The notes under the pieces: model-generated
The model's database searches: none
Told to the model about the DNA's origin: nothing
The model's input: the letters and a program-made list of their open reading frames with translations, nothing else
Program-made: the position numbers and the translations under genes
Assembly: GCA_030698695.1 (NCBI GenBank)
Contig: JAUYMR010000012.1
Coordinates: forward strand, 1 to 53,595
Length of the DNA: 53,595 nucleotides
Source of the DNA: a bacterium
GTDB lineage: Bacteria > Patescibacteriota > Minisyncoccia > UBA6257 > WO2-44-18
Direction: 5' to 3'
Part shown: positions 1 to 53,595 of the stretch, piece by piece
Layout: the number at the start of each line of letters is the position of its first letter
Numbering within the stretch: the first letter of the stretch is position 1

Positions 1-149
1 CTCAATAAATTTTTATTCTTAAAAGAATAATCAAGTTTGTTTTCTAATTTGTATAGTTCCACGATATGAAAGTCACTCAGTCAATAAGTTATTAAGTCGC
101 TGTGATGAATGTCAATGACTAGATAGCTTAATGACTCTATATTTATTCA

Positions 150-584
150 TTATTGTTTAGTTTTAGATTCCTCCAACTGTTTAAAAACCGTCCCCAATAC
201 GCCATTGATGAATTTGCCAGAATTTGGACCACCATAGTTTTTGGCTATTTCAATAGCTTCATTAATGGCTACTTTGGGCGGAACTTCATCGGGATTGGCA
301 TATAATAATTCATATAAGCCGATACGCAAAGCATTTCGGTCAATAACGGCAATTTGTTCCAATGGCCATTCGGGAGCGGCTTTGCTGATAATATTGTTAA
401 TTTCATCCAAGTGTTCAATAACGCCCTTAACTAAACGCCAAACAAATTCCGGTTCGTCAATCCCCGGAGCGTATTCATTAAGATTGCGTTCCACGATCTG
501 AGTCAGATCATGCTTCATTTTATAAAAATCCCATTCATATAGGGATTGCAACACTACTGAGCGAGCGAGTTGACGAGTTGCCAT
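150..584 (-). CDS. nusB: Transcription antitermination factor NusB
   Basis: 144-aa ORF. N-terminal [14 protein letters not shown] and C-terminal FINGVLG motifs are typical of NusB. Confidence 0.9.
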
Positions 585-636
585 AGTAAGTTAATTGTAC
601 TACATCTTATATCTCACACGCTACACGCCGGCGCTT

Positions 637-792
637 TTATTTATATTTACCGCATTGTGGACAGGCCCTGTGCGGCAACATAGGTCCCTGACAATTGGCG
701 CAGACGGCCAATTTTATTTTTTTAAAAGCCAAATGAGATCGGCGTCGGCCGACTTTTGACTTAGAATGATGTTTTACTGGTACGCCACCCAT
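637..792 (-). CDS. rpmF: 50S ribosomal protein L32
   Basis: Not in the ORF track (51 aa). Hand translation gives MGGVPVKHHSKSKVGRRRSHLAFKKIKLAVCANCQGPMLPHRACPQCGKYK, with the basic N-terminus and CxxC..CxxC zinc ribbon of L32. Confidence 0.85.
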   Translation of the reverse strand: MGGVPVKHHSKSKVGRRRSHLAFKKIKLAVCANCQGPMLPHRACPQCGKYK

Positions 793-838
793 AATACAAG
801 ATTTAAATTCAAAATTGAAAAATATTGAATTTATTTAA

Positions 839-1471
839 TTAAAGTTTATTAGCTATAAGCTTAGGGTAGTTTTTGAGAAAAGTCAATCTATGGATCTTGC
901 TGACGCCATATTTTTTAAGCGACGACAAATGTCGCTTGGTGCCATAACCTTTGTGTTCGTTAAAATTATATTGTGGATATTTTTTATGATAGCGGGCCAT
1001 CATGGCGTCGCGTTTTGTTTTGGCAACTATGGAAGCTAATTTAATCGCATTATATTTTCCATCGCCGCGCACATAGGTGGTAGCTTTTAGGTTATGGGCT
1101 TTAGCTTTTAGGAGAGAAGAATTAAGATATAGACCGCCATCAAGCAAAACTTTTATTTTGGATTTTTTATGCCAGCGTTGATTCATTAATAATTTTTTCA
1201 TAGCTCTGGTTGCCGCTAAATTGGCGGCTTGGGTTATATTTATGCGATCTATAGTTGTTGGATATACACTAGCTGTGGAAAAAACTATATCATCTCGGGA
1301 TTTTATCCAAATCAATAGCTTCTTTCTTTGAGTGGCGGATAGTTTTTTAGAATCTTTAAACGACCCTCTTAATCTATGAGGAATAGCTAGGGCGGAAACC
1401 GTAACTGGGCCGGCTAGGGGCCCGCGTCCGACTTCGTCTATGCCCACCAAAAAGTTATTCATTGTTATCAT
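839..1471 (-). CDS. rnhB: Ribonuclease HII
   Basis: GIDEVGRGPLAGPV catalytic motif and typical RNase HII length. Confidence 0.9.
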   Translation of the reverse strand: MITMNNFLVGIDEVGRGPLAGPVTVSALAIPHRLRGSFKDSKKLSATQRKKLLIWIKSRDDIVFSTASVYPTTIDRINITQAANLAATRAMKKLLMNQRWHKKSKIKVLLDGGLYLNSSLLKAKAHNLKATTYVRGDGKYNAIKLASIVAKTKRDAMMARYHKKYPQYNFNEHKGYGTKRHLSSLKKYGVSKIHRLTFLKNYPKLIANKL

Positions 1472-1563
1472 TATGTCACTTATGATATACTTACGCCTAG
1501 TACTCCTATAAATGGAGTTTTGACAATCCCATAATCCCGCATCAATTCAGGAGATTCAAGGTC

Positions 1564-2388
1564 ATGAACGGAAGGAATTATTTATTCGCTATTTTTCTGG
1601 TTTTTATTTCCGTGGCCGGTGGCTGTTCCGCCGTGCCTAATCGCGACGTGACTTCATCTACATCTTATCGCCAAATTGGCGCATTGCCTCCGCCCGTCAC
1701 TGAGACGGAGTTGGATGCCGTGTTGAACAAAATTTATAATCAAGCTGATTATTTGGCATATATTGAAGTTGAGGTTACTTTAATCGGCGAGAATAAGAAT
1801 CAAAATGAAAAGATTACTCCCTGGCCCTCGGTTCAGCAAATGCATCGGTTGCCATATTTTTCCAACACCGATGTCAAAGCTGTGCCATTGCCATTTCCTA
1901 AAGCGCAGACTCCGGTTGATTCTCAAGACGACGATCAATCGGCGGCGCAAAATCCAAGAATTAGGACAGTTACTCTTTCTGGGTTTCTCTGGTCTAGTGA
2001 CGAGCGGTACTATGTTGTGACTGCTGGTCACATTCGTAATCCTGGCTATGCCATTATGAGAGTCATGGTGTGGTTCAAAGATTACGAGACCGGAGGACCA
2101 TATGAGGCCCGCTTGATCGGTTACCAAGCCGATCGAGATGTGGCGTTGCTACTTATTATAGATCCGGACTTCAAATTTAGCGGCAATGATGCCGTTTTGG
2201 GAGACTCTCAAAATCTTAAAGTTACCGATTTTACTTACGGAAGAATCGCTGATTTTGTTGATGATAAAGATTACGATGTTAATGGTCGGGAAATTAAGTT
2301 GCGTTATATTATGCATGAGGCGAATATTGATTATGGAAATTCAGGGGGGCCATTGATTGATATGGGAGGCAAAGTGATCGGAATGTAA
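1564..2388 (+). CDS. Trypsin-like serine protease, probable lipoprotein, C-terminally short
   Basis: Signal peptide with lipobox (VAGGCSA). Triad motifs TAGH, DVALL and GNSGGP are present, but the ORF stops only 14 aa after the catalytic Ser. Confidence 0.65.
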   Translation: MNGRNYLFAIFLVFISVAGGCSAVPNRDVTSSTSYRQIGALPPPVTETELDAVLNKIYNQADYLAYIEVEVTLIGENKNQNEKITPWPSVQQMHRLPYFSNTDVKAVPLPFPKAQTPVDSQDDDQSAAQNPRIRTVTLSGFLWSSDERYYVVTAGHIRNPGYAIMRVMVWFKDYETGGPYEARLIGYQADRDVALLLIIDPDFKFSGNDAVLGDSQNLKVTDFTYGRIADFVDDKDYDVNGREIKLRYIMHEANIDYGNSGGPLIDMGGKVIGM

Positions 2389-2440
2389 GATTCTGCTTCC
2401 TAAATTGAAAAACGGCACAACTGATTAGAATGTGAATATT

Positions 2441-2471
2441 CCTCCGATGGAAACCATCGGGGGCTTTTTTT
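2441..2471 (+). terminator. Rho-independent terminator after the protease gene
   Basis: cctCCGATGGaaaCCATCGGggg stem followed by a T7 run. Confidence 0.7.
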
Positions 2472-2503
2472 ATCTCAGAAAAAAAACTATAATACATTTA
2501 GCT

Positions 2504-5500
2504 ATGTCTAAATTTATTCACCTACATACCCATTCGCATTATTCTCTTCTTGATGGCTTGGCAAAAATAGACGATCTTATCGCGCGCGCTAAAGAGTTAA
2601 ATATGAATTCCTTGGCCATAACAGACCATGGCAATCTTTACGGCGCGGTAGAGTTTTATAAAAAAGCAACCAAAGCCGGTATCAAGCCTATTTTAGGAGT
2701 TGAGGCCTATGTCGCTCCGGGAGATCATCGTGATAGAACTAATAGCGGCGGAGATAAATATTATCATCTTATATTATTAGCCAAGAATAAGATTGGTTGG
2801 TTAAACCTTATTCAATTGGTTACCAAGTCAAACTTGGAAGGCTTTTATTATAAACCCAGAATTGATAAAGATTTATTAAGACAACATCACGATGGCCTAA
2901 TTGCTCTTTCGGGTTGTTTGTCGGGTGAAGTTTCGCGCGCTTTGATGCATAAAGATTTTAACGAAGCCAAAAAAATAGCTTTGGAATATAGAGATATTTT
3001 TCAACCGGGTAATTTTTTTATTGAGATAGGACATCACCCCGGCATTAAAGAGACTGTCAAAGTCGGCGCCGATTTAATCAAGCTAGCTCGTGAAACCGGC
3101 ATTCCTTTGGTAGGCACTCAAGATATTCATTATGTTAAATCGGAAGATGCCGAGTATCATGATATTTTATTGGCGGTACAGACTGGCAACAAACTGAGTG
3201 ATGGCGATAGATTGACATTAAAAGATGATGATTTCTCCATGTGCTCTACCGAAAAGATGGTGGAGGCGTTTAAAGACGTTCCGGAAGCGGTGGAGAATAC
3301 TAATAAAATTGCCGAACTCTGCAATTTGGAATTGGAACTAAATAAAATAGTTTTGCCGCAGTTTCCTTTGCCGGATGGGGAAAAATCAGCTATGGGGTAT
3401 TTACGAAAATTGGTGGCTGAAAAAATACATCAACGTTTTACTGAAATAATTCCTGAAATTCAGGAAAGACTGGATTACGAATTGGGTGTTATTGATAAAA
3501 TGGGTTTCCCGGATTATTTTTTAATAGTTCAAGATTTTATTAATTGGTCTAAGGAGCGCGGCATCGTTGTTGGTCCGGGTCGTGGTTCCGCGGCTGGCAG
3601 TTTGGTTTCATATATATTGGGTATTACCGATGTTGATCCATTGAAATACGGACTTTTGTTTGAAAGATTTTTAAATCCCGATCGTATTCAATTTCCCGAT
3701 ATTGATGTCGATATTACTGATAAGCGGCGTGATGAAGTTTTTGGATATTTGGTCGAGAAATATGGCCAAGATCGCGTAGCTCACATTATTACTTTCGGCA
3801 CCATGGCGGCGCGGGCCGCTATTCGCGATGTTGGCAGAGCTTTGGGCATAAGTTATGGTTTTTGCGATCAGTTGGCAAAATTAATTCCCTTCAATGCCGA
3901 TATTGCCGCGGCTATGGAAATAGCGGAAGTAGCCGATTTATATAAGAATAATGCTGATGCTAAAAGAATTTTAGATGGAGCTCAACATTTGGAGGGCGTG
4001 GCCAGACACGCCTCAGTTCACGCGTGCGGCACCGTTATTGCCAATGGTCCGTTGACTAATCATTTGCCGCTACAGCGAGCGCCTCAAGATGAGAACATGA
4101 TTATTACTCAATTTGAAATGCATAGTGTTGAAGATCTGGGCTTGTTAAAAATGGACCTTTTGGGATTAAAAAATTTAACCATCATTGAAGATACTATTAA
4201 TTTAGTCAGAGATTATCATGGCGAAAATATAGAGTTGAGCAAAATAAATCCAAGTGATCCCAAGACGTTTGAATTATTGAGGGTTGCCGATACGATAGGC
4301 GTTTTTCAGTTTGAATCCAATGGCATGCGTCGTTATATGAAGGACATCAAGCCGACTGAATTTGAGGATTTAGTTGCTCTGGTCGCTCTCTTTCGTCCCG
4401 GTCCAATGGATCTTATACCTACATATATTCGCCGCAAACATGGTCAAGAGCAAATTAGTTATTTACATCCAAAACTAGAACCGATTTTAAAAACTACTTA
4501 TGGCGTTGGCGTTTATCAGGAACAGATGATGAGAATCGCGCGTGATTTGGCGGGTTTCTCGTTGGCCGAAGCTGACACTTTGCGTAAGGCCATAGGCAAA
4601 AAAATAAAAAGTTTATTAGATCAACAAAAAGAAAAGTTGATTCGGGGCATGACTCAAAATAACATTGACGAAAAAACAGCCACGGCTATTTGGGAATTAT
4701 TCCCGCCGTTCGCGCGTTACGGTTTCAATAGATCGCATGCCGTTTGTTATGCCATGATTGGGTATCAAACAGCTTATTTGAAAGCTCATTATCCGGTAGA
4801 GTTTATGACAAGTTTGCTAAATGCCGATCGTGGCGACACGGATCGCATCGCCTTTGTCATAGATGAATGTAAAAAACATGGCATAGAAGTTTTGGGTCCA
4901 GATATTAACCACAGTTCGGCGGCCTTTATGCCGGAACAAAATAATATCCGCTTTGGTCTGGCGGCTATTAAAAATGTTGGCGATAATATAGTGGAAGCGA
5001 TTATTGATGAAAGGCAAAAAGGAGGTGAGTTTCAGGATCTGGTAGATTTATTAAACAGGGTTCAGCATAAGGATTTAAATAAAAAATCCTTGGAGAGCTT
5101 AATAAAGTCGGGCGCGTTGGATTCTTTGGGCGTGGAAAGAAACGAAGCTCTTAGTAATATAGATGACATTATAAAGTTTGGGAGTTTAGTGAGAAAGGAG
5201 AACAAAAATTCGCAGATGGGACTTTTTGGCGAAGCCGATTTGAAACAATCGCTAAGACTAAAGCCGGCGCCGCCGGCTTCATTGAATGACAAACTTACTT
5301 GGGAAAGAGAATTGCTTGGTCTTTATGTGTCCGATCATCCTCTTAATGTTTATCGCGATAAAATAAAACAATCTGGAGCTAGGGCGATAGATGATCTAAA
5401 CATTACGCCGGCGGCGATGGCTAATAAGCAATTAATTGCCGGAATTATTTCCAGAGTTCAGCGCATAGTTACCAAAACTGGCAAGCCGATGTTATTTGCC

Positions 5501-5668
5501 AAGATAGAGGATCTTACCAATGCCCTGGAAGTAGTGGTTTTTCCCGAAACTCTGGCGAGAAATAATGATGTGTGGCAGGAAAATAAATTGGTTTTGATAT
5601 CGGGCAAGCTTTCGCAAAGAGATAGTGATGTTAAATTGATTTGTGATAAAGTAGAGGAGTTAGTCTAG
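2504..5668 (+). CDS. dnaE: DNA polymerase III alpha subunit
   Basis: PHP N-terminus FIHLHTHSHYSLLDG, then polymerase core and OB fold. Start moved to ATG 2504, because the upstream part of the ORF overlaps a terminator. Confidence 0.95.
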   Translation: MSKFIHLHTHSHYSLLDGLAKIDDLIARAKELNMNSLAITDHGNLYGAVEFYKKATKAGIKPILGVEAYVAPGDHRDRTNSGGDKYYHLILLAKNKIGWLNLIQLVTKSNLEGFYYKPRIDKDLLRQHHDGLIALSGCLSGEVSRALMHKDFNEAKKIALEYRDIFQPGNFFIEIGHHPGIKETVKVGADLIKLARETGIPLVGTQDIHYVKSEDAEYHDILLAVQTGNKLSDGDRLTLKDDDFSMCSTEKMVEAFKDVPEAVENTNKIAELCNLELELNKIVLPQFPLPDGEKSAMGYLRKLVAEKIHQRFTEIIPEIQERLDYELGVIDKMGFPDYFLIVQDFINWSKERGIVVGPGRGSAAGSLVSYILGITDVDPLKYGLLFERFLNPDRIQFPDIDVDITDKRRDEVFGYLVEKYGQDRVAHIITFGTMAARAAIRDVGRALGISYGFCDQLAKLIPFNADIAAAMEIAEVADLYKNNADAKRILDGAQHLEGVARHASVHACGTVIANGPLTNHLPLQRAPQDENMIITQFEMHSVEDLGLLKMDLLGLKNLTIIEDTINLVRDYHGENIELSKINPSDPKTFELLRVADTIGVFQFESNGMRRYMKDIKPTEFEDLVALVALFRPGPMDLIPTYIRRKHGQEQISYLHPKLEPILKTTYGVGVYQEQMMRIARDLAGFSLAEADTLRKAIGKKIKSLLDQQKEKLIRGMTQNNIDEKTATAIWELFPPFARYGFNRSHAVCYAMIGYQTAYLKAHYPVEFMTSLLNADRGDTDRIAFVIDECKKHGIEVLGPDINHSSAAFMPEQNNIRFGLAAIKNVGDNIVEAIIDERQKGGEFQDLVDLLNRVQHKDLNKKSLESLIKSGALDSLGVERNEALSNIDDIIKFGSLVRKENKNSQMGLFGEADLKQSLRLKPAPPASLNDKLTWERELLGLYVSDHPLNVYRDKIKQSGARAIDDLNITPAAMANKQLIAGIISRVQRIVTKTGKPMLFAKIEDLTNALEVVVFPETLARNNDVWQENKLVLISGKLSQRDSDVKLICDKVEELV

Positions 5669-5685
5669 TTGGACCAATAATCTTT

Positions 5686-7410
5686 ATGGCAAAACAAAAT
5701 ATAAATATTGATAATATTCGTCATTCGCTGGCCCATCTTTTGGCGGCCGCGGTTTTGCAACAATTCCCGAAAGCAAAATTGGGCATAGGGCCCGTTATTG
5801 AAAATGGGTTTTATTATGACTTTTTATTACCGCGATCTTTGACGCCGGACGATCTCAAAAGATTTGAGGCCACTATGCGTCAATTTATTAAAGATAGATT
5901 ATCATTCAGTGGCAAAAAAGTTACCGTTGTTCAGGCGAAGAATCAATTTAAGGGCCAGCGGTTTAAATTGGATTTAATAAAAGAATTCTCTAAAGATAAG
6001 AAACCCTTAACTGTTTATAAAACGGGTAATGTGTTTTTGGATCTCTGCCGTGGTGGCCACGTCAAAAATACCAGCGAGATTAATCCCGATGCGTTTAAAT
6101 TGGATAAGATTGCCGGAGCTTATTGGCGAGGCAATGAGAAAAATCCTCAGCTACAAAGAATTTATGGATTAGCTTTTGAAACCAAGAAAGAACTGGATGA
6201 ATATTCGGCGATGATGGAAGAAGCTAAAAAAAGAGATCATAAGAAACTAGGTCAAGAGCTTGATCTGTTCACCTTTTCTGAATTAGTCGGGAGTGGGTTG
6301 CCTTTGTGGACTCCGAAGGGAACTATTATTAGGAATCTTTTGGATGATTTTGTTTGGTTATTGCGCAAAGAAAGGGGGTATCAAAAGGTTGAAATTCCGC
6401 ATATTACTAAAAAGGATTTATATGAAATCAGTGGTCATTGGGCCAAGTTTAATAATGAGCTTTTCAAAATCGTTACTCGCGAGGGACATTTATTTGCCAT
6501 GAAGCCGATGAATTGTCCCCATCATACTCAGATATATAAGCGGCGATTATGGAGTTATCGTGATTTGCCGCAACGCTATGCCAATACTACAATGTGTTAC
6601 CGTGATGAACAGACCGGAGAATTGGCCGGACTGTCCAGGGCTAGGTCTTTTACTCAGGATGATGCCCACGTGTTTTGCCGCCAAGATCAGATTATTGAAG
6701 AGATGGATAAAATCTGGGAGATAATTAAAAAGTTTTATACAGCCGTCGGTTTTGATGATTTGGAAATCAGACTATCATTGCACGATCCTAAACAACTTGA
6801 AAAATATTTAGGCACATCAAAGCTTTGGAAGTTGATGGAGGGCCAGTTGCGTGGCTTAGTCAAAAAGAGGGGAGTTAAAGCGGTAGAAGCAGTGGGTGAA
6901 GCGGCCTTTTATGGACCTAAAATAGATTTTTTAGCCAAAGATTCTTTGAGGCGCGAATGGCAAGTGGCTACGATCCAATTAGATATGAATTTACCTGAAC
7001 GTTTTGATTTAACTTGCGTGAACGAAGGCGGCAAACCTGAAAGAATAGTTATGATTCACGCTGCTATTATGGGATCCATAGAAAGATTTCTCTCTATTGT
7101 GATAGAGCATTATGCCGGAGCGCTTCCATTCTGGCTGGCTCCGGTGCAAGTTAAAATCATACCTATTGCCGATAGACATTTAGATTACGCGCAGGAAGTC
7201 GCCAAAAGTTTAGTTGATTTTCGTGTTGAGATTGCTAATGAAAGCGAAACCGTCGGTAAGAAAATCCGCAACGCCGAATTGCAAAAAATACCCTACTTAT
7301 TAGTGGTGGGGGACGTGGAGCGCGATAACAAAACCATTCGTGCCCGCGAAAGGCAGGGGGGTGATTTAGGAGAAATGTCAGTGGAAGATTTTATAAAAAA
7401 AGTTAAATAA
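5686..7410 (+). CDS. thrS: Threonine--tRNA ligase (no N-terminal TGS domain)
   Basis: Begins at the editing-domain motif RHSLAHLLA. Class II motifs and an anticodon-binding domain follow; 574 aa. Confidence 0.95.
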   Translation: MAKQNINIDNIRHSLAHLLAAAVLQQFPKAKLGIGPVIENGFYYDFLLPRSLTPDDLKRFEATMRQFIKDRLSFSGKKVTVVQAKNQFKGQRFKLDLIKEFSKDKKPLTVYKTGNVFLDLCRGGHVKNTSEINPDAFKLDKIAGAYWRGNEKNPQLQRIYGLAFETKKELDEYSAMMEEAKKRDHKKLGQELDLFTFSELVGSGLPLWTPKGTIIRNLLDDFVWLLRKERGYQKVEIPHITKKDLYEISGHWAKFNNELFKIVTREGHLFAMKPMNCPHHTQIYKRRLWSYRDLPQRYANTTMCYRDEQTGELAGLSRARSFTQDDAHVFCRQDQIIEEMDKIWEIIKKFYTAVGFDDLEIRLSLHDPKQLEKYLGTSKLWKLMEGQLRGLVKKRGVKAVEAVGEAAFYGPKIDFLAKDSLRREWQVATIQLDMNLPERFDLTCVNEGGKPERIVMIHAAIMGSIERFLSIVIEHYAGALPFWLAPVQVKIIPIADRHLDYAQEVAKSLVDFRVEIANESETVGKKIRNAELQKIPYLLVVGDVERDNKTIRARERQGGDLGEMSVEDFIKKVK

Positions 7411-7544
7411 TATTTTCCACGTCGTCTGTCGCATTACTCATGTCGCTGATTTTTTTCGGACTTCCCCATTTGCAATATTGACCATGTTTGATTGCGGGGC
7501 TACGCTTAGAGGGCACCCATAGTACTTTGATAAGGAGACGTGCC

Positions 7545-8708
7545 ATGCGCAGATCAATAGTTCTCATCGTAATGCTTGTGTTTTTCGCGGCCGCACCTAT
7601 TAAGATTTTTGCCGACGATGAATTGACTGCTGAGGAAATTTTTAATCAGTATAAGAATGCCGCTGTTGCTATTGAGGTTATTCTTAAGTTTGATAATGGG
7701 CAATCAGCGGGTATGTATGGCAGTGGATTTTTCATTGATAAGGACGGATATCTTATCACCAATGCTCATGTGGCTCGCTACAATTTACCTATTTACGTCA
7801 GTCCTTTTAGCCTCAAGGTGTTCAATGTTGTCGGTTATGAATATTGGATAGTTCTGCCGGCGAAGGGACGCAAATACAGGGCTGAGGTTGTCGGTTGGGA
7901 CTACAATAAAGATATTGCTCAAATGAAAGTTTTGAATATTGATCCGGCAGATTATGATGCCGTTAAAATCGGCAACTCTGATGACGTTAAAATTGGCGAT
8001 AAGGTTTACGCCATCGGTTCGCCATATGGCCTAAAAAATACTATTACCAGCGGCATCATTAGTTCTCTTCATCGTCACTCTGATAGTAAGCCAACCTTTT
8101 TGTTCATTGAGGATTTTATCCAAACAGACGCGCCGATCAACCCGGGAAATTCTGGCGGACCACTAATTAATGAGTGTGGAGAAGTTATTGGTATCAATAG
8201 CGCCGGCTATGATGCTGACGGACTTGGTTTTACTATTCCTATTAACTTGCTAGATAGAGCCACCCTTTACAACAATCAAGTTGAGCTGGTTTATATTGGT
8301 TTTGATCTGTTGTTAAATAATTTTGAGAGAAGTGGGACCAAAATTCGCCCGGGGTTTAATGATGTAAAAACTCTTAATGAATTAACTGGTATTGAAGATT
8401 TGGATTCTTTGATTACTTTGGCTAGAGTGACTTATGATCAGCATTGGGCGGTTGTTGAGGATTTAGATATTGATCCCAAATCCCCATCAGCTCAAGCCGG
8501 ATTTAAACGAGGAGATTTAATTATTAGTTTCAACGGTTATGAAGTTAAGAGCGGCTACGACGTGAGATTACTGCTATACAAATTGGAAGCCGGCAAAGAA
8601 TTTGAGGTTAAGATTTGGCGAATGATGGGCGGAGGTCTTTATAGAACATTAATTTTACGAGCTACTCCAAGGGAGAGATATTCCAGCAAGGCCCAAAAAT
8701 TATTTTGA
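7545..8708 (+). CDS. HtrA/DegP-family serine protease with PDZ domain
   Basis: AAGGAG SD 8 nt upstream of ATG 7545, then a signal/TM segment. HV..D..GNSGGPL triad and a C-terminal PDZ-like segment (GFKRGDLIISFNG). Confidence 0.85.
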   Translation: MRRSIVLIVMLVFFAAAPIKIFADDELTAEEIFNQYKNAAVAIEVILKFDNGQSAGMYGSGFFIDKDGYLITNAHVARYNLPIYVSPFSLKVFNVVGYEYWIVLPAKGRKYRAEVVGWDYNKDIAQMKVLNIDPADYDAVKIGNSDDVKIGDKVYAIGSPYGLKNTITSGIISSLHRHSDSKPTFLFIEDFIQTDAPINPGNSGGPLINECGEVIGINSAGYDADGLGFTIPINLLDRATLYNNQVELVYIGFDLLLNNFERSGTKIRPGFNDVKTLNELTGIEDLDSLITLARVTYDQHWAVVEDLDIDPKSPSAQAGFKRGDLIISFNGYEVKSGYDVRLLLYKLEAGKEFEVKIWRMMGGGLYRTLILRATPRERYSSKAQKLF

Positions 8709-8718
8709 CATTCTTTTG

Positions 8719-8746
8719 CTCCCGAAAAATATCGGGGGCTTTTTTA
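8719..8746 (+). terminator. Rho-independent terminator
   Basis: CCCGAaaaataTCGGG hairpin followed by a T-run. Confidence 0.55.
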
Positions 8747-8831
8747 TAACGTTCTGGTTGAGTATAATATTAAGTATCAATCGCCGAGTGTTAATGTTTA
8801 TAATTTATGATGCTCGGCGTCTAAAATTTTT

Positions 8832-11003
8832 ATGTATCTTAAACGTCTAGAACTCATAGGTTTTAAATCGTTTGCCTCAAAAACCGTTTTGGATTTTCCC
8901 GGGGGTATTACGGCCGTGGTTGGTCCCAATGGTTCCGGCAAGACAAATGTAGTGGATTCTATCCGTTGGCTTCTCGGAGAGCGTGAGGCTAAAAATATTA
9001 GAGGCGCTAAAGTTGAAGATCTTATTTTTGCCGGCACTCCGCAACGTTCCAGGGTCGGCATGGCTCAAGCTACAATCATCTTTGACAATAGTAGTCGTTT
9101 TTTCCCAGTTGATTATGCCGAAGTGGCCATTAGTCGTCGCGTTACCAGAGATGGGACATCGGAATATTATTTAAACGAAGGTCAAGTTCGTTTAAAAGAT
9201 ATTATAGATTTTTTTGCGAAATCGCGTCTTGGTACTAGGGGGTTTTCTATCATCGGTCAGGGCAATAGCGATATTTTTGTCAGAGCCACGGCCAAAGAGA
9301 GGCGAGCTATGTTGGAGGAAATTTTAGGATTAAGACAATTTCAACTGCGCAAACATGAGGCAGAGCGCAAATTGGAAAATACCAGAATCAACTTGGATAA
9401 GGTGCGGGTTATGGTTGAGGAATTGGCGCCTCATTTGAGATTATTACGTCGCCAAACAGCCAAATGGGAAAAACAAGAAGAATTGCAAAAAGAGATGAGT
9501 GAGCTGGAAAATGCTTACTTTAGTTTTAGGTTGAGCCAGATAAATCAGGACAATAAAGAGTTTGAGCCTCAAGTGCGTGAGTTAGATAGAAAAATTAATG
9601 AACTGTTCAAAGAATTAAAAAATCTTCAAGCAAATCTAAAAAAAGTAGAAGAAGAGCAGCCCAAAAATGAAAATAATTTAGAGCTACAAAGTAAGCAGAA
9701 CGATATTTTAACGAAGCGCGCCAATTTACAAAAAGAACTGGGTCGTCTTGAGGCCGAGGTGGAGTTTCTATTAACTAAAGCCAATGATCAAACTAAAGAA
9801 GATGATCTGTTGTTGCTTATCACCGAGACCAAGAAAACTATTACCGATGTTCTTAATGATGATGATATTATAAATTTGAAAAAATCTCTCAGAGGATTAG
9901 TGGAGAAAATTGATGATTTATTGGGTTTTGGATCAAGAATTGTAGAATCTCGCAAAAAAGATTTGGAAGAGTCAAAGATAAACATTGTTAAGGAGTTGGA
10001 ATCGTTAGATGAACAATTAAAGACATTGCGATATGAGGGCGAGTCATTCGCCGCCAGATTAAGTGATTTTAATCAAGTTTTTAAAAAAGCATTTAGTTTG
10101 GTGGAAGAGAAAAAAATAGCCATAGCCGAACTGAATAATCAGAAAAATCAATTGCTTTTTGGTCAGGAAAGAATAAATATCCGCCGCCAAGAAGTGGAGA
10201 ATCAAATTGCTCAGACTGGAAGAAAGTTGGAAGAATTTAATATGACTCCGCCGGATGAGTTGGATATACCAGCGACGGAGCGCAGAATTTTTAAGTTGCG
10301 AGCAGAGCTGGCCGGTATTGGCGAGATTGACGAATCTTTAATTAAAGAAGCCCAAGAAACTGAAAACCGCCATAATTTTCTAGTTGTTCAATCTCAGGAT
10401 TTAGAGAAGGCGTCATCGGATTTACATAAATTAATTAGGGAATTAGATGATAAAATCCATAATGAATTTACCAACTCCCTCAAGGCCATAAATGATGAAT
10501 TCAACAAATATTTTAGACTTATGTTCGGTGGCGGCAAAGCTCGTATGCATTTGCAAAAGCTAGAGGCTGAGCGTGAGATGTTGGAAGGTGGTGAAGTGGG
10601 ATTGGAAAACGGCCAAGCCGATGAAGATGCCGATCATAAAGTTGACCATGGTGGCATAGATATAGAATTAGCCATTCCGCAAAAACGTATAAGCGGTTTG
10701 GATATGCTTTCTGGCGGAGAAAAAAGTCTAGTTTCCATAGCGGCGTTGTTCGCCTTGATTTCAGTCAGTCCGCCACCATTCTTGGTGTTAGACGAAGTAG
10801 ACGCCGCTTTAGATGAGCGCAATACTAAAAGATTCGCGACTCTTATTAAAGATTTTTCCAAAAAAACCCAATTTTTGTTAGTAACTCATAATCGCGCCAC
10901 TATGGAGGCGGCGGATATATTGTATGGAGTGACGATGGGGGAAGATGGGACGTCCCGCGTTTTGTCCCTTAAATTGGAAGAACGAGCCATGTCAGAAAAG
11001 TAA
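8832..11003 (+). CDS. smc: SMC-family chromosome segregation ATPase, short form without recognisable hinge
   Basis: N-terminal head FKSF..GPNGSGKTN..DSIRWLLGE and C-terminal LSGGEKSL..LDEVDAALD. Only 723 aa, with coiled-coil-like sequence between the heads. Confidence 0.85.
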   Translation: MYLKRLELIGFKSFASKTVLDFPGGITAVVGPNGSGKTNVVDSIRWLLGEREAKNIRGAKVEDLIFAGTPQRSRVGMAQATIIFDNSSRFFPVDYAEVAISRRVTRDGTSEYYLNEGQVRLKDIIDFFAKSRLGTRGFSIIGQGNSDIFVRATAKERRAMLEEILGLRQFQLRKHEAERKLENTRINLDKVRVMVEELAPHLRLLRRQTAKWEKQEELQKEMSELENAYFSFRLSQINQDNKEFEPQVRELDRKINELFKELKNLQANLKKVEEEQPKNENNLELQSKQNDILTKRANLQKELGRLEAEVEFLLTKANDQTKEDDLLLLITETKKTITDVLNDDDIINLKKSLRGLVEKIDDLLGFGSRIVESRKKDLEESKINIVKELESLDEQLKTLRYEGESFAARLSDFNQVFKKAFSLVEEKKIAIAELNNQKNQLLFGQERINIRRQEVENQIAQTGRKLEEFNMTPPDELDIPATERRIFKLRAELAGIGEIDESLIKEAQETENRHNFLVVQSQDLEKASSDLHKLIRELDDKIHNEFTNSLKAINDEFNKYFRLMFGGGKARMHLQKLEAEREMLEGGEVGLENGQADEDADHKVDHGGIDIELAIPQKRISGLDMLSGGEKSLVSIAALFALISVSPPPFLVLDEVDAALDERNTKRFATLIKDFSKKTQFLLVTHNRATMEAADILYGVTMGEDGTSRVLSLKLEERAMSEK

Positions 11004-11053
11004 TTATAATAAAACCCCTTAATAACGTGAAGAATATTTGCTATACTTTAATT

Positions 11054-13981
11054 ATGAAAAAGATATTTGTTATAGCGAGTGCATTGTTATTGAGTGGGGC
11101 TTCTTTCGCGGTCATGGCTCAGACGGCTGGCGAGAGTCAGACTGCCGATCCGATAAGTTTTATCAATGGCTCGGTGGATAATTTGCCATCGGTTATTTCA
11201 TCCGACGGGGTAGAAAGTTGTTTTGATAGCTACCCCTATGGGCAAGTTTCTTTTATTGATTCCAGAACTGACAAAGGATATTATCAGCCGGGAGATGCCG
11301 TTATCGCCACCGGCGTTCTCAGCAATCGTTCATCGGTGCCAGTTTCTGACGCGGCTATTTTTACACAGCTTTATTATGTTGTTAAAAATCTAGATGGCAG
11401 CATCACATCCCATTTAATTGATGCCACTAAAGCTTTTGATAATATTTTTGTGGGAGCTAACGATCAAAGTCAATTTTTGTATGAATATTCATTGCCAGAA
11501 TGGTTGCCAGCTGGAATTTACAGATTAGCGTCGTTTTTAGTGGTGAGCGAGCAGTATAATCTCGCCGGACTATCTTTTGCTCCGGATATTTATGGAGATC
11601 TGCAATCGTTTAAAATACAATCAGAACAATCTTTTGATTTGCCATATTTTGATATAAACAAATCAATTGTCGGCGGCAAGCTATATTCTCGCGACTTGCC
11701 ATCTTTGGCCGTTGAGGAATCGCCGGTGCTTGTACAGATGCCCTTATTGAATCCTGGCACCAACGCCAAGACCGTGGAGGTAATCAAAAAACTTTATCAT
11801 TGGGACGATATAGCTACGAAAAATTTTATCAGTGAAGAAAAGCAAGTTCTTAATCTGGATGCTGGCGGACAAAAGCTTATTCCTTTTACTACTCAACAGT
11901 TGGATGGCGGTACTTATATGGTTACTTTTACCGCTATAGACGTAGATGGTGGCCAAACTATTAGCAGAGTGCGCTTCAGCATACCCGGTAATAGAGTCCG
12001 TTTGATCTATTCTGGTTTATCCAATATACCATCAACTAAAGATGAACAAGCGTCCATAACCACTTGTTTTGCCAACGAAACTAATTTATCAAACGAAGAT
12101 ATCGGCAATAATATTAAAGTAACGTTGTTTGATAAGAGCGGCGATAGCTTATCATCGTTTTCTAGAGAGGTGTCGGCTTTTTCCAGTGATGTGGGATCAT
12201 GGGTTGAAGATTTTCAATACGGAGGCGACAAGCAACAAGATCTAACTCTGGTTGTGCAGCTTTATCAAGGAAATAAATTATTAGATGAAGTTAGGACGTA
12301 TTATCCGGCGCCCAAAAATTATCTGATAATTATACTTGTAGGCGTAGCCATATTATTATTGGGTTTAGTTTATGTGTTATATAAGCGACGTCGTTTTAGT
12401 GGGGCCACGACCATATCTTTATTGTTATTGATCAGCGTTTCTTTGTTGCTAGGCGGCTCATCGGTTGCTCAAGCGGCTTCCGATAGCTTCACGTTTCGCG
12501 CTAGAATAGGTGGTGCCGCGCAAGCGACATTCGGCATAAATACGTCAATAGATTTATTTAGTCCAGATGGCCTTTGGTATCCGGGAAATAGTTATTTTTT
12601 GGATTATGACAGGACCGCGGAATATAACGCCATTGGCGGATCTTTTGATAGTCCGCCCATGAACTATGCCAACACAGAACTTTATTCCAGAAGAAGTTTG
12701 CAGTATTCTTTACAGCCACTTGGTAATTTTATAGAAGAAGAGACTTATAATTATTTTGTGGACGCCACCTATGGTTCATTTGAAATGTCGGGGACCCCTC
12801 AGAAATGTCTTAGAGATAATTCTGGCAATAGATATTGCATGGGTATAGCCAGACGCGTTAGTACGGGCACCTATCATCCAGTTTTGTTAACTAGAAGTTA
12901 TAATTGGGATAATGCCTATGTTCGTTTTTGGCCCAGTGTGATCGCTACTAGCCCCGACAACTTTTATTTAGATATCCGCCTATCCAAAAGTGATGAATTA
13001 ATTGCCGACAATCTAGTCAATGATGATTTGGGGGTTATCTGCAGTCCAGAAAATTTTAGATGTGAAGTATCTCCAACGGCCAGGCCGGGCAATGTGGTTA
13101 TTACTTGGCGCATGACTTTGGGTGCGGCGACTCATAATTATAAGATTATGTATTATGGTAGATCGGCAATTTCCGGCGCTCTTGGTTACTGGTATCTAGC
13201 TGATTTCGGCGCTGATATAGTTCCGCAGGAAGGTAATCTGCCTAGAGTTTTAGAAACATCTACCGTGATTACTATAGCCAACGCTAATCCCGCTCCGCCT
13301 GGCGCGCCGTTTTTACAGGGTATCAATATTGAGCCGTGGGCTCCTTGTGGCGGTTCGGTTTATCTTAGTTGGTCAGCTCCAACCAGTGGCGGCGCCATAG
13401 AAGGTTATAGGGTTTTTCGTGATGGCAGACAGATTACTACTACCGGTCAAACTAATTATTTAGATTCTGGCCTAACTTCGGATACGATATATTCGTATGT
13501 GGTTAGGGCGTATAATTCCGTTGGTAATTCCATGCCTTCCAATACCGTTACTATTTTAGCATCTGGCAATTGTGTATCGGGGCCGCCGAGTGGAGGTGGT
13601 GGTGGAGTTGGGGGTTTGGAAGCTATAAACGTTGCTCCAGAGGCCAATTGTGAGACTATTTATCTTCGTTGGCCCGCGTATAGCGCCTCTGAAGGCTATA
13701 GGATTTTCAGAGAAACCAGTCGCGCGCCGGCAACTCAGATTGGAGCCATAGGCCCCTTGCAGAATCCGGGATTTCTTGATGATACTGGGCTGAATCCGAG
13801 AACGCTCTATAGGTATTTTATTGAGGCGTTTAACTCTTTTGGAGTTACCCGATCTAATACAACTCCATACACAAGTCCGTCCGTTGATAATTGCGGGGTT
13901 CGTCCACCTGATGGTGGTAACGGCGGCGGAGGAGGAGGGGCAAGTTCTACCCAGCCAGATATACGAGAGACTAACCCTTAG
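11054..13981 (+). CDS. Large secreted/membrane surface protein with C-terminal FN3-like repeats
   Basis: Signal peptide MKKIFVIASALLLSGASFAVMA and an internal hydrophobic hairpin. Two FN3-like units (GYRVFRDG.., GYRIFRET..) are separated by Gly runs. Confidence 0.7.
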   Translation: MKKIFVIASALLLSGASFAVMAQTAGESQTADPISFINGSVDNLPSVISSDGVESCFDSYPYGQVSFIDSRTDKGYYQPGDAVIATGVLSNRSSVPVSDAAIFTQLYYVVKNLDGSITSHLIDATKAFDNIFVGANDQSQFLYEYSLPEWLPAGIYRLASFLVVSEQYNLAGLSFAPDIYGDLQSFKIQSEQSFDLPYFDINKSIVGGKLYSRDLPSLAVEESPVLVQMPLLNPGTNAKTVEVIKKLYHWDDIATKNFISEEKQVLNLDAGGQKLIPFTTQQLDGGTYMVTFTAIDVDGGQTISRVRFSIPGNRVRLIYSGLSNIPSTKDEQASITTCFANETNLSNEDIGNNIKVTLFDKSGDSLSSFSREVSAFSSDVGSWVEDFQYGGDKQQDLTLVVQLYQGNKLLDEVRTYYPAPKNYLIIILVGVAILLLGLVYVLYKRRRFSGATTISLLLLISVSLLLGGSSVAQAASDSFTFRARIGGAAQATFGINTSIDLFSPDGLWYPGNSYFLDYDRTAEYNAIGGSFDSPPMNYANTELYSRRSLQYSLQPLGNFIEEETYNYFVDATYGSFEMSGTPQKCLRDNSGNRYCMGIARRVSTGTYHPVLLTRSYNWDNAYVRFWPSVIATSPDNFYLDIRLSKSDELIADNLVNDDLGVICSPENFRCEVSPTARPGNVVITWRMTLGAATHNYKIMYYGRSAISGALGYWYLADFGADIVPQEGNLPRVLETSTVITIANANPAPPGAPFLQGINIEPWAPCGGSVYLSWSAPTSGGAIEGYRVFRDGRQITTTGQTNYLDSGLTSDTIYSYVVRAYNSVGNSMPSNTVTILASGNCVSGPPSGGGGGVGGLEAINVAPEANCETIYLRWPAYSASEGYRIFRETSRAPATQIGAIGPLQNPGFLDDTGLNPRTLYRYFIEAFNSFGVTRSNTTPYTSPSVDNCGVRPPDGGNGGGGGGASSTQPDIRETNP

Positions 13982-14039
13982 TAATGGTAGTCGGCCCGCC
14001 TATTGCGGGCCGGTTATTAATTTGTTATTATAATCTGTA

Positions 14040-14396
14040 ATGTTAGCTATCAAATTTCGCCGCGTAGGCAAAAAACATCAAGCCAGTTTTCACGTAGTGG
14101 TTGATCCCAAGAGGACCAAATTATTGGGTGAGAATGTTGAGGACTTGGGTTGGTATAATCCTCATACAAAAAAACACGCGCTTAAAGCCGATCGTGTTTT
14201 ATATTGGATAAAAAATGGCGCTCAACCGACACCATCGGTCAATAATTTATTGATTAATGCTGGAATCATAGAGGGGTCTAAATTGCCAGTTCATAAAAAA
14301 TCTAAAAAATCCGAGGAAGAAAATGCCGCTCCAGCAACAGAAATGATTTCTAGATCTGTTTCGGCAGAGCCGGCTGCAGAGGAGAAACCAGTTTAA
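14040..14396 (+). CDS. rpsP: 30S ribosomal protein S16 with C-terminal extension
   Basis: MLAIKFRRVGKKHQASF..WYNP.. is typical of S16, followed by an acidic/Ala-rich tail. Confidence 0.9.
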   Translation: MLAIKFRRVGKKHQASFHVVVDPKRTKLLGENVEDLGWYNPHTKKHALKADRVLYWIKNGAQPTPSVNNLLINAGIIEGSKLPVHKKSKKSEEENAAPATEMISRSVSAEPAAEEKPV

Positions 14397-14524
14397 TAAT
14401 AGTAGTTGCGTGATTTTTTGAAATAAAATAGTTTGCACTGGATATAGTAGATATTGACAAAATCATTGTTATTTGATACAATAAAGACAATAAAAAAGGT
14501 CGTTAGAAATGAAAGAAAGAATAT

Positions 14525-14812
14525 ATGGCAAAAGCAACTGATCAGGAGTTTCTAGAATATCTTGTTAAGTCTATAGTTGATCATCCAGACGATGTTAAGG
14601 TTGATCGTAAAGTAGATGAGATGGGGGTATTGCTATCTTTGCAAGTCAACCCTCAAGATATGGGTCAGGTAGTTGGTCGCCAAGGCGCTACCGCTAAATC
14701 CATTCGCTCTCTTTTAAGAATAGTTGGCATTAAAAACAATGCTCGCGTTAATCTTAAAATAGAAGAGCCGGAAGGTTCCACCAGAGTTCCTCGCGTTGAA
14801 AATCGCGAATAG
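14525..14812 (+). CDS. KH-domain RNA-binding protein (YlqC/UPF0109 family)
   Basis: GRQGATAKSIRSLL GxxG KH motif and the conserved position after rpsP. Confidence 0.85.
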   Translation: MAKATDQEFLEYLVKSIVDHPDDVKVDRKVDEMGVLLSLQVNPQDMGQVVGRQGATAKSIRSLLRIVGIKNNARVNLKIEEPEGSTRVPRVENRE

Positions 14813-14833
14813 TAACAACTCTTGAGGACTCAA

Positions 14834-14866
14834 TACCAAAATCCCCGCTTAGCGGGGATTTTGGTA
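14834..14866 (+). terminator. Hairpin terminator after the KH gene
   Basis: Perfect 16-bp stem ATACCAAAATCCCCGC/GCGGGGATTTTGGTAT. Confidence 0.7.
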
Positions 14867-14868
14867 TT

Positions 14869-14890
14869 TAAGGTCTTGCGATGGCCTTAG
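14869..14890 (+). repeat. REP-like palindrome, copy 1 (TAAGGTCTTGCGATGGCCTTAG)
   Basis: 7-bp stem TAAGGYC/GGCCTTA with loop TTGCGAT, immediately upstream of the RAYT-like gene. Confidence 0.8.
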
Positions 14891-14910
14891 GTGGAATGTT
14901 AGATTAAAAT

Positions 14911-15606
14911 ATGGCGAAAAAGGTAGTCGGGCAAATATATCATGTATTGAATAGAGGAGTAGATAAAAGGGATATATTCCTTGATGATGAGGACCGCTTT
15001 CGGTTTGTTCACGATCTATTTGAGTTCAATGACGTGGCGCCCATAAATAATGTTAAATATTATTTCAACCAAACTTCTAAGGCCATCGCAAGGCCTTATA
15101 TCAATGTCGAGAGGAGGCCGCGAAAATTATTGGTAGAGATCTTGGCATTTTGCATGATGACTAATCATTATCATTTATTATTGCGTCCACTTTCAGACAA
15201 CGGTATTACTCATTTCATGAAGCGTCTTAACATGGGGTATGCTCATTATTTTAATTTAAAATATCAACGTAGTGGTGCGCTATTCCAAGGAAGATATAAA
15301 TCCGTACACGTTGTTAATGATGCCCATTTCATTCATCTGCCTTATTATATTCATTTAAATCCCCTTGATCTTTATATGCCCAGATGGCGAGAAAGAGAGA
15401 TTTCTAATTATCAACAAGCTTTGAAATTTTTAAAAAAATATCGTTGGAGTAGTCATTTGGACTATATGGGTATTAAAAATTTACCATCAGTAACCCAAAG
15501 AGGCTTTTTGTTAAAATTTTGGGATAATAGCCAATATGAGAATGGTTTGATAGAATGGTTGAAATCAATAGAGCTTCAAGATATGAACCCGATGCTTTTA
15601 GAATAA
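14911..15606 (+). CDS. IS200-like Y1 HUH transposase, REP-associated tyrosine transposase (RAYT)-like
   Basis: HUH motif NHYHLLL and catalytic Tyr context FQGRYKS; 231 aa. Bracketed by two copies of the same palindrome. Confidence 0.8.
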   Translation: MAKKVVGQIYHVLNRGVDKRDIFLDDEDRFRFVHDLFEFNDVAPINNVKYYFNQTSKAIARPYINVERRPRKLLVEILAFCMMTNHYHLLLRPLSDNGITHFMKRLNMGYAHYFNLKYQRSGALFQGRYKSVHVVNDAHFIHLPYYIHLNPLDLYMPRWREREISNYQQALKFLKKYRWSSHLDYMGIKNLPSVTQRGFLLKFWDNSQYENGLIEWLKSIELQDMNPMLLE

Positions 15607-15607
15607 T

Positions 15608-15630
15608 TTAAGGCCTTGCGATGGCCTTAA
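15608..15630 (+). repeat. REP-like palindrome, copy 2 (TTAAGGCCTTGCGATGGCCTTAA)
   Basis: Same stem and loop as copy 1, in the same loop orientation, immediately downstream of the RAYT-like gene. Confidence 0.8.
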
Positions 15631-15641
15631 ATTAGACAACT

Positions 15642-16295
15642 ATGAAGTTTGATATAATTACAATTTTTCCGAAGATATTTGATTCCTATTTTAAAGAATC
15701 TATTTTAAAGCGTGCCCAAGAAAATCGGCTTATTAAAATTATTACTCATAATTTACGTGACTATACAACTGACAAACATCGCAAAGTTGACGATAGGCCT
15801 TATGGCGGCGGTCCGGGGATGGTGCTGCAGGTGGAGCCGATTTGCAGGGCAGTATCAAGCATCAAGCACAAAGCGTCAAGAAAAAAATCTATTAAAATTA
15901 GAGTGATTTTATTTTCTACTCGCGGCAAAAAATTTGATTCTAAAACAGCCAAGAGACTATCTAAATATGACCAATTAATATTAATATGTGGGCGTTATGA
16001 GGGCGTGGATGAGCGCGTGGCTAAATATATTGCCGATGAAGAAATATCCATAGGGGATTATGTATTATCTGGCGGAGAATTGCCGGCCATGATTTTAGTG
16101 GATGCGGTTTCGCGACAGATACCGGGTGTTTTGGGAAAATATGAATCCTTAGAAGAAATAAAGGGAAGCTATCCTGTCTATACTAGGCCGGAGATATTTA
16201 AATTCAAGAAAAGATCAGAAACGAAAACAGTCAAAGTCCCCAAGGTTCTTTTATCCGGTTCTCACAAAGAAATTGACAAATGGCGTAGTGGATAA
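15642..16295 (+). CDS. trmD: tRNA (guanine37-N1)-methyltransferase
   Basis: FDIITIFP.., [17 protein letters not shown] and [11 protein letters not shown] motifs. Confidence 0.95.
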
Positions 16296-16331
16296 TAGCC
16301 TTTGGGTAGTCCATTTACAAAGGAGATCGGC

Positions 16332-16649
16332 ATGTTCGGAGTCACTATGTCTCTGGCGGTTGTTATGGTGAGCGTGCTTTTACTTGCTTTCCTTTTTATA
16401 CCAGGGGCATCTAAAGAAATGCAAATGCCGCGAGAAACGTTGTTAATGAGTGGACTGATTTTTGTAAGTGCGGGTATTATTTTGGGCGCAGTCTGTGCTT
16501 TGGTGGATTTCGATTTAGACCATTTGACGTGGCTTATTGCTATGGCGATGACGAGTTCTACGTGCATGACGTTCGGCGTTGTTGTGATTTGTGCTTGGTG
16601 GGTTAGGCGAGTAGTAGAGCGGGCCGAGATCAAGAAGGATGGTGAATAA
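16332..16649 (+). CDS. Small integral membrane protein (about 3 TM)
   Basis: AAAGGAG SD before ATG 16332, hydrophobic segments and a terminator downstream. Preferred over the antisense ORF 16262..16633. Confidence 0.55.
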   Translation: MFGVTMSLAVVMVSVLLLAFLFIPGASKEMQMPRETLLMSGLIFVSAGIILGAVCALVDFDLDHLTWLIAMAMTSSTCMTFGVVVICAWWVRRVVERAEIKKDGE

Positions 16650-16662
16650 TAAATAAATTCAT

Positions 16663-16689
16663 ACTCCCATATTGAAATGGGAGTTTTTA
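16663..16689 (+). terminator. Rho-independent terminator
   Basis: ACTCCCATattgaaATGGGAGT followed by TTTT. Confidence 0.75.
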
Positions 16690-16767
16690 ATACATCAATT
16701 ATTATATTTTTGTTATGCTTATTGTATAGATTAACTTAAAAGGTCGCTTAATAGTACTTGGTGTATT

Positions 16768-16974
16768 ATGCTTAAAAATTGGAATCATGATTTGGTCCAT
16801 CAATTATCGGAAACTTCTGATGGTTTATGGCGTATTGAAGATTATATAAAAAATTCTCAGGGTTGCGATCATTGTATAAAAATGTGGAATGAAGTCAAAG
16901 ATAATTTGGAAAAAATATCTGAATCTCTTGTTGAGGAGATTGGACGACATTATCAGGAAAATAGATTTGAATAG
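16768..16974 (+). CDS. Hypothetical small protein (68 aa, CDHC motif)
   Basis: Isolated ORF with helical-looking sequence. No family recognised. Confidence 0.45.
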   Translation: MLKNWNHDLVHQLSETSDGLWRIEDYIKNSQGCDHCIKMWNEVKDNLEKISESLVEEIGRHYQENRFE

Positions 16975-17043
16975 GGCGGGCTTAAAACCCCTATTTTATA
17001 ATGGAGATTTTATAATCACGACCTAGCTGTTATAATTATTATT

Positions 17044-18393
17044 ATGAAATTAACTTTTAATGGTGGCGCTAAGGTTGTCACGGGCGCAAATTATTTATTG
17101 GAATCGGGAGATTGCAAAATTTTGATTGATTGCGGTTTGCATCAAGGCGGAAGTTTTTGCGAAAAACATAACTTTGAGCCATTTGTCTACAACCCCAAAG
17201 AAATTAGAGCTGTTTTTGTAACTCATGCCCATATTGATCACACCGGATTGTTGCCCAAGCTAATTAAAGAGGGGTTTAAAGGGAAAATTTATTCTACGGC
17301 GCCCACCAAAGATTTTGCCGAGCTTTTATTGATAGATTCGGAACACATTTTAGTAGAGGAAGCGCAGCGTCTTAAAAAGCCAGTTATTTATACGACTCGT
17401 GATATTGAAGATTTGATGACTAGATGGGAAGGAATCAATTATCACGAAACTGTGACTGTGGGACCGTTTAAAATTACTTTGTATAATGCGGGTCATATTT
17501 TGGGATCCAGTTTTATTGAAATAGTTGTTGAGAATAAAAAGATTATTTTTTCAGGCGATCTTGGCAATTCCCCGGCTCCGATCATTGGAGCTAGAGAGAA
17601 TCCCCCCGAAGATGTAGATTATTGCCTGATGGAGTCCACGTATGGCGGTCGCGTTCATGAAGCCATGGACAAACGTAAGGGTGTACTGGAAGATGTTATT
17701 GAGGACACTATTAATGCCGGCGGCAATTTAATGATCCCAGCTTTTGCCATGGAACGCACTCAAGATTTCCTGTTTGAATTAAATGATTTAGTTGAGCATG
17801 GCCGCATTCCCAAAGCGCCGATATTTTTAGATAGTCCTTTGGCTATAAAATTAACAGCGGTTTATAAAAAATATCATGATTATTTTAATGAGACAGCTAA
17901 AAAGCTTATCAAATCCGGCGATGCTATTTTTAATTTTCCCGGATTGAAAATGACGTTAACTACGCAGGAATCAAAATCTATAAATGAGGTTAAGCCCCCC
18001 AAGATAATAATTGCCGGTTCGGGTATGTCTACGGCCGGCCGCATTCTTCATCACGAAAGACGTTATTTGCCAGATCCCAAAAGCACGTTGTTGATTATCG
18101 GCTATCAATCTTATGGCTCTTTGGGTAGAAAGATTTTAGACGGCGACAAGAAAGTTAAAATTTTAGGCGAAGAAGTTGTCGTAAGAGCTAAAATAGCTAG
18201 CGTTACTGGTTATTCGGCCCATGCCGATCAGCCACAATTATTAGAATGGTTGAGGCCTATGCGCCAATCATTGAAAAAGATATTTTTAATCCAGGGAGAA
18301 GAATCGCAAATGGAGGCGTTGGCTTTGAAAGTTAAAGATCAATACGCTATTAATATTGAAGCGCCCGAGCCGGCATATTCAGTTGACCTTTGA
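17044..18393 (+). CDS. MBL-fold beta-CASP RNA-metabolising hydrolase (RNase J/CPSF-like)
   Basis: HAHIDHTG metallo-beta-lactamase motif, a beta-CASP region and a C-terminal ..GYSAHAD.. motif. Confidence 0.85.
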   Translation: MKLTFNGGAKVVTGANYLLESGDCKILIDCGLHQGGSFCEKHNFEPFVYNPKEIRAVFVTHAHIDHTGLLPKLIKEGFKGKIYSTAPTKDFAELLLIDSEHILVEEAQRLKKPVIYTTRDIEDLMTRWEGINYHETVTVGPFKITLYNAGHILGSSFIEIVVENKKIIFSGDLGNSPAPIIGARENPPEDVDYCLMESTYGGRVHEAMDKRKGVLEDVIEDTINAGGNLMIPAFAMERTQDFLFELNDLVEHGRIPKAPIFLDSPLAIKLTAVYKKYHDYFNETAKKLIKSGDAIFNFPGLKMTLTTQESKSINEVKPPKIIIAGSGMSTAGRILHHERRYLPDPKSTLLIIGYQSYGSLGRKILDGDKKVKILGEEVVVRAKIASVTGYSAHADQPQLLEWLRPMRQSLKKIFLIQGEESQMEALALKVKDQYAINIEAPEPAYSVDL

Positions 18394-18413
18394 TTTGATA
18401 TAATAAATAAATC

Positions 18414-19142
18414 ATGAAACAAAAAGAAAAAATATTTAAAACAGACGGTCGCATGAATGTACCAGCCAAAGATTTGCCGTTTATACCACATCATCATGGT
18501 GATTGGCGAAATTCTTTTCATTGGCGGATATTTCGTATTATGGCCGAGTTTGTGGATGGCTTTCAATTTTTAGCTGATTTTAAGAAGACGGTTACTTTTT
18601 TTGGATCTGCCAGATTCCCTCAAAATAATCAATGGTATAAAGAAGCTCAAAAATTGGGTTATATGTTATCTAAATCCGGATACGCCATTATTACTGGCGG
18701 GGGACCGGGCATCATGGAAGCCGGTAATCGTGGCGCTGTTGGGGCCAAGGGCGACTCCATTGGTTTAAATATACAGTTGCCGTACGAACAAAGAGTTAAT
18801 CCCTTTGTAAAAAAAGCTATCGGTTTTCACTATTTCTTTACTAGGAAAGTTATGCTTTCTTATTCGGCGCAGGCGTATGTCTTTTTCCCTGGCGGGTTTG
18901 GCACTTTAGATGAAGCTTTTGAGATACTGACGCTTATACAGACACATAAGATTTATGATAAAATTCCGGTTATATTGGTAGGAAAGAATTTTTGGGGTCA
19001 CATAGACCAATGGTTTAGAGAACAATTAGTCAAAGAATATAAAACTATTGATCCCGATGATGTTGAGTTGTATAAAATAGTTAATACCGCCCAGGAGGCA
19101 TTTGATATTATCAAAAAATCAAAGCCAAGACAAGAATTTTAA
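18414..19142 (+). CDS. LOG-family (TIGR00730) Rossmann-fold nucleotide-binding protein
   Basis: GGGPGIMEAGNRGA and PGGFGTLDE motifs. Confidence 0.85.
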   Translation: MKQKEKIFKTDGRMNVPAKDLPFIPHHHGDWRNSFHWRIFRIMAEFVDGFQFLADFKKTVTFFGSARFPQNNQWYKEAQKLGYMLSKSGYAIITGGGPGIMEAGNRGAVGAKGDSIGLNIQLPYEQRVNPFVKKAIGFHYFFTRKVMLSYSAQAYVFFPGGFGTLDEAFEILTLIQTHKIYDKIPVILVGKNFWGHIDQWFREQLVKEYKTIDPDDVELYKIVNTAQEAFDIIKKSKPRQEF

Positions 19143-19143
19143 A

Positions 19144-19698
19144 ATGGAAAAACCTAAATATAAAATTTGCATATCGGGTTCCGCGGTTACTGACTCTTGT
19201 GAGCCGGGGGCTATAGAAAAAGCTGAATTATTGGGCAAAGAAATTGCTAAGCGTGGTTTAGTATTGGTTACTGGGGCGACTACGGGCATACCCCAATGGT
19301 CAGCTAAGGGAGCTAAGGAAGCTGGGGGCGTAGTCATAGGTTTGTCTCCTGCAGTGTCCGAAGAGGATCACGTCAACAATTTCAAATTACCCGTAGATTA
19401 TCACGACCTTATTATTTATACGGGATTTAATTATTCAGGAAGAAATCTGTTATTAACTAGATCGGCCGATGCTGTTATAACTGTTTGCGGTCGCATGGGA
19501 ACGCTTAATGAATTTACGATTGCTTTTGAGGATGGCAAGCCGCAAGGCGTTTTGTTGGGCAGTGGTGGCATAGCCGATATGATGCCTCAAATCATAGAAA
19601 AAGCCCATCGTGGTCCCGGTAAGGTGGTGATGTCGGAAGATGTGGGTGAATTATTGGATAAAGTTATTTCTTTAATTGATGGCGATAAAACTAATTAA
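19144..19698 (+). CDS. LOG/SLOG-related TIGR00725-like protein
   Basis: ISGSA..TGATTGIP..GRMGTLNEF pattern. Start set at ATG 19144, directly after the stop of the upstream gene. Confidence 0.7.
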   Translation: MEKPKYKICISGSAVTDSCEPGAIEKAELLGKEIAKRGLVLVTGATTGIPQWSAKGAKEAGGVVIGLSPAVSEEDHVNNFKLPVDYHDLIIYTGFNYSGRNLLLTRSADAVITVCGRMGTLNEFTIAFEDGKPQGVLLGSGGIADMMPQIIEKAHRGPGKVVMSEDVGELLDKVISLIDGDKTN

Positions 19699-19719
19699 AA
19701 TAAATAAAGTTATTTTAAT

Positions 19720-19986
19720 ATGGCGAAATCTTTAAAAAAACCAAAATCTATCGGCAAAGTGACTCATTATTATGGCGGAATTAAAGTGGCGATTGTTAAA
19801 TTCAATAAAGCTATAAAAATTGGCGCGCAATTAAGATTCAATGGTTCTACTACTGATTTTGTTCAAGATTTGAAATCAATGCAGTACGATCATAAAGATA
19901 TTACTATGGCCAAAAAAGGACAAGAAGTGGGTGTTAAGGTTAAAAATAAGGTTAGGGAATATGATGAAGTTTACGAACTAAAATAG
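19720..19986 (+). CDS. Translation elongation factor-like small beta-barrel protein
   Basis: 88 aa resembling EF-Tu domain 2 (IGKVTHYY..IKVAIVKF..GQEVGVKV). Confidence 0.55.
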   Translation: MAKSLKKPKSIGKVTHYYGGIKVAIVKFNKAIKIGAQLRFNGSTTDFVQDLKSMQYDHKDITMAKKGQEVGVKVKNKVREYDEVYELK

Positions 19987-19995
19987 TCATATATA

Positions 19996-20484
19996 ATGTT
20001 GGATCAAATTTTGTCTCAGGGTAATTTGGAAATTTTTGGACAGCTATCATTAGCCGTTCTTTTGGGCGCCGCTATTGGTATGGAGCGGGAATTAGCCCGT
20101 AAAACAGCCGGTATGCGTACGTTCGCTCTAGTTTCCATGGGCGCGGCGCTTTTTTCTATTATTTCTAAATTTGCTTTTGTGGAATTCTGGGGTGTTCCCG
20201 GCTTTGATCCGTCTCGTATTGCCTCACAGGTTGTTGTTGGTATAGGTTTTTTGGGCGCCGGCTTGATAATATTAAGACAAGATAAAATTCAAGGATTAAC
20301 TACCGCCGCTGGTTTATGGGTTTCGGCAGCTATCGGCATGGCGGTCGGGTTCGGGTTATATACAGTAGCCATGTTCGCTACAATATTAACCATTATAATT
20401 CTTTTAGTTTTGTGGGCTTTTGAGCACAAAATAGTTAAACGCTTGCAATATAGTCAAGACGAATTAAATAATGAAGATCGGTAA
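19996..20484 (+). CDS. mgtC: MgtC/SapB-family membrane protein
   Basis: AVLLGAAIGMERE..AGMRTF motif and 4-5 TM segments. Confidence 0.85.
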   Translation: MLDQILSQGNLEIFGQLSLAVLLGAAIGMERELARKTAGMRTFALVSMGAALFSIISKFAFVEFWGVPGFDPSRIASQVVVGIGFLGAGLIILRQDKIQGLTTAAGLWVSAAIGMAVGFGLYTVAMFATILTIIILLVLWAFEHKIVKRLQYSQDELNNEDR

Positions 20485-21607
20485 AGATTATTGGGTTGCG
20501 ATTAGTCTATTGGCTGGAGCAATAATCGGAGCTGGTATGTTTTCTCTGCCGTTTGTTTTTCAATCATCCGGACTCACCTCGGGATTTTTTTATTTAATAC
20601 TAATTACGGTAATTTATGCCATTGTTCATCTTATGTATGCCGACGTGATTTTACGCACTAAGGAAAGGCATCGTTTTGTGGGATATGCCAATGTTTATTT
20701 AGGTCAGAATTTATTTTGGCTTACTGTCGCGATGACGGTAGTAGAAATGATTTTTGTGCTAGCAATCTATTTAGTTTTGTCTCAAAGCTTTGTCGGTTTA
20801 ATTGTGCCCTCGTCTGGCAATTTGACTCAATTGCTTGTTTTTTGGTTGATCGGTTCAGTAGCTATTTTTGCCTCTTTGAGGCGCTTGGCTTTTCTAGAAT
20901 CATTGATCACGATCGGAATGGTATTGATAATAATCGTTATTTTTATTTTGGCTTGGTTCAATTATACTGATTTGCCGGATAATTTATGGAAAATCAATTT
21001 CTCCAATATATTATTTCCCTTGGCGCCCATCCTATTTTCTTTATCTGGCAGAGTAGCTATACCTATTTTGATTGACTTCGCTAAGCTAAAAGGCCGCAAG
21101 CCCAGCTTCATCAAAAGATCTGTCATTTGGGGCATCGTTATCCCGGCGATTATCTATGGTTTGTTTGCTATAGGAATTATTATGTTGTCGGGGTCGGCTT
21201 CCGTTGACGCTGTTTCTGGGTTGATAGGAAAAACTTCGCCAACGATATTGATGATTGTCGGCTTTTTGGGACTACTCTCCATATTTAGTTCCTATATCTT
21301 AATTGGTTCAGATATTAAAGAAACTCTGCGCTATGATTTACAGATGCCCGGTTGGTTGAGATTATTGATCGTTGTCGGATCGCCAGTGTTTCTTTATTTT
21401 ATTGGTTTTCAGGGATTGATTGGTCTTATAGGTATTGTCGGGGGTATTTTTCTTACCATTGAAGGAATTATGATGGTAGTTATTTGGCTCAGAGCCGACA
21501 AAATTTTATCGGAACCATCGCAATTGATCGGGGCATTTAGCAGGTCAATGACGTGGGTTTTGATCTTAGTGTTTGCGGTTACTTTTGTGTATGAGATAAT
21601 TAAATAG
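20471..21607 (+). CDS. Amino-acid permease-like polytopic membrane protein
   Basis: About 11 hydrophobic segments with an N-terminal GAGMFSLP motif similar to aromatic amino-acid/APC-type transporters. Confidence 0.65.
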   Translation: MKIGKDYWVAISLLAGAIIGAGMFSLPFVFQSSGLTSGFFYLILITVIYAIVHLMYADVILRTKERHRFVGYANVYLGQNLFWLTVAMTVVEMIFVLAIYLVLSQSFVGLIVPSSGNLTQLLVFWLIGSVAIFASLRRLAFLESLITIGMVLIIIVIFILAWFNYTDLPDNLWKINFSNILFPLAPILFSLSGRVAIPILIDFAKLKGRKPSFIKRSVIWGIVIPAIIYGLFAIGIIMLSGSASVDAVSGLIGKTSPTILMIVGFLGLLSIFSSYILIGSDIKETLRYDLQMPGWLRLLIVVGSPVFLYFIGFQGLIGLIGIVGGIFLTIEGIMMVVIWLRADKILSEPSQLIGAFSRSMTWVLILVFAVTFVYEIIK

Positions 21608-21641
21608 GAAGCGATTATAAATTGTTTAATAGTATGAGTTT

Positions 21642-22163
21642 GTGATAAAAATATTTAGGAAAAAATATAATACAAAACTACCCCAAGCCGGTAATGATAT
21701 TGAAGAGTTCGGCGGAGGAAAAAAAGGATTGTGGTTTTGTGGTATTTGTCAGGCGGTATATTTCAAAAAATCTTGGCATCACAACTTAGTCAATCTTAAG
21801 ATATCTGACAATAAGGACGCGTTAGTAAAATTCACCATATGTCCGTCTTGCAAGATGATTAAAGATAAGCAATATGAGGGAATAATCGTTATCAAAAAAA
21901 TACCGTCAGATAGAGCCGTTAAGTTGAATTTAGACGAATTTATTACATCTTTTTGTCGGTGCGCTTACGAGATAGATCCGATGGATCGATTAATTTCTTT
22001 GATCAAAAATGGTGGGAGTTGGATCATTACTACGACCGAAAATCAACTAGCTAATAAACTGGCGCGCCGGATTAAAAACAAGTTTAAGACCGCTAAAACT
22101 AAAATCAATTTTCAAAAAGAGCCCGGGGATGTTGTTAATATAACCTTGGAATTTATCTCTTAG
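21642..22163 (+). CDS. Hypothetical CxxC..CxxC protein (BCAM0308/NMD3-like?)
   Basis: CGICQAVYFKKSWHH ... CPSCKMIKDKQYEGII pattern. GTG start. Confidence 0.45.
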   Translation: MIKIFRKKYNTKLPQAGNDIEEFGGGKKGLWFCGICQAVYFKKSWHHNLVNLKISDNKDALVKFTICPSCKMIKDKQYEGIIVIKKIPSDRAVKLNLDEFITSFCRCAYEIDPMDRLISLIKNGGSWIITTTENQLANKLARRIKNKFKTAKTKINFQKEPGDVVNITLEFIS

Positions 22164-22166
22164 CCG

Positions 22167-23492
22167 ATGAAGCTAACGAAGGCGATTTTCTATTTGTTTC
22201 TAGCAAGCATCCCATTGGGGACTAGGTTTTTAGTGTATCAATTCACTTCGGGATTTCATGAATACGAAGCAATTTTTTTATATGCTAGCGATATATTATT
22301 GATATCTTTTTTATTTTTGGTATTTTTTCAACATTCCAACATTCTTAAGAATGTTGGAATGTTGCGTGGGGGATGGGCTTTGATTTTCTTTGTGGTTTTA
22401 AGTGGCGTCTCTATTTTTTGGGCGACAGCTATCGGATTAGCAATTTATAATTTTATCAAATTGTGTTTGCTGGTTTTAATGGCGCTAGCTATTGTTCAAT
22501 GGTTAAGATCGGGATCAATTAGACTCAGTCATATTTTAATTATTTTAGCTGGCTCGGCCGCTTTTCAATCGTTGTTGGGATTTTGGCAATTTCTTAAGCA
22601 GGCCAGTATCGGTTTGGGGTTTTTAGGCGAGTCAGTTCTCGGACCAACTATAGGTGGCTCAGCCAAGATCATTGTTAACGGAGCGCCCATTTTGCGCGCC
22701 TACGGCACGTTTCCGCATCCCAATGTTCTAGCGGCGTTTTTATTGTTGGGGCTGTTTAGTCTATATTATTTGTGGTTTGGATATAATACAAACGGCACAA
22801 ACGTAATGCGCGCATCGCTAGTTAGATTTTTTTTAGTTGGAGGATTTTTTGTTGTGATTTTGGGTTTGATTTTGACTTTTTCTCGCTCCGCTTGGGTCAT
22901 AGGCTTATTTTCAACAATGGCATTTAGCATTTATTGGTTGGTGCTTAAAGTCTCGCGCCGTCCCGCGATGTTTTTAGTGTTAGCACTTCTTACTATCAGC
23001 TCCCTACTACTAGTCATCTTCAATTCTTATATTTTCCCACGCGCTCATATTTCTGCCAGCGAGCCAGCAGTGGTTTATCGTTTGGAATATAATAAATTGG
23101 GAATGGATTTAATTAAAAATAATCTTTTAGGAGTCGGCATCGGTAATCAGGTTCTGTATTCGGTGCGTGAAGGTGTTTATCAAAAATTTGGCATGGATCA
23201 AGTTTGGCAATGGCAACCAATTCATAACATTTATTTGCTAATCGCGTCTGAAGTGGGAATCGTTGGATTTTTATTTTTTATGGTTTTTATCGGTTATTTA
23301 ATTTTTGATTTAAGACGTCTATCATTTAACCCCTCGCACCCGACAATGTTAATAATGCTTATGGCGTTATTAATATTCGGTCTAGTTGATCATTTTCTTT
23401 GGACATTGCAACCAGGCAAACTTATGTTGTGGTTAGTTGTGGGTATGGCGATAGCGCGGAGCGTTGAGGTGGCCAGCCTTGCTTCTTCCTAA
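22167..23492 (+). CDS. O-antigen ligase (Wzy_C)-like membrane protein
   Basis: At least 10 TM segments and a central SRSAW motif typical of O-antigen ligase-like proteins. Confidence 0.7.
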   Translation: MKLTKAIFYLFLASIPLGTRFLVYQFTSGFHEYEAIFLYASDILLISFLFLVFFQHSNILKNVGMLRGGWALIFFVVLSGVSIFWATAIGLAIYNFIKLCLLVLMALAIVQWLRSGSIRLSHILIILAGSAAFQSLLGFWQFLKQASIGLGFLGESVLGPTIGGSAKIIVNGAPILRAYGTFPHPNVLAAFLLLGLFSLYYLWFGYNTNGTNVMRASLVRFFLVGGFFVVILGLILTFSRSAWVIGLFSTMAFSIYWLVLKVSRRPAMFLVLALLTISSLLLVIFNSYIFPRAHISASEPAVVYRLEYNKLGMDLIKNNLLGVGIGNQVLYSVREGVYQKFGMDQVWQWQPIHNIYLLIASEVGIVGFLFFMVFIGYLIFDLRRLSFNPSHPTMLIMLMALLIFGLVDHFLWTLQPGKLMLWLVVGMAIARSVEVASLASS

Positions 23493-23560
23493 AATTCATA
23501 GTATAATTTCAGCAAAAGTTTGTAAGTTTTCTTTGACAATCAAAAATAGGAGGCGCAAAA

Positions 23561-24208
23561 GTGCACGATCACTGTCATAGGAGTCGCATGAAGCATGATT
23601 GTCTTAGTGGATATTGCGCGCGTGATATGAGTAGATATCGAGCAGTGCTTGGAATTACTCTGGGGATTGCTTTATTGGAGATTGTCGGCGGCATTTGGTC
23701 CGGCAGTCTAGCGCTGTTGTCTGACGCTGGTCATGTTGCTGGTGACGGGCTCGCCACGGTTATTTCCATAGTTGTCTATGTTGCGGTTCATAGACAGTCG
23801 TCGGAAGGAGAAAGTGCAATACGAGCGAGAGGCGCGTATATCCTCGGCGGACTATTTTTAATAACCGCCGGCTGGATTCTTTATGAGTCGTCTCAACGCT
23901 TTCGTGAAGATGTCCAGATCGCCACGCCAATGATGCTAGTGGTCGCTATGGTGGGGTTTCTGGGCAATTGTTGGCAAATGGGAGTAATGTCAGGTGGCAT
24001 TAAAAATATTACCAATCTAACTTTGGAGAGGCATTTTTGGACCGATGCCATTCAAAGCGTTGGGGTAATAGTTACCGGCTTGACCATTTGGTTAACTGGC
24101 TGGACGTCCATTGACGCCGTTTGTTCAACCATTATAGCGCTGGTCATTGCTTTTTATGGTTTGGCGACCATCAAATCGGCCCGCGCGATGACCGACTTAT
24201 CGTCTTGA
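23561..24208 (+). CDS. Cation diffusion facilitator transporter, transmembrane domain only
   Basis: AGGAGG SD before a GTG start. CDF signature SLALLSDAGHVAGD and 6 TM segments, but no C-terminal cytoplasmic domain (215 aa). Confidence 0.7.
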   Translation: MHDHCHRSRMKHDCLSGYCARDMSRYRAVLGITLGIALLEIVGGIWSGSLALLSDAGHVAGDGLATVISIVVYVAVHRQSSEGESAIRARGAYILGGLFLITAGWILYESSQRFREDVQIATPMMLVVAMVGFLGNCWQMGVMSGGIKNITNLTLERHFWTDAIQSVGVIVTGLTIWLTGWTSIDAVCSTIIALVIAFYGLATIKSARAMTDLSS

Positions 24209-24223
24209 GAAGAATATAAATAC

Positions 24224-24268
24224 CCCCCGCCTTGTCCCGTTTACGGGACTTGGCGGGGTATTTTATTT
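24224..24268 (+). terminator. Rho-independent terminator
   Basis: CCCCGCC..GTCCCGTttACGGGAC..GGCGGGG hairpin followed by a T-rich tract. Confidence 0.7.
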
Positions 24269-24324
24269 TAATTGACAACATTTCGCGTCTAGCCGCGAAA
24301 TTATCCGAATCTGTTATAATAAAA

Positions 24325-24903
24325 ATGATTATGGACAAAAGAAATCAATTGCGGCAGTTAGAATCGGAAATAGAATCCGATAAATCTTTGCCCCTACAAG
24401 AATCAAATTTAGTATTTGGAGAGGGTAATATTGACGCGCGGGTTATGTTTATTGGGGAGGCGCCCGGATCAACTGAGGATTTACAGAGGCGTCCGTTTGT
24501 TGGTCGCGGTGGCCAATTGCTTAATAAAATCTTGACCGAAATTGGTTGGAAACGCGAAGACGTTTATATTACCAATATCGTCAAAAGACGGCCGCCCGAT
24601 AATCGCGACCCGTTGCCGGAAGAAATTATCGTTTACCAGCCTTATCTTACTAAACAAATTGAGATTATTAATCCCAAAATAATAGCAACCCTGGGGAGAT
24701 TCGCTATGAATTATTTTATACCTACGGCTAAAATCAGCAGAGACCAGGGCAAGATTTTTAGAGTGGGTCGGCGTTTAATGATGCCCATTTATCACCCCGC
24801 CGCGGCTCTGCGAGCTACTAACGTTATGAAAGATTTTAAAGCAAGTTTTAGTAAATTGATCAAGGCGGTTGCCAAGGCGGATGAATTGTTGAGTAAACAA
24901 TGA
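24325..24903 (+). CDS. Uracil-DNA glycosylase, family 4
   Basis: GEAPG..ED and RPF.GR.G motifs. Start moved downstream of the terminator to ATG 24325 (or 24331). Confidence 0.85.
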   Translation: MIMDKRNQLRQLESEIESDKSLPLQESNLVFGEGNIDARVMFIGEAPGSTEDLQRRPFVGRGGQLLNKILTEIGWKREDVYITNIVKRRPPDNRDPLPEEIIVYQPYLTKQIEIINPKIIATLGRFAMNYFIPTAKISRDQGKIFRVGRRLMMPIYHPAAALRATNVMKDFKASFSKLIKAVAKADELLSKQ

Positions 24904-24966
24904 TCCGGAGGGGGTAATTATTTTTTGACGCCTCGCAAACTAGCTTGTTTTAGATATAATTATAGT

Positions 24967-25317
24967 ATGACTCAGACAGCGCTCGTTTATTTGATAAATC
25001 GCTTCTTCTATCGTTTAATAGGGTTTTTGCGTCACTGGTATGTTGGCGGATTTTTTGTTGTTGGGCATCGCGCGTTAGTTATTTTACAATTTTTAGATAA
25101 ACAATTAGCTCTCAAGGTTACATTTAGGCATTGGTTCAAGCCACTATATCAGGATTATACTATTTTGGGCTATATTTTGGGTTTATTTTTTAGAACTAGT
25201 AGGATTATTATCGCCACAGGGCTCTATCTTATTATCATCGTCGCGGCAGCCGTTGTTTATATCATTTGGGCCGCGGCGCCCTTGTATATTATTTATCGTG
25301 GAGTTCTGAATATATGA
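24967..25317 (+). CDS. Small membrane protein (hypothetical)
   Basis: Hydrophobic segments. Its stop overlaps the next gene's start (ATGA). Confidence 0.5.
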   Translation: MTQTALVYLINRFFYRLIGFLRHWYVGGFFVVGHRALVILQFLDKQLALKVTFRHWFKPLYQDYTILGYILGLFFRTSRIIIATGLYLIIIVAAAVVYIIWAAAPLYIIYRGVLNI

Positions 25318-27818
25318 ATCAAGAAATATATTTTAATGAGCCGCGATTAAAATTAACCTCAAGTGGTAGGTTTTTAGTCAGTTTCATTACATACCTTTTC
25401 TATGGCGTTGCGGTGGCATCGGCTGTAGTATTTTTGCTTTCTGATTTGATTTGGTTGCAGTCAATCGGATTTTTGTTGGCGGCTTTTTTATTGGATAGAT
25501 TATTGAATTTACGCAAAGCCGATAGATCAATAATTGCTATCGGGCAGAGCGGCAAAATAAATACGGCCGACTATCTATCTCCATCGGCTTATGCAGCCAT
25601 TGAACGTAGTCTGGAAAAATCTTTATTGGCTGGCGGAGACTTCTTTTTATACCTTATTGACAATTTAATTGGTCGCTCCGAGATTAAGAGCGGCCTTACG
25701 AGGTTAGATATAGATTTTGATGAGTTCACTAACAAATTAGCGCATCATCTACAAAATGTTCAATTCTCAAAACTAGACAAAGATGTTTTGTTGTTGCAAA
25801 TAGAAAAGCTGACCAACGCCGCCTTTCGCCAAGCAGTGCTTAGTCATAATTCCCAAATTGACCCTAAAGATATTTTTGCGGCCCTTAGTGATCTAGATGA
25901 TGAAAGCGTTGCTAGATTATTGAGACTTTTTAACATTGACGCCGGCGATTTGGAAAACGCGCTTATTTATAGCCGTTTTAAGAAATTTTTTTGGGGATTG
26001 CGTCGTTTGCCGGCTAGCTTAACCGGATTGACTAATAAATCGTTTGGGCGTCAACGCCGCATCATGAATCGCGCTTGGACGGCCAGACCAACTCCGACTT
26101 TAGATAGCTTTAGCAATGATCTTACCGATGCCGCTCACTCCGAAAAAATTGGTTTTTTGATAGGTCATAATGATGAATATGGTCGTCTGGTGGATGTATT
26201 GGCGCGTCCGAGTAATCCGAATGTGGTTTTGGTTGGCGATCCGGGTACTGGCAAAAGCACTTTAGTGGCCCATTTGGCATATCGCATTGTTCACGATACA
26301 GTTCCCGAGCCATTATTTGACAAGCGTTTAGTGGCTTTAGAAATAGGTCAGTTAGTTGCTGGAGCGGCCGAAGGAGAGCTACAGGAACGAATCAATAAGA
26401 TAATAAATGAGATTATAACTGCCGGGAATATTATTCTGTATATACCAGATATACACAATTTGATTAAAACCTCCGGTCAATTGCATTTGAGCGCGGCTGA
26501 TATTATTATGCCCGCGATTAAGGGTAATGCTTTTTCGGTCATTGGCGCGACTTACCCGCGCGAATATAAACAATACATTGAATCTAATAATGATTTTACT
26601 AGCTCGTTTGAATCCATAAAAGTCAAAGAAATTAGCGAAGATGAATCTATTAAGTTCTTGGTGTATGACAGTATTATTTTAGAGAAACAATATAAAATCA
26701 TTATCAGTTTCGCCGCTATCAAAAACGCTACTAGGCTGGCGCGTAAATATTTTCGTCAGAAATTATTGCCGGCTAGCGCTGAAGATCTGCTCAAAGAATC
26801 CTTGACCAACGCCGTTAAGAGGAAAGATAAAATTCTTAACGGGTCGGATGTTGTAGATGTGGCGCAGAGAAAAATAAATATCCCGCTGGAGTCGGCTAGT
26901 GGCGGGGAGGCCAAGAGACTGCTTAACTTAGAGGGATTGATACACGAACGCTTGATTGATCAAGAGGCGGCGGTTCGGGCCGTGGCCAGATCATTAAGAG
27001 AATATCGCAGTGGATTGAGTCGTCGGGGTGGACCGATAGCAACTTTTTTGTTTGTTGGTCCGACTGGCGTTGGCAAGACTGAACTGTCCAAGATTTTGTC
27101 TAAGATACAATTCGGTTCCAGCGACGCTATGATTAGGTTTGATATGTCGGAATACCAGAACAAAGACAGCTTACGCCGCTTTATCGGCTTACCTGATGGA
27201 TCTATCGGGGGGACTTTAACGGATGCCATTTTGGAGAGGCCCTATAGTTTGATTTTGTTGGACGAGTTTGAAAAAGCCCATCCGGATATATTAAATTTAT
27301 TCCTTCAGGTTTTTGATGATGGGCGTCTAACTGATAGTTTGGGTCGTACGGTGGATTTTCAAAATACGATAATCATCGCCACCAGCAATGCCCATTCCAA
27401 TTTTATTAAAGATGAAATTGAAAATGGCGTAGATATTAAAAATATTTCTGATAACTTGAAGAAGAAATTGACAGAGATTTTCAGGCCAGAATTGTTAAAT
27501 CGTTTTTCGGGGGTTATAGTATTTAGGAATTTGTTGCCGGAGCACATAGAGGCCATCGCAAGATTGCACCTTAAGGATTTAGCGAAGACTGTCGGAGAAC
27601 AGGGAATCGGCATATCGTTTGATGAATCTGCCATAAAGCAAATAGCTGCCATAGGTTATGATCCTATTTTTGGAGCTAGGCCGCTACGTAATGCCATTTC
27701 CGAAAATTTACGAAGTATTTTAGCAGAGAAAATTTTAGGCGGTGAATTTGTGAAAGGTAGTCAAGTTAGGGTTGTCTATGACAGGGAATTTAAATTTATT
27801 GCCAATAATTCTATATGA
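25314..27818 (+). CDS. ClpB/ClpC-like double AAA+ ATPase with N-terminal transmembrane anchor
   Basis: Two Walker A sites (GDPGTGKST, GPTGVGKTE) and a C-terminal ClpB_D2-small-like region. The N-terminal ~80 aa hold two hydrophobic helices. Confidence 0.85.
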   Translation: MNQEIYFNEPRLKLTSSGRFLVSFITYLFYGVAVASAVVFLLSDLIWLQSIGFLLAAFLLDRLLNLRKADRSIIAIGQSGKINTADYLSPSAYAAIERSLEKSLLAGGDFFLYLIDNLIGRSEIKSGLTRLDIDFDEFTNKLAHHLQNVQFSKLDKDVLLLQIEKLTNAAFRQAVLSHNSQIDPKDIFAALSDLDDESVARLLRLFNIDAGDLENALIYSRFKKFFWGLRRLPASLTGLTNKSFGRQRRIMNRAWTARPTPTLDSFSNDLTDAAHSEKIGFLIGHNDEYGRLVDVLARPSNPNVVLVGDPGTGKSTLVAHLAYRIVHDTVPEPLFDKRLVALEIGQLVAGAAEGELQERINKIINEIITAGNIILYIPDIHNLIKTSGQLHLSAADIIMPAIKGNAFSVIGATYPREYKQYIESNNDFTSSFESIKVKEISEDESIKFLVYDSIILEKQYKIIISFAAIKNATRLARKYFRQKLLPASAEDLLKESLTNAVKRKDKILNGSDVVDVAQRKINIPLESASGGEAKRLLNLEGLIHERLIDQEAAVRAVARSLREYRSGLSRRGGPIATFLFVGPTGVGKTELSKILSKIQFGSSDAMIRFDMSEYQNKDSLRRFIGLPDGSIGGTLTDAILERPYSLILLDEFEKAHPDILNLFLQVFDDGRLTDSLGRTVDFQNTIIIATSNAHSNFIKDEIENGVDIKNISDNLKKKLTEIFRPELLNRFSGVIVFRNLLPEHIEAIARLHLKDLAKTVGEQGIGISFDESAIKQIAAIGYDPIFGARPLRNAISENLRSILAEKILGGEFVKGSQVRVVYDREFKFIANNSI

Positions 27819-28468
27819 ACAAAATATTTAAGTTGAGACTACAATTTAATAGAATAGTAAGAGTTTTCGTAATGGTAGATTTCTTTTTTAATTCCGCCCT
27901 CGGTTTATTCGCTCCAGTTTTCGCTATATTTATTTTAGAAAACATTCAAGGCGGATCTGCTAGGGTCGTTGGTTTCGCGGCTGCTATTTATTGGATAGTA
28001 AAATCAATTTTTCAATTGCCGATTGCTCGTTTCTTAGATAAAACCGACGGCGAGAGTGATGATTTCTGGGTATTATCTATAGGATATTTTTTAACTAGTT
28101 TCGTGCCCCTGTTGTATATTTTAGTAAAAGAGCCGTGGCATCTTTATGTTATTCAAGGATTTTTCGGTTTTTGTATGGCCTGGGCCGTGCCGGCTTGGTA
28201 TGGTATTTTTACCAGGCATCTTGATAATGGTCGCATAAGTTTTGAATGGAGTTTGGAAAGTGTTATATCCGTCGGTTTAGCTACTTCAATTGCTACCGCG
28301 ACAGGTGGTTATATTGCTGACGTTTTCGGGTTTACAACATTGTTTACTATAGCTAGCGCGCTTTCTTTCGTGGCGACCTTCTCATTGCTATTAATCAGAA
28401 AAGATATAAAACCCATTGATCACAAACAGAAAGTAGTTCTAGAAAGGGTCAACCATCGATCACTATGA
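27815..28468 (+). CDS. MFS-like half-size transporter (6 TM)
   Basis: Six hydrophobic segments and an MFS-like loop PIARFLDK. ATGA overlap with the clp-like gene. Confidence 0.55.
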   Translation: MNKIFKLRLQFNRIVRVFVMVDFFFNSALGLFAPVFAIFILENIQGGSARVVGFAAAIYWIVKSIFQLPIARFLDKTDGESDDFWVLSIGYFLTSFVPLLYILVKEPWHLYVIQGFFGFCMAWAVPAWYGIFTRHLDNGRISFEWSLESVISVGLATSIATATGGYIADVFGFTTLFTIASALSFVATFSLLLIRKDIKPIDHKQKVVLERVNHRSL

Positions 28469-30207
28469 CCAATCAGGAAATAGCTGGCATACTTTATGAG
28501 ATCGGCGCATATTTGGATATGGCCGATGTGTCATTCAAGCCGCGTGCCTATGAAAAGGCCGCTGAGATCATATCTTCACTACCCGACTCATTGAGCGATG
28601 TTTATAAAAAAGAGGGAACTTCGGGGATTAAAAAAATTCCTAGTGTCGGAGCGTCCATTGCTGAGACGATAGAAGAATTGATTAAAACTGGTAAATCCAA
28701 ATACCATAAAGAGCTTAAGCAAAAAACCCCAGTGGATTTATCCAATCTTACCAGAGTAGAGGGATTGGGCCCTCGTAAAATTAAGATGCTATATCATAAA
28801 CTGGGGATAAAAAATCTTAAAGATTTAGAATTTGCCGCCAAAAAAGGCAAAATAGGCAAGTTGGCTGGATTTGGCGCCAAGAGTGAGACTAACATACTCA
28901 AGGGCCTAGAGTTTCTCAAAAAATCCGGTGGTAGATTCTTATTGAGCGAAGTATTGCCGTTAGCTAGAGAGATAGAGCGTCGCCTTAATAATATTGCTGG
29001 TGTTAAAAAAGTCCAGATTGCCGGCTCAGTCAGGCGCGGGAAGGAAACTATAGGGGATATAGATATTTTAATTATTTCTAATGATGCCGATAAAGTTATG
29101 GAATATTTTGTTAAGATGCCGGAAGTAGGGCGAGTTTTGGCTCGGGGCGATACTAAGTCATCGGTAACTTTAAAAAAGGGCCTAGATGTTGATGTGCGTG
29201 TTTTGTCTGAAAAATCCTATGGATCGGCATTGGCGTATTTTACCGGTTCCAAAGATCACAACGTCGCCATGCGTCAGTTAGCTATAAAAATGGGATACAA
29301 ACTTAGTGAATATGGCTTGTTCAAAGGCCAAAAACAAGTTGCCGGCAAAAACGAAGAAGAGATTTATAAAATTCTTGGCTTAGATTATGTGGAGCCGGAA
29401 CTAAGAGAAATGACCGGAGAGATAGAGGTCGCGCGCAAGCATCAATTGCCTGAACTTATAAAATATGGAGATCTTAGAGGCGACTTGCAGATTCAGACCA
29501 ATTGGAGTGACGGTAAAAATTCTATTGAAGAAATGGCGCTAGCTGCTATGAAAATCGGTCTGGAATACATCGTTATCACGGATCACACTAAAAGATTGGC
29601 TATGACTAATGGGTTAGACGCGAGGAGAATTGTTCAGCAGGGCAAGGAAATTGATCGGGTCAACCAGAAGCTCAAAATTCAAAACTCAAAGCTAGTTATA
29701 TTGAAAGGTAGCGAATGTGACATTCTTAAGGATGGATCTATGGATTTGCCGGACGAAGTATTAAAGGATTTGGATGTAGTGGGGGCTTCGGTACACTCAT
29801 ATTTTAATTTATCCGAAGAAGAACAAACTAATCGCATACAAAAAGCCATGCGCAATCCTCACGTTGATATATTATTTCATCCAACTGGTAGATTAATAAA
29901 CCGTCGCGAGGCCTATGCCGTAGATGTGGACGCCATTATTAGAACCGCTAAAGAAGCCAAAACCATTATGGAGATTGACGCTTTTCCCGATAGACTAGAT
30001 ATTAAAGATGAATATATCAAGCGGTGCGTTGATGGAGGGGTGAAGATGTCTATTGATTCTGACGCTCACGACATCAGCCATTTGTCCGTATTGGAATTTG
30101 GGATTATGCAAGCAAGACGTGGTTGGGCTGGGCGTGGCGACATCATTAACGCGCATCCGCTCAGAGAGATGTTGAGATATCTCAAAGGACGTGGTGGCGA
30201 CAAATAA
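28465..30207 (+). CDS. polX: DNA polymerase/3'-5' exonuclease PolX (Pol beta-like plus PHP domain)
   Basis: HhH motifs, nucleotidyltransferase GSVRRGKETIGDIDIL, and a C-terminal PHP domain (ITDHT.., SIDSDAH). Confidence 0.9.
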   Translation: MTNQEIAGILYEIGAYLDMADVSFKPRAYEKAAEIISSLPDSLSDVYKKEGTSGIKKIPSVGASIAETIEELIKTGKSKYHKELKQKTPVDLSNLTRVEGLGPRKIKMLYHKLGIKNLKDLEFAAKKGKIGKLAGFGAKSETNILKGLEFLKKSGGRFLLSEVLPLAREIERRLNNIAGVKKVQIAGSVRRGKETIGDIDILIISNDADKVMEYFVKMPEVGRVLARGDTKSSVTLKKGLDVDVRVLSEKSYGSALAYFTGSKDHNVAMRQLAIKMGYKLSEYGLFKGQKQVAGKNEEEIYKILGLDYVEPELREMTGEIEVARKHQLPELIKYGDLRGDLQIQTNWSDGKNSIEEMALAAMKIGLEYIVITDHTKRLAMTNGLDARRIVQQGKEIDRVNQKLKIQNSKLVILKGSECDILKDGSMDLPDEVLKDLDVVGASVHSYFNLSEEEQTNRIQKAMRNPHVDILFHPTGRLINRREAYAVDVDAIIRTAKEAKTIMEIDAFPDRLDIKDEYIKRCVDGGVKMSIDSDAHDISHLSVLEFGIMQARRGWAGRGDIINAHPLREMLRYLKGRGGDK

Positions 30208-30328
30208 TTTCCAATAAGTGTTATAATAAATATATCGGGTCAATGCCTCTTGTGGCCGCCCACTAATTAAATCAATGTTTAGCGATACTTAAGTTAAGAG
30301 GCTAAACTTAGTTTCTATTTTCTGATAT

Positions 30329-30823
30329 ATGAAAAAGATAATTTCAGCCGGCATCATAATTTTTAGAAGAACACCTAAGGGTATTAAGTTTTTATTGTTA
30401 TATCACGGACATAATTATTGGAACTTTCCTAAGGGCAAAATGGAAGCAGGTGAGCGTAGTTGGCAAAGCGCGCTCAGGGAAGTATTGGAAGAAACGGGCC
30501 TTAAAGACACAGAGCTAAGGTTCGTTAAGAATTTTAAAGCTTTTGAGAGGTTTACGATGGGCGGAAAGGATAAGGTTTTTAAAATAGTCATACTTTATTT
30601 AGCTGAGACTAAACAGCCGAATATAATTGTTTCGCACGAACATGAAGGTTACGGCTGGTTTACCTTTAGCGAGTCAAAAAGAATATTGTCGCGTTATCAT
30701 GAAAACATTAAAATTTTAACTACGGCCTATGACTTTCTTCGCAAGGGATCTCGCGGTAATCAGAAAAACAATGTGAAGTCGGACTCTGTCATAAAAGTCA
30801 GTCAAGTTGACAAGAAATCTTGA
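30329..30823 (+). CDS. NUDIX hydrolase
   Basis: Nudix box GKMEAGERSWQSALREVLEETGL. Confidence 0.85.
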   Translation: MKKIISAGIIIFRRTPKGIKFLLLYHGHNYWNFPKGKMEAGERSWQSALREVLEETGLKDTELRFVKNFKAFERFTMGGKDKVFKIVILYLAETKQPNIIVSHEHEGYGWFTFSESKRILSRYHENIKILTTAYDFLRKGSRGNQKNNVKSDSVIKVSQVDKKS

Positions 30824-30863
30824 ATTCTATTGCCTGGACAATTTTAACTAAGAATTTCAATCT

Positions 30864-30892
30864 AAAAACCCATCTTTAACAGATGGGTTTTT
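30864..30892. terminator. Bidirectional terminator between the NUDIX gene and rplT
   Basis: AAAAACCCATCTttaacAGATGGGTTTTT, with an A-run and a T-run flanking a 7-bp stem. Confidence 0.75.
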
Positions 30893-30901
30893 AGATATTT
30901 G

Positions 30902-31246
30902 CTATTTAACTTTTTCCAATATTTTAGCGAATACTTTTGGTTCGTTTTGGGCTAGATCTGCCAATATTTTTCGGTCCAACTTTATATTGTTTTTCTTAAG
31001 ACCTGATATGAGTTGGCTATATTTAGTGCCATTGACTCGGCTGGCTGCGTTGATTTTGACATTCCAAAGTTGACGATAGTCGCGCTTCTTTTCTTTGCGT
31101 CCCCGGAAAGCATTGGTCCAGGCGTGTAATAGGGCTTCTTTGGCGGCGCGTTCTTTAGACTTTCGCCCCCAACGAAATCCTTTGGTGTATTTTAGAACAT
31201 TCTTGCGTCTTTTATTGGCGATAGTGCCGCGTTTTACTCTAGTCAT
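30902..31246 (-). CDS. rplT: 50S ribosomal protein L20
   Basis: MTRVKRGTIANKRRKNVLK.. is typical of L20. Confidence 0.95.
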   Translation of the reverse strand: MTRVKRGTIANKRRKNVLKYTKGFRWGRKSKERAAKEALLHAWTNAFRGRKEKKRDYRQLWNVKINAASRVNGTKYSQLISGLKKNNIKLDRKILADLAQNEPKVFAKILEKVK

Positions 31247-31248
31247 AG

Positions 31249-31422
31249 TTACAGATATTTTTTAAATGTTTTTAAATCGGCTGGATGAACTTGGCGCGAC
31301 TTTCTTTTATTTCTGGTTTGTTTGCCATTTTTTTTAGCTTTAAAATGACCCACGCCCATTGGTCGGCGGATTAATTTGCCATTTTTGGTGACTTTTATTC
31401 TATGTGATACGGCTTTTTTCAT
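31249..31422 (-). CDS. rpmI: 50S ribosomal protein L35
   Basis: Not in the ORF track. Hand translation gives MKKAVSHRIKVTKNGKLIRRPMGVGHFKAKKNGKQTRNKRKSRQVHPADLKTFKKYL, in the conserved infC-rpmI-rplT position. Confidence 0.85.
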   Translation of the reverse strand: MKKAVSHRIKVTKNGKLIRRPMGVGHFKAKKNGKQTRNKRKSRQVHPADLKTFKKYL

Positions 31423-31430
31423 TTTAATAA

Positions 31431-31967
31431 CTAAATTTTGCTTATTTGGGCTATTAGTCCTCGCATACCGAATTTGGGTTCGGTGGTCATTTTGTGTTCT
31501 GGTAACATTTTAAGAAATTCTTCCATTTTTCGCTTGGCCCAGTCTCTATTGTACTTCTCTCGCCCCCGCAAAACTAGAAAGATTTCCACTCTGTGGCCAT
31601 CATCAAAAAATTCCTTAATTCTTTCAGATTTTCGCTCCATATCGTGGGAGGCCTCCCTAATGCTGATTTGAATTTGTTTTAGGTCGGTTTTCTTTTGTTG
31701 CGATTTTTGTTGCTTATCTTTCTTCTCTTGCTGATATCTAAACTTATCAAAACTGATTATTTTTGCAACTGGTGGTTTGGCTAGGGGAGATACCCCTACT
31801 AGATCCAGGCCTTTTTCTTTAGCTAAAGCTAAAGCCGCCTCTTTGGTCATGACTCCTAGATTTTCACCGCTTTCATCTAAAACACGCAACTCAGGAGCGC
31901 TTATTTGATTGTTGATTTTTATATTCTGAATAAATAAAAGTATAACAGGTTTGCGTCGGCGAATCAA
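31431..31967 (-). CDS. infC: Translation initiation factor IF-3 (start codon uncertain, probably non-AUG)
   Basis: INNQISAPELRVLDESGENLGV and a C-terminal IF3 domain. The first in-frame candidates are TTG, ATT and ATA; there is no upstream in-frame ATG. Confidence 0.85.
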   Translation of the reverse strand: MIRRRKPVILLFIQNIKINNQISAPELRVLDESGENLGVMTKEAALALAKEKGLDLVGVSPLAKPPVAKIISFDKFRYQQEKKDKQQKSQQKKTDLKQIQISIREASHDMERKSERIKEFFDDGHRVEIFLVLRGREKYNRDWAKRKMEEFLKMLPEHKMTTEPKFGMRGLIAQISKI

Positions 31968-32118
31968 GTAATGGCGCTATTAATCTAAGTGCTCGTCTTT
32001 TTCAAAAATTCTTGCCAAAATAGATTCAAGCGGAGAGGATTCATCGGGGCAAAATTAATGGGCGGCACAAAGTGTCGCCCACAATCTAGTTCCCAAAAAG
32101 TTGAAAAGTTTTGAATTG

Positions 32119-32426
32119 TGGAAACGGTGGGAGTTGAACCCACATCCAAAATAGTTTTAAAGCACCATCTACAAGCTTAGATCTGAATCAACAGAACGAA
32201 CGATCTTGAAATTTAATCGCGGATACAAGATCAACTTTCCGAGACGATTCTCAAATATGACACCGGTGATGTATCTATGAGACCTTGATACGCCGATGGC
32301 TTATGCAATATTAAGCGTAAGCGAATGCCAATTTTTGATTAGCAGTTCTTGTTTTGCCCAGAGTACGAGTTAGGCGCTCGGCCTGCGACACTTTAAAATT
32401 TTATTTTGTCAAAGCCCGTCGTTCCC
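32119..32426 (-). ncRNA. ssrA: tmRNA (SsrA)
   Basis: 5' GGGAACGACGGGCTTTGAC pairs with 3' ..GGGTTCAACTCCCACCGTTTCCA (T-arm GGTTCAACTCC, G3:U70 acceptor pair, discriminator A). Internal tag frame ..ANQKLAFAYA-TAA at 32311..32358. Confidence 0.8.
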
Positions 32427-32429
32427 GTG

Positions 32430-32873
32430 TTAATTTTTAAACGATCTACCAATTTCACGTTCAATATCTCGTTTCTGAATTACCTCTCTCTTGTCAGACT
32501 TTTTTTTGTTTCTGGCAAGCCCTAGAGCAATCTTTATGAGTCGCCCCTTATTGTACATCTTTAATGGCACCAATGTCAAGCGTTTGGCTTTGAGTTTGCT
32601 TATAAGTGAATTAATTTCTGAACGTTTGAGCAATAACTTGCGCGATCTTTTGGAGTCGTAACCGGTCGGGGTATTGTTGGGTTGATAGGGTGAGATATCG
32701 GCGTTAGTTAGCCATAACTGATTATCTTTAATAGTCGCGAAACTGCCGGCTAGATTTACTCGGCCGGACTTTATTGCTTTAACCTCAAAACCGAGAAGCT
32801 CTATGCCGGCTTCAACGGTATCTATAATAAAATAGTTAAAATAGGCTTTCTGATTTTTAGAAAAATCACTCAT
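32430..32873 (-). CDS. smpB: SsrA-binding protein SmpB
   Basis: KAYFNYFIIDTVEAGIELLGFEVKAIKSG motif. Start set at the second Met (32873). Confidence 0.9.
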   Translation of the reverse strand: MSDFSKNQKAYFNYFIIDTVEAGIELLGFEVKAIKSGRVNLAGSFATIKDNQLWLTNADISPYQPNNTPTGYDSKRSRKLLLKRSEINSLISKLKAKRLTLVPLKMYNKGRLIKIALGLARNKKKSDKREVIQKRDIEREIGRSFKN

Positions 32874-32919
32874 TCTATTATTATACAACATCTGGGGGAT
32901 GTGGTATTTTTAATTTGTT

Positions 32920-33189
32920 ATGGACGAACTCGCCACTAAAAAACAATTGACTGGAATAATGTGTTTAAAGCTTGTTTTGTGGTTTATGCTTTACGTAGTC
33001 GGACTTTTCGTTGTAGCGAAATTTTTGATAATTTTTTTACTTTTGGTTCTAATCAAAGCTATCTCACTCTCAGTTGAAACATCAGCTATTATTGCAACGA
33101 TATTTCTATATGTTTGGACGTTCGGGTTGTCTATTTTGGCGATTAAACAAAAATATCTAGAATACACTGGTCAGGCGGATAAAAAATAG
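32920..33189 (+). CDS. Small membrane protein (hypothetical)
   Basis: 89 aa with 2-3 hydrophobic helices. No family recognised. Confidence 0.45.
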   Translation: MDELATKKQLTGIMCLKLVLWFMLYVVGLFVVAKFLIIFLLLVLIKAISLSVETSAIIATIFLYVWTFGLSILAIKQKYLEYTGQADKK

Positions 33190-33251
33190 CAGTTTATCTG
33201 CTGTTGTATCTAGGGGAGTAGTATTGAAGTTGGTTATGTTTGTAAATTTGA

Positions 33252-33294
33252 AATAAAAATCCCCATCTTGCGTGTTTACGTTCGCGAGATGGGG
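33252..33294 (-). terminator. Rho-independent terminator of the P-loop gene
   Basis: On the minus strand: CCCCATCTCGCG..CGCAAGATGGGG followed by a T-run. Confidence 0.7.
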
Positions 33295-33348
33295 AATGGA
33301 TTAAGGAGATATGCGTCAGAAAAACATAGGGTTTTTTGTTCAATCTTC

Positions 33349-34026
33349 TTATAAAGGGGGCAGAGTTATTTTAGGAAAGCGTTTTTTCAAAATTGGCTTT
33401 ATCCTTTTTAGGATATGCGCCAGTTGGGCGCTTTCTCTTTTCTGCACGTCGTTAAATTCCGGTAGCACCTCAAATTTAAATGGTCGCTGGAGTTTTTTTG
33501 TTCGTCGTTTCAGCCATCGGAAAAGTCGGAGAATTTCTCCTTCTGCTTCTGATTGAAACTTGACGGCGGACTCCGTCAGGCGAGGATCAACCGCCCTCGT
33601 TCCATTAGATATTAGGAAATCTTTTCTTCCTTTTGGAATAAAGACAAAATCAAATGGTTGCACCGTTAATTGAGATAGGGCCGCATTTACATGGGGTTTG
33701 CCACCGTTTCCAAAGCGTAGACGCGCGTAAGCCGCGTTGTCCACCCACCGATCGGTGATAATGACATGATATATCCCCGGCTGTTCCAAGTGGAGCAATG
33801 ATTCGAAAAGCTTGTGCAGAATCCACATCTGCGCTTTCGGCGTTGTCTCCTGATTGATAGGAAATCCGTATGCCGGCGCGTTAGTGGCTGTTTCGTCAAT
33901 GGCGGCCACGTTGAAACCGGCTTTTCGTAAAGTCTGCGCTAGCAGTGTCATTAAGATTGTTTTACCGCTACCATGAGTTCCACAAATGGCGATGAGCGCC
34001 GTGTGGAAGCCGCTTTTTCTTTTCAT
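33349..34026 (-). CDS. P-loop NTPase/kinase-like protein
   Basis: Walker A CGTHGSGKT and a Walker B-like VIITDR. Visibly more GC-rich than its neighbours. Confidence 0.6.
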   Translation of the reverse strand: MKRKSGFHTALIAICGTHGSGKTILMTLLAQTLRKAGFNVAAIDETATNAPAYGFPINQETTPKAQMWILHKLFESLLHLEQPGIYHVIITDRWVDNAAYARLRFGNGGKPHVNAALSQLTVQPFDFVFIPKGRKDFLISNGTRAVDPRLTESAVKFQSEAEGEILRLFRWLKRRTKKLQRPFKFEVLPEFNDVQKRESAQLAHILKRIKPILKKRFPKITLPPL

Positions 34027-34125
34027 TATCTGCCTCTTTCTTTTCTGGAATTGGAATTATTGGAAGTCATTTTATTTTTCAAGATGCATTTAAAAGATAC
34101 CACTTAAGATAATGGACATCAAGAA

Positions 34126-34146
34126 TAAGGCCTTGCGATGGCCTTA
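34126..34146 (+). repeat. REP-like palindrome, copy 3 (TAAGGCCTTGCGATGGCCTTA)
   Basis: Identical to the copy-2 core, in an intergenic position between two minus-strand genes. Confidence 0.8.
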
Positions 34147-34221
34147 GATTTTCAAAATCACAATAATGGCTGTAATAAAAAACCACCCGTTTATCAACGG
34201 GTGGTTAGATTATTCTATATT

Positions 34222-34539
34222 TCAATGCCAAATACCCAGATCTTTCCAATGAGTGCTATATCGGAAAATGAAAGCGCTGATAGACAAGGCCATCAAGCCT
34301 ATCACTATTGGCGCTACATATGGATATGCTCCACATGCCATCCCACAGAGAATTCCGATGGCGGCTGCTTGCGAACAAGTCGGCCATATATTGGGTTGGC
34401 TGAAAAAACTTGGAGAAAAATAAGATAGAATGGCCATAGCTCCCATTAAAACGGCCAAAGAAATGCTTTGTCGAGCGGCAACGCCGACTAATGACACAAT
34501 CGTAGCGGCGTAGGTGCCAGTTACCCATAAACGCATCAT
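34222..34539 (-). CDS. Small membrane protein (hypothetical)
   Basis: AAAGGA SD before ATGATG at 34539 and 3-4 TM segments. Preferred over overlapping ORFs in other frames. Confidence 0.5.
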   Translation of the reverse strand: MMRLWVTGTYAATIVSLVGVAARQSISLAVLMGAMAILSYFSPSFFSQPNIWPTCSQAAAIGILCGMACGAYPYVAPIVIGLMALSISAFIFRYSTHWKDLGIWH

Positions 34540-34652
34540 TGTTGATCCTTTCTTGGATGAGATAAAATATATCAACTTGCTGCCATCAGCATAGTCGATT
34601 TATTATTTTCAGTCAATTCGGCGCTGGATGCTTAACGCTTGATACGCGACAC

Positions 34653-35219
34653 TTAGAATAACGATTGAGGCATTAGCGGTTCATCAAAATGAATATGCGC
34701 TTTCTGCATTTCACCGGTGGTGCGATGGGGGACTAAAAGATGTCCCTGTTTCTTGGTCAGTTCGTATAAATCCTTAGTTATTTTTACATCGTTGAGGCAA
34801 TAATCCCGCAGTTCATCAAATTTACCCTCCTTATATAATCTGATCGCCTCCAAACCACTGGAATGAGTTTTGCCGGTATTGAGATTAGTTTTGGCTAAAA
34901 TATCTAAGCTTATTCTTTGCCCTAACAGTATTTCTATTTCGTCCAGCAGATCAATTCTAGACAGATTAAACAAATTAATGCCGCAATGTTCGTTCAGTAC
35001 TGGAATGTCAAAACGGTTAATACTAAAGCCGATAATTAACCCCGTTTTTTTGAGAAGGTCATTTAATTCTTTAACTTGATACTCATTGAAGGAGAGGTAT
35101 TTATTTTGTTCATAAGAAAAAACGCCGACTAAGGATACTTTTAAATCCTTGATATTTTGCTGTCCACCGACATCAGCAAACGAGTTTTTGGTTTCTATGT
35201 CTATTACTAATTTGTCCAT
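34653..35219 (-). CDS. DEDDy-type 3'-5' exonuclease-like (RNase H-fold) protein
   Basis: Exo motifs DIET, INRFDIPVL and YCLNDVKITKDLY. Confidence 0.7.
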   Translation of the reverse strand: MDKLVIDIETKNSFADVGGQQNIKDLKVSLVGVFSYEQNKYLSFNEYQVKELNDLLKKTGLIIGFSINRFDIPVLNEHCGINLFNLSRIDLLDEIEILLGQRISLDILAKTNLNTGKTHSSGLEAIRLYKEGKFDELRDYCLNDVKITKDLYELTKKQGHLLVPHRTTGEMQKAHIHFDEPLMPQSLF

Positions 35220-35282
35220 GGTTTGGTTAATTTGTTTTTTGTTTCGGCTAACTAACTAATTTACCAAGTAACTAAGCAACTA

Positions 35283-35867
35283 TTAAACGTGTCTATCCGC
35301 CACCTTTGAGGCCGCGTAACTGTCGGGCTTAGTTTTCACTCCAAAATTATTAGCTCTAACCATGCCGACCAATTCTTGGATGATGGCTTTGGTGGCTCCA
35401 TTTTCGCCGACATCTATATGTATTTCAAAATCAACGCGATCAGAAAGCTTAGAAACAGGATGCTCTTCCATATCAATTCCGGCGCTCAAAACCAACTCAT
35501 CGTGGCTTATTTTTTGCAAAGATTCAATAAACTGCTTGGCTATATCTAAGGACATTAACGCTTCTTGCCAAATGCGGTTTCTGAGAGTGTGAAATTTTTT
35601 ATCGTTAGCAATTCGTCGCCAAAAATACCGCCCGCCATTGCCGACGCGATAAATGACAATAGCCGTCACGAAATCAGCCGTTTTGTCGGCGGCCGCCTGT
35701 GAATCAGTGCCAATGATTATTTTGTAGTTACAATTTTCATCGGCGTTTATAAAATCAATGGCCTCTTGCGCCACTTGATCGGCATTCAGCTTTATCCCGA
35801 CAGAGTTATTAAATAGATAATCCATATATATGTAGTTGAGGATACGCCGTTTCTTCATTTTTGTCAA
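35283..35867 (-). CDS. YkuK/DUF458-family RNase H-like protein
   Basis: IIIGTDSQ ... FVTAIVIYRVGNGGRYFWRR pattern. The start may instead be the internal Met at 35825. Confidence 0.7.
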   Translation of the reverse strand: MTKMKKRRILNYIYMDYLFNNSVGIKLNADQVAQEAIDFINADENCNYKIIIGTDSQAAADKTADFVTAIVIYRVGNGGRYFWRRIANDKKFHTLRNRIWQEALMSLDIAKQFIESLQKISHDELVLSAGIDMEEHPVSKLSDRVDFEIHIDVGENGATKAIIQELVGMVRANNFGVKTKPDSYAASKVADRHV

Positions 35868-35876
35868 AACAAGCTC

Positions 35877-35905
35877 TTGACCAGATAGAAATAATCTGCT
35901 ACAAT
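35877..35905 (+). promoter_or_regulatory. Near-consensus sigma70-type promoter with no ORF behind it
   Basis: TTGACC-17 nt-TACAAT. Confidence 0.55.
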
Positions 35906-35931
35906 ACGCATCGTACTTTGTTAATTGAATT

Positions 35932-35966
35932 TCCCCGCGTCAGCGATTGCTGATGCGGGATTTTTT
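35932..35966 (+). terminator. Intrinsic terminator about 25-55 nt downstream of the orphan promoter
   Basis: TCCCCGCGTCAGCgattGCTGATGCGGGA followed by TTTTTT. Confidence 0.7.
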
Positions 35967-35992
35967 ATTCACTCGTCAGTTGACGAGTGAAT
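35967..35992. repeat. Perfect 12-bp-arm palindrome ATTCACTCGTCA-gt-TGACGAGTGAAT
   Basis: Read directly. Lies about 45 nt upstream of the cysteine desulfurase promoter. Confidence 0.8.
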
Positions 35993-36036
35993 AATCCTGA
36001 GCGTAGTTGGGGGCCTCATATGAAAATATTACATTA

Positions 36037-36065
36037 TTGCTGATACTATGTTTTTTCGGTAAAAT
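36037..36065 (+). promoter_or_regulatory. Promoter of the cysteine desulfurase gene; predicts a leaderless mRNA
   Basis: TTGCTG-17 nt-TAAAAT, with only 7 nt between the -10 box and ATG 36073 and no SD. Confidence 0.5.
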
Positions 36066-36072
36066 ATAACCA

Positions 36073-37278
36073 ATGAAGAGAATCTACCTAGATTATGCCG
36101 CTTCTACGCCAGTTGACCCAGTGGTTAAAAAAGCCATGGATCCTTATTTTTCAAAAATGTACGGCAATGCCGGTTCTTTACATTCTTTTGGACAAGAAGC
36201 ATCGGCAGCTGTTTTTAGGGCTCGCGAAGTCATTGCGCAAGCTATCGGAGCTAATTATCGGGACATTATTTTTACCGGTTCGGCCACGGAAGCTAATAAT
36301 TTGGCTTTGCGCGGAGCTGTTAAAAGCGTCAAGTATCAAATGTCGGGTATCAAGCCAAGAATTATTATTTCTTCCATTGAACACGAGTCTGTTTTGGAAA
36401 CGTGTCATGATTTAGAGAAAGAAGGAGTAGAAATAATTTATTTACCAGTTTCCAAAGATGGGATAGTTGATTTAGTCGCGCTCAAAAAGGCGCTCAATGA
36501 CCGCACTATTTTAGTTTCTATAATGTATGCCAACAATGAAATCGGCACCATCCAACCAATATCTAAAATTGCCGAAATTGTCAGCGATTTTCGTAAACCC
36601 GAAGTTAAAAACCAACCAACTAACCAATTAACCAACTGCCCCTTACTTCACACCGATGCTGTCCAAGCTTTCCAATATCTTGATTGCAATGTTCAAAAAT
36701 TGGGAGTGGATCTAATGACTTTATCAGCGCATAAAATCTATGGCCCCAAAGGTATTGGCTGTCTTTACGCGCCATATCGCAATAATCATTATCCATTGTC
36801 GCCAATCGTCACTGGTGGTGGACAGCAAAACGGTATTCATTCGGGGACAGAGAATGTTCCTTATATCGTCGGTTTCGCTAAGGCCATTGAGTTGGTAGTT
36901 AAAAATCGGGAAAAAGAGGCTAAGCGCGTAAAGTCTTTGCGTGATTATTTTTGGCAGAGATTAAAAAAGATTGCGTCGGGGATTACGCTTAATGGGTCTT
37001 CAGAAAAAAGATTGCCGAACAACCTTAATATTTATTTTGCCAAGCAATCAGCGCAGGATTTGCTGATTAAACTGGATATGGTCGGCGTGGCGGTATCGCC
37101 CGGCTCGGCTTGTCGCGCGCAGGTAGCTAGTTCCTCTTATGTGCTGGAGGCCATGGGTTTACCGACGAATCTTTGTTCTAATAGTTTACGGTTTACTTTG
37201 GGCAGACCGACGATTAAAGTTGAAATAGATACAACTATTGACAAATTAAAGAAAATCTGCTATCCTCAAAACAGATAA
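36073..37278 (+). CDS. Cysteine desulfurase (NifS/IscS family)
   Basis: IYLDYAASTP, GSATEANN, HTDAVQA, SAHKIYGPKG and GSAC motifs. Confidence 0.9.
   Translation: MKRIYLDYAASTPVDPVVKKAMDPYFSKMYGNAGSLHSFGQEASAAVFRAREVIAQAIGANYRDIIFTGSATEANNLALRGAVKSVKYQMSGIKPRIIISSIEHESVLETCHDLEKEGVEIIYLPVSKDGIVDLVALKKALNDRTILVSIMYANNEIGTIQPISKIAEIVSDFRKPEVKNQPTNQLTNCPLLHTDAVQAFQYLDCNVQKLGVDLMTLSAHKIYGPKGIGCLYAPYRNNHYPLSPIVTGGGQQNGIHSGTENVPYIVGFAKAIELVVKNREKEAKRVKSLRDYFWQRLKKIASGITLNGSSEKRLPNNLNIYFAKQSAQDLLIKLDMVGVAVSPGSACRAQVASSSYVLEAMGLPTNLCSNSLRFTLGRPTIKVEIDTTIDKLKKICYPQNR
37238..37266 (+). promoter_or_regulatory. Promoter inside the 3' end of the desulfurase CDS
   Basis: TTGACA-17 nt-TATCCT, about 80 nt upstream of the small GC-rich ORF. 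Confidence 0.45.
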
Positions 37279-37345
37279 GCGATGCTTCGGCACGGGGCCG
37301 AAAGACAGGCTTGGAATAGTTGCTTGAAAAAAGAGGGAAGAAACC

Positions 37346-37561
37346 ATGAGAGTAAAGAGCGCGTCCGATCCGACCAATGGCCCCGTCAAGGACCCCGCCC
37401 GCGGAAGGAAGAAGTTGGGCGATTTCTGCCGTTGTAATTTGAGGAGAGATGTATTTACTCCTGTGGACGGAGACGTCGACTTTTATGCCCCTTATGAGGG
37501 GCATAGTCTGCGCTCGCTCTTCTGTGAGCCCAGTCTTTTGGAGTCGGACTCCTTGGATTAA
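37346..37561 (+). CDS. Small GC-rich hypothetical protein (71 aa)
   Basis: GAGGGA SD 6-7 nt before the ATG, G/C-rich third positions in the first half, and a strong terminator downstream. Confidence 0.45.
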   Translation: MRVKSASDPTNGPVKDPARGRKKLGDFCRCNLRRDVFTPVDGDVDFYAPYEGHSLRSLFCEPSLLESDSLD

Positions 37562-37600
37562 GGCGATCTTTCGCCCGGGCTTTTGGATGACGAGTTTCGG

Positions 37601-37639
37601 GTCCCCCGTTCCATATTTTCGGAACGGGGGACTTTTTTA
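37601..37639 (+). terminator. Rho-independent terminator
   Basis: 12-bp stem GTCCCCCGTTCC/GGAACGGGGGAC followed by T6. Confidence 0.85.
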
Positions 37640-37642
37640 TTT

Positions 37643-37673
37643 GATTTTGCCGATTCTAAAAATCGGCAAAATC
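37643..37673. repeat. Perfect 13-bp hairpin GATTTTGCCGATT-ctaaa-AATCGGCAAAATC
   Basis: Read directly. Sits immediately after the terminator. Confidence 0.8.
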
Positions 37674-37824
37674 ATTCTGAGGGAAGCGAAGAATAACAAT
37701 ATGTCAGGAAAATCAGTCTGCTATTATTGCGAGGAGCCGTCCATTAGCTGATGGGCGACAAGGTGGTAATCTAACTATAATGTAAGATTGCCGCGTTACG
37801 CTTGCAATGACGGAAAATGGGTGC

Positions 37825-37851
37825 TTGACATCATCAAGGGCCTGATATAAT
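37825..37851 (+). promoter_or_regulatory. rplJ operon promoter
   Basis: TTGACA followed by an extended -10 TGATATAAT (15-nt spacer). Confidence 0.55.
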
Positions 37852-37857
37852 ATAAAT

Positions 37858-38070
37858 ACATATTCCGCAGACAAGAGGTTGGCCAACAGCCGTAAATCCT
37901 CTCAAGGAGAATTAGTTAGTTGGTTAATTAGTTAGTTGGTAGCTTTGCAAAAACAATTAACTAACTAACAACTAATTAACTAGAATCTCTGCGGCATAAC
38001 AGCCGTTTTTATTTTACACGACCGTTCGTGGCATTCATATAGAGTCTATAATGTTTATATCATATTTTTT
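37858..38070 (+). ncRNA. Structured rplJ (L10) leader with putative attenuator
   Basis: P1 CCGCAGA(37865)/TCTGCGG(37988), P2 AGAGG/CCTCT, and a long AU-rich hairpin at 37907..37987. A competing hairpin GCGGCataacaGCCGT plus T-run lies at 37991..38014. Confidence 0.5.
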
Positions 38071-38748
38071 ATGTTAACTAGAGCAGAAAAAAAGGAATAC
38101 ATAGATTTAGGTAAAGATTTAGCCCAAAAGAGCAAGGCGCTAGTTTTTGCCGATTTTTCCGGCATCAGCACGGCTGATATCCGCAAATTAAAAAGCGAAT
38201 TGAAGAAATTGGGGGCCAATTTTAAAGTTATTAAAAAAAGATTGCTCAAACTATCTCTTAAAGAAGCGGGGATAGATGTGGATCCCACTCAATTTGACTC
38301 TCAGGTAGGTACAGTTTTCGCCAATGACGATCTGATTTCAGTGGCGGCGCCTATTTATAAATTTTCTAAAGAATTAGCGAAAAGCAAAAAAGATTTTAAA
38401 ATATTAGGAGCTTATGACTCAGTAGAAAAATCATTTTTGGATGCCGATCAATTTACAATTATTGCTAAATTGCCATCGCGTGAAGTTTTGTTGGCTCAAT
38501 TAGTCGGCATGATGGCCGGGTCTATCAGGGCATTTATGTATATAGTTGACCAATTAAGTAAGAAGGGTGATTCTTCCGAAGTCACGTCAGATGCCAGCGT
38601 CAACGATGTTCCTAAGCCAGCAGAATCTACCAAAGAAACAGAGTCAACGACCGCTTCAGCTGAGGTGGCCAACGGTAAGAAATCGGACAATGAAACACAG
38701 CCGCAGGATAAACCAGCGGATGATGACAAAACGGTCGAATCAAAATAG
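38071..38748 (+). CDS. rplJ: 50S ribosomal protein L10 with long acidic/Ser-Thr-rich C-terminal extension
   Basis: L10-like N-terminal ~165 aa in the position before rplL; 225 aa in total. Confidence 0.9.
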   Translation: MLTRAEKKEYIDLGKDLAQKSKALVFADFSGISTADIRKLKSELKKLGANFKVIKKRLLKLSLKEAGIDVDPTQFDSQVGTVFANDDLISVAAPIYKFSKELAKSKKDFKILGAYDSVEKSFLDADQFTIIAKLPSREVLLAQLVGMMAGSIRAFMYIVDQLSKKGDSSEVTSDASVNDVPKPAESTKETESTTASAEVANGKKSDNETQPQDKPADDDKTVESK

Positions 38749-38760
38749 TTAATAAGTATT

Positions 38761-39129
38761 ATGGATAAATTACAACAAATTATAGATCAAGTGGGAGAAC
38801 TCAAAGTTACCGAACTGGCCGATTTAGTAAAAAAGATGGAAGAAAAATTTGGAGTTTCTGCCGCCATGCCAGTTATGGCTGGAGGCGCGGGTGGTGGTGC
38901 CGGGGCTGAAGAAGAAAAAACTTCCTGGAATATTATGTTGAAAGATGCCGGCGCTCAAAAGATTCAAGTCATCAAAGCCGTAAAAGAAATTACTGGCTTG
39001 GGATTGCAAGAAGCCAAAGCGCTTGTTGATGGGGCTCCGAAAGTGGTCAAAGAAGGACTTAAGAAAGAAGAGGCCGAAGAAATGAAAAAGAAATTGACTG
39101 AGGCGGGCGCCGTGATAGAGCTTCAATAA
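38761..39129 (+). CDS. rplL: 50S ribosomal protein L7/L12
   Basis: Gly/Ala hinge and C-terminal [28 protein letters not shown]. Confidence 0.95.
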
Positions 39130-39133
39130 TCTT

Positions 39134-39167
39134 AAAAAAATATCCACCAATTGGTGGATATTTTTTT
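39134..39167 (+). terminator. Rho-independent terminator after rplL
   Basis: AAAAAATATCCACCAA/TTGGTGGATATTTTTTT palindrome. Confidence 0.85.
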
Positions 39168-39172
39168 AAATA

Positions 39173-39376
39173 TGGACGCTACTGGGATCGAACCAGCGAC
39201 TTTTCCGACCTGCCTGCCGTATTGGTGCGCGCACCTGGATTCGAACCAGGGGCCTTTGCAATGTGAATGCAACGCTCTAACCAGCTGAGCTATGCGCGCC
39301 TAGATAGGCCTATTTGTTAAACAAGTAGGCGGTAGGCGGGCGCGAACGGAACGTTCTGCCACTGAACTAAGCGTCC
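39173..39376 (-). tRNA. Interrupted tRNA (isotype undetermined) with a ~132-nt insert in the anticodon loop
   Basis: GGACGCT-TA-GTTC-AGTGGCA-GAAC-G-TTCCG [139 nt] CGGAA-AAGTC-GCTGG-TTCGATC-CCAGT-AGCGTCC-A. All stems and tertiary-contact positions are intact. Confidence 0.6.
39223..39299 (-). tRNA. tRNA-Val (anticodon CAC), CCA encoded, nested inside the interrupted tRNA
   Basis: GCGCGCA-TA-GCTC-AGCTGGTTA-GAGC-G-TTGCA-TTCACAT-TGCAA-AGGCC-CCTGG-TTCGAAT-CCAGG-TGCGCGC-ACCA. Confidence 0.9.
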
Positions 39377-39416
39377 GATTAAAGCCGTCCCATTTGATGG
39401 GGCGGCTTGTTTATAT

Positions 39417-39827
39417 CTAAGCGTGACTGAATTTCATAAAACTATTTTTACCAATATGCACATATCTAACATAATATGATGTTCTGGGAATCTTACCTAA
39501 CAAATACCTGCGCTGTTTATTGGAAAATCTTTTATAAAGAATATTTTCCAAATCATAAATATATTGGTGATGAGCGGTGGGGAATATTTGATGACATAAT
39601 TCATGGATCAAGGTTTTGATTTTTTCATCTTCATCCAGATCATCGTCAATTAATGCGTAAATTTCCAGTAAGCCATTAGTGATGAGATAACCGCACAGCG
39701 AGCCACGTGATTTATTGTCGGATAACAGACCTCTAATGGATTTAACATGCACGATTCTTTTGTCCAATATGAATTTGAATTGCATAAAAAACACGTTAAC
39801 AAAAACAGCGATCTCTCTGCCGGCCAT
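39417..39827 (-). CDS. Hypothetical HExxH-motif protein (putative small zinc metallopeptidase)
   Basis: TAGGAGG SD before the ATG and an LIHELCHQIF motif. Hairpin at 39381..39407 downstream. Confidence 0.55.
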   Translation of the reverse strand: MAGREIAVFVNVFFMQFKFILDKRIVHVKSIRGLLSDNKSRGSLCGYLITNGLLEIYALIDDDLDEDEKIKTLIHELCHQIFPTAHHQYIYDLENILYKRFSNKQRRYLLGKIPRTSYYVRYVHIGKNSFMKFSHA

Positions 39828-39939
39828 GGGCGCCTCCTATCAATATTTATACAATCAAAATACTACTGACATCATAACGTTATTTTCGGCTGATTAGCAA
39901 TATTCTGCGCGTTAATACGTTGATTTTTGAGAAGCGTTG

Positions 39940-40045
39940 TTATCCACAAGTTCTGTATTGGTGAATTGGGGAGTGGTGGTGTATAGTTAAACATAGGTGG
40001 GGAATTGTGGATAAGTATGGGGATAACCTCACTTTCTGGGGATAA
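39940..40045 (+). promoter_or_regulatory. Cluster of DnaA-box-like / MraZ-operator-like repeats upstream of mraZ
   Basis: TTATCCACA (39940), TGGGGA (39967, 39998), TGTGGATAA (40006), TGGGGATAA (40018, 40037). Confidence 0.55.
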
Positions 40046-40057
40046 CTTTATAAAGAT

Positions 40058-40486
40058 ATGTTCATCGGAGAATATCAACACAATTTAGATGAGAAGGGCA
40101 GATTGGCCGTACCTGCTAAATTTCGCCAACAGATGAGGGGAGCCATTATAACCCGCGGACTTGATAAATGTTTGTGGGTCTTTAATAAATCAGAATGGGA
40201 ATTGCTGGCGCAAAAATTAATCGCTCTACCGTTGGCTCAGGCAAATTCTAGGGCGTTTGTTCGTTTAATGTTGGCTGGCGCCATGGAAGCTCCGCTTGAT
40301 GTGCAGGGCAGGATCTTAGTTCCAGATTATTTGCGTCGTTATTCAGGATTGAAAAAATCGGCCATTGTGGCTGGTTTGTATAATCGCATAGAAATTTGGG
40401 ATGAGAATAAATGGCAGAATTATAAGTCCAAAACCGAGGCCTCTTCCGATGATATAGCAGAGAAATTGTCGGAATTAGGGATATGA
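40058..40486 (+). CDS. mraZ: Transcriptional regulator MraZ
   Basis: MFIGEYQHNLDEKGRLAVPAKFR and a second SpoVT/AbrB-like repeat. Confidence 0.95.
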   Translation: MFIGEYQHNLDEKGRLAVPAKFRQQMRGAIITRGLDKCLWVFNKSEWELLAQKLIALPLAQANSRAFVRLMLAGAMEAPLDVQGRILVPDYLRRYSGLKKSAIVAGLYNRIEIWDENKWQNYKSKTEASSDDIAEKLSELGI

Positions 40487-41307
40487 TTCATCAAGCAGTT
40501 CTTTTAAAAGAGGTAATAAAAGTTTTAGATCCAAAACCGGGAGAATTCTTTATTGACGGGACAGCTGGCGCGGGGGGCCACAGTCAAGCCATTGGGGAAA
40601 AAATTGGCGATAAAGGAAGATTATTGGCTATTGATTGGGAAAAGACCGGAGAAAACTACGCTGACTTGCCAAAGATTTTAAAAGATAAGCATTTAGGCAA
40701 GGCAGACGGTTTGTTGCTGGATTTGGGGTTTTCTTCCGATCAATTAATATCCGGGTCCGGCTTCAGTTTTTTAAAAGATGAGCCTCTGATTATGACTTAT
40801 AGTTCTGATAATGACCCGGCTAAAGATGTTTTGTTAGAGCTGACAGAAGATGAATTGGCGGACGTCATTAAAACCTATGGAGAAGAACATTATGCCAAAC
40901 GTATTGCTGAAGCCATCAAGGAACAAGAAAAAAGAAAGCCAATTGATACTACTGGAGAATTGGTGGCGGCCATAAAAAGAGCTGTGCCACCTAACTATGA
41001 AAATGGTCGCATAAATCCAGCCACTCGGACTTTTATGGCTCTTCGCATATATGTCAATCGGGAATTGGAAAATTTGGAAATTTTATTACAACAGTTGGAT
41101 AAAATATTAAAACACAATGGACGAGTCGCTATTATATCATTCCATTCATTAGAGGATAGGTTGGTTAAAAATTATTTTCGCGACTTAGCCAAAGAGAACA
41201 AGCTGGAAATATTAACCAAGAAGCCAATCGTCGCTAGTCAGGAAGAAATAATTAATAATCCACGTTCGCGCTCAGCCAAGTTGAGGGCGGCCAAGATAGT
41301 TAATTAG
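40483..41307 (+). CDS. rsmH: 16S rRNA (cytosine1402-N4)-methyltransferase RsmH
   Basis: HQAVLLKEV..DGTAGAGGHS and FHSLEDR motifs. Confidence 0.9.
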   Translation: MIHQAVLLKEVIKVLDPKPGEFFIDGTAGAGGHSQAIGEKIGDKGRLLAIDWEKTGENYADLPKILKDKHLGKADGLLLDLGFSSDQLISGSGFSFLKDEPLIMTYSSDNDPAKDVLLELTEDELADVIKTYGEEHYAKRIAEAIKEQEKRKPIDTTGELVAAIKRAVPPNYENGRINPATRTFMALRIYVNRELENLEILLQQLDKILKHNGRVAIISFHSLEDRLVKNYFRDLAKENKLEILTKKPIVASQEEIINNPRSRSAKLRAAKIVN

Positions 41308-41343
41308 AAATCTTATTAAACCAACTAACTAAGTAGCCAAAAT

Positions 41344-41661
41344 ATGACCATCATTGAACCGAATAAAAATAAATTTCATTTTAGTCCGTTATTGACCATA
41401 TTAATAATCGGTTTGATTGTTGGCGTCTTATCCAATATTTACCTTTACAATAAAAACGTTGATTCGGCCTATTTACTAAACAAACAAGAGAAGCATTTAC
41501 AAGAATTAGAAGTGATTAACGCCGATAATAAGAATCAGCTATATAAGATATTAGATGATCGCAATTTTAATGAAGTGGTTGCAGAGCTAGGCTTGGTAAA
41601 AGATAATAGGCCGGAATATCTAAAAAGTCATGTCGCCGCTTTAGCGGCTTTGTTTAATTAA
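41344..41661 (+). CDS. FtsL-like small bitopic cell-division protein
   Basis: Single N-terminal TM plus coiled-coil-like region, in the conserved slot between rsmH and ftsI. Confidence 0.6.
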   Translation: MTIIEPNKNKFHFSPLLTILIIGLIVGVLSNIYLYNKNVDSAYLLNKQEKHLQELEVINADNKNQLYKILDDRNFNEVVAELGLVKDNRPEYLKSHVAALAALFN

Positions 41662-41662
41662 A

Positions 41663-43306
41663 ATGAAATGGCGCGTTTTTTTATTAACTGGCGGAATATT
41701 TTTGGCATACAGCGCTTTAATTTTTAATCTTTCTAAACTACAACTAGAACAAGGCGGTTACTATTCCGCTAAAGCAGAATCCCAATATAGATCATCGGGT
41801 TTTTTGCGGGCTCAAAGGGGTAATATTTATTTTGTGGATAAAAACGACAATCTTATTCCGGCCGCTATCAATAAAAAATATCCGACAATATTTGCCGTTC
41901 CTGAGGAAATAGAGAATAAAGACGCGGTCAGCCAAACGCTAGCCTCAATATTGACCTTAGACGAACAGACTCTGCGCAATCAATTGAATAAGCCGGGCGA
42001 TCTTTACGAATTATTGATTACAAAAGCGGACAAAGAACAAGTTGAAAAGATTTTAGCTGCGGATCTGACAGGTGTTTATATTGATAGCCAAGAATTCAGA
42101 TTCTATCCATTTAATGAATTGGCGGCTCATGTTTTGGGTTTCGTTGGCGTAGACGAACAAGAGGAGGTGGCTGGCGGGCGTTATGGCATAGAACTTTATT
42201 TTAATGATTTATTAAGTGGTCGGCCCGGTAAATTGGACGCATCTGGACAGGGCAACAAAACCATAGAGCCCGTCGATGGCGAAGATGTCGTCCTGACTAT
42301 TGATAGAAACATACAAGCCAGAGCAGAGGAGATATTGGATAAATTGATAAAAGATTATCGTGCCGTTGCCGGAACCGTTATAGTGGAAGATCCCAAAACG
42401 GGAAAGATTTTAGCGATGGGTAATTATCCTACTTTTGACCCCAATAATTATTCGGAATATCCATTAAAATCATTTTTAAATCCAGCAGTACAGGCCGTTT
42501 ATGAACCGGGCTCTATATTTAAAGTTATGACGATGGCGGCCGGTATTGACAGTGGACGTCTCAAACCTAGCGATAAATATTATGATAGCGGCTCTGTTAC
42601 TTTTAACGGTAGCACTATTAAAAATTGGGATTTGAAGGCGCATGGCTGGGTTACTATGACAGAAGTTATTGAACAGTCTATAAATACCGGCGCGGTGTTC
42701 GCTCAGCGTCAGACTGGCGAGGGGATTTTTTACGATTATTTAGTAGCTCTGGGATTTAAAGAGCCTACGGGGATTAATTTGCCGGGAGAGTTAAGGGGTA
42801 GTTTGGTCAATCTTGAAACGGATGTCAGAGACATTAATTTTGCTACGGCGTCTTTTGGGCAGGGAGTGTCCGTAACGCCGATAGAATTAATTGCGGCCGT
42901 GTCAGCTATAGCCAATGATGGCGTTATGATGAAGCCGACTATAAATAACAACGAAGATCCGGAAGTTATAAGACAGACGCTGTCTCCAGAGGCGGCTAAT
43001 CAAGTTACGGCCATGATGGCTTCAGCTGTGCGCAAAGCGCAAGTCGCGCAAATACCCAATTATGAAATTGCCGGTAAAACTGGCACGGCTCAAGTGCCGA
43101 ATTTTGGTAAGGGCGGCTACACGGACGAGGTTATAGATACTTATGCCGGTTTTGCTCCGGCTACCAACCCCAGATTTGTTATTCTTATAAAAATTGATAA
43201 ACCATACGGGGCGCCACACGCGGCTTTAACAGTTGTGCCCGCTTTCCGAGAATTGGCAGAATTTATATTAAACTATTACAATGTTAGGCCAGATAGTTTT
43301 GAATAA
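41663..43306 (+). CDS. ftsI: Penicillin-binding protein 2 / FtsI-type transpeptidase
   Basis: N-terminal TM, PBP dimerisation region, and motifs SIFK (SxxK), SIN (SxN) and KTGT. Confidence 0.9.
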   Translation: MKWRVFLLTGGIFLAYSALIFNLSKLQLEQGGYYSAKAESQYRSSGFLRAQRGNIYFVDKNDNLIPAAINKKYPTIFAVPEEIENKDAVSQTLASILTLDEQTLRNQLNKPGDLYELLITKADKEQVEKILAADLTGVYIDSQEFRFYPFNELAAHVLGFVGVDEQEEVAGGRYGIELYFNDLLSGRPGKLDASGQGNKTIEPVDGEDVVLTIDRNIQARAEEILDKLIKDYRAVAGTVIVEDPKTGKILAMGNYPTFDPNNYSEYPLKSFLNPAVQAVYEPGSIFKVMTMAAGIDSGRLKPSDKYYDSGSVTFNGSTIKNWDLKAHGWVTMTEVIEQSINTGAVFAQRQTGEGIFYDYLVALGFKEPTGINLPGELRGSLVNLETDVRDINFATASFGQGVSVTPIELIAAVSAIANDGVMMKPTINNNEDPEVIRQTLSPEAANQVTAMMASAVRKAQVAQIPNYEIAGKTGTAQVPNFGKGGYTDEVIDTYAGFAPATNPRFVILIKIDKPYGAPHAALTVVPAFRELAEFILNYYNVRPDSFE

Positions 43307-43318
43307 ATATATAAAATA

Positions 43319-44554
43319 ATGAAAAACTACTTTAATAAACTTTTGAGATGGAAATTACGCGTTTTGGCGCGTTGGACTATCAAAAAATATCAGCCTGGGA
43401 TTATGGGGGTGACCGGCAGTGTCGGTAAAACTTCTGCCAAAGAAGCCATTTACGCCGTTTTGCGTAGCATACGTCGCGTTCGCGTTAGCGCCGGCAATTT
43501 CAATAATGAAATCGGTCTACCGCTAACCGTGCTTGGCGATTGGCAATATGTTGGCGGTTTTTGGTTTTGGGTTAGAGTGATTTTGGCATCGTGCTGGCGC
43601 CTTGTATATCCAGTCAAGTATCCTGAAATTTTGATTTTAGAATATGGAGCTGATAGACCGGGCGATATTAGATATTTATTAGATATAGCGCGACCTCAAA
43701 TAGGCATAGTTACAGCTGTGGGTGAAATTCCGGTCCATTTAGAGTTTTATAGCGGGCCCGAGGCCGTAGCCAAGGAAAAGGCAAGATTGGTTGAATCGTT
43801 GCCGGCCAACGGTTTTACGGTTTTAAATTTTGACGATCCGGTTGTTTTGGAAATGAAAGAGAAAACTCGCGCTCATGCTCTGACGTTTGGCTTCGGTGAT
43901 GGTGCGGAGGTTCGTATTACAAATTTTGAGAACCGTTGGAATAATGGTCGTCCCGAGGGCGTGGCATTTAAATTAGAATGTGCCGGTAGTTTTGTGCCGT
44001 TGAGGATTAATGGTTGTTTAGGAAAGCCTCAAGCTTATGCGGCGGCAGCCGCGGCATGCGTGGGCCTGGCTTTTGGTATGAATTTAGTGAGAATTGTAGA
44101 GGCATTACACTATTATAAATCACCGCCACATAGACTTAAGGTGATATCGGGCATTAAAAACAGTTTTATTATAGATGACACCTACAACGCTTCTTTACTA
44201 TCCATGCAGGGAGCGTTGGAGTCTGTTAGAGACGTTAAAAAGCGACGTAGAGTTGGCATTTTGGGCGATATGTTAGAGATCGGCAAGTATTCTATCCAAG
44301 CGCATGAAACGATTGGGCGTTTAGCTGGCAAGACATTGAATATTTTAATAACTATTGGTCCTCACGCGAAATTTATAGCCGCCGCGGCCAATAAGGTTGG
44401 TTTGGCTAAAAAGAATATATTCAGTTTTGATAGAGTTGAGGATGCTTTAGCAGAGGTAAACAAATTAGTAAGAAAAAACGACCTTATTTTGGTAAAAGCA
44501 TCTAGAGCCATTGGTTTGGGTAAAATAGTAGACAATATTAGACAGAGCCAATAG
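43319..44554 (+). CDS. murF: UDP-N-acetylmuramoyl-tripeptide--D-alanyl-D-alanine ligase
   Basis: Mur ligase P-loop GVTGSVGKTS, a DDTYNAS motif and dcw context. Confidence 0.85.
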   Translation: MKNYFNKLLRWKLRVLARWTIKKYQPGIMGVTGSVGKTSAKEAIYAVLRSIRRVRVSAGNFNNEIGLPLTVLGDWQYVGGFWFWVRVILASCWRLVYPVKYPEILILEYGADRPGDIRYLLDIARPQIGIVTAVGEIPVHLEFYSGPEAVAKEKARLVESLPANGFTVLNFDDPVVLEMKEKTRAHALTFGFGDGAEVRITNFENRWNNGRPEGVAFKLECAGSFVPLRINGCLGKPQAYAAAAAACVGLAFGMNLVRIVEALHYYKSPPHRLKVISGIKNSFIIDDTYNASLLSMQGALESVRDVKKRRRVGILGDMLEIGKYSIQAHETIGRLAGKTLNILITIGPHAKFIAAAANKVGLAKKNIFSFDRVEDALAEVNKLVRKNDLILVKASRAIGLGKIVDNIRQSQ

Positions 44555-44575
44555 AACTTCTTATAATATAAACGA

Positions 44576-44650
44576 GCTCCTATCGTCTAGTCCGGCCTAG
44601 GACGTCGCGTTCTCATCGCGAAAACTCGGGTTCGAATCCCGATGGGAGCA
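44576..44650 (+). tRNA. tRNA-Glu (anticodon CTC)
   Basis: GCTCCTA-TC-GTC-TAGTCCGGCCTAG-GAC-G-TCGCG-TTCTCAT-CGCGA-AAAC-TCGGG-TTCGAAT-CCCGA-TGGGAGC-A. CCA is not encoded. Confidence 0.9.
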
Positions 44651-44654
44651 CTAC

Positions 44655-44682
44655 TTGACAGATATTCTATATATGCTATAAT
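44655..44682 (+). promoter_or_regulatory. Consensus sigma70-type promoter immediately after tRNA-Glu
   Basis: TTGACA-16 nt-TATAAT. Confidence 0.6.
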
Positions 44683-44748
44683 GCAACGACAACCAGTACA
44701 TTGTTAGATGGTTTTGTTTTTGAGGCCACTTTCACGAAAGGAAAGATC

Positions 44749-45039
44749 ATGGCCGACGCGCGCAAGAAGGGTGGCGAAGGGGTCGTCAAGGTCGCCAAGG
44801 GCGGGAGCCAGAAGAAGAAGTCTCTCCCGCGCCGTACGGGGAAGAGGAATCGCAACGGCTACGCCAGCCGCCAGGTGACGCGTACGGAGATGAACAAGTG
44901 GCGGCGGGTTATCCGCTCCAACTCGCCCGAGGATGCCCGCGGGTGGTCCGAGAGACACGGCTACATGTCCGACCTCCGCCAGCTGGAGGAGACGAACACC
45001 AAGATGGCGGCCAAGGCCCGCAAGGCCGTCGCCACCTAG
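44749..45039 (+). CDS. Small highly basic GC-rich hypothetical protein (96 aa)
   Basis: AAAGGAAAG SD-like element before the ATG and strong G/C third-position bias. About 66% GC by hand count against about 40% background. Confidence 0.65.
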   Translation: MADARKKGGEGVVKVAKGGSQKKKSLPRRTGKRNRNGYASRQVTRTEMNKWRRVIRSNSPEDARGWSERHGYMSDLRQLEETNTKMAAKARKAVAT

Positions 45040-45045
45040 TCGTAC

Positions 45046-45080
45046 GCCCCCGATCTCACGATCGGGGGCATTTTTATTTT
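45046..45080 (+). terminator. Rho-independent terminator
   Basis: GCCCCCGATctcacgATCGGGGGC followed by a T-rich tract. Confidence 0.85.
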
Positions 45081-45150
45081 TCTTGACTCAGAACAATATA
45101 TGTGATATACTTGCTTTAGGTAATAAATGCCCCGTGAGGGGCTGAATTTA

Positions 45151-45714
45151 ATGGGTAAACCAAAAACATCAATTAAGGAAGTTATAAAAATTCTCAATGC
45201 TGGAGGCGTAGTTATTTTTCCTACGGAAACAGTTTATGGCTTGATTTGTGACGCCACCAATCCGGCAGCTCTTTTGAAGATTTATCAAATAAAAAATCGC
45301 GAATTAGGCAAGTCATTTCCCTTGCTGGTTAAAGATTTTAAAATGTTGGCCGATTATGCCATTTTCGGAGTTGATCAAAAAAAGATAATGAAATCGGTCA
45401 AAAAACCGACTAATTTTATATTAAAAGCCAAAAATTTATCGCCGCTAGTTATGCAGAAACATACCGCGGCTTTTAGAATTTCAACTCATTCCTGGGTTAA
45501 GCGGTTATTTCGTGATTTTGACAGACCGTTGGTGGCTACTAGCGCTAATTTGAGCGGTAAAAAACCAATCAGCGATCCGCGTGATTATTTGACTGCTTTT
45601 GGAGATAGGAGCAAATTGATTGAGGCGATTGTGTCCAATGGCATAAATCGTAAGACGCGGGCATCGGCTATTATTGATATAACTCGCAAACATCATAAAA
45701 TTATAAGAAGATAG
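45151..45714 (+). CDS. tsaC: L-threonylcarbamoyladenylate synthase (TsaC/YrdC)
   Basis: GGVVIFPTETVYGL and ATSANLSGK motifs. An alternative start lies at 45127. Confidence 0.85.
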   Translation: MGKPKTSIKEVIKILNAGGVVIFPTETVYGLICDATNPAALLKIYQIKNRELGKSFPLLVKDFKMLADYAIFGVDQKKIMKSVKKPTNFILKAKNLSPLVMQKHTAAFRISTHSWVKRLFRDFDRPLVATSANLSGKKPISDPRDYLTAFGDRSKLIEAIVSNGINRKTRASAIIDITRKHHKIIRR

Positions 45715-45721
45715 TCTTATT

Positions 45722-46867
45722 ATGAATTTTAGGATTCTTAAAAAAGCCAAGCGTGGCTATGGTCGGCTGGGCGTTATTGAAACTGATCATGGCGTTATTC
45801 ATACGCCATCTTTTGTTCCTGTGGGCACTCAAGCAACCGTTAAGGGATTAACCGTTGATCAATTGAGATCTTTGGGGACGGAATCGGTTCTTTGCAATAC
45901 TTATCATCTATATTTGCGACCGGGTGATAAGACGGTTAAAAAAATGGGTGGGTTGCACAAATTTATGAATTGGGATCGACCCATTTGGACGGATAGCGGG
46001 GGATTTCAAGCATTCAGCCTGGGTGCCGCTATTGAGCATGGCGTGGGGAAAATAGCCAGCATCTTTCCTGGAAGAAATCAAAAAGATGTGGGCGAGAAAG
46101 AGCGCGTGATTAAAGATGGATTAACGCGTATCACCGAAGATGGCGTTGAATTCCGCTCTCATTTGGATGGCTCTAAGCACCTTTTTACGCCAGAGAAGTC
46201 TATGGAGATTCAAGAAAATCTGGGTGCCGATATAATTTTTGCTTTTGATGAATGCACCTCCCCGCTACATGATTATCAATATACTAAAAAATCCATGGAA
46301 CGCACTCACAGATGGGCTAAGCGTTCTTTGGTCGCGCATAAACAGAAAGAGAAAAAACAATCCCTATTCGGCATTGTTCAGGGCGGCGCCTATAAAGATT
46401 TACGCGAGATCAGCGCTCAGTTTATCGGTAGTTTATCTTTCCCGGGTTTTGGCATCGGCGGCTCATTGGGTAAATCTAAAAAAGATATGTATAAAGTTTT
46501 GGAGTGGACTATGCCGCATTTGCCGGAAGATAAGCCCAGACATTTATTGGGCATAGGTTCTCCGGAAGATATTTATGAATGTGTTAAGAGGGGGGTGGAT
46601 ACCTTTGATTGTGTTTTGCCCACTAGATTGGGCAGAAACGGCAATGCTTTATTGTCCGGAGAGAATTTGAATATTAAATCAGGTCGCTATCTAAAAGATA
46701 AAAAGCCAATTGATAAAAAATGCAAATGCTATACTTGTCAGAATCATACGCGCGCCTACGTTAGTCATCTGTTTAGAGCCAATGAAATGCTGGGACCAAT
46801 TTTGACTACCATACACAATTTATTTTTTATGGAAGAATTAATGAAGGGTATTAGAAAAAGCATCTGA
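45722..46867 (+). CDS. tgt: tRNA-guanine transglycosylase
   Basis: TPSFVPVGT, TDSGGFQ, GIVQGG and the zinc motif CxC..C..H (CKCYTCQNHTRAYVSHL). Confidence 0.9.
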   Translation: MNFRILKKAKRGYGRLGVIETDHGVIHTPSFVPVGTQATVKGLTVDQLRSLGTESVLCNTYHLYLRPGDKTVKKMGGLHKFMNWDRPIWTDSGGFQAFSLGAAIEHGVGKIASIFPGRNQKDVGEKERVIKDGLTRITEDGVEFRSHLDGSKHLFTPEKSMEIQENLGADIIFAFDECTSPLHDYQYTKKSMERTHRWAKRSLVAHKQKEKKQSLFGIVQGGAYKDLREISAQFIGSLSFPGFGIGGSLGKSKKDMYKVLEWTMPHLPEDKPRHLLGIGSPEDIYECVKRGVDTFDCVLPTRLGRNGNALLSGENLNIKSGRYLKDKKPIDKKCKCYTCQNHTRAYVSHLFRANEMLGPILTTIHNLFFMEELMKGIRKSI

Positions 46868-46922
46868 TTTTTAATATCTTAACGCCTCAGACGCTTTTGT
46901 CCTTTAGTATTTTGATTTTTTT

Positions 46923-46958
46923 ATCATCCACTACCCTTAAGGGTAGTGGATGATTTTG
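46923..46958 (+). terminator. Rho-independent terminator after tgt
   Basis: 14-bp stem ATCATCCACTACCC/GGGTAGTGGATGAT followed by TTT. Confidence 0.75.
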
Positions 46959-46979
46959 TGGTGAGATTCTCATTAAATT

Positions 46980-47014
46980 TAAAACCCCCCGAAGACAATG
47001 GTGTCTTCGGGGGT
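46980..47014 (-). terminator. Rho-independent terminator of the 53-aa ORF
   Basis: Minus strand: CCCCCGAAGACaccattGTCTTCGGGGG followed by TTTT. Confidence 0.8.
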
Positions 47015-47039
47015 GCGCATGATATCCATCGCGGGCGGA

Positions 47040-47201
47040 CTAATTGCTCTTGATGGATTTTTCTCTGATGTCACAACCGACATCGGCGAGGCGGTCGTGG
47101 TGGGGGCATTTGTCGGGACGGCCATCCCGGGTTTCCATACACTCACCAATGCGTCCGTGGGCCATGCAGACCCACTGGCGGATTTCGGGCTTGGAGTCCA
47201 T
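47040..47201 (-). CDS. Small Cys/His-rich GC-rich hypothetical protein (53 aa)
   Basis: Not in the ORF track. Perfect SD AAGGAGG 6 nt before the ATG. Hand translation gives MDSKPEIRQWVCMAHGRIGECMETRDGRPDKCPHHDRLADVGCDIREKSIKSN; about 57% GC by hand count. Confidence 0.6.
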   Translation of the reverse strand: MDSKPEIRQWVCMAHGRIGECMETRDGRPDKCPHHDRLADVGCDIREKSIKSN

Positions 47202-47282
47202 AACAGACCTCCTTACAAAAAGTGCTAATCGCCGAATCCGGGCGATACGGTGCCCGTCCTTGGGCGATTATTTCCTAATTAA

Positions 47283-47312
47283 AGTATAGCACATAACGCC
47301 ATAACCTGTCAA
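47283..47312 (-). promoter_or_regulatory. Promoter for the 53-aa ORF cassette
   Basis: Minus strand TTGACA-18 nt-TATACT, predicting a GC-rich structured leader of about 75 nt. Confidence 0.5.
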
Positions 47313-47334
47313 TGACGTATTATCAAGCCGGAAA

Positions 47335-47364
47335 ACAAAAAAGAGCAAAATTGCTCTTTTTTGT
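47335..47364. terminator. Bidirectional hairpin terminator downstream of tRNA-Phe
   Basis: ACAAAAAAGAGCAA/TTGCTCTTTTTTGT. Confidence 0.75.
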
Positions 47365-47368
47365 TGTG

Positions 47369-47440
47369 TGCCGCGGGGGTGAATCGAACACCCGACACGA
47401 CGCTCTTCAGGCGTCTGCTCTACCACTGAGCTACCGCGGC
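47369..47440 (-). tRNA. tRNA-Phe (anticodon GAA)
   Basis: GCCGCGG-TA-GCTC-AGTGGTA-GAGC-A-GACGC-CTGAAGA-GCGTC-GTGTC-GGGTG-TTCGATT-CACCC-CCGCGGC-A. Confidence 0.9.
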
Positions 47441-47495
47441 CTAAAAATATAATAAATCAGTTGCGCTATTCATACAAGACCTTATTATTAATAAT

Positions 47496-47825
47496 ATGAA
47501 TGATTTAATCAAAAAACATTGTATTCCTTGTGAGGGAGGAGTATCGCCGTTGGATGAGATTGAAATTAAAGAATATCTTAAACAGGTTCCAGAGTGGTCG
47601 TTTATCAAAAGCCCCCATCATTCAATTGATCGTGAATTCAAATTCAGAAATTTTATTGAAGCTATGGAATTTGTTAATAAAGTGGCCGATTTGGCCGAAA
47701 GAGAGGGCCATCATCCTGATATAACTATAAATTATAACAAAGTAAATCTTAGTTTATGGACGCATGCCATTGGCGGTTTATTTGAAAATGATTTTATATT
47801 AGCCGCTAAGATAGACAAGCTATAA
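47496..47825 (+). CDS. 4a-hydroxytetrahydrobiopterin dehydratase (PCD/DCoH)
   Basis: EREGHHPDI..Y..V...L.TH motif; 109 aa. Confidence 0.85.
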   Translation: MNDLIKKHCIPCEGGVSPLDEIEIKEYLKQVPEWSFIKSPHHSIDREFKFRNFIEAMEFVNKVADLAEREGHHPDITINYNKVNLSLWTHAIGGLFENDFILAAKIDKL

Positions 47826-47886
47826 TAAGCGTGTTAGAAAGACTTTTCCACAGGCGAAAATTGTTTCGCTAAGTTAGAATTAAGAA

Positions 47887-50133
47887 ATGGAATATCCTCA
47901 ATCAGTTAAGAAAAGAGACGGACAATTAGAAACATTTAATCAGCAGCGGATCGCCGATGCTATTCTAAAGGCCCTCAATGCTACCGGAGAGGGTAAGGAA
48001 GAAGAGGCTAGAAAGCTTGCCCAGAAAGTCGCACAAGCGTTAGCTAAAAAATATCCATCAAAAAATATCGTTAGTATTGAAGATATTCAGGATGTCGTTG
48101 AGGAGACTTTGATTTTGACTGATTATCCCAAAACAGCCAAAGCTTATATCCTTTATCGCAAGGAGCGATCTCAATTGCGCGAGCAAAGAAAAGAAATCCC
48201 CGAGGATGTTAAAAAGTTGGTCATAGAAAGCAGAAAATATTTCCGTAATTCGTTATCAGAGTTTGTTTATTATCGTAGTTATTCCAGATGGATTGATAAT
48301 GAGGGCAGGCGTGAGACTTGGATTGAAACTGTAGATCGCTATATTGGGTTTATGAAAGAAAACATTGGCGATGCCTTATCGGGGTTGGAGTATCAAGAAT
48401 TGCGTGAAGCTATATTACGTCAAGAAGTTATGCCCTCTATGCGTTTAATGTGGAGCGCTGGCAAAGCGGCCAAATCTAGTAATGTTGCCGGTTATAATTG
48501 TTCTTTTATAGCTCCGTCAAAATTGCAAGATTTTGGCGAGATACTTTATTTATCAACTTGTGGCGCTGGTGTGGGGTTTTCGGTAGAACAACAAACTGTT
48601 CAAATGCTTCCCCAAATTAAACAGCAGACTAGTAAAGTGCCGATTAATTATATTGTTGAAGATAGTCGTGAAGGTTGGGCGGACGCTTTAGTGAATGGTC
48701 TTAAAGCTTGGTTCGGTGGTAAAGATATAAAATTTGATTATTCTAGGGTGCGGCCAGTGGGCGCCAGATTAAAAACAATGGGCGGACGTAGCTCTGGCCC
48801 CGGTCCATTGCGTGAATTATTAGATTTTGCTCGCCGAAAAATATTAGCCAAACAAGGTAGGCGTCTAGAGTCCATAGATGTTCATGATTTGGTTTGTAAA
48901 ATAGGCGAAGTAGTTGTTTCTGGCGGTGTTAGACGTAGCGCCTTGATCTCCTTATCGGATTTAGATGATCAAAAGATGCGCTTAGCTAAAAGCGGACAAT
49001 TTTATATCAATGAACCGCAAAGATCTATGGCCAATAATTCGGTGGCTTATATCAAAAGACCAACCGCCACTGAATTTCTTGATGAATGGATAGCTTTGGC
49101 TAAAAATGGCACGGGTGAGCGAGGCATTTTCAATCGTGGCGATCTGAAAAGTCAGGTACCGGCTCGTAGGTGGAAGGTTTTAGCGAAAGACGCGGCTACC
49201 ACCGGCACCAATCCTTGCGGAGAAATTATTCTTAAATCTAAAGAATTTTGTAACTTGACAGAGGTTGTGGCCAGAGTTGAAGATACCGAAGAAATTTTAT
49301 TAAAAAAAATTCGGTTAGCGACAATTTTAGGGACCTATCAATCAACTTTGACCGATTTTCCATATCTTTCTAAGGAATGGAAGAAGAATTGCGAGCAAGA
49401 AAGATTGTTGGGCGTGTCTATTACCGGTCAATGGGATTGTCCGGTAGTCCGCCAACCGGAAGTGATGTCAAAATTGAGAGAAAAAGCAATTGAAATCAAT
49501 AAGGAATATGCTGAAAAAATGAGCATAAATCCATCAACGTCAATCACTTGCGTGAAGCCGTCAGGCACAGTTTCTCAATTAGTAGACGCGGCTTCTGGTA
49601 TGCATCCGCGACACGCCCAATATTATATTCGCCGTATCCGCATATCAGCTACCGATAGCTTATTTAAAATGTTAAAAGACCAAAAAATTCCTTACTATCC
49701 CGAGGTCGGTCAGAAGGACGGCGAAGCCAACACCTATGTTTTAGAATTTCCAGTCAAAGCGCCGCCGGGGTCGGTATTGCGCAATGACATAACGGCTTTA
49801 CAGCAAATAGACTATTGGAAAATTGTTAAAGAGAATTATACCGAACATAATCCTTCGGTAACTGTTTCTGTGGGCGATGATGAGTGGATAGCGGTGGCTA
49901 ATAAGGTGTATGAAAATTGGCCCATAATTGGTGGTTTATCCTTTTTGCCCAGGTTTGAACACGTTTATGCTTTGGCGCCGTATGAAGAAATAACTGAAGA
50001 GAAATATAATGCGATGATAGCTGAATATCCCGATATAGATTTTTCTCAGATAATCATTTATGAGAAGGAAGACGAGACTCAGGGAGCTAAAGAATTAGCC
50101 TGTGTCGGTGGAGTTTGCGAAATTTTACAGTAA
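47887..50133 (+). CDS. nrdJ: Class II (adenosylcobalamin-dependent) ribonucleotide reductase with N-terminal ATP-cone
   Basis: ATP-cone VKKRDGQLETFN. Active-site NPCGEI..FCNLTEV and a C-terminal Cys pair CVGGVC. Confidence 0.85.
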   Translation: MEYPQSVKKRDGQLETFNQQRIADAILKALNATGEGKEEEARKLAQKVAQALAKKYPSKNIVSIEDIQDVVEETLILTDYPKTAKAYILYRKERSQLREQRKEIPEDVKKLVIESRKYFRNSLSEFVYYRSYSRWIDNEGRRETWIETVDRYIGFMKENIGDALSGLEYQELREAILRQEVMPSMRLMWSAGKAAKSSNVAGYNCSFIAPSKLQDFGEILYLSTCGAGVGFSVEQQTVQMLPQIKQQTSKVPINYIVEDSREGWADALVNGLKAWFGGKDIKFDYSRVRPVGARLKTMGGRSSGPGPLRELLDFARRKILAKQGRRLESIDVHDLVCKIGEVVVSGGVRRSALISLSDLDDQKMRLAKSGQFYINEPQRSMANNSVAYIKRPTATEFLDEWIALAKNGTGERGIFNRGDLKSQVPARRWKVLAKDAATTGTNPCGEIILKSKEFCNLTEVVARVEDTEEILLKKIRLATILGTYQSTLTDFPYLSKEWKKNCEQERLLGVSITGQWDCPVVRQPEVMSKLREKAIEINKEYAEKMSINPSTSITCVKPSGTVSQLVDAASGMHPRHAQYYIRRIRISATDSLFKMLKDQKIPYYPEVGQKDGEANTYVLEFPVKAPPGSVLRNDITALQQIDYWKIVKENYTEHNPSVTVSVGDDEWIAVANKVYENWPIIGGLSFLPRFEHVYALAPYEEITEEKYNAMIAEYPDIDFSQIIIYEKEDETQGAKELACVGGVCEILQ

Positions 50134-50170
50134 TATACTTAGAGAAAATTTTGTATTCTGTAGCCAATTT

Positions 50171-50968
50171 TTATAGCAAGTTGAGTTTTTTCCGTTCCAA
50201 GTGTTTTTCAGATTCCAAAACAATCTTTTCCATCATATTCACGGCTCCTACGGGATATTTGCCGATGGCGCTTTCTTCAGATAGCATTACCGCGTCAGAT
50301 CCGTCCAAAATAGCGTGAGCTACGTCAGAAACTTCGGCGCGAGTAGGGGTCGGATTTTCAACCATTGATAGCAACATTTGCGTAGCCGTTATAACGGGTT
50401 TGCGCGCCTTATTACATTTTTTAATAATCATTTCTTGAATAAACGGCAGGCGTTCTATCGGCACAGCCATACCCAGATCGCCGCGGGCGACCATGACGGC
50501 GTCAGCGGCTTTGATGATCTCGTCTATATTGTCAACGGCCATTTGTCGTTCTATTTTGGCAATAATCGGTTTTATTTTGCCGTGCTTTTTCATTAGGTCC
50601 CGCAATTCCGTGATATCGTTTTTATCGCCAACATAAGAAAGGGCGATATAGTCTATGTTTTGTTCTAGGCCGAACGCTAAATCTCTCATATCTTTGGGTG
50701 TTATAGCTTTTTTAGCGCCTACTTGAAAGTGATGGCCCTCTACTGTTGTTTCTCGTGGTCCGGATAGATCTTGAATAATAGGTATGGGGCGACCCATTTT
50801 CGCGGCAGCCTTGCGGATGCGATTTATGTAATCAGTGTGTTCTTCATGTGTGCCATGAGAGAAATTGAGGCGGGCTATATCCATTTGGCTGTTTATCATT
50901 TCTTGCAAAACACTCAGCTCTTTGCTAGCCGGTCCTATGGTGGCAACTATTTGCGCGCGTGATGACAT
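50171..50968 (-). CDS. pyk: Pyruvate kinase, minimal form (A-domain barrel only)
   Basis: [30 protein letters not shown] and [17 protein letters not shown] motifs. Only 265 aa. Confidence 0.8.
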
Positions 50969-51029
50969 AGTTATTTAGTTAATTGGTTAATTAGCGAATT
51001 CATTTTAGATATTAGGAATTGGAAATTGA

Positions 51030-52232
51030 TCATTTAATAGTAATCAAGCGGTTGTATTTTGCTATTCTCTCACCTCTTTGCATAGCCCCTAATTTTATTC
51101 CAAAAGCTCCGGTGGCGATGGCTAGATCAACTATGAAGCTATCATTAGTTTCTCCGCTACGATGACTGATAACGCATTCAATATCGTTGTCTCGCGCTAA
51201 TTTCATAGTCGTTAATGTTTCAGTCAATGTTCCTATTTGGTTTGGCTTGATAATAACCGCGCCAATACTATTTTTATCTATGGCTTCTTGTAGTCGTGTT
51301 TTGTTGGTGACTGTTAAATCATCACCGACAATTAATGGTTTAATGGCTGATTTTAGTTTGGCAAAATTATCAAAATCTTCTTCGCCAAATGGATCTTCAA
51401 TAGATAACAGGGGATAATCAACCGCCATTTTTTTATACAGTTTTATCAATTCGTCAGCAGTCATATTTGAACCGCTAACTTTATATGAGCCGCTTTCTAA
51501 AAAAGAGGATGCGGCTACGTCCATGGCTAATTTTATTTGATTTTTGAAACCAGATTTATCAACAGCTTCCATTAACAATTTTAGAGGTTCTTCAACATCG
51601 GTTAAGTTTGGCACAAAGCCGCCCTCATCGCCGATGTTGGCTTTTAGAATTTTCTTGAGAGAATTTTGAACTGAGTGGATTATATTTAGATTATCTTCTA
51701 GATTATCCATCTGAGGGACTAGATGATATTCCTGAAAAGCTAGATCGGTAACAGCGTGCTTACCGCCATTAATTAAGTTGGCATAAAGATAGGGCAGGGG
51801 GCGTGATTTTTTTATATCCGCCAAGTCATTAATATGCTGCCATAGTGAACGTTTCGTTGTGGCGGCGCCCAATCTGGCGATGGCCAAACTTACTCCTAAA
51901 ATGGAGTTGGCGCCCAGATTGGCTTTGTCGGGCGTATTGTCCAGAGATAGTAAAAGATTGTCTATATCCGCTTGGTATTCGGGATTTTTATTTAATATGG
52001 CTGGAGCAATGATCTGATTGACGTTAGCGGCAGCTTTTTTTACACCCAAACCACCGAAACGTTTATTGTCGCCGTCTCTTAACTCAACGGCCTCAAACTT
52101 ACCAGTGCTCGCCCCAGAGGGTACGGATGCGCTTACTTGATAATTTTCCGTGGCGGCCGTAATCAGCAGAGTCGGATTGCCTCGCGAATCCAATATTTCT
52201 TCAGCTTGCAGTGATTTAATTTTATTGGTCAT
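51030..52232 (-). CDS. eno: Enolase
   Basis: EILDSRGNPT, SGASTG..EA.ELRD, GDEGGF, and the IKPNQIGT and SHRSGET motifs. Confidence 0.95.
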   Translation of the reverse strand: MTNKIKSLQAEEILDSRGNPTLLITAATENYQVSASVPSGASTGKFEAVELRDGDNKRFGGLGVKKAAANVNQIIAPAILNKNPEYQADIDNLLLSLDNTPDKANLGANSILGVSLAIARLGAATTKRSLWQHINDLADIKKSRPLPYLYANLINGGKHAVTDLAFQEYHLVPQMDNLEDNLNIIHSVQNSLKKILKANIGDEGGFVPNLTDVEEPLKLLMEAVDKSGFKNQIKLAMDVAASSFLESGSYKVSGSNMTADELIKLYKKMAVDYPLLSIEDPFGEEDFDNFAKLKSAIKPLIVGDDLTVTNKTRLQEAIDKNSIGAVIIKPNQIGTLTETLTTMKLARDNDIECVISHRSGETNDSFIVDLAIATGAFGIKLGAMQRGERIAKYNRLITIK

Positions 52233-52404
52233 TTTGTTGTTTTTTAATTTCTTTTTTTAAAATGTCTTTAAATGAAGGTTTGCGCTCGCCCTCTTTTTGT
52301 TTATTTAAATCTTTGTCCCCAGTTTCTGTAACGGGTTGAGTTTTCTTTTCTTGGCTGGGAATAGTTGGTTTACTGATTTTCTCAGGCCATAATTTATCCA
52401 TCAT
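52222..52404 (-). CDS. Hypothetical Lys/Glu-rich small protein overlapping the eno start
   Basis: 60-aa ORF with an 11-nt overlap with eno. TATAAT lies 8 nt upstream of its ATG. Low-complexity sequence. Confidence 0.3.
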   Translation of the reverse strand: MMDKLWPEKISKPTIPSQEKKTQPVTETGDKDLNKQKEGERKPSFKDILKKEIKKQQNDQ

Positions 52405-52596
52405 ATTTAATAATTATAACATTGGCCTTAGATACGTACCACTGTTGAGAAATGTTGTACAGTAAACAAAAATAATGTATTGTTTTATCAGTATTTTAAC
52501 AATTTTAAAAACCCCTTAAGGAGGACTGCTTTGTCATTTAAACCAGCCCTGATTCCAGAATAATTTGTTGGAAAATGCATTATTAATGCCGTAGCC

Positions 52597-52977
52597 GTGT
52601 ATTCAAAAGATAGATACCTGATCCTTAAATTAAGTGATGATAGGGTGTTTAAATCAGTTATTAGAGCTTATCAATTGCCCAACAGAACTGGGATTGGTTT
52701 CATGCCAGATTTTATTAATGTTGGCGGAACGGCCCTAATAAGAGCAAAACCAAAGGTTGAGATTAGATTCTTGTTGGGTCAGATAATAAAGAGAGTTTTT
52801 ATTGGTGACACACCCAACAGTCCTTATGGTTCATTTATAACAATGTTTTTTAGAGAAGATGAAGTTGCTGTGATGCGTATTGAAGCTTCACCGGTATTAC
52901 CAGGACAGAAAGCAGTAAACAACTTTGCCGTTTTTAGAGGCATGCCTCCTGAGAGTACGAGAATTGTTACGATATAA
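52597..52977 (+). CDS. Hypothetical protein (126 aa)
   Basis: GTG-start ORF followed by a terminator. No family recognised and no SD at the annotated start. Confidence 0.4.
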   Translation: MYSKDRYLILKLSDDRVFKSVIRAYQLPNRTGIGFMPDFINVGGTALIRAKPKVEIRFLLGQIIKRVFIGDTPNSPYGSFITMFFREDEVAVMRIEASPVLPGQKAVNNFAVFRGMPPESTRIVTI

Positions 52978-52983
52978 ATATTA

Positions 52984-53008
52984 AAAGGGCCCCAATGGCC
53001 CTTTTTGT
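52984..53008 (+). terminator. Rho-independent terminator
   Basis: AAGGGCCccaatGGCCCTT followed by TTTG. Confidence 0.75.
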
Positions 53009-53137
53009 TTAGTTGATTTTATCAGCATTTGATAGTATGCTAACCCAAGATATCCGCGAGCCGAATTTAAGCAGGCTTAATACGTCGTTTTGCTCGAAGA
53101 GTCTACAAGGTCGTTTAATAAAATATATCAGAGCAAA

Positions 53138-53320
53138 ATGTCATACGATCCTAACCGCGGCAACGCGCCGACTAAGAGATTCGAAGGAAATTGGAAATGC
53201 TCCAAATGTGGAGCGGATATTACCAGTCTTCCATTTGAGCCAGATCCGTCTAGACTAGATCAGCTCAAGTGTTTTGATTGTCATCGTAAAGATGCTCCGC
53301 CTCGCAGAAACTTCAGATAA
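53138..53320 (+). CDS. CxxC-x20-CxxC zinc-ribbon small protein (60 aa)
   Basis: WKCSKCGADITSLPFEPDPSRLDQLKCFDCHRK. Start set at ATG 53138. Confidence 0.6.
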   Translation: MSYDPNRGNAPTKRFEGNWKCSKCGADITSLPFEPDPSRLDQLKCFDCHRKDAPPRRNFR

Positions 53321-53327
53321 GCATTTA

Positions 53328-53360
53328 AAACACCCCCGCAAAGCGGGGGTGTTTGTTTTA
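53328..53360 (+). terminator. Rho-independent terminator
   Basis: AAACACCCCCGCaaaGCGGGGGTGTTT. Confidence 0.8.
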
Positions 53361-53367
53361 ACACCCC

Positions 53368-53396
53368 TTGACTTCTATTAATATATATGATATACT
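53368..53396 (+). promoter_or_regulatory. Near-consensus promoter
   Basis: TTGACT-17 nt-TATACT. Confidence 0.55.
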
Positions 53397-53495
53397 ACGT
53401 AAAACAGTTATTTGAAAAACTAATACCATTTCCAAGGAGTGGAAAAAGTGGTTAACGACAGAAGTGACAAAAAGTTGATTAAGGAGGGTGACCAC

Positions 53496-53595
53496 ATGGT
53501 GTGGGTCACTAGGGAAGAGTTGAATCGTCGCAAGGCTCGGGACAAGGCCAGGGACAAAAAGGCTAAGGATCAGAGGGGCAAAGAGTTGGGTAGGC
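53496..53595 (+). CDS. Partial (5' end) small Lys/Arg-rich hypothetical protein, runs off the window
   Basis: AAGGAGGG SD 7 nt before ATG 53496. An in-frame GTG at 53448, also preceded by AAGGAG, is an alternative start. Confidence 0.45.
   Translation, partial: MVWVTREELNRRKARDKARDKKAKDQRGKELGR

Follow-up and report, generated by a model that had tools for sequence, protein, structure and literature searches.

Phage tRNA-dependent lysogeny, known from mycobacteriophages, is a process in which integration destroys a host tRNA gene and the tRNA of the incoming element takes over (Guerrero-Bustamante and Hatfull 2024, PMC10865867). It appears to be the closest documented mechanism to the arrangement described here, the resemblance being one of principle. 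In the window, i.e. the whole 53.6-kb stretch of DNA analysed (53,595 nucleotides), the minus strand from 39376 to 39173 carries a tRNA 5' half of 30 nt, 139 nt of other sequence, and a matching 3' half of 35 nt, and a second, intact tRNA gene lies between the halves. As in tRNA-dependent lysogeny, the insert splits the host tRNA without rebuilding it, resulting in the order host 5' part, insert with its own tRNA, and host 3' part. Unlike in the phage case, where an entire prophage is inserted together with its tyrosine integrase and attP, the insert found here is 135 bp long and encodes no integrase. The absence of a core repeat, the break in the anticodon loop with the loss of 3 nt, and the inverted-repeat flanks are further differences, and the arrangement is recursive, with three layers in a related locus (L010).

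The scars left at the att sites of integrative elements (compare PMC9897764) likewise consist of a non-functional partial tRNA beside an intact tRNA of the same kind; classical scars are a single 3' fragment after the element, whereas here both old halves survive and enclose the new gene. REPINs and MITEs are also short inserts bounded by terminal inverted repeats, and the genome analysed possesses a RAYT-like gene with REP hairpins. In contrast to those elements, neither the insert nor either arm recurs in the window, the arms are unrelated to the REP sequence of the genome, no target-site duplication is present, and the cargo is a tRNA gene.

Bacterial group I introns, which have a conserved P1-P9 catalytic core, typically 200 nt or more, occur in the anticodon loops of tRNA-Leu UAA, tRNA-fMet, and tRNA-Arg. 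The locus resembles them in being a bacterial tRNA gene interrupted at the anticodon loop, and differs in that the 135-nt insert, of which 77 nt are tRNA, contains no Rfam-detectable core and the exons cannot form a working loop. Archaeal and eukaryal bulge-helix-bulge introns and Nanoarchaeum-type split tRNAs share with it the break in the anticodon loop and a GC-rich complementary extension of the stem, and archaeal tRNA-Trp introns can hold another functional RNA, a C/D box RNA. Unlike in these systems, the motif, a recoverable anticodon, and splicing enzymes were not found (the enzymes being searched for in the window), the host is bacterial, and what is embedded is a tRNA for the same isoacceptor. 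The literature searched contained no description of one tRNA gene nested within another, and none of tRNA introns in bacteria of the CPR (Patescibacteria).

Structure of the interrupted and embedded tRNA-Val genes

The outer 5' half comprises the 5' strand of the acceptor stem, the D arm, and the 5' strand of the anticodon stem, and the outer 3' half comprises the 3' strand of the anticodon stem, the variable loop, the T arm, the 3' strand of the acceptor stem, and A73 (Table 1). The two strands of the anticodon stem are separated by 139 nt (39346-39208). All positions of the acceptor stem (7/7), D stem (4/4), and anticodon stem (5/5) are paired, the T stem consists of four Watson-Crick pairs and one G-U pair, and the bases for tertiary contacts are all intact. 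When joined by any 7-nt loop, the two halves are called as a tRNA by ARAGORN. An nhmmer profile was built from intact tRNA-Val(CAC) genes of relatives only, with the window and L011 excluded; 39374-39344 matched positions 3-33 of this profile (E = 1e-5) and 39208-39173 matched positions 37-72 (E = 5e-5). Both matches score better than those of the same profile to the tRNA-Phe and tRNA-Glu genes of the window, indicating that the resemblance of the outer halves to a tRNA exceeds chance. An earlier note on this DNA had described a second tRNA gene split at the anticodon loop and well preserved in both halves, and these data bear out both points.

On the basis of sequence comparison, the outer gene is a tRNA-Val(CAC) paralogue with the ancestral anticodon loop TTCACAT. 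Over its first 24 nt, the 5' half does not differ from the intact tRNA-Val(CAC) of L011 or from layer 2 of L010, which is interrupted, and the halves overall are 91% identical to the intact tRNA-Val(CAC), with the loop TTCACAT, in L011/L012 (another CPR genome). The anticodon stem (TTCCG/CGGAA) and T arm equal those of an intact tRNA-Val(CAC) gene downstream of rplL in the relative L007. Two changes in the 3' half are derived relative to the compared homologues, namely A at the second position of the variable loop (G in 12 of the 13 aligned sequences) and the G49-U65 wobble pair. The Val(CAC) family membership of the outer gene and the abutment of its halves at loop positions 33 and 37 support the reading of a disrupted resident gene. 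The outer anticodon had been given earlier as CGG, CGC, or CAG, which is incorrect, as the gene belongs to the Val(CAC) family and the insert replaces ACA.

Table 1. Positions of the nested tRNA-Val genes, the insert, and neighbouring elements in the window
Feature	Position	Strand	Details and basis
136-aa HExxH ORF	39827-39417	-	upstream of the nested tRNA unit
Hairpin between the 136-aa HExxH ORF and the outer tRNA 5' end	39382..39408	.	inverted repeat and fold
Outer tRNA-Val(CAC) relic, 5' half (positions 1-31)	39347..39376	-	GGACGCTTAGTTCAGTGGCAGAACGTTCCG; GGACGCT TA GTTC AGTGGCA GAAC G TTCCG
Leftover TTC of the ancestral outer anticodon loop	39344..39346	-	alignment with intact homologues, nhmmer match boundaries
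Insert in place of loop ACA (left flank, inner tRNA, right flank)	39209..39343	-	135 bp; nhmmer boundaries at profile positions 33 and 37
C-rich left arm GCGCCCGCCTACCGC, adjoining the outer anticodon stem	39329..39343	-	pairs with the right arm; overlaps (CGCCTAC)x2
(CGCCTAC)x2 repeat	39325-39338	-	sequence
Hairpin GCCTACTTGTTTAACAAATAGGC	39308..39330	-	ends 8 nt upstream of the inner tRNA; predicted fold
Inner intact tRNA-Val(CAC) with encoded CCA	39223..39299	-	ARAGORN; Rfam RF00005, 72.5 bits
Right flank ATACGGCAGGCAGG	39209..39222	-	includes the G-rich arm CGGCAGGCAGG (39209-39219); paired to the left arm in the fold prediction
Leftover T38 of the outer anticodon loop	39208..39208	-	nhmmer: 3' half starts at profile position 37, the last loop base
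Outer tRNA-Val(CAC) relic, 3' half (positions 39-73)	39173..39207	-	CGGAAAAGTCGCTGGTTCGATCCCAGTAGCGTCCA; CGGAA AAGTC GCTGG TTCGATC CCAGT AGCGTCC A
Perfect 19-bp palindrome with A/T runs on both sides	39132..39169	.	inverted repeat and predicted fold

The inner tRNA-Val(CAC) is presumably a functional gene. It shares no more than 76% identity with any other tRNA-Val compared, and the inner and outer genes, which are 66% identical, represent separate sequence types, a difference that supports a foreign origin of the insert. Outside its 77-nt tRNA, the insert has just 58 nt. Its left arm GCCCGCCTACCG and the right arm are complementary at 9 of 11 positions and pair within the predicted minimum-energy fold. 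The inner gene with its encoded CCA (39299->39223), the repeat and hairpin ahead of it, and the pairings between the flanks with one mismatch had all been proposed from the letters alone; each was located, the gene by both ARAGORN and Rfam and every one of the pairings within the minimum-energy fold. No further copies of the hairpin or the arms occur in the window. The resident tRNA-Val genes of relatives have a terminator hairpin upstream, at a distance similar to that between GCCTACTTGTTTAACAAATAGGC and the inner tRNA, and the insert may thus derive from a donor tRNA-Val locus; this comparison suggests that it is a piece of such a locus.

No promoter-like site was identified within the insert. 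The minus strand between the 136-aa HExxH ORF and the outer tRNA also contains no promoter-like site, so the nested tRNA unit could be co-transcribed with this ORF. The palindrome beyond the outer 3' half would act as a two-way terminator common to rplL on the plus strand and the nested tRNA unit on the minus strand.

Nests and scars downstream of rplL in related genomes

Three assemblies (L010, L013, and L014) of one Harrisonbacteria locus, also located downstream of rplL, contain three concentric Val-type tRNA layers, of which the innermost alone is intact. The outermost shell is a perfect cloverleaf with an encoded CCA, the arms flanking the inserts are complementary at 10/10 and 14/14 positions, and a concentric fold is predicted for the whole nest (z = -10.4). 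The innermost gene is 98% identical to that of L031 and belongs to the type that is commonest as the resident gene in relatives; the innermost layer may therefore not be the newcomer. In L011, the outer shell has been eroded by deletions while the inner gene is intact, which indicates that shells are dispensable. At the same locus, other relatives show the classical form of att-site scars, with 3' fragments downstream: an intact gene followed by a fragment of positions 27-73 (L004), an intact gene with two 3' fragments in an entirely inverted block (L017), and an intact gene with a fragment extending from the T loop to CCA (L028). Most relatives possess a tRNA-Val(CAC) at the rplL locus without any shell. 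The inserts and spacers seen at this locus are all 7-190 bp long. The three-layer nest and the scars of L004, L017, and L028 support recurrent replacement of the gene. The earlier note had expected a comparison of the region downstream of rplL to be informative, and it was this comparison that decided the interpretation.

The GGACGCT-type tRNA-Val was found in three organisms differing in rplL or gene context, a distribution consistent with horizontal movement. In one further contig (P0100), which has 97% rplL identity to L010, the sequence ends 253 nt after rplL, before the tRNA locus. L010 also contains CGGGGTTCACACCCCG, which was considered as the anticodon arm remaining from a fourth layer or as an attP-like mimic. 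This assignment was rejected since phage contigs commonly contain that hairpin, in several cases with a T run after it, as intrinsic terminators have, and the extra L010 'layer 1.5' is accordingly treated as unproven.

These related loci also bear on whether the nest is an assembly chimera fusing two separate tRNA-Val genes. A separate Logan assembly of run SRR13727534 yielded two contigs that break in or beside the region, one ending at 39161, within the 19-bp palindrome, and the other at 39263; none was recovered across the right junction (39208/39207), which is thus supported by the window's own assembly. However, the second of these contigs reproduces 39263-41109 exactly, a stretch that takes in the outer 5' half and the left junction and runs 37 nt into the inner tRNA. 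The palindrome accounts for the two breaks, together with tRNA k-mers that sister species in the same sample (L015 and L029) also contain. The joins fall in unique sequence at the ends of the anticodon-stem strands, no shared repeat of >10 nt that could cause a chimeric join is present between the junction segments, and a misjoin would not yield two halves that are complementary in the acceptor stem as well as in the anticodon stem. In addition, the deeper L010 nest is identical in its three assemblies and L011 matches L012. We consider an assembly artefact extremely improbable.

A different question is whether the nest is maintained rather than decaying. The outer halves, though non-decoding, might be selected as RNA, serving as a clamp that assists folding of the embedded tRNA or as a scaffold for its processing; RNase P could then use the acceptor and T arms as a handle, or the clamp could keep paralogous halves from mispairing. 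The shells are indeed unusually well preserved, and the near-perfect outer halves in the window, together with the perfect outermost shell of L010 (the oldest one under insertion), would not be expected if decay were neutral. At all of the junctions, the inverted repeats are stacked immediately on the outer anticodon stem, the fold of the L010 nest is concentric, and the changes in the flanking helix between L010 and L011 are matched on both arms, with pairing kept. Moreover, the inner gene, having no promoter-like site in the insert, would depend on the outer transcription unit. On the other hand, most relatives do without a shell at the same locus, the L011 shell is badly eroded around an intact inner gene, the independent sequences are too few for a proper covariation test, and the inverted repeats are equally explicable as sites of recombination at the DNA level. 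Selection for such a scaffold is thus judged unlikely.

Decoding capacity of the outer gene

The remaining question regarding the outer gene is whether it is a functional interrupted tRNA, either with a 139-nt intron or with halves that are held by the flank helix and ligated or paired after excision of the inner tRNA. The integrity of its stems and tertiary-contact bases, the complementary flanks of the anticodon stem in the window and in L010, the perfect cloverleaf of the L010 outermost shell, and the helix flanking the GGACGCT-type tRNA, in which four changes between L010 and L011 are matched on both arms, would all be in line with this. Complementary GC-rich sequences beside the break are likewise a property of split tRNAs; the halves, however, are encoded on a single strand with 139 nt between them, in a unit bounded by a hairpin upstream and a terminator, and not at separate loci as in split tRNAs.

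The retained loop bases argue most directly against a functional product. None of the 7-nt loops that can be built from the retained flanks (TTC...T) contains CAC. The possible loops are TTCAGGT (Leu-CAG), TTCGGGT (Pro-CGG), and TTCGCGT (Ala-CGC), and none of these anticodons suits a Val-type body, with its short variable arm and A3-U70. In L010, the orthologous copy, likewise interrupted, keeps TT...CAT and would yield AGC, UGC, or UUC, a different set, so that no product is conserved between the two. As CAC is unrecoverable and no product is common to the window and L010, the outer gene appears to be without a functional product.

Searches for processing signals gave the same picture. All relaxed matches to the bulge-helix-bulge motif were listed for the window and L010 nests; they are at chance level and provide no usable junction, and the sole match near a window junction takes the anticodon stem for its central helix, so that excision there would cost the stem its 3' strand. 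In Rfam searches (gathering score and E <= 5), the insert shows only tRNA, with no match to the group I core (RF00028) or to any ribozyme, group I intron, or group II intron. Neither RtcB nor EndA was found among the about 45 ORFs of the window. In the window, L010, and L011, ARAGORN in intron mode (0-400 nt), a check that the earlier note had put forward, called the inner genes alone and never an outer one. The eroded outer shell of L011 is a further argument against function. The views that no canonical bulge-helix-bulge is present and that the insert is too short for a group I intron thus hold. Of the three readings originally offered, the disrupted gene stands, and the spliced or religated tRNA and the trans-assembled split tRNA fall with the unrecoverable CAC and the lack of a bulge-helix-bulge. 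A functional outer tRNA is, in our estimation, very unlikely.

Origin of the insert and its implications

The preferred reading, to which we assign a probability of about 0.7, is that foreign DNA carrying a replacement tRNA-Val(CAC) was inserted into the anticodon loop of the resident gene and that the outer halves are a young relic. The host tRNA is interrupted and is rebuilt at neither junction, the loop keeping TTC...T only; a partial tRNA unable to work lies beside an intact gene of the same kind, as in a tRNA pseudogene or integration scar, and the inner isoacceptor is the same as that of the outer gene's Val(CAC) ancestry, as in a disrupt-and-replace event. According to this model, a 135-bp foreign piece, consisting of a complete tRNA-Val(CAC) of a different sequence type, its upstream hairpin, and a few flanking bases, would have invaded the loop and replaced ACA, and the inner gene would have taken over the Val(CAC) function. 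The outer halves, lacking an anticodon and any route to regain one, would not decode. The whole unit is probably transcribed as one RNA ending at the two-way terminator (39132-39169). Cleavage by RNase P and processing at the 3' end would free the inner tRNA from it, and the outer halves would remain as by-products, still joined through the acceptor stem, the anticodon stem, and the helix between the two flanks. The tRNA-Val(CAC) downstream of rplL would then be, in this CPR lineage, a hot spot of repeated invasion and replacement, whose traces either lie next to the gene as 3' fragments or surround it as concentric shells.

As to the agent, our best guess, by analogy, is a mobile element that brought its own tRNA-Val, integrated site-specifically, and later lost all but the tRNA by deletion. 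No integrase, transposase, or other recombinase is encoded in or beside the insert, and no integrase or prophage was found among the about 45 ORFs of the window, in which a RAYT-like Y1 transposase, 24 kb away, is the only mobile-element protein. The two junctions show neither a common-core direct repeat (attL/attR) nor a target-site duplication, the flanks being inverted repeats; this counts against a tyrosine integrase or a cut-and-paste transposase, which would leave one. The short spacers at this locus count against decayed prophages, for which some large ones would be expected, and the position of the inverted repeats, right beside the outer anticodon stem at each junction, is not accounted for by random insertion. 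A donor was not found in viral and phage searches: viral contigs lack both the outer 5' half and the inner anticodon arm, a 16-mer of the L010/L011 flank gave ten chance matches, none with the partner arm, and blastn against phage genomes returned only generic tRNA similarity (77-84% over 63-75 nt).

Several specific routes were considered and rejected. In a simple tyrosine-integrase model with the anticodon loop as the overlap, direct repeats would be required, but the arm-to-stem sequences at the junctions are reverse complements. Mobilization by IS200/IS605 or RAYT was dismissed because the REP hairpin of the genome, AAGGCCTTGCGATGGCCTTA, is unrelated to the insert flanks. Inversion between inverted tRNA copies, and excision from tandem copies followed by reintegration, would on paper both give chimeric complete genes and not a nest.

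A more speculative possibility, which we hold to be doubtful but not negligible, is that the inserts are minimal mobile cassettes of a previously undescribed kind, i.e. promoterless tRNA-Val(CAC) genes bounded by inverted repeats that home into the anticodon loop of a resident gene for the same isoacceptor. Such cassettes would borrow the promoter and terminator of the target and become indispensable by destroying the copy that they replace, and each would be the next target, thus generating shells. The inverted repeats would then be the halves of a symmetric recombination site, or a hairpin recognized in single-stranded DNA.

Taken together, these data point to repeated "disrupt and replace" turnover of tRNA-Val and away from splicing or a split tRNA in a bacterium. 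As regards annotation, only the innermost gene of such a nest is given by standard tRNA finders, and a split-aware search may mistake the shells for intron-containing or split bacterial tRNAs. The nest also poses the question of which enzyme cuts tRNA-Val anticodon loops and why the inverted repeats stack on the stem. One tRNA-Val type is shared among three CPR organisms with differing rplL sequences or gene contexts. If the preferred reading is right, a lineage with small genomes replaces a tRNA gene by invasion, and not by point mutation or duplication, and the locus stores a layered record of successive replacements. The mycobacteriophage principle of "destroy the host tRNA and bring your own" would then extend to CPR bacteria, in a stripped-down and recursive form.

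Nested tRNA genes in the window

The minus-strand unit consists of an outer tRNA gene split in its anticodon loop and an intact tRNA-Val(CAC) gene lying inside it; its features and those of two comparison loci are listed in the table. Combined, the outer halves form a full cloverleaf minus the anticodon loop, with the usual conserved bases, complete pairing of the acceptor (7/7), D (4/4), and anticodon (5/5) stems, and a T stem of four Watson-Crick pairs plus one G-U pair. The two anticodon-stem strands are separated by 139 nt, and TTC and the final T are all that remains of the outer loop. The structural description in the earlier note, which was made from the sequence alone, proved correct in all details checked.

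Features of the nested tRNA genes in the window and at the L010-type and L011/L012 loci
Feature	Position	Strand	Basis or detail
Outer 5' half	39376-39347	minus	sequence; GGACGCT-TA-GTTC-AGTGGCA-GAAC-G-TTCCG
Outer 3' half	39207-39173	minus	sequence; CGGAA-AAGTC-GCTGG-TTCGATC-CCAGT-AGCGTCC-A
Inner complete tRNA-Val(CAC), CCA encoded	39299-39223	minus	ARAGORN; Rfam 72.5 bits
Insert replacing ACA of the outer anticodon loop, 135 bp	39343-39209	minus	profile boundaries
Left flank, 47 nt, 5' of inner tRNA		minus	tandem CGCCTAC repeat and hairpin
Left-flank hairpin	39330-39308	minus	
Right flank, 15 nt, 3' of inner tRNA		minus	
Perfect 19-bp palindrome with flanking A and T runs	39132-39169		putative shared two-way terminator; end point of one Logan contig (run SRR13727534)
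Window junction arms			GCCCGCCTACCG with CGGCAGGCAGG, 9/11 complementary
L010 outermost layer			GGGCGCA...TGCGCCC-A-CCA, split at anticodon stem TTGCA/TGCAA
L010 middle layer			GGACGCT type, split at TTCGC/GCGAA
L010 innermost layer			intact tRNA-Val(CAC)
L010 outer junction arms			CCGCGCCCCG with CGGGGCGCGG, 10/10 complementary
L010 inner junction arms			GCCCCGTTACAAAT with ATTTGTAACGGGGC, 14/14 complementary
Intact GGACGCT-type tRNA-Val within eroded tRNA shell	L011 700-960; L012 1150-1400		

A nucleotide profile built solely from the intact tRNA-Val(CAC) genes of relatives matched both the 5' half (E = 1e-5) and the 3' half (E = 5e-5) of the outer gene, the matches ending at loop positions 33 and 37, and ARAGORN accepted the halves as a tRNA when they were joined by any 7-nt loop. 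A separate Logan assembly (run SRR13727534) contains exact matches to the 5' half of the outer gene, to the left junction, and to half the inner tRNA; no second contig spanning the right junction was recovered. The Logan contigs break at the 19-bp palindrome and within tRNA sequence common to sister species in the same sample. A misjoin is disfavoured because the joins of the nest sit in unique sequence and a misjoin would not yield a complementary second half. The nested arrangement in the window is confirmed.

Identity and decoding capacity of the outer gene

When the exact 24-nt outer 5' half was searched against the GTDB collection (one genome per species) and JGI metagenomes, just two other kinds of locus were found. 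On contigs L011 and L012, the outer-type gene, a tRNA-Val(CAC) whose loop reads TTCACAT, is not interrupted and shares 91% identity outside the loop with the outer halves of the window. A comparison of loci downstream of rplL, suggested in the earlier note, gave a further match, the intact tRNA-Val(CAC) of the relative L007, whose anticodon stem (TTCCG/CGGAA) and T arm are identical to those of the outer gene. These homologues identify the outer gene as a paralogue of tRNA-Val(CAC); they rule out a Pro, Ala, or Leu tRNA and replace the anticodons originally proposed (CGG, CGC, or CAG).

The retained outer bases allow just three 7-nt loops, TTCAGGT, TTCGGGT, and TTCGCGT, none of which fits a Val-type body. 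In L010, the interrupted copy of this gene type has kept TT...CAT, giving the possible anticodons AGC, UGC, or UUC; since the retained bases differ, the two copies have no common product. Among the bulge-helix-bulge motifs listed, none was usable, and no intron or ribozyme family was detected in the insert by Rfam. Two checks proposed earlier were also negative: ARAGORN in intron mode did not call the outer gene, and neither RtcB nor EndA-like genes (nor an integrase gene) were present among the ~45 window ORFs. The nest is not a bulge-helix-bulge intron, a group I intron, or a Nanoarchaeum-type split tRNA, since for each of these a defining feature was looked for and is absent. The split outer copy cannot decode. 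Of the three readings in the earlier note, a spliced tRNA and a trans-assembled split tRNA are unsupported, and a recently disrupted gene is supported.

The rplL locus and recurrence of tRNA-Val replacement

The rplL product is closest to Patescibacteria (CPR) proteins, several of which are labelled Harrisonbacteria, and its top match beyond the window shows 80% identity. The gene order (rplJ, rplL, the tRNA unit, a minus-strand HExxH ORF, mraZ, and rsmH) is kept in relatives, and tRNA-Val(CAC) is present at the locus in every relative with a contig reaching that far. The HExxH ORF (39417-39827; 136 aa) has no Pfam match, is conserved beside tRNA-Val in relatives (115-156 aa), and has one homologue with a weak match to Peptidase_M78 (ImmA/IrrE-like). 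In the relatives L004 (2967-3182), L014 (8843-9160), and L017 (2514-2720), rplL and tRNA-Val have a small cysteine-rich (zinc-ribbon-like) ORF between them; the window has no such ORF at that place, and its tRNA unit also runs on the other strand. Upstream of rplJ, the spacer that follows the cysteine desulfurase gene (37279-38070) is 790 nt long, compared with 129 nt in the relative L003, and contains a 71-aa ORF (37346-37561), two strong terminator-like hairpins, a 16-codon CxxC mini-ORF, and an L10-leader-like match (37847-38020) scoring 40.6 bits, under the family threshold of 44; its plus-strand fold has z = -6.7.

The three assemblies of one Harrisonbacteria locus (L010, L013, and L014) are identical across 4.7-6 kb. 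This locus, also downstream of rplJ-rplL and the zinc-ribbon-like ORF, contains three concentric Val-type tRNAs, and its 344-nt unit has a predicted concentric fold (-155 kcal/mol versus -104 shuffled, z = -10.4). A fourth, eroded layer might be represented by the hairpin CGGGG-TTCACA-CCCCG, which lies between layers one and two and could be its anticodon arm; this is kept tentative because phage contigs commonly contain the same hairpin, in several cases with a terminator-like T run after it. The intact GGACGCT gene of L011 and L012 lies inside an eroded shell in a neighbourhood (OpgC-like acyltransferase and S41 peptidase) unlike rplL-mraZ, with the contig carrying the label Saccharibacteria; the whole nest may therefore have moved between genomes as a unit.

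In L004, an older Val gene is represented by its positions 27-73, which lie 7 nt after an intact gene; L017 contains an L004-like block, inverted, with two 3' fragments at spacings of 69 and about 190 nt; and in L028, a T-loop-to-CCA fragment lies 107 nt after the intact gene. L003, L007, L016, L030, and L031 are free of tRNA-Val fragments. Past replacement is seen in five of the 10 distinct rplL-linked loci (the window, the L010 type, L004, L017, and L028), and the eroded shell of L011/L012, not at an rplL-linked locus, is a sixth case. The inversion between the close relatives L017 (2764-3179) and L004 (3256-3381) includes the upstream flank. Between the two L017 fragments, a GC-rich segment of ~170 nt (~2786-2945) without an Rfam match ends in sequence resembling a decayed T arm, with a terminator after it.

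Pairwise identities show that the nested layers are not copies of each other: the window inner gene is 66% identical to the outer gene and at most 76% identical to any other gene compared, and the outermost and innermost L010 layers share 82 and 98% identity with the resident genes of L028 and L031, respectively. Three organisms differing in rplL sequence or gene context have the GGACGCT type, split in two and intact in one. Such a distribution of sequence types is consistent with tRNA-Val genes having moved from genome to genome, and it leaves uncertain which layer of L010 is the newcomer.

Junction repeats and origin of the nests

At every junction, the sequences just inside the outer anticodon stem are complementary across both sides. 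The helix flanking the GGACGCT gene differs between L011 (GTTACAAAT/ATTTGTAAC) and L010 (GCACTAAAAT/ATTTAGTGC) by four changes, each matched on both arms. Weighed on three or four independent junctions, the arms could be symmetric recombination-site halves, a single-stranded-DNA hairpin, or an RNA helix under selection to hold the outer halves together and keep the inner fold separate. A REP-like hairpin unrelated in sequence to the insert (AAGGCCTTGCGATGGCCTTA) occurs in four copies (14870-15629 and 34127-34146; none expected by chance), three of them around or within an ORF (14911-15606) that adjoins trmD and has a Y1 transposase domain of the IS200/RAYT type; the arrangement resembles a RAYT-REP system, here in a CPR genome.

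Our analysis shows that DNA carrying another tRNA-Val(CAC) has split a resident tRNA-Val(CAC) within the anticodon loop, and that such splitting occurred more than once in the lineage. Transcription of the unit would run through to the two-way terminator, and the inner tRNA would be freed by RNase P and 3' processing, with the outer halves as by-products. The incoming DNA was most likely a mobile element that inserted site-specifically, brought its own tRNA-Val along, and was later removed by deletions except for the tRNA. A documented parallel is tRNA-dependent lysogeny, in which the host loses an essential tRNA gene to phage integration and a same-isotype phage tRNA complements the loss (PMC10865867); the nest shares two of the four defining features of that system and the general character of integration scars. 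Against this simple version, no integrase or prophage was found, the junctions lack a common-core repeat, all inserts seen are <200 bp, and the shells are strikingly well preserved. These observations keep alive two less ordinary explanations, namely a minimal self-homing tRNA cassette and retention of the shells for an RNA-level role. Our literature search found neither a tRNA gene nested in a tRNA gene nor tRNA introns in CPR. In the nest, a gene has been disrupted and an incoming tRNA has replaced it, a known kind of event in variant form; the nest is of greater interest than an ordinary pseudogene on account of its recursion, precise anticodon-loop targeting, and flanking inverted repeats.

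Follow-up and report, generated by a model that had tools for sequence, protein, structure and literature searches.

The analysed window is a stretch of 53,595 nt. Between the tRNA-Glu(CTC) gene that follows murF and the gene yrdC, it carries a short GC-rich unit with a single ORF for a basic protein of 96 aa (ORF96). The features of this interval, from the tRNA gene to the signals of the next gene, are the following.

44576..44651, + strand: native tRNA-Glu(CTC) gene (ARAGORN, Rfam), which bounds the insertion site on the left and anchors it, itself outside the putatively foreign DNA
44655..44682, + strand: predicted sigma-70-type promoter TTGACA-16-TATAAT (12/12 match, with TG before the -10 box)
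44683..44748, + strand: AT-rich 5' leader of ~60 nt with 38% GC, read from the sequence
44738-44746, + strand: SD-like AAAGGAAAG, 3-11 nt before the ATG
44749..45039, + strand: CDS of 291 nt (ATG to TAG) for ORF96, a 96-aa basic protein predicted to be helical
45046..45080, + strand: predicted intrinsic terminator with a 10-bp stem (8 G-C pairs), a 4-nt loop and a T-rich tail
45082..45111, + strand: right boundary, promoter-like TTGACT-17-TATACT ahead of yrdC (10/12 match)

A preliminary description of this DNA had given the order as tRNA-Glu, TTGACA-16-TATAAT, a leader of ~60 nt, an SD, a 291-nt ORF and a terminator, and every one of these elements was found where it had been placed. The product, which had been called very basic, has a computed pI of 11.4. 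The promoter begins 4 nt past the 3' end of tRNA-Glu and is the sole 12/12 sigma-70 match on both strands of the 53.6-kb window, which holds four sites matching at 11/12. The terminator reads GCCCCCGATC-tcac-GATCGGGGGC followed by ATTTTTATTTTT; it begins six nt past the TAG and was also detected as an inverted repeat. Positions 44655..45080 appear to form a self-contained transcription unit with a promoter, an SD leader, one ORF and an intrinsic terminator, and this unit would be expressed from its own promoter and ended at its own hairpin. The site at 45082..45111 is presumably the native promoter of yrdC. The hexamer CTTGAC at 44654, where the cassette starts, is repeated at 45082. Both copies are -35 boxes, and for this reason an insertion via microhomology between them is put forward as conceivable only. 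The gene caller had predicted an ORF of 112 aa with a TTG start at 44701, which is less likely than the ATG at 44749, because it is at the latter position that the GC rises, the SD is placed and the family alignment sets in.

The ORF (44749..45039) contains 193/291 G+C (66.3%), the GC at codon positions 1, 2 and 3 is 0.567, 0.515 and 0.907, respectively, and its lysine codons are AAG throughout (12/12). The flanking GC is 38-43% compared with 66% in the ORF, and the neighbouring genes murF, the PBP gene, yrdC and tgt have GC3 values of 0.36-0.40. The whole window has a GC of 0.404 with an sd of 0.044 in 300-nt windows, and the island lies ~6 sd out as the unique maximum. Among the window ORFs of at least 40 aa, ORF96 has the highest GC3, followed by a value of 0.70, and the GC3 of the native genes of the window is never above 0.63. 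The count given in the preliminary description (193/291 G+C, third positions nearly all G or C, a window of about 40% GC) was exact, and the windowed GC and GC3 profiles proposed there single out the island as the unique outlier with its GC3 of 0.907. A second GC-rich mini-cassette, ORF53, was also seen in the window; it had no Pfam match, no homologue and no link to the loci of the ORF96 family.

A word-indexed search of 5.8 billion proteins returned ORF96 itself only. With phmmer, run exhaustively against 1.84 billion cluster representatives, five proteins of 68-87 aa were obtained (E 1.5e-5 to 7e-4, 38-44% identity), and a profile made from these five collected 53 proteins (53-109 aa) of exclusively metagenomic origin, in which Pfam domains were lacking. 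When the family profile was compared with ORF96 in a leave-one-out manner, residues 14-85 were matched with 55.9 bits (E 3.3e-10, Z=1.8e9). ORF96 had earlier been said to match no recognised family, but it is one of the ~50 members of a metagenomic family that has no name. The length of the reading frame says little here: in this DNA of 66% GC three further frames are open over 56-84 codons, and a run of 96 open codons has no significance. As frame length is uninformative at 66% GC, the coding call rests on the GC3 periodicity and the homology, and by codon-position periodicity together with protein homology (E 3e-10) ORF96 is judged to be a real protein-coding gene. It had been proposed that absence from relatives combined with the lack of a coding signal would speak against the gene; it is absent in the relatives, but the periodicity and the homology show coding.

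In the family alignment a low-complexity basic N-terminus is followed by a conserved core, which consists of KGLPKRTGKR, ~15 residues and NKLRRILRRNG..AA..WA..HG. Near-invariant positions are P27, R29, K50, N58, G59 and A63 in query numbering, and five of these six are kept in ORF96, with Ser in place of G59 (NS for NG). The AF2 model computed on the family alignment has a pLDDT of 79.9 and helices at residues 38-57, 60-70, 73-80 and 85-95; the N-terminal ~30 residues are of low confidence (block means 51-65), and the C-terminal part is confidently helical. The product most likely has an N-terminal tail that is basic and disordered, followed by a C-terminal domain of four helices, and it probably binds nucleic acid via the Lys/Arg tail and the predicted helical domain.

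The homology and structure searches that had been suggested beforehand thus led to the family, with no significant match in HMM libraries or by Foldseek. When the query and 46 family members were run against Pfam, PHROGs, NCBIfam and PADLOC, insignificant singletons were all that appeared; among the PADLOC defence models no match recurred in the 46 members, and the singletons had E >= 0.006. Foldseek of the AF2 model against PDB and BFVD returned nothing with E < 1, the best E being 1.6, and the weak matches from that value upwards were armadillo repeats and bS20 with TM ~0.3. The sole resemblance in the PDB profile search covers 20 residues, NKlrRILrsNGL against GNKILRILKSNGL of eukaryotic uS15 (E 0.23). 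One family member is named 'ribosomal protein L19E' by JGI, and NCBIfam L19e matches 1/46 members with E 0.086; Pfam Ribosomal_S13_N matched none of the 46. An identity with a ribosomal protein (uS15 N-domain or eL19) is not supported at present, with no significant sequence or fold similarity, and these likenesses are taken as leads, not as evidence. The family was not found in the PLSDB plasmids or, with four family members searched, in the INPHARED cultured phages, and no close copy of ORF96 was contained in IMG/VR or, searched with the family alignment or the single protein, in JGI metagenomes.

Eleven family members were read in their contigs. Ten of these homologues are on contigs of 55-62% GC, most with phage genes, and the GC of the gene there is roughly that of its surroundings. 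On the 112-kb contig of L006 the gene is followed by genes for an HNH endonuclease, a head-maturation protease and an HK97-type major capsid protein, and the best cultured matches of this capsid protein are in Burkholderia, Rhodobacter and Marinobacter phages at 34-42% identity. Phage lysozyme and Thy1 genes were found at L007, DUF6197 and Band_7 genes at L003 and L008, a DUF5906 primase-helicase-type gene at L009, and genes for an Acb2/Tad1-hairpin protein, NADAR and HNH at L011. L004 is a 176-kb contig with dCMP deaminase and DNA methyltransferase genes, and L095 is a 74-kb viral genome from IMG/VR. At L092 and L094 small ORFs only were seen, with no phage marker.

The homologue P0012 (L093, 54% GC) is located in a cellular chromosome with the order holA, rpsT(-), the gene, uvrB(-), ruvA and murE; it has its own SD and terminator, is divergent from rpsT, and its locus has no genes in common with the fetched CPR loci. 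Given this chromosomal setting of P0012, with rpsT and uvrB on either side, a bacterial instead of a phage donor is possible. Several other homologues are preceded by intergenic gaps of 77-700 nt. ORF96 shares only ~40% identity with its nearest homologue, and a GC of 66% is reached by no homologue locus. A high-GC donor, either an actinobacterial host or a phage, had been suggested for this DNA. The phage or high-GC source was strengthened by the relatives on contigs of 54-62% GC, mostly bearing phage genes. The actinobacterial donor found no support and stays pure speculation; the L006 capsid protein is nearest to those of Burkholderia and Rhodobacter phages.

The promoter could be compared with that of the closest homologue, P0002, which lies on a 1.4-kb contig of 57% GC (L094). 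There, TTGACAGATTTTCT-...-TATGAT is located 101 nt upstream of the ATG; the counterpart in the window, TTGACAGATATTCT-...-TATAAT, is located 94 nt upstream of the ATG, and the spacer is 16 nt in both. The two promoters agree at 13/14 nt, and the rest of the leader is weakly alike. The 14-mer TTGACAGATNTTCT, comprising the -35 box and the next 8 nt, occurs once in the window and once in the 95 fetched loci (~0.8 Mb), at L094:1029, and was not found after tRNA-Glu in the CPR relatives. Because it agrees with the P0002 promoter in motif, spacer length and distance to the ATG, and the motif is otherwise absent, the promoter probably came along with the gene and is not native. The AT-rich signals had at first been regarded as native-looking, a view that does not hold, as the motif recurs only upstream of P0002.

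By its MurF the contig is assigned to the Patescibacteria, as the best matches came from a MAG labelled 'Patescibacteria group bacterium' (66%) and from MAGs of Candidatus Harrisonbacteria (63-64%). In 32/76 related loci murF is followed by tRNA-Glu(CTC) within 700 nt, and this is so in 22 of the 23 loci with MurF identity of at least 47%. The murF-tRNA-Glu link is conserved, which makes the break in the dcw cluster behind murF an ancestral one that the cassette did not cause; the earlier statement that the cassette breaks the cluster between murF and mraY has to be corrected accordingly. The proposed search of other CPR genomes was carried out on the same loci, and a homologue of ORF96 was found in none of the 76 related Patescibacteria murF loci. 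The content after the tRNA varies across every close relative examined: a 237-aa ORF and a CPBP-type membrane protein followed by tgt in L013, a 335-aa gene on the opposite strand followed by tgt in L015, and a CPBP-type protein in L012. Judged from these gene orders, the stretch 3' of tRNA-Glu is a variable hotspot, which the cassette merely occupies. The tRNA-Glu of the window aligns best to those of the closest relatives L012 and L013, not to phage tRNA-Glu genes, and is non-mosaic.

We consider it likely that the cassette is a moron-like single gene that was acquired recently from a high-GC source and is still unameliorated. The donor would be either a phage whose host is a high-GC bacterium or the host itself, and the complete unit, promoter included, would have been transferred as one piece and inserted in the variable intergenic hotspot directly 3' of the native tRNA-Glu(CTC) in a CPR bacterium of Parcubacteria/Paceibacterota type. 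The transfer would be recent, with the donor composition untouched (GC3 0.91 compared with 0.38 in host genes); recency is deduced from synonymous sites that are without amelioration. Going by the general relation between GC3 and genome GC, and by the concept of amelioration (Lawrence and Ochman), a GC3 of 0.9 would be expected for genes of a donor with roughly 65% GC or more. The preliminary reading as acquired DNA is borne out by the composition outlier, the phage-type family and the absence from the 76 related loci.

An old native gene of the CPR lineage is an unlikely alternative to this acquisition. ORF96 would then be an abundant nucleoid- or ribosome-associated protein, whose GC-rich codons are kept by selection on expression or mRNA structure. 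Such a protein would be in keeping with the strongest promoter of the window, with the chromosomal P0012, which is divergent from rpsT and has its own signals, and with the weak motif likeness to the eukaryotic/archaeal uS15 N-domain and L19e. However, these ribosomal-protein similarities are non-significant, the gene is missing from the related loci and most homologues are in phage contexts; moreover, with no native gene of the window above a GC3 of 0.63, the genome gives no sign of an expression-linked GC3 bias.

The 3' side of a tRNA gene is a classical integration site, and the cassette, whose family is phage-borne, is located directly at such a side. It could be what is left of a tRNA-targeted integrative element or prophage after deletion of the rest, an origin which we regard as improbable. 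No integrase or recombinase gene and no other mobile-element gene was found, the 96-aa gene being the sole ORF in the foreign block, and the flanking tRNA-Glu, murF, yrdC (Sua5_yciO_yrdC), tgt, PCD gene and RNR gene are of native composition, with no phage gene seen. An att-like direct repeat of the tRNA 3' end, as had been proposed for a search, was absent from 44000..45800 (seed 7); the sole repeat bounding the block is the 6-nt CTTGAC. The foreign block is only ~430 nt with edges that are sharp at the promoter and the terminator, and a prophage of 66% GC in a host of 40% GC would be unusual.

An assembly chimera, in which a high-GC fragment of another organism was spliced into the CPR contig, had been named as a finding that would overturn the acquisition. 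In an independent Logan assembly (run SRR13727534), one contig is 100% identical to 44930..46672 (1743 nt) and spans the GC-rich 3' third of the ORF, the terminator and the AT-rich yrdC and tgt, so that the right junction is reproduced. A second Logan contig is identical to 42329..44598. The Logan contigs break inside the tRNA (44598) and the ORF (44930), and the left junction at 44598..44930 is uncovered; the break at 44598 falls in a tRNA, a sequence common to different organisms, which leaves the left junction without a second witness. Against a chimera speak the right junction, the two chimeric joins that an internal insert of 330 nt would need to yield an intact promoter-SD-ORF-terminator unit by chance, the homology of the AT-rich promoter itself to that of the closest homologue, and the flanks, which retain the murF-tRNA-Glu...tgt order of the relatives L013 and L015. 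With the right junction independently confirmed and the left one outside the Logan contigs, a chimera is very unlikely.

GC-rich islands within AT-rich genomes are often RNA genes. In the Rfam scan the tRNA alone passed the gathering score (best other 28.8 bits, gathering 112), the 5' leader matched no Rfam family at E<=10 besides noise, and the RNA folding z-score was ~-2 on both strands, where both folded stretches take in the terminator hairpin. A structured non-coding RNA with an incidental ORF, which would suit a GC-rich island flanked by a strong promoter and a terminator, as well as the several open frames expected for GC-rich DNA, is hardly credible in view of the missing Rfam match, this fold score and the coding periodicity (0.57/0.52/0.91) with homology at E 3e-10.

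Apart from its origin, the gene shows a recurrent neighbourhood. At L004, L006 and L011 it lies inside phage tRNA arrays with 16, 13 and 24 tRNA genes within 10 kb, respectively. At L004, 121 nt separate tRNA-Lys from the start of the gene, and tRNA-Leu follows 4 nt behind its end; the gene of L006 starts 129 nt after tRNA-Ser, and ORF96 in the window starts 97 nt after tRNA-Glu. L006 and L011 share their leader sequence and are therefore probably related phages, not independent cases. At seven other homologue loci a tRNA was absent within 1-5 kb, and the tRNA link is partial. The array pattern may reflect plastic regions that collect small accessory genes. This neighbourhood is the only functional hint at hand, and by its recurrence alone it suggests a role in tRNA or translation. 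That the family represents a tRNA- or ribosome-binding factor associated with phage tRNA arrays, captured by recombination at the CPR cell's own tRNA gene from the DNA of a phage that infects this cell's high-GC host or neighbour, is a doubtful extension of the acquisition; if true, the cassette would be a domesticated translation or anti-defence factor as well as a tracer of the partner of the episymbiont.

If the cassette is a moron-like acquisition, it would represent a clean, unameliorated case in which one gene, in the form of a complete promoter-gene-terminator unit, entered a reduced CPR genome despite a GC difference of 25 points. It would indicate that moron-like units can settle in cellular chromosomes outside prophages and that the 3' flank of tRNA-Glu serves as a gene-exchange hotspot in Parcubacteria. 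The analysis also revealed an unannotated family of ~50 members that recurs in phage tRNA arrays, whose small ORFs are largely uncharacterised. A donor in the same sample, if found, would hint at the ecological partner of this uncultured CPR organism. We regard the case as an instructive, not an extraordinary, HGT event, by which current understanding is not overturned.

Compared with known systems, ORF96 resembles small basic ribosomal proteins (uS15 N-domain, eL19, bS20) in size, extreme basicity and helical fold, but differs from them in having no significant match (E 0.23 and 0.086; Foldseek >= 1.6). Like tRNA-associated genomic islands and integrative elements, the cassette is putatively foreign DNA directly 3' of a tRNA gene at a site that is variable among relatives; unlike them, it has one gene in ~430 nt and is without integrase or att repeats. 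Phage tRNA arrays have been discussed as anti-defence or translation-support modules (PMC12803027, PMC13096335). As with the small ORFs of such arrays, three homologues lie between the tRNAs of 13-24-member arrays and the copy in the window has a similar distance to its tRNA, whereas the window has a single chromosomal tRNA. [quoted passage not shown] The cassette shares with them the single gene, an own sigma-70 promoter (by sequence match), the factor-independent terminator, the deviant GC and a phage-carried family. Morons are defined as additions between conserved genes of a phage or prophage, whereas tRNA-Glu and yrdC flank the cassette in a CPR chromosome, and its surroundings contain no phage gene; it therefore agrees with them in promoter, terminator and differing composition, not in a location inside a phage or prophage genome.

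The gene set downstream of the conserved murF-tRNA-Glu pair was different in each of the close relatives, and the variable stretches after this pair were located in three murF loci as follows:

L012:4172-4777
L013:6358-8134
L015:6314-7372

These stretches encode CPBP-type membrane proteins, a 237-aa unknown protein and a 335-aa minus-strand gene ahead of tgt. In the Parcubacteria clade of the window, gene content 3' of tRNA-Glu is thus a hotspot of variation.

A second mini-cassette, a mirror image of the main one, adjoins tRNA-Phe, and its features are listed below (window positions, all on the minus strand).

46982..47358, minus: second mini-cassette
47440..47368, minus: tRNA-Phe, the neighbouring gene
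start 47312, minus: promoter-like site TTGACA-18-TATACT (11/12 match)
47201..47040, minus: 53-aa Cys/His-rich ORF (MDSKPEIRQWVCMAHGRIGECMETRDGRPDKCPHH...)
downstream of the ORF, minus: strong terminator CCCCCGAAGAC...GTCTTCGGGGGG-TTTT

The promoter-like site is preceded by a hairpin with a T-run, and is followed by a leader and the SD TAAGGAGG before the ORF. The ORF has a GC content of 57%, its GC3 of 0.70 ranks second in the window, and neither Pfam nor a homologue search gave a match for its product. Since the main cassette lies beside tRNA-Glu and the second beside tRNA-Phe, the yrdC-tgt pair is placed between two such units. Both bordering units are tRNA-adjacent, GC-rich and self-contained, and both carry a small gene.

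Within the yrdC/tsaC-like ORF, the first ATG (45127) is located in the region of the hairpin GCCCCGTGAGGGGC (45129-45142), which has a terminator-like score on the minus strand. Translation may really begin at the second ATG (45151; MGKPKTS...), and the Sua5_yciO_yrdC match stays full-length when the ORF is read from there.

Among the independently assembled Logan contigs of SRR13727534, one stops at window position 44598, within tRNA-Glu, and the next resumes at 44930, midway through the GC-rich ORF of the main cassette. The break within the ORF may have arisen because coverage fell in GC-rich DNA, because strains vary here, or because k-mers are common to another organism.

Homologues of the protein encoded by the main cassette were found in several settings. 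In L004, L006 and L011 the family gene is enclosed by dense phage tRNA arrays, which count 16, 13 and 24 tRNA genes, respectively, in 10 kb, and HNH endonuclease genes are scattered among the tRNA genes of the L006 and L011 arrays. One family member was located on a cellular chromosome:

L093:973-1218: family member P0012

The gene order of this locus is holA, rpsT (minus), the P0012 gene, uvrB (minus), ruvA and a short murE. The P0012 gene has its own SD and intrinsic terminator, and its GC content is 61% versus 54% for the locus. The closest homologue is borne by L094, a contig of 1.4 kb. Hand translation of the minus strand revealed an apparent small zinc-ribbon-like protein of ~48 aa (L094:430-582, minus; CPRCG...CAKCH) and an apparent further small ORF led by a promoter. 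This suggests that L094 carries a row of independent small-gene units.

In four phage homologue loci, a Met-Thr-initiated mini-ORF of 4-5 codons lies 26-38 nt 5' of the ATG of the family gene:

L004:4975-4989, MTTS*
L006:4972-4989, MTQSA*
L007:4963-4980, MTLCK*
L011:4968-4985, MTILS*

Each mini-ORF comes with a G-rich SD-like stretch of its own (AGGAGGTG, AGGAGGT or GGGGGA), and no Met-Thr mini-ORF is found upstream of the window copy of the family gene. The mini-ORF may act through a leader peptide or through translational coupling.

Follow-up and report, generated by a model that had tools for sequence, protein, structure and literature searches.

Organization of the locus

The stretch of DNA analyzed here (the window) comprises 53595 nucleotides of a patescibacterial genome (GCA_030698695.1, contig JAUYMR010000012.1), and its genes are of the housekeeping type, encoding ribosomal proteins L10 and L7/L12, MraZ, RsmH, a penicillin-binding protein, and a Mur ligase, along with Sua5, Tgt, a pterin-4a-carbinolamine dehydratase, a class II ribonucleotide reductase, and pyruvate-kinase-like and enolase-like proteins. 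Set against the 40.4% GC of the window, the region at 46980–47312 forms a 58% GC island between convergent genes, with tRNA-Phe and tgt among its neighbors. Directly upstream, on the same (minus) strand, is tRNA-Phe(GAA) at 47368–47440 (ARAGORN; 68.6 bits with the Rfam tRNA model), and sequence inspection placed the terminator of its transcript at 47333–47360 (minus strand), where a 9-bp A/T-rich hairpin (AAAAGAGCA-ATTT-TGCTCTTTT) is followed by the T-run TTGTTTT. Rfam matches to this terminator are weak and of the terminator type only.

Within the island, the minus strand carries what looks like a complete expression unit, here called the cassette. A promoter scan identified a sigma-70-type promoter at 47283–47312 that matches the consensus at 11 of 12 positions, and which consists of TTGACA (47312–47307), an 18-nt spacer ending in TG (an extended −10), and TATACT (47288–47283). 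Transcription of the predicted RNA would then start near 47276, and roughly 6 nt from this inferred 5′ end begins a two-tier leader hairpin at 47226–47270 (AAUCGCC...CGGGC-loop-GCCCG...GGCGAUU), with a minimum free energy of −23.7 kcal/mol. Next in line is the Shine-Dalgarno (SD) sequence AAGGAGG (47208–47214), which lies 6 nt before an ATG at 47201 that opens a reading frame of 53 codons (MDSKPEIRQWVCMAHGRIGECMETRDGRPDKCPHHDRLADVGCDIREKSIKSN; 47040–47201), hereafter ORF53, ending with a TAG at 47042–47040. An intrinsic terminator at 46980–47013, found by terminator scan and folding, starts 26 nt past the stop codon and has a 12-bp GC-rich stem (47013–46986), a 4-nt loop, and a GTTTT tract. 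The predicted ORF53 product is a hydrophilic protein of 6.1 kDa (pI 6.8), having cysteines at positions 12, 21, 32, and 43 and histidines at positions 15, 34, and 35, and its gene has a GC content of 57.7% (0.58/0.45/0.70 by codon position). Promoter, SD, ATG, stop codon, and terminator thus occur in the correct order and spacing, and do so on the minus strand only. The initial annotation had described just such a self-contained unit of promoter, leader, SD, reading frame, and terminator downstream of tRNA-Phe and its terminator, and our scans and inspection of the sequence support it throughout, down to the TTGACA-18-TATACT hexamers, the leader fold, the 6-nt spacing of AAGGAGG, the GC-clamp terminator, the cysteine and histidine positions, and a GC content that had been counted by hand as about 57%.

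Coding strand and coding potential

For the chance expectation of these signals, we used a null model of 20000 dinucleotide shuffles, in which an SD had to be spaced 4–9 nt from an ATG that opens a frame of at least 50 codons. This conjunction appeared in 0.015% of the shuffles for AAGGAGG and in 0.23% for GGAGG. The length of ORF53 on its own does not go beyond chance and is uninformative, given that the region is a GC island with four of the six frames open and that an ATG frame of at least 53 codons occurs in 22% of the transcript shuffles.

ORF53 had been presented in the initial annotation as unannotated, and indeed the large protein collection includes no call with its exact sequence, exact look-ups having returned nothing. 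Called instead by the gene caller at this site is P0007, a 69-residue product of the plus strand that starts at 47019, and which is the shorter version of a 76-residue antisense ORF (46998–47228, plus strand) in the ORF listing. According to one alternative explanation, it is this plus-strand ORF (46998/47019–47228; 76 or 69 residues) that represents the real gene, being expressed by read-through from tgt, though we regard this as highly improbable. Apart from its having been called, the codon statistics speak for it, since modeling of codon usage on 114 long ORFs, drawn from loci with 52–62% GC, gave the antisense same-register frame a log-odds score of +13.0 versus +5.1 for ORF53, and G occupies the first position in about 53% of its codons. 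Both scores, however, are within the range of true genes, and the codon-usage test for loci of this GC content fails to discriminate between ORF53 and its antisense frame. Moreover, the Gly/Ala/Val-rich composition of the plus-strand ORF is typical for the antisense of a GC-rich gene, and the ORF is likewise an orphan with no homologues. As for expression, the promoter scan revealed no promoter on the plus strand of the cassette region, and the ORF is situated behind the 14-bp terminator of tgt, with its start codons in or against the 12-bp hairpin at 46986–47013. The plus-strand ORF also has no SD, which is normal in this genome, but unlike the SD-less genes of the host it shows no −10 box at the distance expected for leaderless transcription.

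The absence of an SD from the plus-strand ORFs, to which the initial annotation had drawn attention, is correct as a fact, but is weak as an argument about the strand, as 30 of the 35 long ORFs in the window also have none, and many of them look leaderless (a −10 box 6–9 nt before the ATG). In the same genome, genes internal to operons do make use of SD motifs, and on this account the SD of ORF53 should be usable, even if a leadered, SD-driven monocistron is unusual for this genome. The cassette sequence was found in none of the RNA sequencing runs searched. Because we give the ordered expression signals more weight than the composition statistics, we favor ORF53 as the putative gene.

Leader and RNA structure

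The leader hairpin was put forward in the initial annotation as a structured element, perhaps a riboswitch. However, its fold is no better than that of shuffled sequences (z of −1.4 and −1.6, not significant), an Rfam scan at gathering thresholds recovered only tRNAs and tmRNA, and a scan of 46900–47360 at E ≤ 10 gave chance-level matches to hairpins only and no family for the leader. On these grounds, the reading of the leader as a riboswitch or conserved structured element is not supported. Since tgt is adjacent, the preQ1 riboswitch was also considered, which would resemble the leader in being a small 5′ hairpin beside a queuosine-pathway gene. Here, the hairpin instead belongs to a convergent, unrelated transcript, has neither an A-rich tail nor a pseudoknot, and shows no match to preQ1 families at E ≤ 10. 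The leader is identical in the two strain alleles described below. We read it, by analogy to 5′ stem-loops such as those of ompA and aprE, which serve in RNA stabilization, as a putative mRNA-stabilizing stem-loop rather than a riboswitch.

A further alternative holds that the cassette gives rise to a small regulatory RNA, about 295 nt in length and either non-coding or dual-function, for which ORF53 would be incidental or secondary. Known dual-function RNAs with a small ORF are SR1/SR1P of Bacillus subtilis and SgrS/SgrT of Escherichia coli, and the cassette is similar to these in being a stand-alone RNA of 200–300 nt with a terminator and a short ORF. An independent promoter-to-terminator unit of such size between convergent genes does fit this explanation, as do the fold of the whole transcript (z of −3.2) and the lack of evident constraint at the protein level. 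Yet it is the terminator and the 5′ hairpin that account for the fold signal, with the 182-nt ORF body having no excess structure (z of −0.41), and neither a target nor a base-pairing region can be identified, in contrast to the SR1 and SgrS type, nor is there a signal of structure or conservation in the body. In addition, the substitutions between strains alter the predicted helices rather than compensating for one another, no Rfam family was matched, and a perfect SD and ATG with a reading frame that takes up the remaining length before the terminator would be unexpected for a pure small RNA. In view of this, we consider a small-RNA product quite unlikely. The near-zero z-score of the body, together with the lack of an RNA family match, argues against a structured RNA gene as well, and candidates of the 6S, SRP, or RNase P-like kind were rejected on the basis of that z-score and the non-compensatory differences between alleles.

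Search for sequence and structural homologs of ORF53

To identify homologs of ORF53, we searched its sequence against a range of collections. A word-indexed search through roughly 5.8 billion proteins found no homologue, nor was one present among JGI metagenome contigs and IMG/VR, and there were no matches by phage tblastn, by plasmid and phage blastn, or to Pfam, PHROGs, NCBIfam, PADLOC, and PDB sequences (Pfam, NCBIfam, and PDB at E ≤ 10). The tblastn and HMM searches by which the initial annotation had hoped to place the protein hence gave no homologue in the collections searched. With phmmer over 1.84 billion representatives, four matches were obtained, all of them to internally repetitive proteins. 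Three of these are to TIR/NACHT proteins that carry extended HEAT-like repeat arrays, and the remaining one is to a junk translation made up of tandem repeats. Residues 2–26 of ORF53 match the HEAT-like repeat unit, a single repeat giving 32.7 bits and 14 identities in 25 residues, and residues 2–20 (DSKPEIRQWVCMAHGRIGE) fit the repeat of the TIR/NACHT-HEAT proteins (DSDPRVRQSVCEAFGRIGE). The E-values are inflated, as seven to eight repeats are summed per target, and the junk tandem-repeat protein scored alike. This similarity would thus be a weak lead at most, a single repeat not being significant across the library, and no further HEAT-like similarity was seen in other reading frames. Compared with HEAT and PBS-lyase HEAT-like repeats, ORF53 has one repeat unit only, and its AlphaFold2 model contains strands and not a helical hairpin. 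Assignment as a HEAT protein was rejected in light of the one motif, the absence of a Pfam match at E ≤ 10, and the change of GRIGE to GRPSE in the second allele (allele B).

The AlphaFold2 prediction, made with no alignment, yielded a model of low confidence (pLDDT of 62.7) that consists of short strands and β-hairpins, and a Foldseek search of this model against the PDB gave no match (best E of 2.6). The initial annotation had suggested that the protein may bind metal, with a zinc-knuckle fold to be sought by AlphaFold. The presence of four cysteines and three histidines in 53 residues, and a low-confidence model with β-hairpins, are indeed reminiscent of zinc ribbon, zinc knuckle, and L36-type modules. 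However, the spacing of these residues (C-x2-H-x5-C-x10-C-x-HH-x7-C) includes no CxxC or CxxH knuckle pair, and there is no sequence match in Pfam, NCBIfam, or the PDB and no fold match, so that a zinc knuckle is not supported. That the four cysteines and three histidines might ligate a metal is accordingly no more than a doubtful prospect in our view. No transmembrane or signal segment is apparent in ORF53, from which we infer that its product is probably cytoplasmic.

Genomic setting and sister cassettes

The third codon position of ORF53 is markedly GC-rich (0.70, versus 0.29–0.40 in the neighboring genes), and host genes have GC contents of about 0.47/0.38/0.38 by codon position. A GC content that is highest at the third position (0.58/0.45/0.70) is as expected for a gene that comes from a GC-richer donor. 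The island is not an assembly chimera, as an independent 470-nt contig of sequencing run X1 spans 46925–47394 and crosses both junctions at a depth equal to that of the flanks. The DNA of the window was encountered solely in runs from a single groundwater metagenome study, and the same applies to a neighboring protein. Among the closest relatives of Tgt, which come from metagenome-assembled genomes labelled Candidatus Saccharibacteria (60% identity in GTDB genomes, 69% in metagenomes), neither tRNA-Phe nor a GC island lies beside tgt, and with no local gene order shared in either set, synteny is lost overall, such that these genomes offer no genuine unoccupied site for comparison. From these relatives and the groundwater source, the host would be a Patescibacteria/CPR-type bacterium that seems to lack any closely related sequenced genome.

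With regard to a mobile origin, the surroundings provide no phage context, the neighbors being housekeeping genes and PHROG, IMG/VR, and phage-genome matches being absent. An integrative-element scar at a tRNA gene was likewise rejected, since direct repeats of the tRNA 3′ end are at chance level, amounting to an 8-nt repeat (CACCCCCG) for tRNA-Phe and to none of at least 8 nt for tRNA-Glu. The gene at 11054 has a leaderless promoter with which the −10 and start region of the cassette shares 23 of 25 positions, a resemblance that is borderline by chance, and which suggests that a host-type promoter may have been joined to foreign DNA.

The initial annotation also pointed to the same architecture at two other places in the window, and this holds for the promoter, the small GC-rich ORF, and the terminator. 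The first of these sister cassettes (44655–45075, plus strand) follows tRNA-Glu, its promoter starting 3 nt after the tRNA gene, and includes a promoter matching 12 of 12 consensus positions, a 96-residue ORF (ORF96; 44749–45039), and a 10-bp terminator. ORF96, a singleton in the protein collection, would encode a very basic protein (pI 11.4), and has about 66% GC (up to 68% in windows) with a GC content of 0.91 at the third codon position. Between strains, it differs by eight substitutions (three synonymous and five non-synonymous) and an in-frame AAG deletion. As a side observation, six of these eight substitutions fall on codon position 1 of ORF96, and in its antisense same-register frame they would count as seven synonymous and one non-synonymous, which gives it a purified look; that frame would have a GC content of 0.91 at its first codon position and carries no expression signals. 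The second sister cassette (37238–37640, plus strand) has a promoter that matches 10 of 12 positions and overlaps the end of a cysteine-desulfurase-like gene, a 71-residue ORF (ORF71; 37346–37561, third-position GC of 0.63), and a 14-bp terminator. ORF71 forms a singleton cluster in the protein collection and shows one strain difference, D8N. Both sister cassettes are within 10 kb of the ORF53 cassette, and two of the three units lie directly 3′ of tRNA genes. Beyond the promoter hexamers, no DNA or protein similarity, paralogy, or shared ends were detected among the three. In a genome of 40% GC, a third-position GC content of 0.91 has hardly any ready explanation other than recent import, and all three units are hence most naturally read as horizontally acquired. 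Combined with the in-frame indel between strains, this GC content also indicates that foreign mini-genes of such a kind exist here.

Variation between strains

Alleles were compared between Logan contigs of run X1 on the one side and the window and run X2 on the other. Over most of the 53.6 kb, the run X1 contigs are identical to the window, with a few single differences and five patches of variation. In the cassette, all variation is contained in one 30-nt patch inside ORF53 (47121–47150), which has five substitutions (plus strand: 47121 G>A, 47125 T>C, 47147 C>T, 47149 A>G, and 47150 T>G), and the promoter, SD, and terminator are unchanged. For ORF53, these amount to one synonymous and four non-synonymous changes, namely I18P (two hits in one codon), G19S, D26G, and a silent change at G27. 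As the substitutions are clustered, a target of a diversity-generating retroelement was considered, and was rejected on finding no repeat of the region in the 53.6-kb window and changes that are not adenine-specific.

Both alleles leave ORF53 open, and also the plus-strand ORF, for which the count is again one synonymous to four non-synonymous, a further point against its being the gene. None of the six frames at ORF53 appears purified, the best having three synonymous to two non-synonymous changes. On conservation of the reading frame, which the initial annotation would have sought in homologous loci, no such locus turned up in the collections searched, and the one other allele keeps the frame open, and changes three of the 53 residues non-conservatively and one codon silently. 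The population data thereby argue against strong constraint on ORF53. Among the patches outside the cassettes, one is at the left edge of the window (52–103), and the other two, at 8063–8438 (in the gene at 7545) and 50531–50867 (in the pyruvate-kinase-like gene), supply the housekeeping counts of 20 synonymous to three non-synonymous substitutions. Pooled over the three cassettes, the corresponding counts are four to 10 (Fisher p = 8e-4), which shows the cassette ORFs to be under weak, absent, or diversifying selection.

These figures bear on another explanation, in which the cassette is recently acquired foreign DNA that is non-functional, or no longer functional, and drifts neutrally as a remnant, its signals being due to chance or recent origin. 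In its favor, ORF53 is a strict orphan, its substitutions are indistinguishable from neutral (one to four, including an isoleucine to proline change) in an otherwise near-clonal population, the cassettes as a group depart from housekeeping genes in the ratio of synonymous to non-synonymous changes, and the partial, weak similarity to one HEAT-like repeat could mark a fragment of a larger gene. On the other hand, this similarity is not extended in any other frame, and the near-consensus promoter, the perfect and ideally spaced SD of 7 nt, and the 12-bp terminator have all remained unmutated, the ORF is intact in both alleles, and the variation is confined to 30 nt. The conjunction of SD, ATG, and ORF is also very unlikely to have come about by chance, and useless DNA is usually lost quickly from small streamlined genomes. 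We hence judge a drifting remnant to be unlikely.

Origin and proposed role of the cassette

Taken together, the cassette is in our estimation somewhat more probably than otherwise a horizontally acquired, moron-like gene for a fast-evolving orphan small protein. By this account, transcription of the minus strand would begin near 47276, driven by an extended −10 promoter of the host type, and yield an RNA of about 295 nt, and the stem-loop within some 6 nt of its 5′ end would probably shield it from decay that depends on the 5′ end. Judging from the translation signals, AAGGAGG would then recruit the ribosome to the ATG at 47201 for synthesis of a hydrophilic, cysteine- and histidine-containing protein of 53 residues, and the hairpin at 47013–46986 would end the transcript. 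Points against the small-protein gene are the missing homologues, the four non-synonymous changes to one synonymous, the higher codon score of the antisense frame, and the low confidence of the AlphaFold2 model. Having no known family and changing in a fast or weakly constrained manner, the ORF53 product is more in line with an accessory, conflict-type, or dispensable role than with a housekeeping one.

Phage morons, such as the HK97 gp15 element, are defined by their own promoter, their own terminator, and a deviant GC content (PMC3594210; Cumby, Davidson & Maxwell 2012). The cassette is alike in its small ORF, its own predicted sigma-70 promoter (a consensus match) and terminator, and its GC content of 57.7% versus 40.4%. 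Moron products, too, are usually orphans with no function assigned, and their GC deviation implies horizontal transfer. Nonetheless, the cassette is located outside any phage or prophage, the three units being scattered over a core chromosomal stretch, and without the phage or prophage context it is not a member of the moron class. Resemblance is also found to ORFan small-protein genes, which are shorter than 60 residues, are missed or mis-stranded by annotation, have no homologues, and are weakly constrained. In contrast to these, however, the GC content of the cassette lies 18 points above that of the genome, and its expression signals are canonical and complete, which argues for import over local de novo birth. 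Horizontal gene transfer is reported to be frequent in aquifer Patescibacteria (PMC12455944), and imported orphans would therefore be unsurprising here.

A more far-reaching proposal is that the three GC-rich units represent an undescribed kind of minimal, moron-like cassette that, in ultra-small Patescibacteria, inserts in the core chromosome with a preference for sites just 3′ of tRNA genes, and encodes fast-diversifying micro-proteins for conflict or contact with hosts, phages, and competitors. This would explain the foreign composition, the orphan status, and the excess of amino-acid-changing differences between strains. With three examples in one genome to build on, we deem it a decidedly improbable generalization.

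The practical value of these findings is modest, as they concern sequence signals from one population. If the protein is made, ORF53 would be a gene mis-handled by automatic annotation, the sole call having been placed on the opposite strand. It would, moreover, be one of three foreign micro-genes, each with a complete set of signals, within the core of housekeeping genes of a bacterium that is streamlined and probably symbiotic. Little dispensable DNA is believed to persist in streamlined genomes, and by that reasoning orphans that are retained, strongly promoted, and fast-changing would be candidates for the interface between the bacterium and its host or phages.

Translation start signals and the ORF53 promoter

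The majority of first genes in the window lack a Shine-Dalgarno (SD) sequence and have a -10 box placed 6-9 nt upstream of the ATG, examples being those at 11054, 17044, 18414, and 24325. Because the SD is absent and the -10 box lies so near to the start codon, these genes appear to be leaderless. At internal operon genes, AGGAG or GGAGG is present, as at 7545, 16333, 23561, and 39827 (minus strand). The promoter of ORF53, the 53-codon ORF beside tRNA-Phe, resembles over its -10 and start region (47271-47295, TATGTGCTATACTTTAATTAGGAAA) the stretch with the leaderless promoter and ATG (11035-11059, TATTTGCTATACTTTAATTATGAAA) of the gene at 11054, which encodes 975 aa, with an identity of 23/25 nt that is borderline by chance. 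An AGG is found in the ORF53 promoter region where the gene at 11054 has its ATG.

Strain variation in ORF96 and housekeeping genes

In the groundwater metagenome run X1, ORF96, a GC-rich ORF of 96 aa (44749-45039, plus strand), is represented by two alleles that are eight substitutions and an in-frame AAG deletion apart (44792-44959). Six of these eight substitutions fall on codon position 1, and they give three synonymous and five non-synonymous changes in the ORF96 frame. The antisense frame in the same register (44704-44958, minus strand) has a GC1 of 0.91, and when read in it the changes are seven synonymous and one non-synonymous; no expression signals were found for this antisense frame.

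Where strain differences cluster in housekeeping genes, nearly all of them are synonymous, with synonymous to non-synonymous ratios of 16:1 for the patch at 8063-8438 in the gene at 7545 and 4:2 for that at 50531-50867 in a pyruvate-kinase-like gene. Both patches have the look of short segments imported by recombination from a relative of somewhat higher GC content, and within 8063-8438 the X1 allele changes mainly AT to GC. The pyruvate-kinase-like ORF itself (50171-50968, minus strand) encodes just 265 aa, while typical pyruvate kinases have about 470 aa, and it is possibly a truncated or barrel-only form.

A split tRNA-like gene around tRNA-Val

On the minus strand, a tRNA-like gene occurs in two halves (39173-39376), with the break in the anticodon loop and a gap of ~133 nt between the 5' half (39376-39347) and the 3' half (39207-39173). 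A complete tRNA-Val(CAC) gene (39299-39223, minus strand) lies within this gap. Joined in silico, the halves give a cloverleaf that is accepted by ARAGORN, with an anticodon (CGC, CGG, or CAG) that varies with the junction; the unspliced gene was not detected by ARAGORN in intron mode. Possible readings of this locus are a nested tRNA, an intron, and a disrupted pseudo-tRNA.

Palindromic elements

A palindromic element of 21-25 nt (TAAGGCCTTGCGATGGCCTTA) is found in four copies and both orientations in the window (14869, 15078, 15609, and 34126), and these resemble either REP-like hairpins or shared terminators. There is also a perfect 36-nt palindrome (22329-22366, CAACATTCCAACATTCTTAAGAATGTTGGAATGTTG), whose 560-nt bin has a mean depth of ~165x in run X1, as against ~8x for the genome, and of ~22x in run X2, a second groundwater metagenome. 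Since many different flanks are joined to this palindrome, the element appears to be common to many contigs of the community.
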